A stretch of 64,000 nucleotides of DNA, from assembly GCA_015680685.1 (NCBI GenBank), contig MNCI01002585.1, positions 452,105 to 516,104 on the forward strand, in the 5' to 3' direction. The notes below the pieces were generated by a model. It saw only the letters and a list, made by a program, of their open reading frames with translations. It was not told the origin of the DNA and did not search any database. The stretch is from Gnetum montanum (lineage: Eukaryota > Plantae > Gnetophyta). Below, piece by piece: positions 1 to 64,000 of this stretch. Within the stretch, counting starts at the first letter, position 1, and every line of letters starts with the position of its first letter. The position numbers were made by a program, and so were the translations under genes.

Positions 1-754
1 GCAAACTAGGATTTTTGAAAAACTTTCAAAGTGGTGTTATGCTATTATGTTAATTTTTTATATGCATATGATTATAATGTTAGTGTAAAATTCTTGTTGA
101 ACTATGTTTCTTTGAAATGATTAGACTTAGAAAAAAAAATTTAGTAATTTTTTGTCCATGTGAATTGCTTTATATAGTTGTAGTTTCAATTGTTGATGCT
201 GCAGAGCTTCCATTTTGTATAGATAGTGTTGGCTTACTTTTCAGATTTCAATGGTCATGTGTAGAGTTCCTAGGGGTTATTTACATGTCATATGTTGGTT
301 TTTAATAGCTGTTAGAATTTTTTTTAAAAAAATTTAGCTAGCCTTCCTAGAGCTTTTACCACAACTGTTTCACTACAAATTGGGATTTCTAGTCAAAATT
401 TCATTAAACCTAGAATTGAAATTTTTACAACTATTTTTGTGTTGTTGGTCATGGGTTTGAATTTTTTATAGACTAGTTCACATAGTTTTATTTCTTATCA
501 TAAAAATGTTCTAATTCTATTATGCACATTTCAACCATGTGATTACCATCTTCATCAATATGTTGGTTTTCGATTAATTTTTATATGCAAAGTGTTGATA
601 ATTTAAATTTTAGATTTTTATTGTTTCAACCTTTAATTTAGTTGTTTTGATTTTGTATAGTGATGTTGACATTTCATTCATTATTTTTTGCTTACTATTG
701 TTGAATTATGCTTCCTGAGATGTAACGTTTTAATGGCTATTTTTAGCTATGTAG

Positions 755-3700
755 GGTCTTCTTGAAGCCCATCCTAATTGTGGTTGAGCTAGTTGGTCTC
801 TTATGCTACATAATAATTACACTAGAACCTAACAATCCACCTCTTGATGTGGTCCTAGATCATGGTTTTCTTTGGTTCAGATTAGGGGCTAGGGAGTTCT
901 TAGCATTCTTGCTAAAGAACTTTAGTGTGATGTTGTGGTCATCCTTGGCCTCTGACACTACAACAATGATTTTAGAGCTCTATCATTGAGTTCATGGTCA
1001 ATGATCCTACCACTTGTGTGAAAGGTGACCATCATGATGATAAGTACACCATAGGCACACAAAAGTTATTCCAAATTTGGGATATACGTGCGTTTATTTC
1101 ATACAATGAAAATAATACATTAGGCCACTTGGTTGTGATGTTGTTTGTCTGCTATTTTCATTAGGCCACTTGGTTTTGATAATTTTTGTTCTTTAGTTTA
1201 CATGTTGTAGGCATAGGGTAGATGATTCAGGACTAATCAAGAGTGATCAAGTCTTACCCTTGGTCCACATAGCATTGGAGGTTTTTGCACAAAGTTAAGT
1301 AGTGAGGTTTATGGTGTTGGAATAGCTAAAGGATGACTTTAGTAGGTATACCTCATACTACTCCCAAGTCTATTGCAAGTGCTTGGCCAATAAGACTGCT
1401 CATGATTGGTGGGGCCTTTGAGGCTTGGATGTATATGCATCCATGGCTCTTAAGTTTCCTACATTGCCTATACCAAGTAAGCAAAGTTAAAGTTTTATTA
1501 TTATTATTATTATTTAATATTTTTTGTTTATATAATGTTAACATTTTATGGTTGCTTAGTTACTTAGTTATCTAGGCACTAAGTGTTTGACTAATTTTAT
1601 TAGTATGGCTACAAGTTTAATTTTTAAATTTGTTACCTTTGTTTTTCCTTGGTTTTGTATGATGTGCCTATGCTAAAGCTGATGGATTTTTCACATTGTG
1701 TTATAGGTGCTACTCCAAAATCTACTATTGCCATGATCACTTCAGGACATGCGGAGGAAACACTCATCCTCAAGTGGGATGAAGTAGAATCAATGTAGCA
1801 TTGGTTAGCTAGCTAAGCACTTGAGACATTCAAGAGAGGATTGCCAATGCGGGTTTGCTAGATTTATTTGTGTTTCCTAGCCCATCCATGCCTAGTTCAT
1901 AGATGGTGAATGTCATCGACTCCTTTGACAAAGGAGTTAAGAAATTCATCATCCACGTTCATGGTGTGCCTATCACTTTAGCCATTAGTGATTCTACATT
2001 AAGAAACCTCTTTGGCATACATTGTGGTGGCATGAAGATTCCCATGAAGGTAGGGAAAGAGGTGGGTCATAAGAAGGAGGTGGATGAATGGCTTAACACT
2101 TGTTGTGGAAATGGTAGATTGTTTCTAGACTAATGCCAAGTCATAGAGGTTAACAATTTGTATCTATTATTCCATTCTAGGTTGTTTCCCATGTTGTTAT
2201 AGTAGAAAAAGGCTATCAACATTTGATAGGCTTCAACCATGAAAAAGGTCCTCACTAAAGATACAAAGTTCAATTGGGTTTCTCACTTGGTCTCTGGGCT
2301 ATGGGATGAAATCCTAAAATTTTGCAATAACCACACACATTTTGTATTTTTTGTAGCCTATTTAAGAAGGTTTTTAGAATTCTTGGTCATGAAGATGGAT
2401 GGAAATGGATAATTCATGATCCATCCCAATTCTCAAAACCTTGGGTAAAACACATTACTTTAGCCATGCAGGCTTAGAATTCACCAATTAAGGATATGGG
2501 GGAATTTTTGTTTATTATCACTAGGAGGTTTAGTGGTTCACATTGTTCTTTCCTTGATAGCATGGGGATTGAACCCCAAGTTGCCTGTGGAAGTGCTAAG
2601 AAGGCCAAGGAATTATTTTTAGAGGCCAATGATGTAGCCATGGCAAAGTTGAAGAGGGCTATGATGGAGGAGACAACATTGGTTGCGCAGTCAACATAGA
2701 AGAGGCTTTTCATTAAACTTGGCCAGACACATTCTAGGGTTATAGGTGTGTTCTATTTGCATTTTTTTCCTTAGTCATGTTGCATCTATATATTATGTTA
2801 TATGGTTATGTTTTTATTTGGTTTTATTTTAGACAAAATATGATAACTTATTCTATGTTTTGTCCTTCCATTCTTGTAGGAAGACAATAAGCAATAGCAG
2901 CTCAAGTAATAGAGGTGGAGAAAAAATTCCTAGAAGAAGAAGCCCTACAACAACATGAGAATGAAGGGCTATCTACTACAGCATTGGATAATTTGGATGC
3001 CATACTTGAAGATTCACCATTTGATGAACCTCCTTTGGACATCCAAGAAGGTCCTCTAGGTACTTATGGTCTTTAGTTTGTGTGTTTTAGGCTTATGATT
3101 TTATGTTATAATTTGTTTTAGCTTCCTAGTTATGTTGATGGCTATGCTTTGTTAAAACACTTGAGACTTTACCAAAGACATTTTCCCCCATGTTTTGTAT
3201 GAAACCATGGGCTAAGGCTCTCGATAAGACTAAGTTCATGCATGGTATGGTTGAAGACATGATTGATTAGTTGCAACAAATTACTCTTGATATTGGTAAG
3301 AACATTAGCAATATTTTGCCTAATTTGTTTTTTTGTCTATATGTTTTTTATATATGTATTTTTATTTTTTATACCCACATGATTTTAGTTGAAATTTTTT
3401 TGGCTACTTTTGTCATTTGTTATATTTTTGTGTATATTTTTGGCATGTTGTTTATAGTATCCAAGGTTGGATGGGACTTCAAATGCACCATTGAGCTTGA
3501 TGAGTTGCTTGAACTATCACCTAAAGTGGAGAATGTTCCATGAAGGTTATATGAGAGTGCTATTAAATATGCATTCTCATGTGCTAGGACTTCATGGAAG
3601 TGCCAACATTTCAATGAATTCCTATGGGAAAGAGTTGTAGCACTAGAAAAGGAGACTAAATAGTAGGTAGAGGAGATATAAGATCTTAGGGATTGTAAGG

Positions 3701-4474
3701 AGTTTGTAGAGGCCTAGGTGGCTAATAGACTCCTTGAAAACTAAGATGATTGAGTGGTCATGTTATTAGAATGTCATCCATGATAAGGTTTTTCTAGCTT
3801 GGAGCAACACTGAATAGAAGCTATAGATGGATATGTTGGCATGAAATGGTAGAGAGTGGTAGGACTATTGTGCTTGGGTCCTTAATTGGGGCAGAGCACA
3901 AAATGATCACAAGGAGAAGTACAAGGTTGAAAGGGAAAGTTACTTGAAGTGGTGATGGGAGGATTTTATAAAGAGCCACAAGTTGGAGATGTTCATGAAA
4001 GGAATCAACCCAAAGGATGCCTTCAAGTTGTTTAAAGGCTCTCTAGTGGTTTTTTATTCCCTCACTCCTTAGATTACCATTTCTTATAGGGAAGCAACTA
4101 CCACTACCCTTTCATGGAAGCCACCCTCATGGATTGACATGAGGAGAAGAACATCTTGACAAGTGTTAACCTTGGGGAAGTGGACTGGGAAAACATGGCC
4201 AAAGATCAAATTCTCTAGCATTTAGAGACTACTCTTTGGAACTTCCCTTTAGAAGATGTTGCACCTAAACCTTCCTAGGTTTGTTTTTTAAGTTTTATTT
4301 TATGATATTTTATTTTAGTTTTCATTTTGTTATTTGTTGTTATACTTTGGCTGCACAGGTTACTAATTAAAAGTTTTTTGTTTTATTTTGTTGTTGTAGG
4401 CACTAGGTGATAGTAGTGGCTTCAATGGTGATGACGTTGATGATGCTTCTCGTCCTCCTCTAGTTGTGCCTTAG
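755..4474 (+). pseudogene. Spliced antisense extra gene of Tat-like copy 1: FCP1/NIF-like HAD domain + PMD/Transposase_32-like domain + acidic/coiled-coil tail (many stops)
   Basis: ORF 762-989 reads LIVVELVGLLCY...WFRLGAREFLAFLLKNFSVMLWSS, followed by KLFQIWD...YNENNTL. GT-AG introns at 1477-1706 and 2746-2879. Exons are homologous to 28484-31900. Confidence 0.75.
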
Positions 4475-5279
4475 TCTTACTAGTTTTGTCATTTCTTTCA
4501 ATTATTATTGGTTATAGTGTTGATGTCATGGCTATTATATTTGGTCTCCATTGGCTATTTCTAGTGATTGCTAAACTATTGGGGTGGGTGAATTTTACTT
4601 ATTTTATTGCTACATAGTGTATCCATGGCTATTAGACTCTTATTTATTTTATTTGTTATTGTTAATTAAAATTTTTTCACACTGTGTGACTATGGCTATG
4701 GGTTATGGACACTCTCATTATAATAATTCTTTTAATTTTTTCCTATATGTTTTAGCATTTTTAGGTTTATGTATGTTATCCATATTTTGTGTTTTACTTA
4801 TATAATAAGGCTACATTGATAAAATATAAGGTTGTGAGGTAAAAATATTTGCAACATGTAAAATGTAAAGTAATTAGGCAAACAAAGTATAAACTAAGGT
4901 ATAACGACTGTAATAAAAACAAGGAATAGAGAGGTTACAAATGCATTGCCAATTTAAGGCCTTGGCAGGCCATGGTTTTGCTAGTTTTAGGCCTTACTGG
5001 GACATTAGTTTTTATAGTTTTTTTCTGCTTTAAAATTTTTATGGATTTTTTTAAGTTTTGAAATTTTTATGGTATTTTTATATTTTAAAAGGTAAGGTAT
5101 AAAAGAAAAAGGCAAATTGTAAATAAAGCATAAGTTGTAAACTATCTGCTAAGATACAAAAAAAATATGGTAAAGAAAAATTATGCGAGTAAGCAAAGTT
5201 TAAACTAGGATAAGAAAGTAAAAGAAAAGGTTACATTGTTATTGACATAGGGGCAAGCGAGTAGGGAACATACATCAAT

Positions 5280-8200
5280 TGTGCAACTATTTTCAAATCT
5301 TTTAGAGATTAGGAAAGGTGTAGGCTCTCCATTGCCCAATCTTATACTTCTCATTTCCCTTGCTCACCACGTTGAATGAAAGATCTTCCAATGGTGCATC
5401 CATGGTTTGATTGTTGTTGGTTTTGGCCTCATCTACTCTATGAGGCTTCTTGACTTCGTTCTTAATAGTATGAATCTCCTCTTGAAACTCCACTTTGAAC
5501 CCTTGCTCTTTGTTAATGTTGTTAACTGTTAAGAAGACCACATTGTCAACATGAATAATTATTTTACCTCTTTCATAAGGTAGGTGAATTTATTGGTGGA
5601 TGGGTGAGGAAACAACCTGTAATTGAGCTAACTAAGGTCTCCCTAAGATGAGGTTAAATCTTATTATCTCTTCCACCACCAAGAAGTTGGTTGTTGTGGG
5701 GAATTACTTCCCCACTATGAAGTTCAAAAAAATAGAGCCTTTTACAACAATCCATGATCCATTAAAGGATTTTAGAGTGGAGGTAGAAGTGTTTTGCATG
5801 TGTTTTGATAGGCCTAATCATTCAACAATGGTATAATGTATAAAGTTAGTTTCTTCTCCATTGTAAACATGGACCTTGTATTGCCCAATCCTTATAGTTA
5901 TGAAGAGAGGAGCCCTCATTGTCTCACCATCTTAAGGGTGGTTTTGATTTTGCTATTATGAAACACTAGTGCCATTGACTTCATTTCTTCCTTAAGTAAG
6001 GGTGGCACCATTGTTGCATGGATGAACTTCTCACTGGCAGGGATGTCCTCATTGATAGAAATTAAGATCAAAATTTTTACTAATGCTTCATGATGTGTAG
6101 TAGAAGTCATTACTAAGTTGTATAGGCTATGAGAAGTGTTCTTTTTTTTTTTGAAAGACTATTTAACCTATTTCATGGCATTGAGAAATTATTTGTCATT
6201 TGCGATAGGCTTCTCATTCTTATTGAATTTGACTTCCTCCATTTGTTCCAGGTTGCAAACTTTGTGTTTCAATGTTTGTGGTTTAATCTCCTTCCCCTTC
6301 TCTTGTTGTTTGGGGTCCTCCCTCAATTGATTGGTTGAGGTATTTTGAGCATTAGAGCCCATATGAATAGCTAAAATAGGTGTGAGCTTCAATGGGCCCA
6401 CCTCTTTCTAAGCCTTCACCTGGCTATTGTCTTTGGCCTTGGGTTTTGGTGTAGACTTCTTATGTTTTTAGTTAGGTAGTTTCTTGTTGTTGGGCTATGA
6501 AGAAGTCGTTACATTAGCCACCATGAGAGGACATTGTTCGATTGGGGTTGTAGGTTTGGTTGTAGCAGAAGGGAGTACTCTAATGATGAAGGGTTCTTTG
6601 GGAGATGTTAGTGATGGTATCCTACAACAAAAGGAGTCCTTGAACTAAATGAAGTGAAAGGGCCCCTTTCATTGCAAGGAGATACCTAAATAAAAAATGT
6701 ATCCTTAGTAGGTCTTGGATTGTTACTCATGTTAAATGCCACTATCATGTATGGACTATTGTTTGCATTCAATGGGTCTTTGCATACTTACATTGATTGG
6801 TATTGTGACCTAACTATGTTGGAAGCATTAAGCACTGGCTCATTGTTATCTATCATCTTTTGCAAGTCATACTTTAGGGCTAAACAAAAATTGGTATCAT
6901 GACCTAGCAACTGATGGTAGTGACAAAATTGGTTAAGTTTAAAGTACTTCGGTATAGGTGGATAATCCTTGGTTGCCAGAGTGGGATCCTTAGTAATTTT
7001 GCAAAATCAATCATGCCTCTTGTGGACATTCTCAGTCATTTGTTTGTATTGGATTCTATCACTCTTGAGCAACTGTCCAAGAAGTTTTAATGATTTTAGT
7101 TTTAAAGTAGTGTACTTCAATCGATCTTTCCTCTCAAAGTTAGATCTTGTATGGTTGGATGTAGAGACCCCTAATATTGATGGTTTGTTGGTTGTAATAG
7201 GAGCCTTGAATTAGCTTGTTTTGACCCCTATGTAGCTTTATTATCTTTGGCCATAGTGGCCATGGCTACATGGTTTCTTTTCCCCCTCTCCTTGTCCTTC
7301 CATGTGTGTTGATTCTTGTATACTATATAGGCAGGGTCATGGTTGGCCTCAACAAAAACCTCTATGTTCTTAGTCTATGAGAAATCTTGGCTAAGGGTTT
7401 GTGAGTCCAAGTAATATAATTTAGACTTGATGAAGTCATTAACTGCCTCCTTAATAATGGCTAGAAGGTGAATTTTGGCTATAGGTTTAGGAATCTTGTT
7501 GAGTAGATAATTTCATCATTGGATGAATTTCTAGACAAGTTCAAGAGGCCCCTATTTGATTTTCATTAGTTGGTCTAGGGTGGTATGGTTTCAAGTTATA
7601 CTTAAAATGATTCACAAACTATGAAATCAAGTCTTTTAGAGAGGTGATAGATCCTCTAGTAATGCATTGTACTAGTCTAGTGCTTTTCTTATAAGTGACA
7701 TAGGGAAGATTCTCATGATTGTATGGGGCCAAGCCTATAGCAATAGACATTTAAAATGGAAGGTGGTAAGGTATGCATTGGGATCATCCTCACTTTTGCA
7801 TTTAGTGAATTGTTATATAGGAATGCCTAGGGGAAGAGTAATTTGTGGGATGGTTGGACTAATCTGATCATCTTGATAAAAGTCCATTATCTTTAGCATT
7901 TGTGTAGTAGAGGCCTTGAGTTTACATAACTCTTTTGTGAGATCTTGAATCATTTGAAGGCTTAATCTAAGCCTTAGGGTACTTTGGTAGGTTGTGGAGT
8001 TTTCACGAATAGTTGTGGAGTGAGTTGAGAGGCATTTGGCCTTGTGATGGGTAATGGTAGAGAGGGAAAAGGTTGAGTTATCATTGTTGTAGGAGGAATA
8101 AATAGTGAAAGTAAAGTTTGCGTAGGTACTTGAGGGACAAAGGAGGTGAATGGGGTATAAGACACTTGGATCACCTGGGATCCCATTGAGAGGCCCATTG

Positions 8201-8890
8201 GTATGAAGAAGGGATGAGTAGTGGTGAACACCAAAAATGATGGCCATGTAGATTGAGGCTGTGTGGTAGAAGACATGGAAGAGACAAGAGAAGTTGATTA
8301 AGGCATAGGTTGTACTTGGTGGGTGGCTATGATGGACATTGATCCAAACATAGTAGGGTAACTAGGAGGAGAAGAGGGTTGGGACACTTTCTCCATGGAC
8401 AAGATATGAGAGGTTAAACTAGGTGTAGTGGTCTAGGGAGTTGATTGTTGGAAAAGAATCCCTATGAAGTTGTTAGGCTTAGGTTTGATCTCAAATTCAT
8501 CATGTTCCTCATGGTGGCTCTTTGAGTTAGCCTCCTCACCTAGCTCATCCATCTCAATTAGTTGGGAAAGTGTGCATGTGTGGATGTCATTATATTTATC
8601 TTGTCATAAGGGGAGGGGATGTACTCCTTTCCTTTTCTATAGATCAATTCAAACTCATGCTTGGACTTAGAGTCTGTGCATGTGATGAGCAAGCTAGCTT
8701 AGATTTTGATGCATATGAAGTTGTAATATTTTTCATTTATGATTGCAAAATTTGGGCTTTGGCCCCTTTGTCTAAGTGATTGCCTACATTCAATGATAGC
8801 TGGATCCTTTGAGTCATATGTGCTTACAACATCTTGTTTTGAGGTCATTTTAGTCAAGTTAATTGGCAACATAGTTGACTTGCTAAAATG
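5280..8890 (-). pseudogene. Gag-aspartic protease remnant of Tat-like copy 1
   Basis: Fragmented ORFs 7813-8247, 5916-6110, 5302-5541. A zinc-knuckle-like FCHYHQLLGHDTNFC lies near 6885-6930 and a protease-like VHVYNGEETNFI near 5840-5875. All are colinear with copy 2. Confidence 0.8.
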
Positions 8891-9229
8891 CATTAACTAG
8901 ATATTCAATCTAATTTTTGAATTAATAATCCCAATAGATGGAACTAAACAAGGTATAAATGGTTTTAGCTATGAAAGATGGTTAAAACTACAATTGCAAG
9001 TGCAGTGCAAGTGATAGTGGTAGTGGTATGTACTACACCGATAAAAATTTAAATTTAAAAAATTTCAAAATTTTTCAAGTCTTAAAGTGCAAGGGACAGA
9101 GGCTTGCACTACAATTGGTCACAGAAGAAATTGGTTTAATAAATGTTAAAGTTAGGTTTTTAGCTTTCACACTTCTCACTTCATCCAACCTACACTAGGA
9201 AATATGCTAGCTATCTTTTGTAGGTGAAG

Positions 9230-9730
9230 TACATTGGCCTTTCCAACAATAAATATGTTGGGTTTCTGCAAAAGATATGTTGGTTTCCTAGTAGAAATAT
9301 GTTGAGCACACAAAAGTATGTTGGGTTTTTGTTGTGAAAAATGATATGCTAGTTTAAAGAAAATAAGCTAGGTTTTGGTTTTGGAGTATAAGATATGCTA
9401 AGTTGGCTTTGAAAAGATATGTTGGGATTTTCCCAACAAAATAGACATTGGTCTAAAAAAAATAAGTTAGTTTGGCTTTGCCAATAATATGGTGGTATTT
9501 TTTCTTATGGGAAAAAATATACTAGTTATGGGAAAGATATGATGGATATCAAGAGATACGCTAGTGGTTCCTTGATAGATGTGCTATGCTTTTCCAAGAA
9601 ATCCAATAGAAACAATTTTAGAGTAAAAAGTGGATGGTAATTGGAAAAAGTATGCTAGCTTTTGGCAATCCTAAAGGCAGATTTAAATTAGCATAAAATG
9701 TAGGTTCCTTCAAAAGATACGTTGGTTTTG
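9230..9730. repeat. Degenerate short tandem array (core ~AGATATGYTRG) in 5' UTR of copy 1
   Basis: More than ten recurrences of atatgttgg/atatgctag at roughly 20-35 bp spacing. A related ~30-bp array lies in the LTR at 10680-10810. Confidence 0.6.
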
Positions 9731-9952
9731 GAAAAGTCCAGCAACTCTTGTGATATTTTGGCAACACCTAAACTAACTGCAATAAGTACATTGAGTAAAA
9801 ATTGTAGGAGAATAGATGTCTATGCTGGTTTCCTTGGCCAAGTTTTAATGCAAATTTGAAGGTTTTAATTTGTAAAAAAAAAATTGAATAGGATAGAGTA
9901 GGGTTGGACAAAGAATTTCGGCAGAGATGCTCCTTTTAGTGTTAGAAACTAT

Positions 9953-10995
9953 TGCATCGGAAAAATTTGGTGTTAGAAAACTAAAGCTCTCAGGTGGAAT
10001 AATTTAACCTTAGATTCTAAGGACCTTTGAAAAGAGGATCCAAGATGTCCTGGATAAACTTGTTGATTTCCTAGGGACTTAGAAATTGTAAAAAAGTTTA
10101 GACAAATTTAAGAAATTGTAGATATGATACTAGAGATCATACAAAAAATAAACTTGAAGTGTAAGATAATAAGCTTATAATACACAAATGAACTACCTAA
10201 ATTTTATTAAAATAATAAAATGTTGGAGAGAATGAGTTCAAAATGTATACAAGTTATGTTCTTAGACGCATAAGGAGCTTCATGGATGTTACTTAAAGTC
10301 TAGTGAAACTAATAGATTGTGTCTTGTAGTTAGTTGCTCTATCCAAGTGCTCCCAAGCTTGAGTTTCCAACACTTCTTGTTGGTTCCTAGGTATATGTTT
10401 GTTGCGTTGGTGTTGAAAAAATGGTGGAATAGTTGCTAGACTCTTGGCAATGTGCACTATGCTGAAATTCTTAATGATTAGCTCCAATGCTCAAAAATAC
10501 TCAAAATGCCAAAATTCCCCTCAATATGTTTGAATTTCGTTAATATAGGCTACATGGTTACTCATTTGATGCTACCAATCGTCTGCCATAATTATTGATA
10601 GATTGATTCAATTTGTAGGTTTTGTAGGTCCTTCATGTCCAGCATATCTTTCAAATTTTGTAAGTTTTATGAAAAACATTTTGGTTTTAGCTTCTCCTGT
10701 TAAAAGTACTTTGGTTTAGCTTCTCCTGGTAAAAGTATGCTGGCCTTAGCTTCTTCCAACAATATTATGTTGGCCTTCAATTTGCTCTAGGATAAATATG
10801 TTGGCTTTGATGTGAACATTGAAACCCATTAAATTAATACACTAGCTACAAGTTGTTCCAACATATTAATTTCCATAGGCAACATAAATGCCATAAAAAG
10901 CTCAAATTTGGCAACTCCCAAGGCATTTCTAGCCTTTCCAAGCCTAAGTACATACCTAATATAGCCTTTTTCACTTGGGAAGTGAGGTGACAACA
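9953..10995 (-). repeat. 5' LTR of Tat-like copy 1 (approximate ends)
   Basis: Begins TG next to a decayed PBS (minus TAACACTAAAAGGAGC). 9960-10085 resembles the U5 end of copy 3 (53190-53310). Ends ...GTGACAACA. Confidence 0.55.
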
Positions 10996-13289
10996 ATTTA
11001 TGAGGCATTTTCCAACCTCAATAAGTTAAAGTATGTGAGATTACAACCCATGAATTGTGAACCACACATTTGACAACAAGATATTACCTCAAATTCAATG
11101 ATGAAGGTCATGACTTGCAACATAAATTTTCTTAGTGGTGTTTCAATGTGTTTGAATGGTTAACTGGAAAGAATTGTTAAATTCATTAGCCTTTATTTAT
11201 TTATTTAGTTAAAATGTGATCAATTATTATTTTTCTTACCCTTAATATGTTCTTCTAGGTGTTAGAAAAATTTAAAGTGAATCACATACACCATGCACAA
11301 TACTCTCCCCCATGACTAAGTTGGTCACTTCGTGAATAAAAGAGTTTAAGAATCACTCAAATTGGAGTTATAGTGAGGAAGTTATGAAGTTTGAAAGTTT
11401 GGGTGTCAGAGGGTTAGAAAAACAACATGAAATCTATGCATGAAATGAGAGAAATGAAAAATTTTCTAACTCATCATGTGTATATAGGTTTTTATCAAGG
11501 ATACATATAGATACTACATCATGGATGTGATATCGTAGGGACTAATACATTGTATCTACAATATCATCTTGAAAATTTTCAATATTTTGAGTGGTTTCTG
11601 ATGGAAAAATTAAGTGAATTGGATAATTTGGAAGGTATAGAGATGGTCTGAAGGGTTCTTAGTCATAGGTGATGCTTAGAATGTAATAATTTATAATAAA
11701 AAATATGTGATAGAAGGAATTTGGAAAAGGTGAGTCGATTAAGCTTTATAGAAGATTGTTATCAAAAATTGCTGAATGTATGATCAAAGATAAGTAGATA
11801 GGAAAGTAATAATGATCTCTTAAGTGTTCTAGAGGCATAGGATGATGTGGAATAGGTACTCAGGTATGAAGCATAAAAGTTATACAAGTGGATCCTCCCT
11901 AAAGTAGGCTCTAGCCCTTAGTGCCTTTGTATAACCACACCTTCAAGTGTTCATAAGCATTCAAGGGGTTAAATGTGAAGCATACCTATCTTCCAAAACA
12001 TACATGTTATTATTTCTTCAATGAGAGAATAACATTATTATACAAAAACATTAAATTATAATTGTATATAGCAATGAGGTTGAATGGGAGTAGCAAGGAT
12101 TGCAGAAAATAGGATGTGAGGTGTCTTATCATAGGCATAATTAATTCTATATGTGATGTATAATTAAAGTAATCATTAGCCATTTTGTCTAAGATCCAAA
12201 CCAAGTCCATATCACGTATCACTAAAACTGCATTGTATCATCCCAAAACTAATAACCACAAGACTATCACAACTGCAAGGAGTATTAGCACTTGGCAATG
12301 AGGTTCAAGAAAGTAGTTTATTAATAGCATACTTTATTTTTTCAAAAGAGACTTGATGATTAGATAAAGGAGTGTCTTCAAGCATGGGCAACATGTCTTT
12401 CTAGCCCCATAACCAATGCGAGTCTAAGAAACCTTAAAATTTCAAAGAATTTGCCTACCTTCAAGCATGGATAATATGTATTTCGAGTGGAACCCGTAGA
12501 AATTTTTATTCTATGAATTTATTATGTTATTAATATGTCAACCTTATCAAAGGACTACCTTTAGACATGGATAACATGTCTTTCCATTGACATTATAAGG
12601 CAACACTTATTTTATATATATTTCCATTTTTGTTAGAACTCAAGTAAATAATACCACTTAACAGTAGGATAAGACTCATAGTAGTAGCTTTAGAGAATCC
12701 ACAAATACCCTTGATGTCACATCCTTTTTAATCCCACTTGGTTATTTTGTTTTCTATCTAGGCATAATGATCATAAGTTTATTTTAGTTTTATTGTAAAA
12801 AGAATATCATTATGTCCATGGTAAGAATCTTTTATTATTGGAAATGAGTGGATGGATGATGTGGGCCCACTACATATATAATCAATCCTTTATTGATTTG
12901 ATAACATAGTGTAAAATTCTCATTGTTTGGACTACATGTTGTTTTATTCCTTTATAGTTTTTTGAAAAATTGAAAAAAAAAGTACATGAAAGATAAAAAA
13001 AATCATGAAAAAATGGTAAGAATAGAAAAATTTCTAAATAATTTGAATGATATTAAACAATGAAAAATAACTAAGAAATGGAAAAAAGTATAAAATAATG
13101 GAAAAGATATTAAAGAATATAAAAGTTTGTAAGAGATGAGAAAAATATAATAAGAATTGAAAAGGAGGATTTGGTGCCTAAGTGTCAAATTTGACATCTC
13201 CATGAATATTACTAAGAAAGGATATTTGAAAGATTGAATGCACAATAAATGATTTTGAAAACATGGTACAGTCCTTGAAAGGGTAAGGA

Positions 13290-16200
13290 AAGTTACAAAA
13301 TGGTTTCACCTATTAAATATTGATGAGAATAAGATTTTGTGGGTTTGTTCGGTGGTAAATTTATATGACATTGGTATGTATCATGAATGATATAAGGTCC
13401 CTCTCATAGAGTTTGGAACTTGGTCTTTTGTGGAACATGATTGAGGTTACAGTAAAGGATTTCAACACTATGTTTGATGGATACTTGTATTATTTTGATG
13501 TCATGTATACATTTGAAGTATTTCTTGTGAACTTTATTACTCATTTGAGCTACTGGTCAATTCTCATCTAAGAGATTCAGATTCATTAGATGTTATTTTT
13601 GAGCTAAGTTTAGATCTAGGTCAAGCATACTAACAATTAGAAGGGTATTTAGTTCTACTTGGATGAGTAAAGTAGGCAATTTATCATAAACTAACTCATA
13701 TGGTGAATATCCTATAAGAAGTTTCTAGGTTGATCTATATGCCCATAGAGCATCATTAAGTTTAGTGCACTAGTTCTTATATCGACTAAAAATTCTAGTA
13801 AATATTCTTGTGATGTCTCTATTAGTCACTTTGGCTTAACCATTTGGTTGGGGGTGATATGATGTAGTTAATTTGTGATTAACCCCAAGTCGTTGCATTA
13901 GCTTTTTAGATGTAGTTCCTATAAAGTGAGTTCTATTATATGATATTAGCATGCATGGTACTCTGAATCTATTCATCACATGTTGTTGGAAGAATTTGGC
14001 AACTATTGTGGCCATGCAATTTTTGATTGCAGCTAATTATACCCATTTTGTGCAATAATCAATGGTTACTATGATATAGGACTTCCCATTCAACATTGGC
14101 ATGATGGGTCTCATAAAGTTAATTCCCCAAATGTCAACAGGTTCCAATGGTTGTATCCACTATTATGATCCTTTATTTTGGGCCATTAGTCCTTCATCTT
14201 TTTGGCATCTCTTAAAAGATTGTACAAATTGGTGTGTGTCCCTAAATATGGTGGGATAGAAGTAGATTTCCATCATTAATTTTAGCACTATTCATCATCC
14301 CACATGGTGACCACCACATGGTTCTTCATTTACATCTTGTAGGGCTCTTTGTTAACTTTCTTCTGGAACATACCATCTTATCATCCGATTAATACATATT
14401 TTGTAGAGGTTTCCATTAATTTCCATATATCTTTTTACTCTTTAGAGAAATTATTCTTTTTGTTTTTTATTCCATTTAATAGGAAGTTCTTATTTAGTAA
14501 GATATGTCATATAATTAGTAATGCATGACTCCAATGTTGAATCTACAACCATTGTTATTTTTGTGAATAAATTTCTTTAGGAAATTGATCTAACATCGGT
14601 TCATCATTTTCCTAAGGTTTCCATCTTAATCTTGATAAGTGATCAACTACAACATTTTTTGTTCCTTTTTTATCAATCATTATGATGTAAAATTCTTGCA
14701 AGATAACAAGTAATCTTATCACTCTTAGACTTACTGCTGGTTTATTCATCAAAAACTTGATAGCACTATGATAAGTATGAACATAGATATGGTGCTTGAG
14801 CACATTATATCTAAATTTTTTAGGCATGCACACCATATTCATAAGCTCATTTTCTATGCTGGTGTAATTGAGTTGTACCATGGTGATGCTTCAATTAGTG
14901 TAGTGTATATAATAAGGTCATTTCTAATCATTAAGTTGAGTCAGTACTATTTCCAATGCATAATTTGAAGCATCTGCCATAATGTAAAAAGGTTTGGACC
15001 AATCTAGAGCTTGAAGGATTAGTGTCTCAATCCATTTCTATTTTATAGTCTTAAATACTTTCTCACGTTATTCTATCCATTGAAACGGTGTACCTTTCTT
15101 TGTTAATTTCACTAGTGATTTTGTGATCTTTGAAAAGTTTTTAATAAATCTCCTATAATATCTTGTATGACCAAGAATAACATCTTTGATAGTTTGTAGC
15201 CTTTGAGTGGTATTTTGAATGACTCTAATCTTTTCTAAATCTATCTCTATTTCTTTCTAAGATACTTTATGTCCTAGAACTATGACATCTTGAACCATTA
15301 AATTACTTCTTTGCCAATTAAGATTTAAATTAGTTTCAACACATCCTTAAAAAATTGTTGTATGAAATACATGGAACTTTGTGTCCCTAGATAATTTTGG
15401 CTTTATCATCCTTAAAAATTTCAAAGGACATGTTTCTAATTCCAAGCTTAGCATCCACATTGTTAAGCCATGCTCTTACCATGATTATGGGGAATTCTCC
15501 TTTGTTTTTTCCCACATGTATAACTAGAAAATTAGTAGGATAAAACCAACTACTTATAGTGGTAATTACATTTTCCACCTGTCCAAGTGAAACAACAATT
15601 GACTGATCTACAAGCTCTAGTTGAATGTTTCTCTTTTTCAGCAGGGGAAGATTCCAAGCATTGTACATATCTTGTAAAATAAGGTTTACTTCTAATCCAG
15701 AATCTAATAGAGCCTTACATGGTTTATGTTTTGCTATTTGGAGATAGACTAAGGGACTTCTAGGATATATTCTCTTCTTAGGAAGTGCCCCTGCTTTAAT
15801 CGAATGCATTATTGTTTGTGTAAGCATGATAGTTATTTGGTTCTTTTTTGCAGATGTCAAAAACATAGTGTTTCCTTGAGGGTTATATGTGGATGGAATA
15901 AAGTTAGGTGAAGTTTCCATCCTTTGAATCATTTTTGGACTTTCACTAAAGAAGGGATGTTTCTTGGCTCTTTTTTCACTTATCATCACTTCCTCTCATG
16001 TAATGATTGCCTTGGTAGCACTCTTTTGGTATGGCTATGTTGGTAGTTCCCCTTATATGACTAGTGGTAGTACCAATGGTAAAGTATTTGAAGCTTGTAT
16101 TGAAGGGCCAGCTATTAGTTAGGATATGTAAGAGTTTAGATCCATGTGGGAGGTAGTTGATCTATGATACTCCAGTGGATTATAGTATGAGGAAGTATAA

Positions 16201-17400
16201 AGAAAAGTATTCCTAGGAGATATCAAATGTTGAATGTAGTATCCATAGGGATTAGGTTGTTTGTATGGATATTGTTGTCTTAATGGTGACATTTCCCATG
16301 TTTGTGGTTGTTGCCTCTACTACTAATATTTCTCTTGTAGTTAAGCATAAGCCCTACTTGAATAGTATGATGGCTAGTAGGACTTTTAAAAATTACCTTG
16401 TGGATAAGGTAACCATGTTGGCAATTTTTTCTTGACAAATTTCAAATTAAGCACATATGCCTTGGACTCTTACTGGTGGGCCATAATATGGCAACATCCC
16501 TTAGGATGTTCTTATTGGCATACTTTACATTCTTCATCATCTTCTGAATTGGAGTCCATTATTTCCTCCACTATAATATCTTTTTCTTTATTCTTGTAGT
16601 TTTCTAGTCCATCGTCTCTTCTTTTCTTCTTGTCTTTGCTTATGTTTAGGGCTTGTTCATTCTTTTCCTCTACTGTCTTTACTATTGGAGCAAATTTTTC
16701 ATCTACTGAATCCAACATTTTTTCTCCCTTTTTTGCAATATCATTAACTAATTTCTAGATTGGTAGAGTCTTTTGTTGAATCATATCTTCCAAAGTTTAT
16801 TCTTCTTGTGATTCACATATTCTTACATATCTTTTCCTTATTATTGGATCTCTATTGTGTTCTTCTCTTGATTCTCTTTTTCTTAGCTCTTCTTCTTTTT
16901 TTACCACTTGGTCAATGAGTTTTTAAATTTGATGAGCTATTATTTCAGATAATCTACCTTGGGCATATACCCTAAGAGTTTCTCTTGTCTTGTTTCTTAG
17001 CCCATAAATTAAGTGTTAGAGTCATTCCCTTTGTGAAAATCCATGGCCTAGGCATCTATGCAATAAGAAATAGTACCTATCCAGTATGGCATCAAGGGAT
17101 TCATATGTTCCTTGTTTCGATCCTTGGATTTTTTTCTCAAATTGGACACTCTATAGTAGGTTTGATACTTGTCATTTTAGAGCTCTAGTGTGGTACTGCA
17201 TCTTCAAATTAATTCCAATTCTAAGTATCTATACTAGCTCTCTACTTCTTTTATGAGTGTTCTAGAAAATAATTTCAACTTCTACTAATCATTTTCAATA
17301 TTTTACAAGGCATAAGCACTGTGGAAGACTTGGAGGTGGTGTTGTGGATCTTTGTTATATATGCCTTTAAATTTGGGAATATTGGTCATATCTAGTCACT
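13290..17400 (-). pseudogene. gag-pol remnant of Athila-like A
   Basis: ORFs 16512-16718 (gag), 15387-15989 (protease), 14612-14881 (RNase H); integrase motifs at ~13700-14330. The protease-adjacent sequence joins the RT C-terminal part at ~15355. Confidence 0.85.
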
Positions 17401-18504
17401 TGATGTGACTATCTCTTATGTACTTGGTACGAATGTATATGGCTTTCGTGATGTTGATCATGTTTTGAGAAGCTAGGAGAGGTTCTTTGTAGCCTTTGAG
17501 TTTAGTAGCTCTACTATAGTGATTACCCCTCTGATGCTCATACTGTTCTTTCTCTTCATGCTTGATCCTTCCTCTTCATTCATTATGATTATCTTCTTCT
17601 TCATCAGGATGCCTTCTTCGATATGCATATCTCTCATGGTATCTTCATCTTTCCTCATCATGATTCCTTAGTCTTTGTTCTCTGTTGGTAGCATCTATAA
17701 ATAAATGTGAGGCAAAAGATGAAGTATTTGTAGAATAGTGCCAATTGATTCTCTTCCTGTGAATCTTTGATTTGTCCCATTTAAATTTAATGGAGGTCTT
17801 AGGCCTTGAATTCCTCCTAACTTTAGAGTTTCCCTTATATTTTCTAGGGGTTTTTGCAAGAAATGAATGCAATTTTATCTTAATAGGATCTTAAATGTAA
17901 ATTATTAGTGTTTGAGAATGGGATCCATGAGTTTGATAAAATTTCTCAGTTTGAATATAACATCTTCTTTTTCTTTCAGGACAACTATTTAAGGTGCTTT
18001 CTTTTCCTTGTCATGCTCATGTCTTGTCTCCATGAAAACATTCCTTCTTGCCTAAGCCTCCATTGTATGGTATGGACTAGTCATGTGTTTGGTAATGTGG
18101 TACCCCTCTTATACATGGCTAAGGTTTAACCTCATAAGAGTTGCTTGAAGCATTGATGGTGTTGAATTTTTTGGTAAAAAGACAATGTTGTCCTATAAAT
18201 TCCTCCATCCAAGTTATTTATCGTAGTAAAAAAACAAATGTAAAATCAGGATAGTAAGGATCAATGTAAGCATAAAAATTCTAGTTTGCATTGATGCACT
18301 CCAATCTCCTTCATTATAATCCTTGTCATGACTTTTATTAAATTTAGTAGTAGGTGGAGATTTTTCCTTAGTTATAGATGTCATATTACTGTTTGACACT
18401 TGAGTTTGTACTTTTAAGAAATTTTTTTAAGTGTAAGAAATATACTTGATGATACTTAATACAACAAACTTTGTACAATTAACTACTAAGCAAACATTAA
18501 CAGA

Positions 18505-18522
18505 TCCCTAGTAATGGTGCCA
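18505..18522 (-). promoter_or_regulatory. PBS of Athila-like A (decayed tRNA-Asp-type)
   Basis: Minus TGGCACCATTACTAGGGA differs from the Athila-type TGGCGCCGTTGCCGGGGA only by transitions. Confidence 0.75.
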
Positions 18523-18523
18523 A

Positions 18524-19800
18524 CGATGAGTAGTTGGATATTCTAACACTCAACCATATAAGTTACAAGTGTTCACATGCAACCTTATCATAATTTGTAG
18601 ATGCATAATGCAAATATACTTGTAGTTGATGTTCTCTTTGCAATTGTTATTTTCTCATGTATAGTGAGCAAAATGCAAGTTGTATGGTTTAACTCGGATT
18701 AAGACTAAGTGCTATCATGGTAAAAAGAATGATAAAGTCTAAGTCTAAGTGTGATAGAAATGTAAATCTATTCTAGCCTGTGGCTATAAGTATTTATTCT
18801 TGGCTTGCCATACACATCCTAGGCCAATGTAATTACTATTGGGATTACCAAGTGAATTCACTACTAAGCAAATTAAGTGAAGCCATTGTTGGGTTATCAA
18901 GTAGTTACATGTTTTGCTTGAAATCATTTGTCCTTATACTACCTCACTCAATGACATTAGAAAAATAAAATAATTAGAAAATATAAAGGATTTCATTAAA
19001 GTAAACATGCTAAAAATTAAAATTAAACTAAGTGAGATGCTAAAATGATGAGCAATAATCTTGATATTTATTGCCAATCATGAATTGTGTCTATGAAAAA
19101 TTCACTCTAATAAAGACTCTATACAACTATTAATTACCACACTTTAGGAATTCACTTTAACTCTAAGTCTATGTTATGAAAATAAGCTGCAACAATATGG
19201 CCAAGTGTTGGGCAAAGTTCTTTCGACATAATGGAGGGTTGATATTTATAAGCATGATCATGGTCCACTATATTGTAACTATGATAACATGTAGGGCTAT
19301 GATGTCATAACTACGATATCGTAGATACGATATCGTAAGCAACATAAAAAAGGTTTTATTAGTAGGTTTCATCTTCATTCTTTATATGGATAGATCTCAC
19401 CTTCACCAACTTCTTTGCAACTTTGGTTTTCATCATTCAAAATTTTTATGAATGATGTTTCTATCCTTATTCATCAATGTTTATAATTGGTAAGTGGATT
19501 TAATTCACACACATTCTCTTGATGTGTTTTATCTACTTTTAGACTTAGGATTGGTAGCATGAATTGTTGCTTTTAATGTGCATGCTTTTCTTAGCTCTAA
19601 TGTATGTTTTCTAAGATATACTTCTTTCATCATCATCAACATGCAAGTTCCATGCTTCATTTAGGCATGATTTACTCCTATGTGACTTGGATTTCATGTT
19701 TTAATCTTTACACAGATGATATCTTATGTTTTCTCCATTACACAAATTGTAATACTTCATATTTTAACACTTACTTCAATATGATTTTGGGGTCTTATCA
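18524..19800 (-). repeat. 5' LTR of Athila-like A
   Basis: Adjoins the PBS, its end resembles 58619-58680 of element B, and it contains GATATCGT repeats at 19312-19340. Confidence 0.7.
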
Positions 19801-21590
19801 ATCTTGAATGATTATAACCTTTTGTTTTGTGGATGCATCCTTTATTTAATTGGCTTTGTGAAAAATATTGATTTTAAGATCAATAGTTGGAACATTTTAA
19901 TATGATATGTTCAACACTTCCCTTCAATCTTAAAATGGGTAATTTTACCATGTTTATGATTCTTTCTTTACTAGGTTTTAAAATTATTATAGTGAGTGTT
20001 TACTTATGTTTAAATTTAGTGCATGATGGCAAGGTACTTGTGTTGGCTAGACATGAGTAATTTAAACCATCTAACATCCCCAATTCAATCATAAAAGATT
20101 TTAAGACCATCTCCTTGGTGTTATACATAGATTGTTACTCATGGAGAACATGGCTTTTTCATCATACTAAATATTTACAACTAAATAAGACTCTCTATAT
20201 AATTATAATAAAAGTAACACATATTAAACCATTTTCCATTAGTTTTATTCATTAATATAAAATTTGTTTTCCTCAAAATAGACATGAACAACTATGTTTT
20301 GGACCGTTCTTTGATTTAATGTTTGAATAGTCTTACAAAAATTGTGATCATTTTTCTTGAGATACTTCAAGGAGATTCAAATCTTAATGGACAACTTTTG
20401 CTAAAATAATTTTGACTATTTTTTAATTAACAATATTTTTCACAAATAAAATACTTTATTCCAAAATAAATACTAGCGACTCAAAGTGTACATTCAAGTA
20501 TGACTTAACACTGCTAGTAGCCAATAGTTCTAAGGAATTATCAATAAGGACATTAGTGATATTATGTTTTAGCTACTCAGATTACAAAGATGATTTTGGA
20601 TTTATATTGATCTATATTTCATTGTATTTCTCAAATATTCAACTTCCTTTGTTCCTTTGCCACTATTGTAGCAATTGCTTAATGTCTTCAATTATTTTAC
20701 TAATCTTGTATTATTTTTTCATGTTTTTGTCGATTTTGTTCCTAAGCTTCTATGCCTTAAATTTCAATCTACTATTTTTTCTCATAGAGATTTAGATTAT
20801 TTTCATTATTTATTTTTTATTTTGAACAACTTAATCTCTTCATCTCTTTATTCCATTGCTTTTTGTAGTATGAAGGCTATTTCTGCATTTTTTGCATATG
20901 GATCATGTAATATATGCTTTCCACAACTTTTTCCATATGTACATATCCTATCATAGTATTAGTTATGGGGTTTTCAACATATCAACCTTTCCAATATTTT
21001 AGGGTCTTTTCTGATCATCAAATGCATCTCCCTAGGCTTTCCTATTATTATCTTATTCCAATTTCTTCTTAGCATCTAGCTTTTTTAAATAATAAATAAT
21101 GGGGAAATAAGAGAAACTAAGATATTTTTAACAAAATTTTTGCTTTTGTAGTAGGAATCATTTCAACAAGTAGTTTAGCCTTCTTTTAGCTACTACTATC
21201 TTCTATCCCAACATCTCTTTCTATATTTAATGCATCTTCTATTTTCTTAACCTCTAAGCTTGCTTCTCATTGTCAATAGGACTTGGGATTTTTTTCTCTT
21301 TTTATTTTATTTTATATGGACTTCTTCTAATACTAGTTCACTAGATGCCTTGATCTTCTTCAACCTTATTTACTAAAAGTGATTGGTTCTTTTCATACAA
21401 CATCTTTAGAAATAACTTTAATTTATTTCTCCTTGTCCTTAATATCATGCAACTTTATTTTTTAAACCTTATTCATTATCCTTTTTCATATCATTATTTT
21501 ATAAATGTTCTTCAATTTTAACTATATTTTTTGGTGTTTCCTCGTATTGCATTTCAATTTCCTAATAATCAATGAAATTAGACTACAATA
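19801..21590 (-). mobile_element. Highly decayed Ty1/Copia-like remnant
   Basis: Minus GATTGAAGGGAAG-TGTTGAA at ~19911-19930 resembles a Copia PPT/LTR junction. A zinc-knuckle-like NCYNSGKG lies near 20655-20680. Confidence 0.4.
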
Positions 21591-21615
21591 GAGGGCTTGA
21601 TTGGGGGGGGGGGGN

Positions 21616-23212
21616 CGGGTTTTTGGCCGCGGACAGTCTTGACCCCATCTCCATGAGAGGGCCATGCTAGATGGGATGGAAACAGGGTCCCTTGAACGGT
21701 CTAGTTGATCAGATAGGGACTTAGTTGGTGTCTATATAACCTTTTGCAATGTGTTATTTAAAAATGATGCTAATAGCATGAAGTAATGCTTAAATGTAAA
21801 AGAAATGGAAAACAATGTAAAGTGCAATAGTAAATAGGAAATAATGTAAACTGCAGTTAGAAAAATGCACCACTTCGAAGCTATGGCCTCGCTCTATCAA
21901 GATGGATACAATTAGTTGCATAGCACTAGGAAGTGTAGAAATCCCGAGAGTAACCAATACGTGTAGAACGAGACGGCTATGTGCTTGAACGCGGGCTCAG
22001 TTGTCAATAATGCAAAGTACTACTAAGGTGGTAGAGAAGAATAGAATAGAATGCCAACTAAAAATGCTAACTATTTGCAGTGTCAAACAGAAAGCTTACA
22101 ATGCTTGAGATTATAATGCCAACTTTTTTCTTGTCAACCAACTAGACTATTAGCCCACCAGATTGCCGAGAAAATAGACTAGGGACTGAAAAGCCTTGAA
22201 GAAGGGGGATGCCAAAAGTGCGAAAAGTCAGAGTGTACCAATGCCCAAGCGAGCCAGAAAGAGCGAGAGAGAGCCCGAGAGAGAGAGAGAGAGCCAGAGT
22301 TTAAGCATCGCTCATTGGGGTATTTATAGGACCAAGGGCACGTGAAAGATGCAATTTGAACACGACGTGCCTTAGGCCTATGCTGACTTGTTTATGATGT
22401 ACGTGCCTACATGACCGTTGGGTGACCTTGCCACATCGTAATTACAAACCTGCCATGCTGTAATTATGCTATCAGAGCAACGGTGTAATTAGGTGAGGTG
22501 CATTAATGTCACGTAACTGCTTGCCACGCCTTGCCATGCTTTGTAACGTAGCATGTTTGGCGTAGTGTGGTATTTTGTCACGTTGTGCTACGCTACATAG
22601 CATAGCGTAGTGTAGTTGTTAGTTTGAAGCAAAAAATTTGCGTTGTGTCTCACTGCATGTGTTGGGAACCTTCGCAGTGTTGTGGCTGCTTATTGTAGAT
22701 TTTCTATGCTATGCTATGCTACGTAGTATATTATAGCATAGCAATTGTCCTTAGCCGCAAAAATGTTGCCAATCTGCAAACTTTGTCTTTTGCACTGCAA
22801 AGTTTGTGAACTTGTTGATCTCACCCTTTGAGATGCCTTCTGTCAACTTCTGCAAAATTGTAGCTTAGCGTAGTGTATCAGCAAACACGACTTGATTTTG
22901 GCCAAGTTCGCCGTTTTCTGATGGAAGAAGACATTGTTGAAGGACTTAGAGTCGGGCAAAGGGGTTGACTGTCTAGCTTTTGCTACACTGTGCTACACAG
23001 CGTAGCGTAGCACTGTGCTTCTGCAACCATCTTCTAAAGTTTGCTACATTACATGGCGTAGCGTAGCATAGCAAGACTCCTGGACTTAGAAAACTTGCTG
23101 AAGCGGATAGTCTGAAGATCAAAGCATCCATCTCCTGAAGAACTACCATAACGCTTCATGAATTGCAAAGACCTAGTGAAGCAAGTGTGCCTTTGAATTT
23201 TGGGATGTTTCA
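21616..23212 (-). repeat. 3' LTR of copy 2 (outer ~40 bp lost at gap)
   Basis: Colinear with 38385-39978. The minus strand starts TGAAACATCCC. Contains minus CCTATAAATA at 22321-22330 and a (GA)n tract at ~22260-22295. Confidence 0.95.
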
Positions 23213-23227
23213 TTGGCTCCTCTTTGT
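23213..23227 (-). promoter_or_regulatory. Polypurine tract of copy 2
   Basis: Minus ACAAAGAGGAGCCAA immediately precedes the TG of the 3' LTR. Confidence 0.75.
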
Positions 23228-24271
23228 CAACATCTGAAGGACGGGCTCGAGAGACGTTGACAAAAAAAATGAAACACCATGGAAGGCCCGATGCTAATGT
23301 TGCCGCTTAGTAATCGCCGAGACGTCGCTTAGCTATGCTTGAGAGTGAAAGAGTGAAGCAGGGAGGAAGGAGGTTCAGGAGAAGGGTAAAGATGATGTTT
23401 AGAAAAGTCCCTCATCGGAGTGCTCATGAGGGACTTGTTTGCGTTTTCATCTTTTCCTTCGCTGGCCTTCGACCCTCTGTAGGACAGGTGTTCCTTTTCT
23501 AGGATGAGTTGCATTACATCCAAGGGGTTTTAACCTACCTATAGATGCTTCCCATGCAGCGAGCTGTGTTACACACATCATGGAACTTGCAACCCTAAAG
23601 TAGCCAAGCTAGTCGAGGCCTCACTTCGCGACGTTGTAGCATTTGCTGCCATGGCGAGTTGTACTCTCAGTCACACCCTATAAGTACAATGGAGAGCAAG
23701 ATGCAAAGCGAGGGTAGGAGTCTTGCTTGCTACAGATGTTGTCAAAGCTCTTGGACATCCATGCTGGTGCACGGTGTCCAAAGTAGGAAGACCAGTAGTG
23801 GCCTTGGCAGCACCGACGTGGAGGAGCTGGCCTCGAAGGCATCGTGAGTTGTGAGTGCAGATGCTCTGGAATCCTTGCCAAAGGCATGCATTCTTAGTTC
23901 AGCTATATGATCAGCTATCACATAGCTAAATGCTGTGTGAGCCCAGGCGTTAGCAGGGGGCTGGAGGATGACAATGTTGTGGCTGGGCCACAATACTGCT
24001 AGAACTCTAGCTGCGGGCATTGGCCAGGGAGCTACCGTCAGGGCGATGGGCCGTGGCAACGATAGGTCCAGAGGGCTAGTGCAATGTCGTACGACATCTC
24101 CGAAGGGTCAACACAATGCCAAGGGTGGTAGCATCGTGTACGTTCTAGAGCATGTCCCCATTGCATCTTGGACTGCGTTCTGGAGCTGCAATGTCCCACC
24201 CACGCATCAGCACTACGCATGCTCATTCGATGTGTACTTGGCGTAGATGCACGCTAGGGACATGATGTGAA

Positions 24272-24720
24272 CCCAGTTTAAGGTCTTGGTAGACCGTGTG
24301 CTAATTTAGATTCGTAGTGGATTGCTATGTTGGTTTAAGGTCCCAACAGACTGTACATGTTAGTTTAATGTCATAGTAGACGCGTTATGCCAGTTTATAG
24401 TCATAGCGGACTAGCTGTGTTGGTTTTACATCGTAGCGGACAATTGCTGCCAGTTTAACATCGTAGCAGACGATGCTTGTCATGGCTATTGCTAGTTTAA
24501 CGTCGTAGCGGACTCTGCTTGATGCCGCTAGTTTAACGTCATTACGGACGCTGCTCGATGCTATTGCCAGTTTAACATCGTAGTGGACGCTACTTGATGC
24601 CGCTAGTTTAACGTCATTACGGACGCTACTCAATGCTATTGCCAGTTTAACGTTGTAGCGGATGGTGCTTGTTGAAATTGCCAGTTTAACGTCATAGCAG
24701 ACGATGCTCGATGCTGTCAT
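24272..24720. repeat. 13-unit tandem array (28-42 bp) with core GCYRGTTTAA-NGTC-N6-GACN just after the integrase stop
   Basis: Units read directly, e.g. gctagtttaacgtcattacggacg and ccagtttaaggtcttggtagacc. Confidence 0.9.
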
Positions 24721-24723
24721 GCC

Positions 24724-27302
24724 TCAGATGTAGTACAACTTAAGGTACGAGTGGTTCACCGGGTTGGCGAACTCGTTGTCGTCCATGTCTACCAGCTTGA
24801 AGGCTCCATTCTTGAAGGCTTTAGTGACCATGTAAGGGCCTTCCTAGTTGGCTAAGAATTTGCTCACATTCTCACGGATAGCCTTGAGGACGAGGTCTCC
24901 CTTCTATACTAGCCGTCGATGCAGGTCTACATGGTTCTTTTGCTGTTGCTTGCTCTGGTAGTGCTCTATGTGTCTTAGCGTCTACACGTGCTCCTCCTCT
25001 ACTGAGTCAAGGTCGATGATCCGCAACTCGTTGTTCTGGGCTTTGCTCACGACATCCGCGAGGATCATTTGGAGTGATGGTACCTGCAAATCAAGAGGCA
25101 ACACAGCTTTAGATCTATAAACAAGGCTGTAAGGGGTCTTACTTGTCATGGTTCTACATGTCGTTTTGTAGGCCTAGAGAACGTAGAGGATCTGCTCGTG
25201 CCACCACCTCTTGCTATTGCCAAGCATTCGCTTCAACAAGTTGATGGTGGACTTACTTGTAGCCTCCACATTCCCATTCGCCTACGGATAGTACGGCGAG
25301 GAGAATGATTGCTTAATGCCTAGATTGCTACAGAAGGTTCGGGTTTCCATACTACTGAATTGTGGCCCATTGTCGATCACAATAGTCATTGGAAGCCCAA
25401 ACCTTATCATAATGTTATTTAGGATGAAATGGAAGATTTGTTGAAACATCGTTTTCCTTAGGGGAATAGCTTCCACCCACTTAGTAAAATATTCGATGGC
25501 AGTGATAATGAAGCCATGACCCGTGGAGGACTTAGGCGTGATAGGTCCTATGAGGTCCATTCCTCATCGTTGGAAAGGCCACGTGATTTGCGTTGAATGT
25601 AGGTCCGTAGGTGAGATGTGTATGAGATTTGCGTATCTCTGGCACGTGTCACATGTCATGACTTTTGACAAGCAGTCACGCTCCATGTGGGGCCAATAGT
25701 ACCCTAAGCGTCTAATTTTCGCGGCCATAGCCCTAGGTGCTATATGTCCACCACACAGTCCCTTATGCACTTCATTAACTACTTTCTACACCTGCTCCCC
25801 ATCCATGCATGCCAGCAATATCCTATCGTAAGAACGTCGGCACAGGGCATGATTCCCCATGAGTGTATATTTCTGGGCACGCTTACGGATTACATCTCTT
25901 TGAGCAGATGTCAGTCCACCTGGTGGTTCACCGTGTTGTAGGTAGACCTTAATGTTAGCGTACCACTCCTGGGTATAGATGTGTTGGAGGTGGCAAGGTA
26001 GATAAAGAAAGGCTTGTCCCTTTGTAGTGGATGCACAGTTGGGAGGTGCAAGAGTTCTTTCTTCAAGTCATTGAAGGCTTGTTAACACTGGGTTGTCCAC
26101 TCGAAGTCAATCCCTTTCTTAAGAAGAAGTTGCATGGGGTGTAACTTGTTAGTCAACTTCACTATGAACCTTCGGATGAACTGTACCCTACTTTGCAAGC
26201 CATGTAACTCCTTAAGGTTCGTAGGAGGTGCCATATTGACAATGGCCTTGACTTTGTCAGGGTCCACCCTTATTCCGGCATCTAATACCATGAATCCTAA
26301 CATGCATCCAGTTTTCACACCGAAAACACACTTCTTAGGATTAAGACGTAAGTCATGCATTTGGCAACACTTGAGGACTACCCCTAGATCACGTGGATTA
26401 TCAGCTACCTCTTTGGACTTGACTGCTATATCGTCCACGTAGTCATTTAGTGTTTCTAGGATGTAATTACTGAAGATGTAAGTCATGACATGCTGGTAGG
26501 TTGCACCAGCGTTCTTGAGCCAAAAAGGCATCATGGTGTAACAGAATGTCCCCCATGGGGTCATGAAGGTTGTTGTTAGCTAATGCTCCAGGTTGATATG
26601 AATTTGGTTGTAGCCGAAAAAGTCATCCATGAAGGATAATAGAGCATGACCAACCGTAGTGTCGATGAGTTGATCAATGCTTATAAGTGGGAAGTCATCC
26701 TTGATCATCACCTTGTTCAGATCCTGGAAGTCTATGCAGATTTGTATTTCTCTCGTTTTCTTAAAAACCACAACGATGTTGGACACCCATTCCGAATAAT
26801 CAACTGTGCAGATGAAACCAGCTTGGTATAGCTTGGTGATTTCGTCACTTATGGCTAATGCAATTTCTGGTTTGACTTTTCGAGCCCTCTGCTTGACTGC
26901 CTTCATGCACGGGTCTAGGACGATGTTGTGCTATATCAGCCACAGGTCTAAACCCAGCATGTCACTGTATGACCACATGAAGACGTCGATGTTGTGTTGC
27001 AGAATTTTGGCTATGTTTTTGTGCGTCTGTGCGTCTAAGAGGGAGCTAAGCTTTAGCATTTTTACCTTTCCCTTGGGCATGATCACAAGCGTCTCGACGA
27101 GAGGGTCTTCAGTTACATCCCCAACCTCTAAATCTAGAGTTTAGACTAGATGCTCGGGCCAATCTGGGTATGCTTCTAAAGATGCTATAGTGCTAGTTGT
27201 GGTTGACCCCCAATCAATCAAGTCGAGGTTCAATTATCTTGCGAGCTTGCCATGTGGACCTGCTAGGGCTAAAGGTGTGGAGAGTTCGCGATGGATTTCC
27301 AT
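24724..27302 (-). pseudogene. pol (RT-integrase) of copy 2; RNase H region deleted at ~25985
   Basis: ORFs 26580-26906 and 26082-26564 (RT), 25564-25770 (INT zinc finger), 25282-25560 (INT core); ends LKLYYI*. The RT connection DKPFFIYLA joins almost directly to WYANIKVYL. A possible own ATG lies at 27302. Confidence 0.95.
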
Positions 27303-27420
27303 TTTTGCTTAACTTGTAAAAATGAGATCAAAGCCTGGTTAAGAGGCACCTATTGGTAGCAATCATGTATAACAAAAACTTGCAAAGCAATGATGAGATG
27401 TATGATGTAGAGATTAAAAG

Positions 27421-27785
27421 TTTGCCAGTTCAAAGTCATGGAAGACCGTTATGGCATGGAGATGTAGAGTTGCTAAAATAGGAAATGTAAAATTGTCAAC
27501 ATGAGAACATGAAACTACTGAGGAGAAAATGTAAAACTGCCAATGCGAAAATGTGAGATTGCTAGTTTAGTGTCATTGCGGACTGCAAACGTATAATAGA
27601 TCGAAACATGCTAGTTTAAGGTCTTTTCAGATCGCAAAAGTTGCAACTTCTCTGGGGTTTGCTAGTTTAAGGTCTTTTCGGATCAATAAAAGCATGACTA
27701 TGTTACGATTGCTAGTTTAAGGTCTTTTCGGATTGGTAAAAGTACAACTATGCTATGATTGCTAGTTTAAGGTCTTTTCGAACCG
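27421..27785. repeat. Second array of the same hairpin motif (five units at ~50-bp period plus one outlying copy) upstream of pol
   Basis: gctagtttaaggtcttttcgg-like cores start at ~27610, 27661, 27711, 27761, with variants at 27561 and 27424. Confidence 0.85.
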
Positions 27786-27959
27786 TGATAATCAAAAATA
27801 TTTTTTTTTTCATTTTTCAAAAAAGTAAGTAATTAGCTTGAAGCGTGTTAAGATTTTAATGCTAATAGTGCTACGATGTCGTGGCGAGCATGCTACACTG
27901 TACGGTGCACTCCGCATTAAATGGAGAGAGAGAGTGTGGCAAGTTTCCCCTTTTACCAT

Positions 27960-27990
27960 TACAACCATAAATAGGGATTAAACCCTAGTA
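27960..27990 (+). promoter_or_regulatory. Candidate internal promoter of the antisense gene (TATA-like ATAAATA + telo-box AAACCCTA)
   Basis: ATAAATA at 27967-27973, AAACCCTAG at 27980-27988, short (GA)n at ~27924, all upstream of the first exons. Confidence 0.4.
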
Positions 27991-28196
27991 AGCTTGTCAT
28001 TCTTGCTGTAAGAGTGTAGAGCCCATATTCGGAGCACAAGGCAATTTTAGAGCGATTGTGCTAACAGTGAGCAAAGCAATTTTTTGCACAGCGACAAGGA
28101 AAAGAAGTCTGTGAATAGGACAATGGCTCTGAAGAAGGAACGNNNNNNNNNNNNNNNNNNNNNNNNNNNNNNNNNNNNNNNNNNNNNNNNNNNNNN

Positions 28197-28982
28197 GGGA
28201 GTTCAACCAGAACTTGTTCAACCATGATCGGTTTGAAGAGTTCTGTCCACTCCTCATCCAGCCAACCCTGCCCCTCGCACTGATCATAGGGAATAGAATA
28301 TGCGTCTAGGTAGGTGTGATATTCATCCCTGCATTGACCAATCACGCCCGCCCACATATTCTTAGCAGAAGAGAACTCCTATAGGGCTATCTGTGTTGTA
28401 GCCAATAGACCCGGTCGGTCGTGAACCCCATCCTTGTTGATGAAGAACCTAGTAACAAACGCATACTGTTAGCATTAGGCCAATATGGCCAGCGTCGCAC
28501 AACACAGTGGAGCAAGGCTACAAAACTCACCCGCCAGCACAGTAGACAGTTCCCTAAGGGTTCTGGAAGCATGTCATCATAAAACATGCGAGGAATAATG
28601 TGTTGTAACGGTGGTAGCAGCTATACTTAGGCATATCCTAGATCCAGGTCAAATGCCTTAACCCTATTGGGTGTTGACTGGATCCTTCTCCCTACTTGCT
28701 CATAATTTCCCTGTTGGTCAAAAACCTCAGAATGCCCCGACTTGCCCCAGGCAATATGGCTTCTATTATGCCAACCGCCTCCTCCTCCTCTAGAAAGGAC
28801 CAAATGATCACATTGAAGTGGTCGAGGAGGAATTGTAAAAAGTCCTGTGCTTCTTTCCTAAACCAGACCCCCCGCTCTCCCATACGTATCTTGGGAGGAG
28901 GAGCATTGGCCACAGGTTTGCTCACATGGCACAAGACCCCTCTAATTTCTAAAAAAATCAAGATTGGCCTTAGCCCCATCCT
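28197..28982. other. Probably mis-oriented contig between N gaps (carries the FCP1-like exon)
   Basis: Bounded by N runs at 28143-28196 and 28983. 28197-28483 is an exact reverse complement of 28984-29270. Confidence 0.85.
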
Positions 28983-31905
28983 NTTGGCCTAATGCTAACA
29001 GTATGCGTTTGTTACTAGGTTCTTCATCAACAAGGATGGGGTTCACGACCGACCGGGTCTATTGGCTACAACACAGATAGCCCTATAGGAGTTCTCTTCT
29101 GCTAAGAATATGTGGGCGGGCGTGATTGGTCAATGCAGGGATGAATATCACACCTACCTAGACGCATATTCTATTCCCTATGATCAGTGCGAGGGGCAGG
29201 GTTGGCTGGATGAGGAGTGGACAGAACTCTTCAAACCGATCATGGTTGAACAAGTTCTGGTTGAACTCCCGCCGTTCCCATTACCGTATAGGCCCGGTAG
29301 GCCAAGCGGTAAGTGTTGCATGCTTAAGTGTCTTTGCAATCTTTGTACTTTCTACATTTTTTATGCTAAATATTTTTGTGAAAACTGTTGCAGGGGCAAA
29401 GAAGCCCCAGGAGGTGATGGTGGTAACTGTCGAGGCACAGGGGGTGAACATCTACTTCAAATATGACGAAGTAGAAGCAAGCCAACACTGGATAAACAGT
29501 GAGGCTTTAGACTCCTTGGTCCAGAACCTCGAAAAGGCTAGACTTATAGATCTATTCTTGGCCTCGAATCTGAGCATTCCTACCGCTGAGATGCTTTCCC
29601 TAATCAAATCCTTTTCTGAAAAGGTAGGCCGCTTCTGCATGCACATACGGGGCATGTAGGTGGTCATTGAAATCAATGACCAGCTATTTATGAACCTGTT
29701 CAGTGTTCCTACTGATGGCATCCTCATAGGGTCAAGGGGCAAGAAGGAGCTGACCCTTCAAAAGAAGGATATTTAGGAGTGGCTGGGGATTGCTAAGGAG
29801 CAAAAAGGGCTCCCTATGGATAAACTCAAAGACGGGCTTGCCTTGGAGATTTATCCTGTCTTCCGTGCTTGCGCATTCCCCTAGTTGCTTACCCAAGGGA
29901 AGGTCTTGGGGATTGAGCAGGCCTGGATAATGCATGAAGTTATGGAGGAGGGGGCCCATTACAACTGGGCCAGCTTTCTATGTAAAGGCTTGCAGGTCGA
30001 AGTCTTGGGACACCGTCAGAAATCGGAGTCCCATTCCAACATACACTATGCCTTCTACATAGGCTGTATGAAGTGCTTGGAAGAGTTTATGGTGGTTCAA
30101 GAGAATGGAGTCTGGGTCATGCGAAATCGTGACCAGATTTCTAGACCATGGATTCGCCAGATCTTTTGGACCATCCGAGCCCAAGATCCCCCAGAAATAA
30201 TTGGAGAGTCATTTTTTGTGATGACCAAGGATTAGGTGGCTCACAATGTTCGTGGCCAGAATAGCATAGGAGAGACGTCCCCTGCTATAGCTGGTGAAAC
30301 ACCGTGGAAATTGTGAATCGGCCTTAGGTAAAGATTCACGATTCAGGCAAAAGAGGAGCAGCGGCTGGCATCTTCAACTTTTGGCAGTTATCATCCTTGA
30401 GCAAAAATAAGAGACATTTTCAAGCATTTAGCAGCGGGAGCGATCATACCTTTTGGCGAAAATACAGTTCTCCCATCGGTGATCCTTGGCAGTTTTGAGC
30501 AGAGACTATCTAAAGCAAAGAAGATAGATCAGAGATCGAGAGATCATCTGGTGCGGTTGGCAAGATCTATTGATTAGACACAGTTGGTTGATAGACATCC
30601 GAGCTTGACCTTCCTTGCACTCCATCTTTGGCTTACAAGGTAGACCGAGCTCTGTTCTGCACTCCTTGTTAAACTGTTTTTCTTATTATTTTGTGTATGT
30701 TTCGCACAAGATAATCGGAGTCTTCCCATTGTAATTTTGTATACAAGATACTCGTTCTTTCGGGTCAAAGTACAGATCTTGAAATCATGCATTTCTCTTA
30801 GATCTGATTCCCTTTATCGCGTTAATGTTGTCATTATTGCAATTTATCTACATCGTTTTCCTCTCCTTTCGCGATCTATTGAATCAAATCATTCCACGAA
30901 ACACCTATAATCTTCATGAATTTACTGATTTAGTAAGTCCCTGTCTGATCGACAAGACCGTTCAGGGCACTGCGAATTCGTTTTCTCCAGCACATTCCTC
31001 GCACGGATCCATGGTTAAGACTATGTACACGGATTTTGTTTGGTATTCCAGTTGCTGACATTTTCTGTCGTTACAGTCGGTAGCATGTCGCAGGGGCAAC
31101 ATTTCATAGCTGAGATTGTGCCCAAAGAGTTGTGATGGAAGAGGCCTCCCCCAACTAAGAAAACCCTTCGCGTGGAGGAAGAGGAGGGGCGAAGACTGCG
31201 GCTTAAACTGAAGAGGACATGACCCCTCATTGGTAAACAATTTTCTTTCAATGCTTACTTTGTTATTGTTTGCTACACTATGCTATGCTAGGCGACATAG
31301 TGTAGCGTAGCACCTGCTTTAGGCTAACTTGTTTTATGTTAATGCAAACATGCTTCTCTGTTGGCAGAGGAAGAAGAACAAGAAAATGGCGATGAAGAAG
31401 TATTGGCCCCTGAGGCGGGGGTGACAAATAAAGACATAGAGGCCCTAGTCTCAGAGGAAAGGGCCCCGATCAAAAATAAAGGAGCTCCTGTCACTAAAGA
31501 AGGGGCTTTTGTCATTAGGGAGAATCCTCCTACTAACGAAGAGGAACCTCCCTTGAATAAAAAAGACGCTGGTTTCCTAAAAGGAAAGGCACCAGTGCAT
31601 GAAGAAGAGGCTTGTGTAGACTCGGTAGGGCCTTCTACCAAGGCTACTACCATTGTCTTGCATCAGCAAGAAGGGAGACCACAACTGGACGCTAGTGAGT
31701 TCGGCAATATGTCTGCCTTGTCACAGCCTGTTTCAGCCATTGCTGCTATGTTTAGTCATGTAACAAGCACTACTATTAATACTGCAAGACCCTCTCTGAT
31801 TCATGTGGAGTCGTGGGTCGAGACCCCTGACAAGCTTACATTCGTGCAGGGAATCGTTGATGACATGATCAACCGTCTCCAGTAGGTGGACCCTGACGTG
31901 GGTAG
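28484..31905 (+). pseudogene. Spliced antisense extra gene of copy 2 (FCP1/NIF-like + PMD/Transposase_32-like + acidic region); first exon displayed inverted; 3' part missing
   Basis: LIFLEIRGVLCH...WFRKEAQDFLQFLLDHFNVIIWS...NTLFL...NP. Introns at 29309-29393 and 31233-31367 (both GT-AG, phase 1) are at the same positions as in copy 1. YNWASFLCKGLQVEV matches FNWVSHLVSGLWDEI of copy 1. Confidence 0.8.
30320..31090. other. ~0.8-kb unrelated, CpG-retaining insertion within an exon of the extra gene
   Basis: Homology with copy 1 stops after GESFFVMTKD...AGETPW and resumes at QRVVMEE...RRLRLKLKRT (copy 1: KRAMMEE...KRLFIKLGQT). Confidence 0.65.
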
Positions 31906-34900
31906 GTAATAGTGTTAGGTACTCTCATGTTTTTACGCTAGAGTTTCTTGAGTTTGTTAATCTTGATATGGTAACGCGATTGCTACGCTTTTTATGTCAT
32001 GGAAACCTCTCGACTCAAATGGGACCTAGCACAGCTTTTGAAATTCGGTGTCGTGCCTAAATTCCCACCTGACGTGGTATCTCGTTGCACGTCCGACGAG
32101 GCTTGCAAATACGTTAACAAAGAAAAAAGCGATGAATGTCAAAGGAGATAATACGTTAACAAAGCAAAAAACGATGAATGTGCAAGGGATGACAAATAGG
32201 CAGGAAAGAGTGGGGTTGCTATGCTATGCATAGTTGCTTCTTCACCCATCGTGGGTTGATTGGAACGTAAGGCCGAGGCATTTCACCAAGGCCCTCGTTC
32301 ACGTCATTGTCCCCCTCTTGGAAGGGAAACTCAACCCATGCACTTTCATTTTGGAGACCGGCCTACTGAGCCGATTCTCTCATTGGATGTTCAACATATG
32401 CATGAGCATGCGCTTCATTCTCAAAGGTTATGACCTCTAAACCCTACTCCATGTTTACGTTACTAATAGCTTGTGTTGCTACTTCGTCACCATGGATCAT
32501 CACTTCTCTGCCTATGTATGGTAGGTGGATTTCCTAGTGTATAGGTGAGGAGACAACCCTAAGTTGTGCTAAACATGATCTCCCCAAGATTAGGTTAAAC
32601 TCGGGCATTTCCTTAACCATGATGAACATAGCGTTTGTGGGGAACTGGTCCCCTGCTACGAAGTCTATGTGAATTGTACCTTTCACCAGGACATGTGCCC
32701 CATTGAACGACCTTAGACACGACATTGCTATGGGTTTGATCTGGTTGACCAAGCCCAACTTGTCCACAATAGGAAAGGGGATGACTTTCATGGCAACCCC
32801 ATCATCAACGTGTACCCTTTGGATCTAGTGTTGGTTGACCCAAATTATGATAAAAAGGGGTGCTGTGGTCACCTGACCCCTTTTGGGATCTTTCCTAATC
32901 GCGTCGTCGCTGAAAGTCAATTGGGATGGTGTAGGCTTTACGGGTACAAAGGGAAGCATGACCGAGTGGATCGCTTCTTCTTCCACTGGCATGTCTTCGT
33001 TGACCGGAATCATTGTCAACATGCAGATCAGAGCCTCGCGGTGGGGGATAGACATTAAGATTAGGTCGTACAAGCTCTGTGTAACATTTTTCTATTTTAG
33101 AGCTTGCTTGACCTGAGTGAGGGTGTCCAAAAGGTCTTGGCCACCCCCCTATTTAATGTTTTCCTCCTCTTCAATTCATCCTAGAAGATGAATTTTCCAA
33201 GGAGGGGCAACTTCGGATCTAGGTTCAGATCCTTTTTGGCAAGGCGATGCAGGCTGGGCTGTCATGGCAATGTTCGTCTTTGGTGATGAAGGTGTAGACG
33301 TAGGGGGCAAAGATGTAGGTTTGGGAATGCCTTGGATGGCATTCCGCTTCGATGTCTCACCTGCGAAACACACTTCTCATTTCTTAGGAAGAGAAGGTTG
33401 TTCAGTTGTTTTATGCGACGCAAGGGCTATTGAATGAGTTGGCCCCCTAATGATGAAAGGAGCTAACGATGTTAGCAGGCAAAGTAGCGTAATTTTTCTA
33501 ATACGCTGAGGCACATAGACCATGAATGGCTGCTAGGGTGGTCTAGGATCATTGTCAATGCCGGTGGCATTGATGACGTAACTGACATTTTTGGCATTGA
33601 GGGGATTTGTGTAGACATGCATAGATTGATTTTCAGGACGTATTGGGTTGCTTTCGTCCAACACCAGTTTTCCCTGGTCGATCAATCTCTGGATGTCATC
33701 TTGCAATGCCAGACAGTAATTCAGTTTGTGATTACACTGTTGGTGGTAGTCACAAAACCTCTCCAGCTTGAAATCCTTAGGAACTGGGGGCTCATTGGGC
33801 AGGGCCAAAGAGGGGTTCTTAAGGAGCTCGCAATAGCGTTGATGTCTGTTGATTGCTTCTTGCAACATTTGCTTGTATTGCATGTGCCCCATTGCCAATA
33901 GTTGCTTCAGAAGTTCTAAAGGCTTGAGAGGCAGTGGGGTGTACTTTGAACGATCTTTACACTCAAAGTTTGGCTTCGGTTGCGTAGATGTCTCAGGTGC
34001 GGGTACTAGAGGTTGCGGCATGATACCCTGCTTGGACATGGCATTAGTTGCAAGTACGGCCATTTTCTTGTTGCTCTTGTTACTGTTGTTACTAGGTCGA
34101 GGCTTGGCCTTAGTTGCCACAGCAGCCAATGTGGTTGTTGGGGCTTTACCCTTGTCCTTCTTTGTGAAGGTGTTTTTGTAAGCGATGTAGGCCGAGTCTT
34201 TGCTTGCCTCAGCTGCATCATGTATGCTTTTAGTCTGAGCAAAGGCTTGGCTAAGAGTGCGAGGGGCGAGGTAGTACAGTTTACACTTGATAAAGTCATT
34301 CACTACACCCTTAAAGATGGCCAACAAGTGAGCTTCTGCGATGGGCTCGTAGATTTCGTTAAGGGTCAGGCTCCAGCACTGGATGAACTTCTGGACTAGT
34401 TCCAGAGGCTCCTACTTCACGCTCATCAGCTGATCCAGCGTGATTTCTGGCTTCAAGTTATACTTGAAGCGCGTCACGAACTGGGTTAGAAGCTCTTGTA
34501 AAGTTGAAATGGATGAACATGGCAGCACGTGTAACCAATCTAAAGACATGACTAATCATGTGCGGCCATTGTTGCAATAAGAGAGACTCAAACCTAAAGG
34601 TAACTAGATGTGTGTTGGGATCCCCCTCCCCATCGTATTTCATGAAGTGTGGGAGAGACATCCCTAGGGGTAACATCAAATCAGGGATTGCAGGGTTGAT
34701 AGGGTCATCCTGGTAAAAGTCCATGACTTGTACCGTGTCAAACCCGAAAGCTTTGAGGCATTTGATTTAAAAATTTAGGGACTTAAAAATTTAAGATGGA
34801 TCTCGTGCATCAAGAAAAAGAACGGGGGGTTGAGAGAAATATTGCAGAAACTGTAAAATAGAAACACTGTTAGACAGAAAGTAATAGAGAGCTCAAGCAT

Positions 34901-34918
34901 TGTACAACGCTTATTGTG

Positions 34919-34960
34919 ACACAAAACGTTTTCGGGGACTTGCACCCCTCATCAGTGTGT
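34919..34960 (-). ncRNA. Minimal type-I hammerhead ribozyme motif, copy A
   Basis: Minus: ACACA-CTGATGA-GGGG-TGCAAGT-CCCC-GAAA-ACGTT-T-TGTGT. Confidence 0.85.
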
Positions 34961-35029
34961 TTAGGCAATGCAGCCAGGCAGCTGAAGCTGCAAAGGCAAG
35001 GGAATGAGCATGCTAGTACATTTTAAATT

Positions 35030-35135
35030 TTATGGACTTAAAAATTTTATGAGCGGGAGTTTAAATTTTATGAGTGGAAGCTTAAATTTTATGAGCAGGA
35101 GTTTAAATTTTATGAGCGGGAGTTTAAATTTTTTA
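35030..35135. repeat. 21-bp tandem repeat (TTTAAATTTTATGAGCGGGAG) x4-5 at the inverted/direct junction
   Basis: Read directly; one more copy at ~35968-35998. Confidence 0.9.
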
Positions 35136-35216
35136 AGTTGGGACACTATTTATACATGTACTGACATACTCATTTCCTTACCTTTGCAGCTTCGGCTTCC
35201 TGGCCGCATTGCCTAA

Positions 35217-35258
35217 ACACACTGATGAGGGGTGCAAGTCCCCGAAAACATTTTGTGT
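35217..35258 (+). ncRNA. Minimal type-I hammerhead ribozyme motif, copy B
   Basis: ACACA-CTGATGA-GGGG-TGCAAGT-CCCC-GAAA-ACATT-T-TGTGT (CG>CA in stem III). Confidence 0.8.
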
Positions 35259-36081
35259 CACAATAGACATTGTGCAATGCTTTGAGATTTCTATTACTTT
35301 CTGTCTAACAGTGTTTTTGTTTTACAGTTTCTGCAGTATTTCTCTCAGCCCCCCATTCTTTTCCTTGATGCACGAGATCCAACTTAAAATTTTAAGACTC
35401 TGAAATTTTTCTCTCTATCTTGTTGCCTTGGAATTGCAGATCCTTGCCAGACAGTGTCTTTCATTGTCCTTTGGATTCTAACCATTTTTAGATCTTTCTA
35501 TTTTTGGTTAGGTTTTAATCCTTGTGCAGGTTCTTCACGGGTTCTAATCGCGTTGCAGGATTATGCGAACCACAACATGTTTCTTCTTGATCCGCGTTTT
35601 GACAACCGCCCTGATGACGTTGGTCCTCTTAGTTGTGGTTTCTTCTAAAGTTGTTTTCTTCAGCTTCTCCACAACCTCTGGCTATTTCTTCTCCGGCAAC
35701 GTTGCAAATCATCTCTCCGTTGCTGTTGAAGATCTTTGTTCGTTGCTGTTTTTAGCCAGACATCTGCGTTCATGACATTCTCTAGTGTTGGACCCCTCAT
35801 GTCCACCATTCAAACATGAGGGTTTCCCTTAACCCTAAACACCCTTCAACTCTACCTTGTAGATCTGATTTGTTGAATGTTTCATGTTCGCCTGTGAAAT
35901 ACTGTTTGTAATATTTTTGTCAGTACATCGTCCCACCCCCATTTCGCCTTTGACGAATGGGGCCTGCTTAAAGTTTATGAGCAGGAGTTTAAATTTTTTA
36001 AGCTAGGACACTATTTATACATGTACTGGCCTGCTCATTTCCTTACCTTTGCAGCTTCGACTACCTGGCCGCATTGCCTAA

Positions 36082-36123
36082 ACACACTGATGAGGGGTGC
36101 AAGTCCCCGAAAATGTTTTGTGT
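36082..36123 (+). ncRNA. Minimal type-I hammerhead ribozyme motif, copy C
   Basis: Same core (CG>TG in stem III). The outer pairing GCATTG/CAATGC and the side hairpin CACAAC-AGAC-GTTGTG are intact. Confidence 0.8.
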
Positions 36124-36389
36124 CACAACAGACGTTGTGCAATGCTTTGAGCTTTCTATTACTTTTTGTTTAACAGTGTTTCTGTTTTATAGTTTCTGCA
36201 GTATTTCTCTTAGCGGCCCATTCTTTTCCTTGACACACCAGATCCAACTTAAAATTTTAAGACTCTAAATTTTTAAGTCCCTAAAATTTTAAGACTCTGA
36301 AATTTTTAAGCTGGGACACTATTTATACATGTACTGGCATGCTCATTTTCTTGCCTTTGTAGCTTCGACTGCCTGGCCGCATTACCTAA

Positions 36390-36431
36390 ACACACTGATG
36401 AGGGGTGCAAGTCCTCGAAAACATTTTGTGT
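36390..36431 (+). ncRNA. Minimal type-I hammerhead ribozyme motif, copy D
   Basis: Same core; the stem II 3' strand is CCTC (G-U tolerated). Confidence 0.75.
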
Positions 36432-37799
36432 CACAACAGATGTTGTGCAATGTTTTGAGCTTTCTATTACTTTCTGTCTAACAGTGTTTCTATTTTACAG
36501 TTTTCTGTAGTATTTCTCTCAAGCCCCCCGTTCTTTTCCTTGACGCATGAGATCCAACTTAAAATTTTTAAAATTTTAAGAGTTTGGATAAGCTGGAATG
36601 CTTGATCCAAACCCTACGATGGTGTGGGTAGCTGGAGAACTACCGAGGCAGCCCCCACCTGTGGAATGGCGGGGGTGGTGGTGTGACCCATCAGGGGTAC
36701 CGTTGGGGTCGCCTCCGCGAGTGGTGCTGCTTGCATTGTCCACCACCTAGCAGGAGGTGCTATTGGAGCAGCAACTGCAGGTTGAGCCGCTGGATAGACT
36801 GCTTATGTTGCCGGTGGAACAAACCATAGCCCCATGTTAGGTTGTACCATTTGTAGGGTTTGGTGGGTCTAAGGGCAGACATAACGAGACATCTACGATG
36901 ATTGTGGAATAGGCGAAGAAGTGAATGGGGTCCACCACATGGACCGGCCCGGGCCCACACACTATGGGTGGAATAGACGTGAATGTAGGAATCGAAATAG
37001 AAGTTGTGTAAGATTGCGAAGAAGGCACAGTGTGAATATGCGGTAGGGTAGCCGTGATTAGTGTGTCATGCGCTACTAGAATAGATTGATGAAGAGTTTG
37101 CGAAGGCTTAGTCGCTGCAAATGAAACAAAAGAATAAGGGCGTTGATACGCCGGGAAGGTGACATGGCTACCCATTGCGATTGTAGTTGCGGGCTGTGGG
37201 AGCATAGGCATGATGACAAAGGGAGCAGTGACAGGCAACGCATTAGCCCAGAAGGACTGGGTAGGAGGGATAGGAATGGGGTTGGTTTGACCTCCTTCGT
37301 CAGATTGGGAATTGAGTTCCTTCTGTCCATCCTAAAAAGTGTCATCTTGGTTAGACACCGTGTCTTGTTGCTCCCTAAGCCTAGCCAATTGGATTAGTTG
37401 ATCTAGAAGCCTTTGGTTTATCTGTGTCAAAGGTATGGAAACACTAGGAGTGGGAACAAATTCCTTCTCATTGTAGTAAGTAAACTCGAAGCTACATTTA
37501 TCTTCGAGTTCGTGTACATCTAAAGGCAGGTTTTCCTGGACCTTTGCATAGAGGAAGCTGTAGCACTCATGTTGCTGGACCAAGCCCTTAGGTCCCCGAT
37601 TTTGATCCTGAGGGATCAACGTGTTTCCAGCATTGAGTTCAGTGGTTGTTCGACACTAGTGGTTTCTTGAACTGTGATGGGAACCTCCACGTTGAAGGTG
37701 TTAGCAATAGTAGTTGCGGAAGCCATTGTTAAGTTAAGCAGTTTTGTGAATGGAAAAAAGTAAAGAAGTTGAACAGCTAAGTAGTTTTGCGAACGAGAA

Positions 37800-38295
37800 G
37801 AGAAAAAAAGTTGGCAAGCAATCAAAAAGAAGGCTTTATGTCTTGCAGGGCTCTCGAGGAACCGTCGAGGCGACTGATCTATACCACACAATGCGTAAAC
37901 AACCGCAAAAGGGTGTCACATTTACGCTAGTGTGTGATAGGGTACAGAATGCATGTAAGACTACCATGAAAAAGGCAAGTCAGTTGGCAACTAGAGGCTT
38001 TATGTCTTGTAGGGTTCCCGAGGAACCATCGAGGCGACCAATTTGCATCGCACAACATGTAAACAACCACAGACAGGTGTCATGTTTACACTAATGCGTA
38101 TCAGGGTGTAGAAAGCTGACAAGACTACCGTAAAAAAAAGGCAAGTCAACTGGCAATTGAAGGCTTTATGTCCTATAGGGTTCCCGAGGAACCGTCAAGG
38201 CAACCGATCTGCACCGCACGACACATAAATAGCCACATATGGGTATCACATTTACGTTAATGCATATCAGGGTGCAGAAGGCTTATAAGACTACT
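37800..38295. repeat. ~165-bp tandem repeat x3 in 5' UTR of copy 2
   Basis: AGGCTTTATGTC recurs at 37831, 37995 and 38161 with colinear flanks. Confidence 0.9.
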
Positions 38296-38321
38296 GTGAC
38301 ATGTGGAAAAGGTACCAAAGG

Positions 38322-38338
38322 CCCTCCTTCTAGCACCA
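38322..38338 (-). promoter_or_regulatory. PBS of copy 2 (Tat-clade type)
   Basis: Minus TGGTGCTAGAAGGAGGG, separated from the LTR CA end by a short T-rich spacer. Confidence 0.85.
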
Positions 38339-38346
38339 GAAAAAAC

Positions 38347-39978
38347 TGTAGCGATTGAAAACGTCGACGGTTGGAAAAATGTTGACAGGTTGTCGGCCGT
38401 GGATAGTCTTGACCCCATCTCCATGGGAGGGCCGTGTTGGATGGGACAAAAATAAGGCACCTTGAATGGTTTGGTCAATCAAATAGGGACTTAGTTGGTG
38501 TCTATATAACCTTTTGTAACGTGTTATTTGAAAACGATGCTAATAGCGTGAAGTAATGCTTAAATGTAAAATAAATGGAAAATAATGTAAATTGCAATAG
38601 TAAACAGGAAATAATGTAAACTACAATTAGAAAAATGCATCGCTTCGAAGCTATGGCCTCGCTTTGTCAAGATGGATACAATCGGTTGCACAGCGCTGGG
38701 AAGTGTAAAAATCCTGAGAGTAACCAAGACGTGTAGAACGAGATGGCTGTGCGCTTGAATGCTGGCTCAGTCGTCAACAATGCAAAGTACTACCAAGGTG
38801 GTAGAGAAGAATAGAATAGAATGCCAACTGAAAATGCTAACTATTTACAGTGTTAAACAGAAAGCTTACAATGCTTGAGATTACAATGCCAACTTTTTGC
38901 TTGTCTACTAACTAGACTGTTAGCTGACTAGATTGTCGAGAAAATAGACTAGGGATTGAAAAGCCTTGAAGAAGGGAGATGTCAAAAGTGTGAAAAGTTA
39001 GAGTGTACCAGTGCCCGAGAGAGCCAGAAAGAGCGAGAGAGAGCCCGAGAGAGAGAGAGAGCCAGAGTTTAAGCATTGCTCATCAGGGTATTTATAGGAC
39101 CAAGGGCGCACGAAAGATGCGATTTGAACGCCATGTGCCTTGAGCCTATGCTGACTTGTTTATGCTACACGTGCCTGCATGACTATTGGGTGACCCTACC
39201 ATGTCGTAATTACAAACTTGTCGCATCGTAATTACGCTGTCAGAGCAACGATGCAATTAGGTGAGGTGCATTAATGTTGCGTAACCGCTTGCCACGCCTT
39301 GCCATGCTTTGTAGCGTAGCATGTTTGGCGTAGTGTGGCATTTTGTCACGCTATGCTACGCTATGCAGCGTAGCTATCAGTTTGAAGCAAAAAATCTACA
39401 TTGTGTCTTGTTGCATGTGTTGGGAACTTTCGCAGTGTTGTGGCTGCTTGTCGCAGATTTACTACGCTACGTAGTGTATCATAGTGTAGCAGTTGTTCTT
39501 AGCCACAAAAATGTTGCCAATCTGCAAACTTTGTCTTTTGCACTGTGAAGTTTGTGAACTTGTTGATCCCGCCCTTTGAGATGCCTTTTATCAACTTTCA
39601 CAGAATTGCTACGCCTAGCTGCACCATGTAGCTTAGCGTAGCGTAGCAGCAAACATGACCTGATTTTGGCCAAGTTCGTCGCTCTCTGACGGAAGAAGAC
39701 ATTGCCAAAAGACTTGGAGTCAGGCGAAGGGGCTGACTATCCAACTTTTTCTACGCTGTGCTGCACAACATAGCGTAGCACTGTGCTTCTACAATCGTCT
39801 TCTGAAGTTTGCTACACTACACGGCGTAGTGTAGTGTAGCAAGACTCCTGGACTTAGAAAACTTACTGAAGCGAACAATCTAAAAATCAGAGCATCCATC
39901 TTCTGAAAAACTACCATAATGCTATGTGAATTGCAAAGACCTGGTGAAACACGTGCCTTCAAATTTTGGGGTGTTTCA
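38347..39978 (-). repeat. 5' LTR of copy 2
   Basis: TG...CA termini (minus TGAAACACCCC...GCTACA). A TATA box (minus CCTATAAATA) at 39089-39098 is followed by a (CT)n tract. Confidence 0.95.
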
Positions 39979-40199
39979 CTAAAGAAAAAGCCCAATTGAT
40001 TTGGGAATGCATTTTCATACTTTCATTCTTACAACCAATTTTGGAAAACCTCCCCTTTGGGGTAGGAAAAGGATTAGGGCTTGCTCTTATTCAAAAGCAT
40101 CCTCATGAGTTTTTGCTTAGTACTAAAGGGTTTCTTATAAAGAAAAGGAGAACAATCTCTCTAAAGAAGAAATAATAAATCAATTAGAGATAAAAAATA

Positions 40200-43100
40200 A
40201 ATAGCAACAAAAGCTAAAATGTTCCCATTCTTAAGCCTCCAAAACAAAAAGAAATTAGTATTTTAGAAAAAAAATTAATTATTCAACTTTCACTAGAAGC
40301 TTTTTTGCTTAAAGTTGTTGAAAAGTGACATCTTTAAGAATTTAGTATTTGATACCTAAAAATAGATCATAGTTATGTTCTTACTATTAGAAAATAAGTG
40401 CACAATAAAGCTTCCAAATAGAGTAGAGAATAAGGGGTCAAATATAATTCCAAATGTAAAGAAATAAAGTAGATAATTTAGGTTGATCACCAAGAATAAC
40501 TTCATTGATGCTTAATTGAAAGTTTTTACAAATTCTAGATATCCATTTCAAAGCATGTTGAGTAACAAGGCACTTTAAAAAATATGACAAAATGATTTTT
40601 CACTTCTACAAAGAGGACATTAAGGAAAAACATTTCCCATATGTTTAAGATGAGTGTCAATAAGAAGACCTTGATGAATAAGATACCATAAAAAGTATGA
40701 ATTTTAGAAAATGTAGGAGCTTTTCAAATAACTGTTATTTTTCTTATTTGTTATGAATAAAATCATTCTTTATAATAATCTCATAAGCAAATTTTGAAGT
40801 AAAAGGAAAAACATATCTACCATCCTTCCAAAATATCTATAAAATCCTAATACTAATTATTGTTAAGTTTAAATAAATTATTAAAATTAAAAATTAATTT
40901 TTCAAAATTCTTTTTCTTCTTTATATTCAAACCATAGAGGCTAGAAACTTCATTCCAAGTAATTCATCTTTCATGCATATGTAGATAAGAAATTATAGTG
41001 ATACCCAATTTATTCTAACTGTTACACAGTCTAGATGCATTGGTAGTCGAACCTTCTTTATTAAAAGGAAGTTACCGTGGGCTAATTTGCTTAAGAAAAT
41101 CTTTTGAAACTATAATATGATTGTAATTCCAATATTTACTAAGCTTGCACTATGTCTTTCAAATCTATTTAAGAACTAGAGAACTAGAAATAGAAATGGA
41201 TTGAGGAGAAGGAAGACAATTAAGAAACTTATTAGAAAATCATCTATTATCATTCTTAAGTTTTCTTTACATAAGTTTGTTTCTTAAAAGAAGCATTAAA
41301 ACATGATCTTCATTAATGTTCTCTACAATCCATTTTGCTATAAGAGAAATACCTTGGTTATAATAATTAATGAGGCCAAGTCCTCAATAATTCTTGCTAC
41401 TTGTGCAAATATCCCAAACAACTTTAGAAAAATCTTTTCTATGTTTCTTAGCAAACCAAGGAAATCGATGGATCATATGATCAATTCTCTCATATGAAGT
41501 TTTAGATGGATCCCAACAACTAGGGTAATAAACATGAGGTAATTGAAGCATTTGCTTAATAACTAAAACTTTTCTAATAAGGGTGAGCTTTTATTATTTC
41601 CATTTATCAAGCTTCTTTTCAATTTTATCAATCACATAATTTCATAAAATAGTAAGCTTAAGGTCAAAAGAAAAAAGTATTCCTAAAATTTTAAAAACAT
41701 AATCTTTTTTCAAGATTTTCCAAGGCTTAAGAATAACCTACTCATCAATATTTCCATTACAATAAACAAAAATTTTTGGCCAATTGATTTGAAAGCCAGA
41801 TAACACATAATAATCCTCCACTCTACCTAAAAGAGTATTAATATGTTGTAGAGAATTTTTGATCATAAAACAAGAATCATTTGCAAAGTGCATGTCAAGC
41901 AATTATGTACCTTGATCATTAATTAAAATTTCTTTAATGAAACGCATCTATAGATCATAATGTAGATTATGTGAAAAAAATTTATAGTAATAATAAAAAG
42001 ATCAAGATCTAGAGGACAACCTTGATAGATTGACCATTGAAGGAAAAAAGAAAAACTTAGTCCAAAATTAGTAGCAACTTTAGCATTAGCATTAGTGAGC
42101 AAGGTATGGAAAAGTTGAATAAAATAATCATTAAATCCTACTTTATAGAGATAAGAAATAATAAAATTCCATTTAATCTTGTCATAAGCTTTGGCATAAT
42201 ATAACTTAATGAAAGCAATGTCTTTGTTAGTATTAGAAGTCCATTGCATTCCCTCCCAAGGTGCAATAATATTATTTAAGATATGTCAACATTTATAAAA
42301 ACTAATTTGTTGAGGTCTAATGATATCTTCAATAATCTTCTAAATTTAGTAATTTATGCATTTAGCTAAAATTTTATAAGTATTATTATGAAGAGTAACT
42401 AGTCTTTACCAATATATTAAAGATCTCCATTCCTAGAAAGAAGACAAGTTAAAGATTTATTAATATTTTTACCAGGAGAAATTTTTTTAATGGCTTCTTA
42501 GAAAGCATGAAATAGATAATCTCTAATGATATTCCAATGCTAAAAAAATTTAATAGTAAAACCATCAGAACTTGGAACTTTACCATATGCTAAACTAAAG
42601 ATCATTGCTTTGATTTCTTCCATTGTAATTTTTGGTTCAAGAATACTTTGACATGCTTTTGTTATAAGATGAGGAATATGCATCTTAAAGGTTTAGAAAG
42701 ATTTCTTACTAAAACCTTTAGAAGAAAAAATAGAAAAAAAAAGGATTTGATTAAAACTTCTTAATAGTCTCATGATCTTCAATGATGGAATCATTTATAT
42801 AAAATGATTCTAGTTTAGGTACTTGATCTTTTCTTTTAATTTTTTTTAAAAATTCCTTGCAAGGTTTATCTTTCATTTTAGTCCAACATATGCAACTTTT
42901 AGTGAGAGCACTTCAAAATTATCCCAACATTGTTTAGCTTAATGAGATTTAGCTAAGGATTTTTGATTTTTAAAATCAAAGGGATTTTTATCTAAAATAA
43001 TTTGCATTTTCTTTACAAATTTTGAAAGATCTTCTTCAACTTGACACTTATGCTTAGTAAATTGCTTTCCAAATTATATAGCATAGTTTATGACTCTACA

Positions 43101-45080
43101 AGTAGGTTGTTGCTGCAATCAATCCAACTAACATCACTAGTAGGCCTTTTTTTTTCTATTTTTCTTTTTAGCATTTTATAAAAATTCTAATAAATTTTCC
43201 TACAGGGTCCTATGAACATATTAACATTCATATGAAAAAGCTCATGCCTTCAAAAGGATGAAGAATTAATACTAGAGAGCAAAATTCTAATAGAAAAATG
43301 ATTTGACAAAGTAGAATTTGTAAGCACCTTTACTTTTCTTGCAGGCTTGTAAAAGGAAGCATTAGAGGTGTAAAATCTATCATGTTAGCAATAAATTCTA
43401 TCATTTCCTTATTGATAATTACTAATGGTTTTCATTTAAATGGGATGAGAATAAAGAGATAACATCAAAAAGAGAATATTTTTCTTTGAAATTGTATTAA
43501 TCTTATTTTTCTTAAGAGGATATAGTAGGAGGAAGACTACTAAGATTATCTAAATGACTTTCAACCATATTGAAATCACCTCCAATAATTCAAGGAACTT
43601 TAGGCAAAGATAGAAGATATTTCTAAACCTCTGATTAATATTTTAAATTATTAAGAGCATAAATATTATAGAGTTCAAAGTCACTTTTTTCACTATAACA
43701 TATAATCCAAGTAACTCTTTCAAGGTTGTCAAATCTATAATTCAAAAATTTTCAAGTTTAATTTCTATTAATAAGAATAGCAGCACATCCTTTATAAACT
43801 TCATGAGTAGTAGAAAAAACACTACAATTTTTTAAAATGTGTTTACCAACAAAACTAATATCATATACTGAAATCTTATTTTCTTATAGAAAAATAAAAG
43901 CTGGAGATAAATGTCAATTTGAAACATACCCCTTGGCTATTTTTCTAGAGACCTATCAAAAAGGCCTCAAACATTCCAGGATAAGAGTAATATTGAGATA
44001 TGGAAAAGGAGGCCACCATCCCTAATTCTTCAAGCTTAGCATGTCTCACAATCTGTCACCAATAAGTGAAAAAGCATTATTTGATAAAAAAAAATTAGAA
44101 TAATATTAGAAGCAAAAAGAGAATGAGATACCTTTGGAATTTTTAAATTGAAATCAGTAGTTGCAGGCTCTTTCTTTTTATGTTACATTGAGTGAAATTC
44201 ATCTACATTAGTATTTTCATTGCTAGTCATTGCTAGAAATTTCTGTTCTTTTACTAAAGAGGAATTCTCTTTAGATATCAAGAGTTTACTAACACCTTTA
44301 GAATTAAAAGGATTATAAGATTTTGAGAACTTATTGAAGAAGATTTCATTTGTGTGTGTTGAAAATTATCATTATTTGTCTTTTTTAAAAATTATTATTT
44401 CTTTTCCTCATGAACTAGTTTTTTATTGAGAATATGATAGATTCCAATAAAAAGGTCTTCACAACAACAATAGCTACAACATTCTCATAAATTATAATAT
44501 GTAATTTTTTTTGAAAAACACTAATTACTGGCCTTGAGTTTTAATTCTATCTTCTTCTATCGTAAATTAATCTCTACAAAATAATGTATGTCATGTACAC
44601 CATCTAGTCATGTTTTTGACTCTATCTTTAGGTTTGTGTCAATGCCACCAGTAATTTCACTTTCAACACTTTGAAAAATGTGAGGAATTTTTTTTAATTT
44701 AATCAAGCGAGGAATTTTAGAATAATCATAAGAATATGGATCAAAATCCACTTTCCATTCTCAAACAATAATAGCATTACACTAATCCATTAAAAATTAA
44801 AATCCAATGATTTCTCAACCATTTTTAGATTCACTAGTTTGACAAAAATAATGGAAAAATAGTAGGCATACAAATCGGTAATTATATATCATTCAAGGAT
44901 AGCTTGAATCACTGGTGTAAAACCCTTGTTTAGGTGAACAAATACAATAATTTGTAGAAATATGTATTGTGAAGTAATATCTTTGGACATGAATTCATAT
45001 AAATCATCAGGTAAAACAGAATCAAAAGTCTCATAATTCTTCATAATCTCTATGGTCTAAGAGACATTAATATTTTCCAT
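40200..45080 (-). mobile_element. L1-type LINE retrotransposon, decayed
   Basis: RT motifs IKLYYAKAYDKIKWNF and SIYQGCPL (41923-42249), APE endonuclease IIGGDFNMV at ~43562-43590, and an ORF1-like EWKVDFDP at ~44738-44760. Confidence 0.85.
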
Positions 45081-45099
45081 CTTCTAATCATTCCTTGTA

Positions 45100-46515
45100 A
45101 AAAAACAACTTTGTCATAAAAACTCCACTAGAAACCTTCAAGATTTTCAAACTATTAATATTTCTTTCAAAGCAAGAAATTTCTATTTTTGAAGGATTTT
45201 ACTAGGTTTTTACAGTAGACAAGATAGGGTTTTACTAGTTTTTATGTCTTATAGCTATGTAATTATGATCTTTCTCTTTTGAAGATTTTGTTTACCCATG
45301 TGTAATTATCATCTAAGCATTAAATGCTATATATTCTTTTCAAAGAGCTAAAATTGATACTAGTGTTGCTATCTGTAAGACAAATATAAAACATGTAGCA
45401 TGAGCAATGCTTTGGAATGGTTCTTTTATTGCATTGATTATGAACCAATTATTATTCTTCTTCTTAAAGTAGGATTTTTGATTCATAAAAATCTCCTTCA
45501 TTTCATCATTGTCTACATATGAATTTGGAAAGTTTGCAATTCTCTATCCTAGAATATAAACCATATTGTATCTTAATTTAGAAAAAATATATCTCTTTGT
45601 CATATGATTTATACATAAATTTCTCATTTCTTTTAGTTTTTAGAATTCTTGACACTTTTTGGTGGAATATTTTTGTTTCTAGATATTATTGCAAATATAT
45701 ATCCAAAAAAATCTAACTTTTGAAATTTGATCCATATTTCTTATGAGAACTATAATTACAACATATTGAAAAGTGTTCTTGAATGTACCATGACTTCGAT
45801 ATTATTTTTTTTCTTCTATCATCTTGATGTGCTAACCTTTCTCCAATTTCCTCCCACTGTTTTAGCTAAATTTGGGTGTTCATTCTTCCTTATTTCTTTA
45901 CAATTTTTCCAAAATTTGAGTTTACTACTTTTATGTTCATTCTTACTTTTTAGAATATGAACTCTTGTTTTTCTCACCTCTATTAATAATACCCTTACAA
46001 TCTTATACCAATTCCAATTTTCCTTACATGACCTTCTTCATAAATACTTCATTCATTACCTTATTGAATTAATAGTGTGTAAATTACTTGTAGATCATTT
46101 AAAACTTCAATAATTCTTCTTGAAACTTTAGTTTCTTGTCTCAACATATTACTTTAATAATTTATAAGAGATCATGATATTTTAACATTATCATGTCATT
46201 AATGTATTTCATCTTTCTTTCATAGGTATACTTGCTTATTTGTTTTGAAATCTTATCATGATTTCATAAATTAGACTTCAAGCATGTCCTTAATAAATAT
46301 GGTATACATCTTGGATAAATTTTATTATTTTACCTTTATCAATTAGGTTTCTATTTCTCCTAGTTTTCAAATTGATTTTTCTGTAATGTTGTTCTTAAAG
46401 GAATTTTGTAACTTATCCTTGTTAATCTCAAAATTTTGTATGCTCTAATTATGAACACTCATTAAAACCTTATAATATTAACTCCTTGAAACCTTCAAGA
46501 CTTGCTCTAATACCA
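45100..46515 (-). mobile_element. Decayed Copia-like 5' internal fragment
   Basis: Minus TGGTATTAGAGC (tRNA-iMet PBS) at 46504-46515 follows ...TTACA. A protease-like CLTDSNT lies near 45360-45385. Confidence 0.45.
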
Positions 46516-49439
46516 TGTAAAATTGTTAACGAAGTTAAAAATATTTTCCTTGCAAGGATCATTATCAAAATTGCAATTATATTTCCATAAGTTTATATTG
46601 TGATTTCATCCTTTATAAGAATGACTTATTGTTATTCCATTTAGTTGAAATTAAAAGAATTCATATATAAAATGGATTCATTAATCTTCCATGGGCTTTA
46701 TCATCATTGTTACATTCTTCCAGCTTGATTTCCATGTAATCTTCTTTCATCAATATTCCTTTGCTAGGGAATTCTAGTTTGCTTGTTCAACTCTTGAGTT
46801 AGAAGCTCAACACTGTTTATGGTAATCTTGTATAGAATATATAGTTGTATGATCATTCTATTTTTCTTCCTTTTAGCATGATTTCTATTCTCATTGGCAA
46901 GTTTCATCTTCCATTCCTCATACATCTTACCTTCAATGAATTCTTCATGACTTTAGTTTCCATTACTTGAACTCTTCATGGATGATTTTTCCATTCCTAT
47001 TCATTAATATTTATAATTGGTGAATGGACTTAATTTATACTCTCTCTCCCAATATGTTTTACTTACTTCTAGACTTGGATTGTTAGCACAAATTATCATT
47101 TTTTATGTGCACTTCTATTCTTTCATGTGTATCTTTTCTATGATACACTTCTTTCATCATTGTTAGATTGTAGATGTCATACTTCATAGAGGCTTGTTTA
47201 ACTCCCATGCAACTTGGGTTTCATATCTTAGTCTTTACACAATGATGTTTTATGTCTTCTCCTTTATGTGGATTGTAATACTTCTTGAATATGTTTGTTT
47301 TGGAGAAATCCATTTCTTAAGAATGAGAGGTTTTTGTACTTGTGAGTATAAATGAAGATCCACAAATTTTCTTAAATGATCTAAGAAAATTCAAATTAAA
47401 TAAGAACTTAGAAGTCTTACAATAGATATAATAAATGATTGGGAATATGGAAAAAAGGAAGTTAAAGGGGAAATTTAAAGAAATAAATAAGATTAAAACG
47501 AATAAAATAAAGAATATAAGGTTGATAAAACACTAATGAAAATGATAGAAAAATAAAATTCTTCAAAATTGAAACTTACAATCACATTAACATTAGCATT
47601 TGATCAGTGATAAGAAATTACATCATGAAATGGGAATGGGATGAAAGCTCATCAAAATGTTACTAAAATTCTACAACATGGTGGGAATTGAATTTCTCAC
47701 AAAATAGGGAGAAAGCTAATTCAATGTTTTCTACCTTGAAAATAAAAGGTTTTAGCCTTTTTTTTTTTTAAAGATGCTTTGAAAACTAACGACCAGCTTA
47801 AGAATGAACACTACATACGAAGATAAAATAAATGCTTTCAATTTTTTATTTACTATGAGAAAGGTTATATAAATGTTCAACCTTTGTAACCTTGAATTAA
47901 TCTTTGAATTGGATATTTATAGCCTTAATTATGCCTTTTGATCTTCTTTTTGGAAGTTAAAACAAATAGTTCTAAAGAATTTGAAGAATGAATGATGGTC
48001 GTTAGATTTGTGAATGATGTTAACATTTAAAAAATGAACACTAGATGTTATATTATCACTCAATTTTGAAATAGATAAGAATGAATGTTGAAAATAATTT
48101 TAAGTGTTAAATTTAAGGTTTGCTAGATTTTTAAACTTCAAATGCTAATTAAACATTGGGTGTTAAATTATAGTTCATCTTTTTGGAGATAATGAGATTG
48201 TCATCTAAAGGCACTATTTTTGTTCATTTTAATGACAACTTTTAACATGAATTTAAGGCATACTATTAAATTATTTTTCAACTTGAAATTTATGAAGAAT
48301 TTAACATCAACATTGATTTGACTAGATTTCTGCTGTTTCCTGACTAGATTTCTGCTGTTTCCTTGAGATTGTTGATGAGTTATTTTATGGAATGTTGGAC
48401 TAAACATGGGTTGATATTTTAGATTCCCAAACATTGTTGCCTCTATTTTTGAGTTTTGCTGAAACTTTGAAAGGACACTTATAGACAAGAAAATTGTATT
48501 GAGAATGTGAAGCCTAACATTTTTTCTTCTTGATGGATGTTGTTAAAGAATTAAAGGTGGAGTCATTAAGAAAAGACTAACAACCTAAAGTGAACAAAGA
48601 TTATATTTTTCATAATTATCTTCAAATTATTTAAGAACAAGGATAATGATGCTAAAAGAGGAAGGAAAGAATTATTTAGAAATCCACAATGAATTAGAGA
48701 ATATTATTTTTTTAGAAAAATAAAGGAAGTTAAAGAGTAGCAATATATAATAGGAATAATAAGGGTTAGTGTGAGATGGCACCAATTGTAAAGAGCATGT
48801 ATAATTTAGGCTCTTCAAAAAGTGTTAAGGAGAGCTTAAAATGAAATGGACCAAGTGAAAGTTTTTGAATCTATTTAAAATTTTGGAATTTTTTTAGTGA
48901 TCCTCTCTCTATTTATTCTTTTCAAGTGGTGTTTAACTTTGAGGAATGATTTTTGAATTTTAAGGAAAATAGGGATGTCTCCATTAAGAAGCAAAAGAAG
49001 ATAAATTTTTACTATAGGAATTAGTTGTGGGAAAGGGAAAATGTTAAAATGAAAGGAGAAAAATAGGGAAGAAAATTGAGAAAAAAGGGTAAAACACAGT
49101 AGGATATGTGCTTTATGAATAAGGAAGAAAATGGTATGTATTATTCATTATTTGCCTCAAGGATTAGTTTGAGGAATGCAGATGCACTTGATGATGTTGA
49201 TGTTAGATGATGTAGATTGCTAAAATTTTTAGAATCAAGGAAAAGTGGCTAAGTGTAAAGAAGAGTTTACTAATGATGAGATTCTAAAATATAAGAATAT
49301 TGAGTGTACTTGCAAGTAAGCAAAAGTGTCAAGGAGAAGTGGGAGATAGGGAAGGAAAGGTAGGACATTGCCAATACATCTATCATGAGATAGGGAAGGA
49401 AAGGTAGGACATTGCCAATACATCTATCATGAGGACAGT

Positions 49440-52400
49440 GTCATGCTGTAGAAAGTAGGCCACTCAAAACCTCACCAAAGAACAAACTTGAAGACAAGAG
49501 TAAAGTAATGAAAATTTGGAATGGATAGCACTTATGGATTTTTGAGAGCTAGTCATCATACATGATAGCATTTGAGAAAAACTCTATTAACTGGTTTAGA
49601 AAATTCTTGTTAATTTAAGTTGGTAATATTATATGCTTTGTTTCCAAAATCTTAGGTAACTTTGAAGGATACTTACTAATTAGTTGAAAGATTTTTCATT
49701 TTAGAGTAAGAAAAATGATGAAGAACGAGATTACTTTCATGTATTTCCAATAGACGAGCATGAAATCATTAATATGTCTTTGATTGTGTTTGGTAGTTGC
49801 AAATGTGCTTAGTAGCTTCTTTTGATGTTCTTTAAGTAGATCAACTTGGAGGCACCTCATCTAATTGCATGCCTCTTTTGGTATCCAATCATGGAAAGCT
49901 ACTTGAAGGAAAGAGATGTTAATTTCAATGGATAACATGGATTTAGCTTCATAGGTTAGAAAAATGGACTTTTCTAGTAGTAATTTAAGAGTGGTCTGAT
50001 AAATCCAAAGAAAAGAAGACAAGACAACTAGGTATTCCATTTATTTTGGGTTTTGTCCACCATGGTTATATGAAAATGAATGAGGAGTTTATTTGTGGCT
50101 TTGGATTGATCATTTGCTTGAAGATAATATGATGATGAAAATGCTTAATGAATTTCCTATTGATAATAATCTTCTTTGTTTTTGAATTAAGGTCCATTAT
50201 TAATGATAATGGTAGAAGGAATATCAAATCTTGTAATAATATGATTAAGAAGAAGGAAACAAATAGATTTTGAAGTAGTAGAACAAAGTGGATTAGCTTC
50301 AACCTATTTTGTAAGGTACTTAGTTATAGTAAGAATAAATTTATATCTATTACTATATTTCTGTAATACTATGGAGCATAATAAGTATAGAAACAATGAG
50401 CAATAATTTGCTACTTATGGTTAGAATTATTTTAAAACCAAAAGAATCTTTGTAACGATATGAATGATTAAGAAGCTCAATGTTAAAATTGATCAAAATC
50501 TAAGGACTAGCATAAGGCAAGGGCTTTCATTGTAAAATATTTCATTTGGTCCCACATTTAATGATTAAATTTGATCTTGTAGTATATATCAAATAAAGGT
50601 CATAACTTTAAGTCATGACTTAGATAACTAAAAGCTTAAAGAGGAAACTTGCCCTAAGGAAAAGGGATCCCTAGGCCAATATTGGCCTTTCCATGTCACT
50701 CGCGAAGTTTGGAAGAAGAGGATAAGCTAATTTGATCTCATTTAAATATTAAAAAAATCATATGTTTTAAGCTTGTAAGATAAAGATGTTAAAAGAGCTT
50801 GAACTACACATGCATTTTTGGTCCATGATTGTCACATCATCATATAGATGGAACTTCACTAAGTAAGAAATTAGGAATAATGCTAGTGAAAAAGGGAGCT
50901 ATTATCTACACATATTTAAGATATTGGCTTATTTAAAAACATGTATAAAAATTATCTATTTTAAGCTCACTAGTATGAGACACATCATAGCCTATTAAAA
51001 GTAAAGGGAGGGAGTGTGTAGGTGTGCTTAGTTATATGACTACATTAGGACATGCAAGTGTTAACTAAAAGTAACCATATGATTAAAAGATGCATGTTGG
51101 ATTGGTACATGTATAGCTTAGCAAAGCGTACCATGTAGTCTATATTCTAAATATAAAAAGATAAAAGCATAGTGGATCCAACTAGCTTATTCTAAAACAT
51201 GTGACTATTTGATCCACGTTTCCACACTAGCATTAGAGGCCTAGCTCAAAGATTGGTATTGAGTTAAGGATTTAATATAGTTTGAGAAATCTTAAGGTGC
51301 AAGTTTGACACATGATGTAAAAGGAAATTATAAAAAAACTATTTTTTTTGTTCAAAAAGCTCAAGAGGTCTTCTTTCAATTTTTAGAGCTTATGATTATA
51401 GCTAAGTTAGTTTTTAAAGCACCAATGACCATGTGAGTGCTGAGGGAAAGTATCTATATGGTTAGGAAATCATATAGACAATTTCCAAGATACATGACCA
51501 AAAAGATAACAACTAAAAGATAAAGCTACAACCATAAAAAGGACTTGTCATGGTGGTGTTATATGGAAAAGCTTTAGATAAAATTTAAGCATAGTAGAAC
51601 TAACTTTGAAAGCCATATTGTATAGCTAGAAAGAAAAATATAAATAGAAGAAAAACTAACATTAATTCTTTGTGTCATGTTAGAGCCTTGTAGAAAGTAT
51701 CTAGATGAAATGCGATCATCTAGATAAAAATTAAACACATGCTAATAGGAGCTTATAATCTAGTTCAACAGTGCATTAAAAGGCCTTGGGCTCTTCATAT
51801 TTTTAATGTAAGAAAGCTAATGTGACATGATGCCTGAAAATTATTCAAATAAATCTCATAAAAATACAAGGCTTCTTAGCTAGTCACACTATCATTTAAA
51901 TGCTTTAAGATTAAAAGCTTAATACAACCAAATATTGATCACAGGTTTAAGTCATAAATTTGAAAGAATAATGACATTATGTAGATGATAATGATTTTTG
52001 ATAAACTAATTCTTAAAATAATGGCTTTCTTCCATGAACTATGATTCTAAGGATGAAGTTTGAATTTTGTAATTATTAGAAGAAAATATCTATATGATTT
52101 TGAAGCACATAAGCTTATAGTTTAACTAGTGATATGAAGAAAAAGGCTTGTTGCATTATCAAAAGAGCTAAAAGTATATATATGAAAAGTGAATCATATA
52201 GATGGAAGTTTTAAACATGTTCTTAAAAGATATTTGTAATCTAGCTCAACAACACCTCATTAAAGTAAAATCATAATAAGTTGAATTTTTCTTGAAAAAG
52301 ATACATGACTCATAAAAGATTATCCAGTCATGCTATCAAGCTTGTAATTAAGGATAAATTATCAAGTCAAAAGGCTCAAGTGGATAAAAGAAAGTATGAG

Positions 52401-53181
52401 CCATGCAAGAACTAGGAAAATATCTATATAGAAAATAATATTGATAGTTTTAAAGGACATGTTCTCAAAGTCAACAATTTAAAATGAGGTTGTCATTATA
52501 GGAAAAGAGCTTGTCATAAATATATTAAGAGAAATAAAGCTTTGTATAAAAGGACCAAATAGAACTTAAATTTTATCTTCATGACCAATGAAAGGTGCAT
52601 TGTATTAACCGATAAATAAATTAAGTAAAAATATTATGATGAAAATGGGATTAATAGGCCTGGTCCATTGTGCCACTTTAGATCATCTATATAAAAAAGG
52701 ATAGCCTCCCCACATAGATAAAGTACGTGCCATGTTAGCCACTAGAGAAACTATCTATATGAAATGAAAATTATATGGAAGAAAATAAAAACATGTGCTT
52801 TTGAAGAGCTCAGTTATAGATATAGATTGTTGATTATATCCTAAAAAGCTAGATCAACAAGAGTAAAGAGGGATAATATGAAAATAGTATCTCATAAGAT
52901 TTAGCTTATACACATGTGATTTAAAAGCTTAAGATGAGTTTTTGTCCTCCTCAATTCATAGACCAACATGTTAGTATATAAAATAAGGCTTTATAAAGGC
53001 ATCATAATTTATTATGGCTATCATTACATAAGGCCATGTCAATATTTAGATTATTTGTCTAGATGAAACAATCCATCTATATAAATATATAAACACATTT
53101 TTTTAGAAATCACTCACATCTTAGTCCATCTTATGATTTATAAGAGCCTATTCAATATAAAAGAGAAAAAGAAAACTTGAG
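49440..53181 (+). mobile_element. Extremely decayed Gypsy-like remnants with a PPT-short LTR-PBS(Met) junction
   Basis: GPF-like integrase C-terminus at ~50670-50730; AAAGGGAGGGAG-TG at 51003-51016; TGGTATTGAG at 51254-51263. Confidence 0.35.
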
Positions 53182-53419
53182 CATAATAGCTAAAAAATTT
53201 GGTGCTAGAAAATCAAAAATCTTAGCATGGAATTGTTTAACTCCAAGATCCATAGGCCTTAGAAGGATCTAAAGTGCCTTAAATGGTCTGGCTAATTGCT
53301 TAAGGACTTAGGGGGGTCTGTTACCAAATGATGGAAATAAAAAAAATAAGCAAAACTATATAAAAGTAAAAAATTCAACGTTGATACTGGAATAGAGAAA
53401 ATATGAAATAAAATGACAT

Positions 53420-54605
53420 TGTAGCTAATGAAACACTATGTTAAAGGTCCTACAATGGCATATTATTAGTATGATTTGATAAAGTAGAAGCCCATACAGT
53501 TCTTGAACAAACTAGAGACATGATCACAAAGATTAGATGAATAGGATACTATTGGTCCAACATGGAAAGTGACTACCTATAGAAGGTTAAGAATTCTGAC
53601 ATTTGTTAATGATACAACAACCTAATACATGTACCACCAATTAAGTTACATACTACTAAGATCACATGGCTATTCCAATGATGGGAACTTGATAATGATA
53701 CAACAACCTAATACATGTACCACCAATTAAGTTACACACTACTAAGATCACATGGCTATTCCAATGATGGGAACTTGATATAATTGGACTAATAACCCCT
53801 AAATCCTCTATAAGGCATAGGTTCATCGTCACCATAATTGAGTACTTTACAAAGTGATTAAAGCCATCTCTTTGAGAAAAATAACAATACAAGTATGTAA
53901 ATTTATCTTAGATAACACTGTACCCTATTTTGGCCTACCTTTAACAATCATCATAGAAATCGATCACATTTTAGTAGCCAAGAGATACAAACCTTTTTTC
54001 GACAATTAAACATTAAGCATTCCTTTTCATCACCCTATTATGCATAAGTCAATGGCCAAGCTGAAGTTAGTAACAAGTGCATCATAAAACTCCTAATGAA
54101 AATGCTAAGTAATGGCAAATGTAAATGGCATGAAAAACTCTTGTATGCACTTTGGGCCTATAGGAAAACATTTATAACCAAAATTGGTGCCACCATGTAT
54201 ATCCTAGTTTATGAATCTAAAGTTAGTTGGCCTCTTGAATTGCAAGTTCCATCCTTAAGGATAGCTTTTTTTGACTTCATCAATGATGAGTAGAACAATG
54301 CTTTGCATATCATTGACCTTAATTCAGTGGAGGAATAGTAAATACAATTTCTTTTCAACATCAAGCAATATTAATACAAGTAAAAATGACAACATCATGA
54401 CAATCTAAATAGGTGGAAAGTCAAGGAAGGAGACCTTGTCCTCAAGGCCATTCATGAACATATGAACGAATTCTTGGCCAATTGGGAAGGATCTTTATTG
54501 GTCACCAAAGCTTATGGAAATGGAGCATTAACACTGGTGGATATGGATGGGAATGAATTAACCAATTCAATTAACAATTCCTATCTTAAACCTTATTATT
54601 TCTAA
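53420..54605 (+). pseudogene. Integrase remnant of copy 3, with an 86-bp tandem duplication at ~53608-53783
   Basis: GYYWSNME, IEYFTK, SSPYYA, WHEKLLYALWAYRKT, NWEGS, LKPYYF*. Confidence 0.9.
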
Positions 54606-55901
54606 CATTGACCTATTTTCTTGTAGCATTTGTTTGACTTTGTTTGCAGTTTTGGATGAATGATTGACATCAACAATCTTAGTAGCCTACAACAAGTAAG
54701 CTTGCATGATCTTCTACCTCTATTTGTCATTTTAAAATACTATAAAATTTGCATAAATTTATTAAACAAGATACATTATTATCATGTTGTACCAATTGTA
54801 ATCTATGCTAGCCTATATTTATTACTTCATGTAATCTTTTGTAAACACATGTATTCTTTGACTTATTTGATTATCCTTTTGGAATTGTGTTTACAAGATG
54901 CGCCTAAAGTCATTGCAGAGGTGTGATTCATTATAGTGGTCAGTTACTACATAATCTTGATGCATGAGATTCAATTAGATTTTTTGATCTTATCAACAGT
55001 GCTTACCTCACATCATCTTTGTTACCCCTCTTGAGCCATAACCTTGTAACCAAACTGTAGCCCTCCTTACCTTGCTAACAGTAAAGACCTATGTTTGACA
55101 TTTAAGCATCATGGCCATGTGACATCCTCAAAATGCTTCATCAATCAAGTTCATTGAATGCAACACATCTCATTTAGTGAGGAAATAGAAATTTAGCCTT
55201 GGCAATGAAGCCCAATGAAGGTTTTACTTTTAAAAAATTGAAGAAAATTCCAAGAAATCCAAGAGGCTCATGTAGCTTAAAGTTAAGCAAATCAATGGCT
55301 CTTGAACAAAAAAAGAGCTAAGTGATCAAAGAAATATATTACAAAGTGCGAGTTCTTCCAAACATCATTGAGTAACTAAAAATCCAAGGACAAAGCACAA
55401 AGATATCTTTGATCAACAAACATGTCACCATCATGCCATAACCATGATGTCAATACTTTGGGAATTCTTTCTTAGCTTATGTAATCATTCAAACAACCAA
55501 TTTGATCATTTACAAATAACCATTGTAGTCATTATTTTATCACAAATTCTTATCATCCCATTGTGACCTTATTTCACCATTATGAGTACTCCTTGGCATG
55601 ATTCGATAGTTATTGAATCAAGTATGAATAAGGAGCATTGATGATGAACTTGCAATGGTGTTTTGTATTCTTTGTTAATATTTATTGGATCAATCCTCAA
55701 AACATCAACAAAGAGGGACTAATGAAACATCTCAAGAAATTTCATGTGGTCATTAAGAAGCCTGGTAGCCAAAATCTACAATGTAATTTGATGGAAATTC
55801 AAAGGGTAGACACAATTACCATGTTTTCCCATTAGAAATCCTACCATGTGGCCTTGTTTTGGAAAACGTTTGAGCCATTTTTAATGTGTAAAAATGAAAT
55901 T

Positions 55902-56751
55902 TGTAGCCCACACCCTATGGATTCCATTTCTATTAGGGTGTGAAGGCCAAATGCTCTATACATTGTAAAAAGATTGGTCTTTTACCTTACACACTACATA
56001 TTCTAGTCCCATAAGCTATGGTAGCATGTGGGGCAGTGTGTGGCACATGGGTCCTTGACCCATATGCAACACTTTTAATCCAAAACACCATGTAATGCTT
56101 CAATGAGTGTATAGAACTATAACGGATGCCAACATAGTAAATTTGAGACCTATTTATACTAGATCAAACATCATTTTTGGGGATCTTTTGGCAAAAAGTA
56201 TTAGGGCATATATTGCAAAGAGATTACTTGATAGCAATAGAGCCTTCTTTTCAAGAAAGAAGACATTCTAGAAGCCTTTTCATAGCCTTTTTAGCATAGA
56301 TCACTAGAGTAGCAAACCTTATAGCAACATTTACTATAGTGTAGATCAAATTAGAAGATTGGTGTCAATCCAGTATAGAACATACCCTACATCCTGCACT
56401 AGACTTTAAAGATATTATGTATTATTGGTCTATAAAAGCCCTAATATGTACAAATAGAAACCTATTTTAGAATTATGTTTTGTAGTATTTAATATAAAGT
56501 TTGTAGTTTCTTTTGTTAGTCATATGGTTTCATTCTTCTATTCTAGTATCAATATTGGATTTTTTTCATTCATATATTTGTGCTCATTTTTGTTAATTTT
56601 CATCATTCAATAATAGACCCCCTAAGTCCTTAAGTGATCAGCCAAAACATTTCAGGCACCCTAGATCCTTCCAAGGCCTATGGATCTTGAAGTTAAACTA
56701 TTCCATGCTAAGATTTTTAGTTTTCCAACACTGAATTTTTCAGTTGTTACA
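55902..56751 (+). repeat. 3' LTR of copy 3 (approximate start)
   Basis: TGTAGCCC...GTTACA; the U5 end resembles the LTR end of copy 1. Confidence 0.6.
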
Positions 56752-58618
56752 TTGAGTGATGAAACTTTGAATAGAAGAATAAAACACATGGATTGAGTAA
56801 AAAAAATGCTTTGAATTGAAGCATGAAAATAAGCTATGAAAATAATTAAAATACACTAGATTAAATAATTAAAATGCCTAACCAAGGAAAGCTAAATCCT
56901 TGCATCTCTATGTGATGAATACAAGCTCCAAAGTATTGAGCTTTGATAGGGCCTTGCTCTAGCTAAGACATTAAGAAGTGGCTCAATTAGTATGTTTTTG
57001 AATTAGTCATTAGCATAGAGAAGAAATATATGTGAATCAGATAGTTTACTTATGTATCATCATTATGTGTTAAAAACTCTAACAAATATTTAATATACAT
57101 GGTACATGTGATATAAAATAATCCATGTTATCATGGTGGGAAATTATGATATTCATAATTTTTATATATCCACATTTAAAGAATGAAATGATAAATAAGT
57201 ACACACTGCAATCCCTTGTGGGATAAGTGCATGGCTCATACATCTAATAGAATTAAAAAACACTTTCATTGTAATCTTCCAAGGACAGGTGCAATGCTAA
57301 TCTCATACACATGTGCATTGTAATCCTTAAAGGGACAAGTGTAACACTAACATACATGGGAAAATAAACAAAAGGCTTCTTAGTCACATCCTCGATGGTC
57401 CAACACCACTTCATGTAGATATAATTTCCTTGGGTAAGAAAGAATCATCATAGCTTCACATAATTAACTAATTAATTATTAATTATTAAACTAAATAATA
57501 CTAATTTTAGATAATTAATACATTAATGATATTCCATGAGGCTCATTTTTTTTGTATTTTTAGTATTGAGTACACACCAATATTTAAGAAGAAAAGGAAA
57601 AACCATGAGCTTTATTCACTATGCTAACACTTCATGTCAATAAAATGTTTTTGGGTTGTAGAAAATGTTATAATGCTCTAATAAAGTCTTGTTGCATGAT
57701 GAAATGATGACTTAAAACACACAAAAATAATAACAAAAATTCACAATTACCTAAGGGAGAAGAAAATCTTCATAGGAATGGCCAAATAAAAACTTGCAAA
57801 ATGAATGAATTCTGTGAGCTCTTTTCTTTAAGTATTTAAATTTCAAGATTGTAATTAAAGTGGTGCGGTGCCACACTAGGTGTGACAATGCATCAGGTAA
57901 GGTAATACTCAAAATATAGCATTGCACTAGTAGCAAAAAATTAACTATACCTCACTATATATTCAAAATATATCAAAACTATAGGTTATAGTGCATACTA
58001 AGACACTATTGCAACCAGCCTTACACAAAGTCACAAAATCACCACTGGATGTTTCATCATTACTTCATGATTGAATAAAGCTAGTTCTATAACTTTTAGA
58101 CATACACATACAAAATATAGGAACTTGACATGATATAAAATCAATGTGAAGAAGATACGACAAAATTGACATAGGATAGAACATAAAGTTTTCACCTTAA
58201 AAAGAATTAGGAGGTGGTGGCTATGGTGAAAAAACTTCTAGTATGACTATCATGAATTGGGTATATGTTAAATATCCAACAAAAAATAACTAGAATCTTT
58301 AGAAATGATCTTCTAGAGTTTTTGCCCTTGCTTGAAAAAATTTATTTTGCTTCCACATTAGTTCTTGCTCTCTTAGTAATGCAGGATGTTGCTTCTCACT
58401 CTCTTATTTGAATTGTTCATGATGCCTTTTTGATTACATGAGCTCATGTTAGGTGACCTCTAACTTGACTAAAGTTTTGTGTAATCTCTCCTTTAATTCA
58501 CTATGTGGACATCCTATAGAAGTATGTATCGCATGCAAGTACATTCTTCTCTCCATCTCAACATCTTCTTTAGCATCCTTGATATTATTCTAAAGGATAA
58601 CAATCTCATATTCATGTT

Positions 58619-59439
58619 TTATGAGCGGTGAAGTACCCCCTATGCTCAACCATATGAATACAAGCATCTCACGCACGATCTAGTTAAATTCCAAGGACTA
58701 AGTGCATGCGCCCTTGTGGAACAAGGACAGGTTGGTTGACCGTTGTCTTCTCAAACTTACTTGTATGTCACGATTGTATGGTTAAGTAAGCTTGAGGCAC
58801 ATGATTTTTATATCTTTTATGTTTTTGTCCTACGCTAATAGGGAAGGAGAGAGATAACTAAGTGACTAATTTAACTTAACTATTCACTAACTAGGCTTTA
58901 ATTAATCCTAACACCAGTATCCGTTCTCACTTGTCGTACACATCCTAAACCAGTGCAACATTACTGGGATTACCAAATGCTAATCATTACTGGGTTACCA
59001 AGTGTTACATGCATGCTCAAAGTGATCATACTNNNNNNNNNAGAGAGAGAGAGAGAGAGAACATTAATTAACTAAGAAAGCATTTAATAACAGTAATTAA
59101 CATTAACTAATCTATTCTGGATGTTGCAAGGTTTATCATAAAGTTCATCTTTATTGCCATACACAAGGTGTGCTCATGTACACAATGCTCGAATAAAGAT
59201 CTGTTCATTATGATTCCTACTACAGGCACATAGAAATAATCCTAACTCTGAGAGGGAGAAAAAGTAAGAGTTTGGCTAAGGGACTAATTATCCAATGCAA
59301 AACCAAGTGTGCCCGCCTCTTATTTATAGGCAAGGAGGTAGGTCTCAATATCAGGTATCTGACATCACATGGTAGGCTCCAATATCGCGGACCTGATATC
59401 ATGGATGTGATATCGTGACCCTGATATCGCAGTTCATCA
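58619..59439 (-). repeat. 3' LTR of Athila-like B
   Basis: The minus strand starts TGATGAAC after the PPT. Contains GATATCG repeats at 59345-59430, minus CCTATAAATA at ~59320-59329 and a (GA)n tract beside an N gap. Confidence 0.75.
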
Positions 59440-62400
59440 TACCCCCATGACTAAATGAATACTCGTCCTTGAGTTCCTTACAAAATATTGGGAAGGTATG
59501 GGATTATTGACTAATTGACAACTGACGGTGGAATGGGATGACAGACTCAATGTGCCCAGTGAACAGATCAATAAGCATATTACAAAATTAGTGTTCATGA
59601 CCATTGTGGTGAACACTCGTACATAAATGACATCCAAGCCTTTATTTGGTAGCTTGAAGAGAAAGAGAAAGAAAAAGAAGATGAAGCATGTTGCCGCCAA
59701 TGCCGAGATTGTGTCTTCCATTGTTTATCCATAACCATGCCACCAGACTTTCTCCTTTCAGAAATGCTCCAGAGCCAGTCTATCGTAAGTGCTTCCTCCA
59801 AGCCTAGTCCATTATTTATATGATCACCATATGCACACACAACATAGTCACAAATGAGTAAGGATAGATAAACCACAATGCAGTTGATACCTTGCCTTGA
59901 TGTGAAGCACATTGGCTAAGTTATTGTTATGGTAGAAACTAGTTTAGATATTTATCACTGGTGACTACCCAAGGTGTAGGGGTTAGACGAATAGTAGAAT
60001 GGGAAAAATTGAAAAATTTGTGCTAGGGCCCCCACAACTAAGAGTGAACCTCCAGTCACTATAAGATGGAAAAATATGAGGAACAAGAAAGATGGAAAAA
60101 ATAACAACGGAAATGCCAATAAAATGGATGCCGTGGATGGGGTGAAACAAGAAATGATTGATTGCAGGAAATGTTTAAGGGGGGGAACTTAATAATTGCA
60201 CCAAAAAGGAATGCCAGTGGATCCTCCCCAAAGCAGGCTCATGCCTTTTATTCCTTGACAAACCCACAAACCAAAGAGTCCGTAGGCTCTAGGAATGTCA
60301 TTTGGAATCAAGAGTTAAAGACTTACCCACAAGAAATCACCAAAGAAAAAATGCATCAACCTAGAAATGGGCTAATGATAAAACTAGCAATAAGGTGGAA
60401 AAATGGGAAGAAAGATGGAGAGGATAGAATGGAATGGAATCCCAAGAACAAGGTTGTGTAAAGTCCCTTGTATATTTCATGGTTAATATGACTAAGTAGA
60501 ATTCATTCCAAATCTAGACTCAAACAAATCACATCCAGTGACCTTGCATCAACGAACTTGACCAATCCATCCACTTGAAGCAACAATAATGCTTCCAGAA
60601 AGAGTCACCACCATTTTGAGTAGAGCGGGATGGAGAAGCAAGAAGTGAGAAAGGGCCTTAGGTAGAGGGAACCTTCAGGCATGGGTAACATGTCTTTCCA
60701 GTTCCATAACAAGTGCTTGTACCCCATATTGCTTTATTATGTCTAAGGGGTGTGCTTTGAATTCTCACTTCTTCTTCTTTTTTACATGAGAACCACACCA
60801 TGCAAAGACTTATTTTTATTCACTCAGCTTCCTGATATTTGAACAATGTTAGAAGGGGGGAAAACCTAAGAAAAAGCATCCAAGAACCCAAGAGAATGGC
60901 TAGCACAAATGCATCAAATCCCCTTGAAGTCACACCCTTTTCATCCTTTGAATCTTTCCTTGGTTTGAAAAATACCCGACCACCAATTTATTAACTTTTT
61001 TACTTAAAAAAAGGGGACTATACAGTTCGAAGCCAAAGGAGACCATAGAGTTGTATGGATGAGTGGATAGTGTGGACTCGTTGCCTGTTTTACCAAAAGA
61101 ACCATACCTTAATATTAGAATCATAATTCAAAGGTAAAAACCAAACATTAGCAATCAATATGATATAATTAAATCCACCATCATGAGCACTTATTGGATG
61201 CCAAATAAAAGTAAATCAAGTAAACAAAGAAATAGTAAAGATGTGAACGATGGTGTAAAAAAAATAAGAAAAGTTGGAAAAATGTGTAAAACAAAAATTC
61301 AAAAATAATTGAGGACCTAGAATGGTTAGCATAGGTGGCCATCTCCTCCATGATTGATTTGGAAGGAGGAGATTCGAAATAGTGAGCAAGGTTTTCCATA
61401 AACAAAGGTAACATGTGTATTGGTTGTCCTAAGCTCATGGAAAGGTTTGGTTTGTTGCACGTTGACCAACAGTTTCTTGTTCGGGCTCTCAGGTTTGTAT
61501 ATTGTCATGGCCCCTCAAGGAAAAGTTGCATAAATAATATAAGGTCCTTTCCATAGTATTTGAAATTTAGTACATTGTGGCACATGTGTGGGATTCTAGT
61601 ACAAAACCTTATCTCTTGGTTAATATTTAACTTTCCTAATCCTTAGGTCATGATGTTGCTTATTAAATGCCTTGTGCAATTCATTAGATGATAGGGTAGC
61701 TAGTCAGTTTTCATCTAGAAAGTTAAGTGTTACCACCCATTGTTTCTGTGCTAGATCAAGGTCAAGGTTGAGATCACATGCTATGGATAGTATATGGAGC
61801 TTAGTTTGAATGGGAAGCATTGGTAATTTACCGTACACTAACTCATAGGAAGAGTAGCCTATAGGGAGTTTCCATATGGAGCAGTATGCCCAAAGAGCAT
61901 TGTTTAGTTTAGTGCTCCAGTCTCATCTAAACTTGCTAATAGTTCTTGTCAATATTTTTGTAATCTCCCTATTGGTGACTTCGGCTTAACCATTTGCTTG
62001 GGGGTGGTATGGTGTTGTCAATTTGTGTTCAACCCCTAAGCGTTGTATTAATTTCCAAAAAGTTACACCTGTGAAGTGTGTACCATTGTCTAAAATAAGT
62101 GCATAAGGCACACCAAACATATTCCAGTTAATTTGGGATATGACCAAGTGAAGGCTTTCAACCATTTATTTATTACCTTCAGCAGTCTCTCTTTTTGTTG
62201 CAGAGCAAGCTTAGCATTGATAATTACCAATTTTCCATTTTTAAGGAACGTGTATTTCATATCGGTGGGCAATGGTTTCAGCTTGAGGGGCTCCTGCTTA
62301 AATTTCTCAAGGATTTCCAACATGCCCTAGTTGATATTTTTGAGGTTAAGACTTGGAAGTTGGGGGTGGACTTGCTCTAATGCATCTATGCTATTGATGT

Positions 62401-64000
62401 AAGTGCAAGTTAAACCCTCAGTTGGTTCTATGCATATGATTAAACTACTTTCTTGATCAACTGTTAGCCACTGGGTGCATTCCTATCATGTGGCTGCTGC
62501 ATACAAGCATCTTTGTATGTTGATCATTTGTGCACACTGATTGCATGCAGGCAATGTTAAACTTTGCACAACCCATGACCTCTGCACGCAATTACACCCT
62601 ATGTCACTGTATGCGATGCATGGAACTTTCTTCTTCTCAATCTTTCCAAATGTGTTTTCCTTTGATATTTCCAAGGAAAGATCATAAATTCCTAGGCACA
62701 CATCAACTGTGCTTAGCCATGATCTTCCCATTATGATTGGGAAGTCCCCCTTACCATTGTTCACCTGAATCACTAGAAAGTCAGCTGGGTATGACCACCC
62801 ACAAACAATGGTAACAATGTCCTCCACTAGTCCCAATGGGATAGTGATGGACTGGTTGACCAACTCTAAACGAATGTTACTCTTTTTGAGCAGAGGTAGG
62901 TTCTAGGCCTTGTACATTTCTTGAGAAATCAAGTTGACATCGGAACCTGAATCTAAAAGAGCCTGACACGGTTCATTTCCAGTGATTTTTAAGTATATTA
63001 GAGGACTCCTAGGATCAAATAATTTCCTAGGAAGATGGCTAGCTTTGATCCAATTAGTGACAACATGTGTTAGCATGACCGTATGCATTGAGTGCAGTGG
63101 TTGGGTTGAAGGAGGCTCCGAAGTTTTCATTAATAATGAGATTTCTAAGGAATCAGCCACTTGTGATTACAAGGGCATGGTTGGACTGTTGGTTCTAAGG
63201 AAAGGTTTTTTCTTCATGTGGTTGTTGGAACCAATAGTAGGTTGAGAGTTAACAACCCTTGTGATGTTATGTTGCTGCAGCTAGGTAGGGATTTCACCCT
63301 GCATAGCTAGAGCAGGTGGTGATGGAGCTATTGGTGGAAGAGATGTCGTCGGATGAGAAGGATGATATGTTTGTGGAACATCGTCCCTAAGAGAAGGAGT
63401 CCTATAATACTCATGAGCTTGGTAGTGAAATTGAGAAGAAACATGACCAATAGAGTCACGTGAAGAGACTAGCTATTGCATGTAATATCCATATGGGTCA
63501 GGTTGCTAGTAAGGATACTGTTACCTTGGTGGTGGCATTCCCCATGATTGTGGGTATTACCATTGTTGATACTACTCGATTGGTTTTGGTGGAGTTCCAC
63601 TGGGATAATACGTTAAGGGTTGGTGGAACTGTCTTGGGTTACCTTGGGGGTAAGGTAACCTTCAAAGTGTTTGCCGTTTGTTCAATCGTGGGTTGAGTGC
63701 ATATATCCCTGACTCCTATAGATGTGAGATTACAGGGCAACATCCCTTAGGATGGTCATATTGAAATATTTTGCATCCACTATCATTGTCTATTTCCGAA
63801 TCCACAACCTCTTCAATGATGGAAACTTTACCCTTACCCTTGCTACGTGCATGTTTAGCATCTCTCTTTTTTCTTTTTTTGCCATCACTACCTTGCTCTC
63901 TAGACTCCTCTACTATTTTAAGAATAGTTTGAAATCTATTGTTTAGGGAATCCCACATTTGGTCTACCTTTGCCGAAACTTCTAATGTCAACTTTTGGAT
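58619..64000 (-). mobile_element. Athila-like Gypsy element B (3' part; internal deletion of most RT, RNase H and INT N-terminus)
   Basis: Gag (DHPKGCC, shared with A), protease QALLDSGSDVNLI, and LKPLPTDMKY...AFTWSYPKLTGI fused at ~62120 to FGVPYALILDNGTHF...YHPQANG. PPT GGGGGTA at 59440-59446; 3' LTR at 58619-59439. Confidence 0.9.

Follow-up and report, generated by a model that had tools for sequence, protein, structure and literature searches.

A protein-less insertion with four type I hammerhead motifs in Gnetum montanum, probably a non-autonomous Penelope-like ribozyme element

Analysis of a 64,000-nt stretch of the Gnetum montanum genome (hereafter the window) uncovered an insertion of ~1.8 kb within the gag region of a decayed Ty3/gypsy element, lying on the opposite strand to its host. 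The host element retains a reverse transcriptase (RT; 26082-26564) and an integrase (25282-25560), and its gag region, on the minus strand, is divided into a part below the insertion (33533-34766), with the gag-type motif KYDGEGDP...HL, and a part above it (36583-37241) that is delimited by contigs carrying the empty site; a protein search found no homologues of the gag ORF. The element is identified as an insertion because DNA contigs from the same organism carry the host gag without it, with empty-site joints at 34727>36583 and 34729>36585. The sole other gag copy in the window is ~69% identical, too diverged to fix the exact junction, which is uncertain by ~10 nt on each side, or to bear out the loss of about three gag codons suggested in the first-pass annotation. 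As the first-pass annotation of this DNA had noted, there is no recognisable target duplication at 34758-34768 / 36577-36583.

Repeat analysis and alignment resolved the insertion into units A (minus strand), B (plus), an internal region joined to C (plus), and D (plus), all with a common 3′ end. Unit A (34767-35040, minus strand) is a 274-nt inverted copy of the ~300-bp unit, 84-87% identical to B-D, and the insertion's left edge is the 3′ end of this unit. Where A and B meet head to head, there are 4.3 copies of a 21-bp tandem repeat (35042-35132, plus strand), about one copy of which is present in full-length unit C. Unit B (35103-35402, plus strand) is a direct copy placed where an upstream pseudo-LTR would be, and is followed by a non-coding, hairpin-rich internal region of 565 bp (35403-35967, plus strand; fold z = -4.45). 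Together with unit C (35968-36267, plus strand), this region makes one full-length unit of 865 bp. A 16-bp repeat of the unit's 3′-terminal motif, present in 3.6 copies (36250-36306, plus strand), adds 32 bp to C relative to B, an extension that resembles the 'tail' of Penelope-like elements (PLEs). Unit D (36276-36575, plus strand) is a direct short unit whose 3′ end is the right edge of the insertion; both outer edges are therefore unit 3′ ends, that of A being inverted. Units A and D constitute ~270-bp terminal inverted repeats of the composite, the ends are AT-rich, and the motif AAATTTT(T)TAAG is found at the unit 3′ end and again ~300 nt upstream of that end. This arrangement is the one originally described (an inverted unit, 21-bp repeats, a direct unit, a ~560-bp spacer and two more direct units), including the 865 and 308 spacings of the ribozyme motifs.

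Every unit contains a hammerhead ribozyme motif: A at 34919-34960 (minus strand), B at 35217-35258, C at 36082-36123 and D at 36390-36431 (all plus strand), with A and B ~290 bp apart on opposite strands. The 26-nt core (CUGAUGA, helix II, and GAAA) is matched at 34930-34955 (minus), 35222-35247, 36087-36112, and 36395-36420 (plus), exactly in the first three and with one mismatch (CCCC>CCUC) in the last, against a chance expectation of zero matches in the window. A structural descriptor of our own (helix I of 5 bp, CUGANGA, helix II of 4 bp, GAAA, 0-8 nt, U-H, helix I) matches the four hammerhead sites and nothing else in the 64 kb, and found no match, in strict or relaxed form, in 115 simulated 64-kb sequences. 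In all four copies, the 11 core letters that the descriptor fixes (CUGA.GA and GAAA), U16.1, a non-G residue at position 17 (here U), and both helices are present, and the pairs next to the core are complete (5/5 in helix I, 4/4 in helix II, one of the latter being a G-U pair in D). The core is thus complete in every unit, as first claimed; the exact string then quoted for all of them occurs only in the inverted unit A. Helix I is open-ended and helix II closed, the topology is type I, and the dimensions (5 bp for helix I, 4 bp for helix II, and 2 bp plus a palindromic 2-nt loop for helix III) are those of the canonical metazoan type I hammerhead (PMC4209133). The Rfam hammerhead families, a model search proposed with the original observation, gave no match at the gathering score across the window, nor at E<=10 in pieces of 2.1 kb and 96 nt; the sole strong Rfam match, MIR821, is merely the long A/B inverted repeat.

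Minimum-energy folds form helices I and II in A, B, and C and neither as drawn in D. Across the four local copies, 97.6% of cells can pair when helices I and II are taken together with an extended, branched form of helix I, and covariation amounts to one compensatory pair, in the branch hairpin, which is not above shuffles. Variable columns number 3 of 42 in the hammerhead and 55 of 217 in the remainder of the unit (Fisher p = 0.008), the hammerhead varying less across these copies than anything else in the unit. Judged by sequence, the four motifs are genuine hammerheads of type I in which helix III is weak and palindromic, and the core matches and the descriptor, which is silent in simulations, bear out the four sites first annotated.

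Hammerhead A is identical to the family consensus, with the helix III hexamer AACGUU, while B and D carry AACAUU and C carries AAUGUU, variants that read as CpG decay of AACGUU. The consensus hexamer is self-complementary: a monomer has a helix III of only 2 bp with a 2-nt loop, and a dimer has a 6-bp duplex with a computed energy of -3.5 kcal/mol. Hexamer C is the perfect complement of B and D, so that B/C and C/D pair at -2.1 kcal/mol, while B/B and D/D form no duplex. The CA, TG, CA alternation in B, C, and D, by which neighbours stay complementary, was rejected as evidence because random CpG decay would produce it with a chance of one in four. Cleavage is predicted between 34924 and 34923 on the minus strand in A and after U35253, U36118, and U36426 in B, C, and D, respectively. 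The predicted cut site reads U-U-U, which the N-U-H rule permits and which is uncommon among natural hammerheads. The fragments of ~865 nt (B to C) and ~308 nt (C to D) proposed in the first-pass annotation are of the correct size by arithmetic, their release being a prediction.

The element has a G+C content of 39% and contains no ORF longer than 70 aa. Eight ORFs of the 565-bp region had no Pfam match at E<=1, and a protein search found no homologues of a 64-aa ORF over unit B, consistent with the initial view that no convincing ORF is present. Neither a PLE RT nor a GIY-YIG domain was found among these ORFs, and no PLE RT lies beside the element, which, having no such RT within it, can at most be a non-autonomous PLE derivative. 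ARAGORN found no tRNA gene in the element, which rules out a tRNA-derived (SINE-like) origin. There is no tRNA-Met primer site anywhere in the element, and no polypurine tract was seen by eye. The 865-nt RNA folds far better than shuffled sequences (z = -5.3), an excess that is equal on the opposite strand, and the 308-nt unit folds no better than shuffles. Summed DNA word depth is in the thousands across the whole element, and the family occurs in many copies in the genome, its 565-bp internal part included. Searches with a non-ribozyme unit anchor or a relaxed hammerhead pattern recovered no further copies from metagenome contigs, and none were found in viral contigs or in bacterial and archaeal genomes.

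In three RNA runs, 44-104 reads per run match the element, and since almost all of them are less than 95% alike, they come from other copies. These reads lie on both strands, and most continue into unrelated sequence. No excess of read ends occurs at the predicted cut sites in the three runs, at a depth of just a few reads. An oligo-dT library underlies one of the runs and the other two are of unstated kind, such that circles would be lost in at least one, and circles cannot be scored from reads because a circle junction looks like tandem genomic sequence. The present copy is old and without detectable expression. PLE hammerheads are reported to cleave poorly in vitro, and PLE insertion in vitro does not require cleavage.

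The element is probably a non-autonomous, PLE-type ribozyme element. PLEs are marked by an inverted 5′-truncated copy beside the upstream pseudo-LTR, by partial tandems, and by an optional tail of 30-40 bp (PMC8557442; PMC11167929), and the partial tandem repeats and inverted 5′-truncated upstream copy are present here. Pairs of hammerheads on opposite strands, 100-700 bp apart, have also been observed with PLEs. We consider it reasonably probable that a high-copy, protein-less retroelement, with a type I hammerhead in each ~300-bp 3′ unit, gave rise to the locus as a single composite insertion, using a PLE RT in trans, and that its transcripts may yield circles by dimeric cleavage. The full unit of ~865 bp would comprise the 565-bp hairpin-rich internal region and the 300-bp ribozyme unit, here preceded by the partial unit B, followed by the partial unit D, and flanked at the left end by the inverted partial unit A. 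Copying would be carried out by the RT of a PLE that primes on both cut DNA strands; the PLE protein cuts and extends both strands in vitro (PMC11167929). This RT would also switch templates at AAATTTT(T)TAAG, at either of the two positions of that motif. In a plus-strand transcript, neighbouring hammerheads may pair their helix III hexamers into double hammerheads that would cut at the three predicted plus-strand sites and release 865-nt and 308-nt RNAs with ends suited to circle ligation. Of the original PLE interpretation, then, the type I motif, the inverted-plus-tandem layout, and the non-coding nature stand as observations, while PLE mobilisation, cleavage, and circles are inferred.

The closest parallels are found in animals. 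Metazoan non-LTR retrozymes are tandem repeats with type I hammerheads (Cervera & de la Pena 2020, PMC7229834) that have been proposed to be PLE derivatives (bioRxiv 10.64898/2026.07.22.740005); they co-occur with PLEs, and abundant monomeric linear and circular RNAs are a criterion of the class. Like them, the element has type I motifs whose weak palindromic helix III depends on a partner copy, ~300-bp tandem units (C to D, 308), a G+C content below 45%, and a high copy number, and it lacks an LTR, a primer site, a polypurine tract (by eye), and coding capacity. Unlike them, it resides in a streptophyte and its circular RNAs are predicted; the main unit, structured over an internal region of 565 bp, measures 865 bp, compared to 150-450 bp in animals, and it has a branched helix I and one inverted unit. 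Newt and salamander satellite 2 hammerheads share the type I motif with weak helix III; there, monomers cannot cleave on so weak a helix III, the double hammerhead is what acts, and activity is influenced by an internally looped extension of helix I (PMC6155905). Satellite 2 differs in sequence and host, and forms long uniform tandem arrays rather than a dispersed composite insertion. With PLE pseudo-LTRs (Cervera & de la Pena 2014, PMC4209133; Craig et al. 2021, PMC8557442), the element shares a hammerhead inside a repeated terminal unit, partial tandem copies with an inverted 5′-truncated one, one 3′ end with a variable ~32-bp extension, and the lack of a clear target duplication. Unlike PLEs, it has no RT or GIY-YIG ORF between its repeats. 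In the plant PLEs described, from Selaginella, the hammerheads are canonical and have a full helix III, and most green-lineage Chlamys-type PLEs are without hammerheads (PMC4209133; PMC8557442); the motif found here instead resembles the animal type.

Four other origins were weighed. An unlikely but credible one is that the insertion represents the 5′-truncated remains of an autonomous PLE, reduced to its 3′ UTR and pseudo-LTR, in which case the 565 bp would be decayed PLE sequence and no dedicated family would exist. Truncation is frequent among PLEs, whose hammerheads mostly turn up as isolated motifs left by truncated copies, but the 565-bp region has no Pfam match in its eight ORFs and is itself highly repeated. 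We regard as distinctly improbable a DNA transposon of foldback or MITE-like type, or else a satellite-like repeat, that moved or amplified at the DNA level with the hammerhead as passenger or fossil. The ~270-bp terminal inverted repeats (A vs D), the AT-rich ends, the short tandem repeats at junctions, and the high copy number would suit such an origin; against it, no target duplication is recognisable, the inverted arm is one of four unit copies instead of one of two paired termini, the direct units all stop at the same 3′ motif, and no part of the unit is better kept than the hammerhead. Very little likelihood attaches to a plant LTR retrozyme moved by Ty3/gypsy enzymes, as in flowering plants. 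Those elements have type III hammerheads active as monomers, true LTRs, and G+C above 55%, with a tRNA-Met primer site, a polypurine tract, and 4-bp target duplications (Cervera et al. 2016, PMC4918200). The element resembles them in its plant host, its non-coding nature, its structured internal region, its location inside a gypsy element, and at least two hammerheads in direct repeats a few hundred to ~900 nt apart, the 865-nt spacing falling within the 600-1000 nt range of plant retrozyme circles. None of their marks is found in it, however: its hammerheads are type I, its G+C is 39%, the LTR, primer site, 4-bp duplication, and (by eye) polypurine tract are absent, and four units, one of them inverted, stand in place of two LTRs; the topology, the missing primer site, and the missing duplication contradict this identity. 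Finally, that the string is a chance motif within a repeat has a negligible probability, for even if Rfam models fail to recognise it, the descriptor had no match in 115 simulated windows and the motif has stayed intact in four units whose remaining sequence diverges by 8-16%.

Under the preferred reading of a PLE-type, non-autonomous ribozyme element, the inverted A/B pair would form a hairpin of ~255 bp in read-through transcripts and could be a likely silencing trigger for the family. In the published accounts consulted, type I hammerhead repeats (the non-LTR retrozymes) and their proposed PLE origin belong to animals, and plant retrozymes form a separate LTR/type III system. What is unusual here is the occurrence in a plant of animal-style type I hammerheads in a protein-less, Penelope-type layout, a combination hitherto described from animals. 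A fuller account, in which this plant genome harbours abundant type I 'non-LTR retrozymes' whose 865-nt units undergo double-hammerhead cleavage, form circles, and are copied back by resident Penelope-like RTs, is tentative and rather doubtful at present. If it is true that circular RNA and a Penelope RT are involved, the system would have no precedent outside animals and would give plants a second retrozyme system, independent of the LTR one. An abundant, RT-less, PLE-style type I family in a plant would widen the host range of the hammerhead-PLE partnership and provide a second source of ribozyme-made circular RNAs in plants, and its many copies and clear unit make it a tractable case for asking what role PLE hammerheads play.

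The insertion at 34767–36577, in the gag region of a Ty3/gypsy element, contains four copies of a ~300-bp unit, with one inverted (unit A, 34767–35040, reverse strand) and three direct on the forward strand (B, 35103–35402; C, 35968–36267; D, 36276–36575). Units A and B are oriented head to head, with 4.3 copies of a 21-bp repeat at their junction (35042–35132), a 565-bp stretch lies between B and C (35403–35967), and 3.6 copies of a 16-bp repeat occupy the C/D junction (36250–36306); start-to-start distances are 865 bp from B to C and 308 bp from C to D. This is the layout described in the first-pass annotation, in which one inverted unit, 21-bp repeats, direct units and a spacer had been recognized. 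Pairwise identity among the units is 84–92%, the differences are mostly transitions, and CpG observed/expected is 0.55. Both outer edges of the element are 3′ ends of units, which carry the terminal motif AAATTTTAAG, and unit C bears a 32-bp 3′ extension composed of the 16-bp terminal repeat motif. B, D, and roughly A start close to AAATTTTTTAAG, an internal motif resembling the 3′-terminal AAAATTTTAAG; template switching at this microhomology would explain the equal length of the short units.

Each unit contains one hammerhead. A core string of 26 nt has four matches, one of them with a single mismatch, where none is expected, and our own descriptor (helix I of 5 bp, CUGANGA, helix II of 4 bp with a 3–11-nt loop, GAAA, 0–8 nt, then U, a non-G residue, and the helix I partner) matches only the four hammerhead sites in the 64-kb window and, even with shorter helices, nothing in 115 simulated windows. 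These counts bear out the earlier call of four complete cores. The topology is type I, with ACACA, the 5′ side of helix I, upstream of the core; helix II pairs GGGG with CCCC around a 7-nt loop, and GAA is followed by AACGUU, U (position 17), and UGUGU. The exact core string quoted in the first-pass annotation holds only in part, as AACGUU is retained in unit A only (AACAUU in B and D; AAUGUU in C) and unit D contains one G-U pair in helix II. By their sequence, AACAUU and AAUGUU correspond to the two CpG-decay products of AACGUU.

Within a monomer, helix III amounts to merely two A-U pairs and a CG loop, while the AACGUU hexamer is self-complementary and two copies could form a 6-bp helix III. 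The hexamers are perfectly complementary for B/C and C/D and do not pair for B/B and D/D, an alternation with a one in four probability of arising by chance that is not counted as evidence. The sequence outside the 5-bp helix I is able to fold into a short hairpin (CACAAY-AGAC-RUUGUG) and a 7-bp outer helix, both of which are contained in the ViennaRNA folds of B and C. Pairing in the helices is present in 97.6% of cells across the four copies, with one compensatory change, which does not exceed shuffles. Cleavage is predicted after U35253 (B), U36118 (C), and U36426 (D) on the forward strand, and between 34924 and 34923 on the reverse strand (A). The cut triplet at these sites is U-U-U, which is permitted by the N-U-H rule and is uncommon in natural hammerheads. 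Rfam hammerhead models gave no score for the motif at any threshold tried, a result that counts against membership in the hammerhead families and that we attribute to the absent helix III. In metazoans, canonical type I hammerheads have a 6-bp helix I, a 4-bp helix II, and a helix III of 1–2 bp with a 2–4-nt palindromic loop, and are active as dimers (PMC4209133); the hammerheads of the element match this geometry.

Variation among the units is lower in the motif, with 3 variable columns in the 42-nt hammerhead vs. 55 in the other 217 gap-free unit columns (Fisher p = 0.008, from four linked copies), and, in this thin sample, the 42-column windows with the lowest variation along the unit overlap the hammerhead. 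Among the majority differences listed for a DNA run from the same organism, at least 32 fall inside the element and only one of these in a hammerhead (loop II C>A at 36100), which gives weak support for retention of the motif.

The predicted 865-nt B-to-C RNA is much more stably folded than shuffles (z = −5.3), as are the 565-nt region alone (z = −4.45) and the opposite strand (z = −5.6); the predicted 308-nt C-to-D RNA is no better than shuffles (z = −0.48). The internal region is therefore hairpin-rich, as in retrozyme RNAs, with no strand singled out. Three RNA runs from the same species provided 44–104 reads each, nearly all 88–95% alike, from both strands, and mostly continuing into unrelated sequence, with no pile-up of molecule starts or ends. 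Because the reads are few and diverged, the window copy is not detectably expressed in these three libraries and the family is weakly expressed. One library was oligo-dT selected and two are of unnamed kind; circles may well be lost from them, and a circle junction would look like tandem DNA. Published RNA-seq of an active Penelope-like element (PLE) likewise lacks cleavage ends (PMC11167929). The loop II variant UGAAAGU (vs. UGCAAGU), at 36100 and equivalent positions, accounts for about a fifth of DNA word depth and was found in 10 of 14 RNA reads over this position in the oligo-dT run X19, 5 of 7 in X16, and 1 of 7 in X17; the copies that are expressed may come from a different subfamily than the window copy.

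The host is a decayed Ty3/gypsy element with Pfam matches to integrase (25282–25560) and reverse transcriptase (RT; 26082–26564) on the reverse strand, and gag-like reading frames flank the insertion on both sides. The nearest Atlas clusters to the gag ORF are eukaryotic, most commonly from Streptophyta, and one carries Retrotrans_gag. Within 25282–32800 (reverse strand), the host also includes about 6 kb of non-matching sequence, extending from the RT at 26.5 kb to protease-side ORFs at about 32.5 kb. Upstream of its gag, a ~164-bp repeat in about three tandem copies (37829–38297; 76–78% identical) is probably located in the leader region. Elsewhere, a 108-aa ORF in an AT-rich part of the window (41923–42249, reverse strand) resembles a LINE-type RT fragment by eye.

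In contigs from the same-organism DNA run, 34727 is directly followed by 36583, and 34729 by 36585, with the element skipped, and gag copies without it therefore exist; a diverged gag copy at about 7800–8000 is uninterrupted at the equivalent place. The junctions lie within 34758–34768 (left) and 36577–36583 (right), where at most a 3-bp GAG repeat is present and no clear target duplication, in agreement with the first reading. The right junction, where microhomology was noted at the time, is blurred because the TTTTAAGAC end of the unit resembles the target. The 2.5-kb stretch around the element recruits 14,359 contigs, and summed word depth, a measure distinct from copy number, is in the thousands across the whole element, with the 565-bp region no exception. 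The element family is highly repeated. Collection scans and protein-based searches for other copies of the family were blank.

The absence of a convincing ORF also stands, since none in the element exceeds 70 aa and no significant Pfam match was obtained for the ten ORFs scanned of 26 with ≥30 aa. Neither a tRNA-like gene nor a tRNA-Met primer site was detected in the element. A plant LTR retrozyme, with type III hammerheads in its LTRs, is ruled out by a non-coding element lacking a tRNA-Met site, a G+C content of 39%, hammerheads of type I topology, and a layout of four units where such a retrozyme has two LTRs.

The layout points instead to PLEs, whose insertions are partial tandems that generate pseudo-LTRs, often with an inverted 5′-truncated copy beside the upstream pseudo-LTR and an optional 30–40-bp tail (PMC8557442). 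The element resembles these insertions in the head-to-head A/B arrangement and in the unit 3′ ends at both edges, and the 32-bp extension of unit C recalls the tail. The only PLE protein examined in vitro cleaves both strands of the DNA, extends each of them, and begins reverse transcription internally, accounting for the tail (PMC11167929), and opposite-strand hammerhead pairs 100–700 bp apart have been reported with PLEs. With animal non-LTR retrozymes the element shares a type I ribozyme, low G+C, no LTR features, and tandem ~300-bp units (PMC7229834); an origin of these retrozymes from PLE pseudo-LTRs is argued for in a 2026 preprint (bioRxiv 10.64898/2026.07.22.740005). We consider it rather likely, if far from certain, that the element represents an old composite insertion of a non-autonomous hammerhead retroelement in PLE style, which would make it a plant example of the animal-type "non-LTR retrozyme". 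Of the PLE-mobilized ribozyme element first proposed, the type I motif, PLE-like layout, and non-coding nature are upheld.

Together, A and B make up an imperfect inverted repeat about 255 bp long (34769–35409), with two arm pairs of 127–128 nt that are 89–90% complementary. An Rfam match to MIR821 (49 bits vs. a gathering score of 249) is just this hairpin and was rejected. Any read-through transcript, including host gypsy RNA, would contain the long A/B hairpin, from which small RNAs that act in silencing could plausibly arise.
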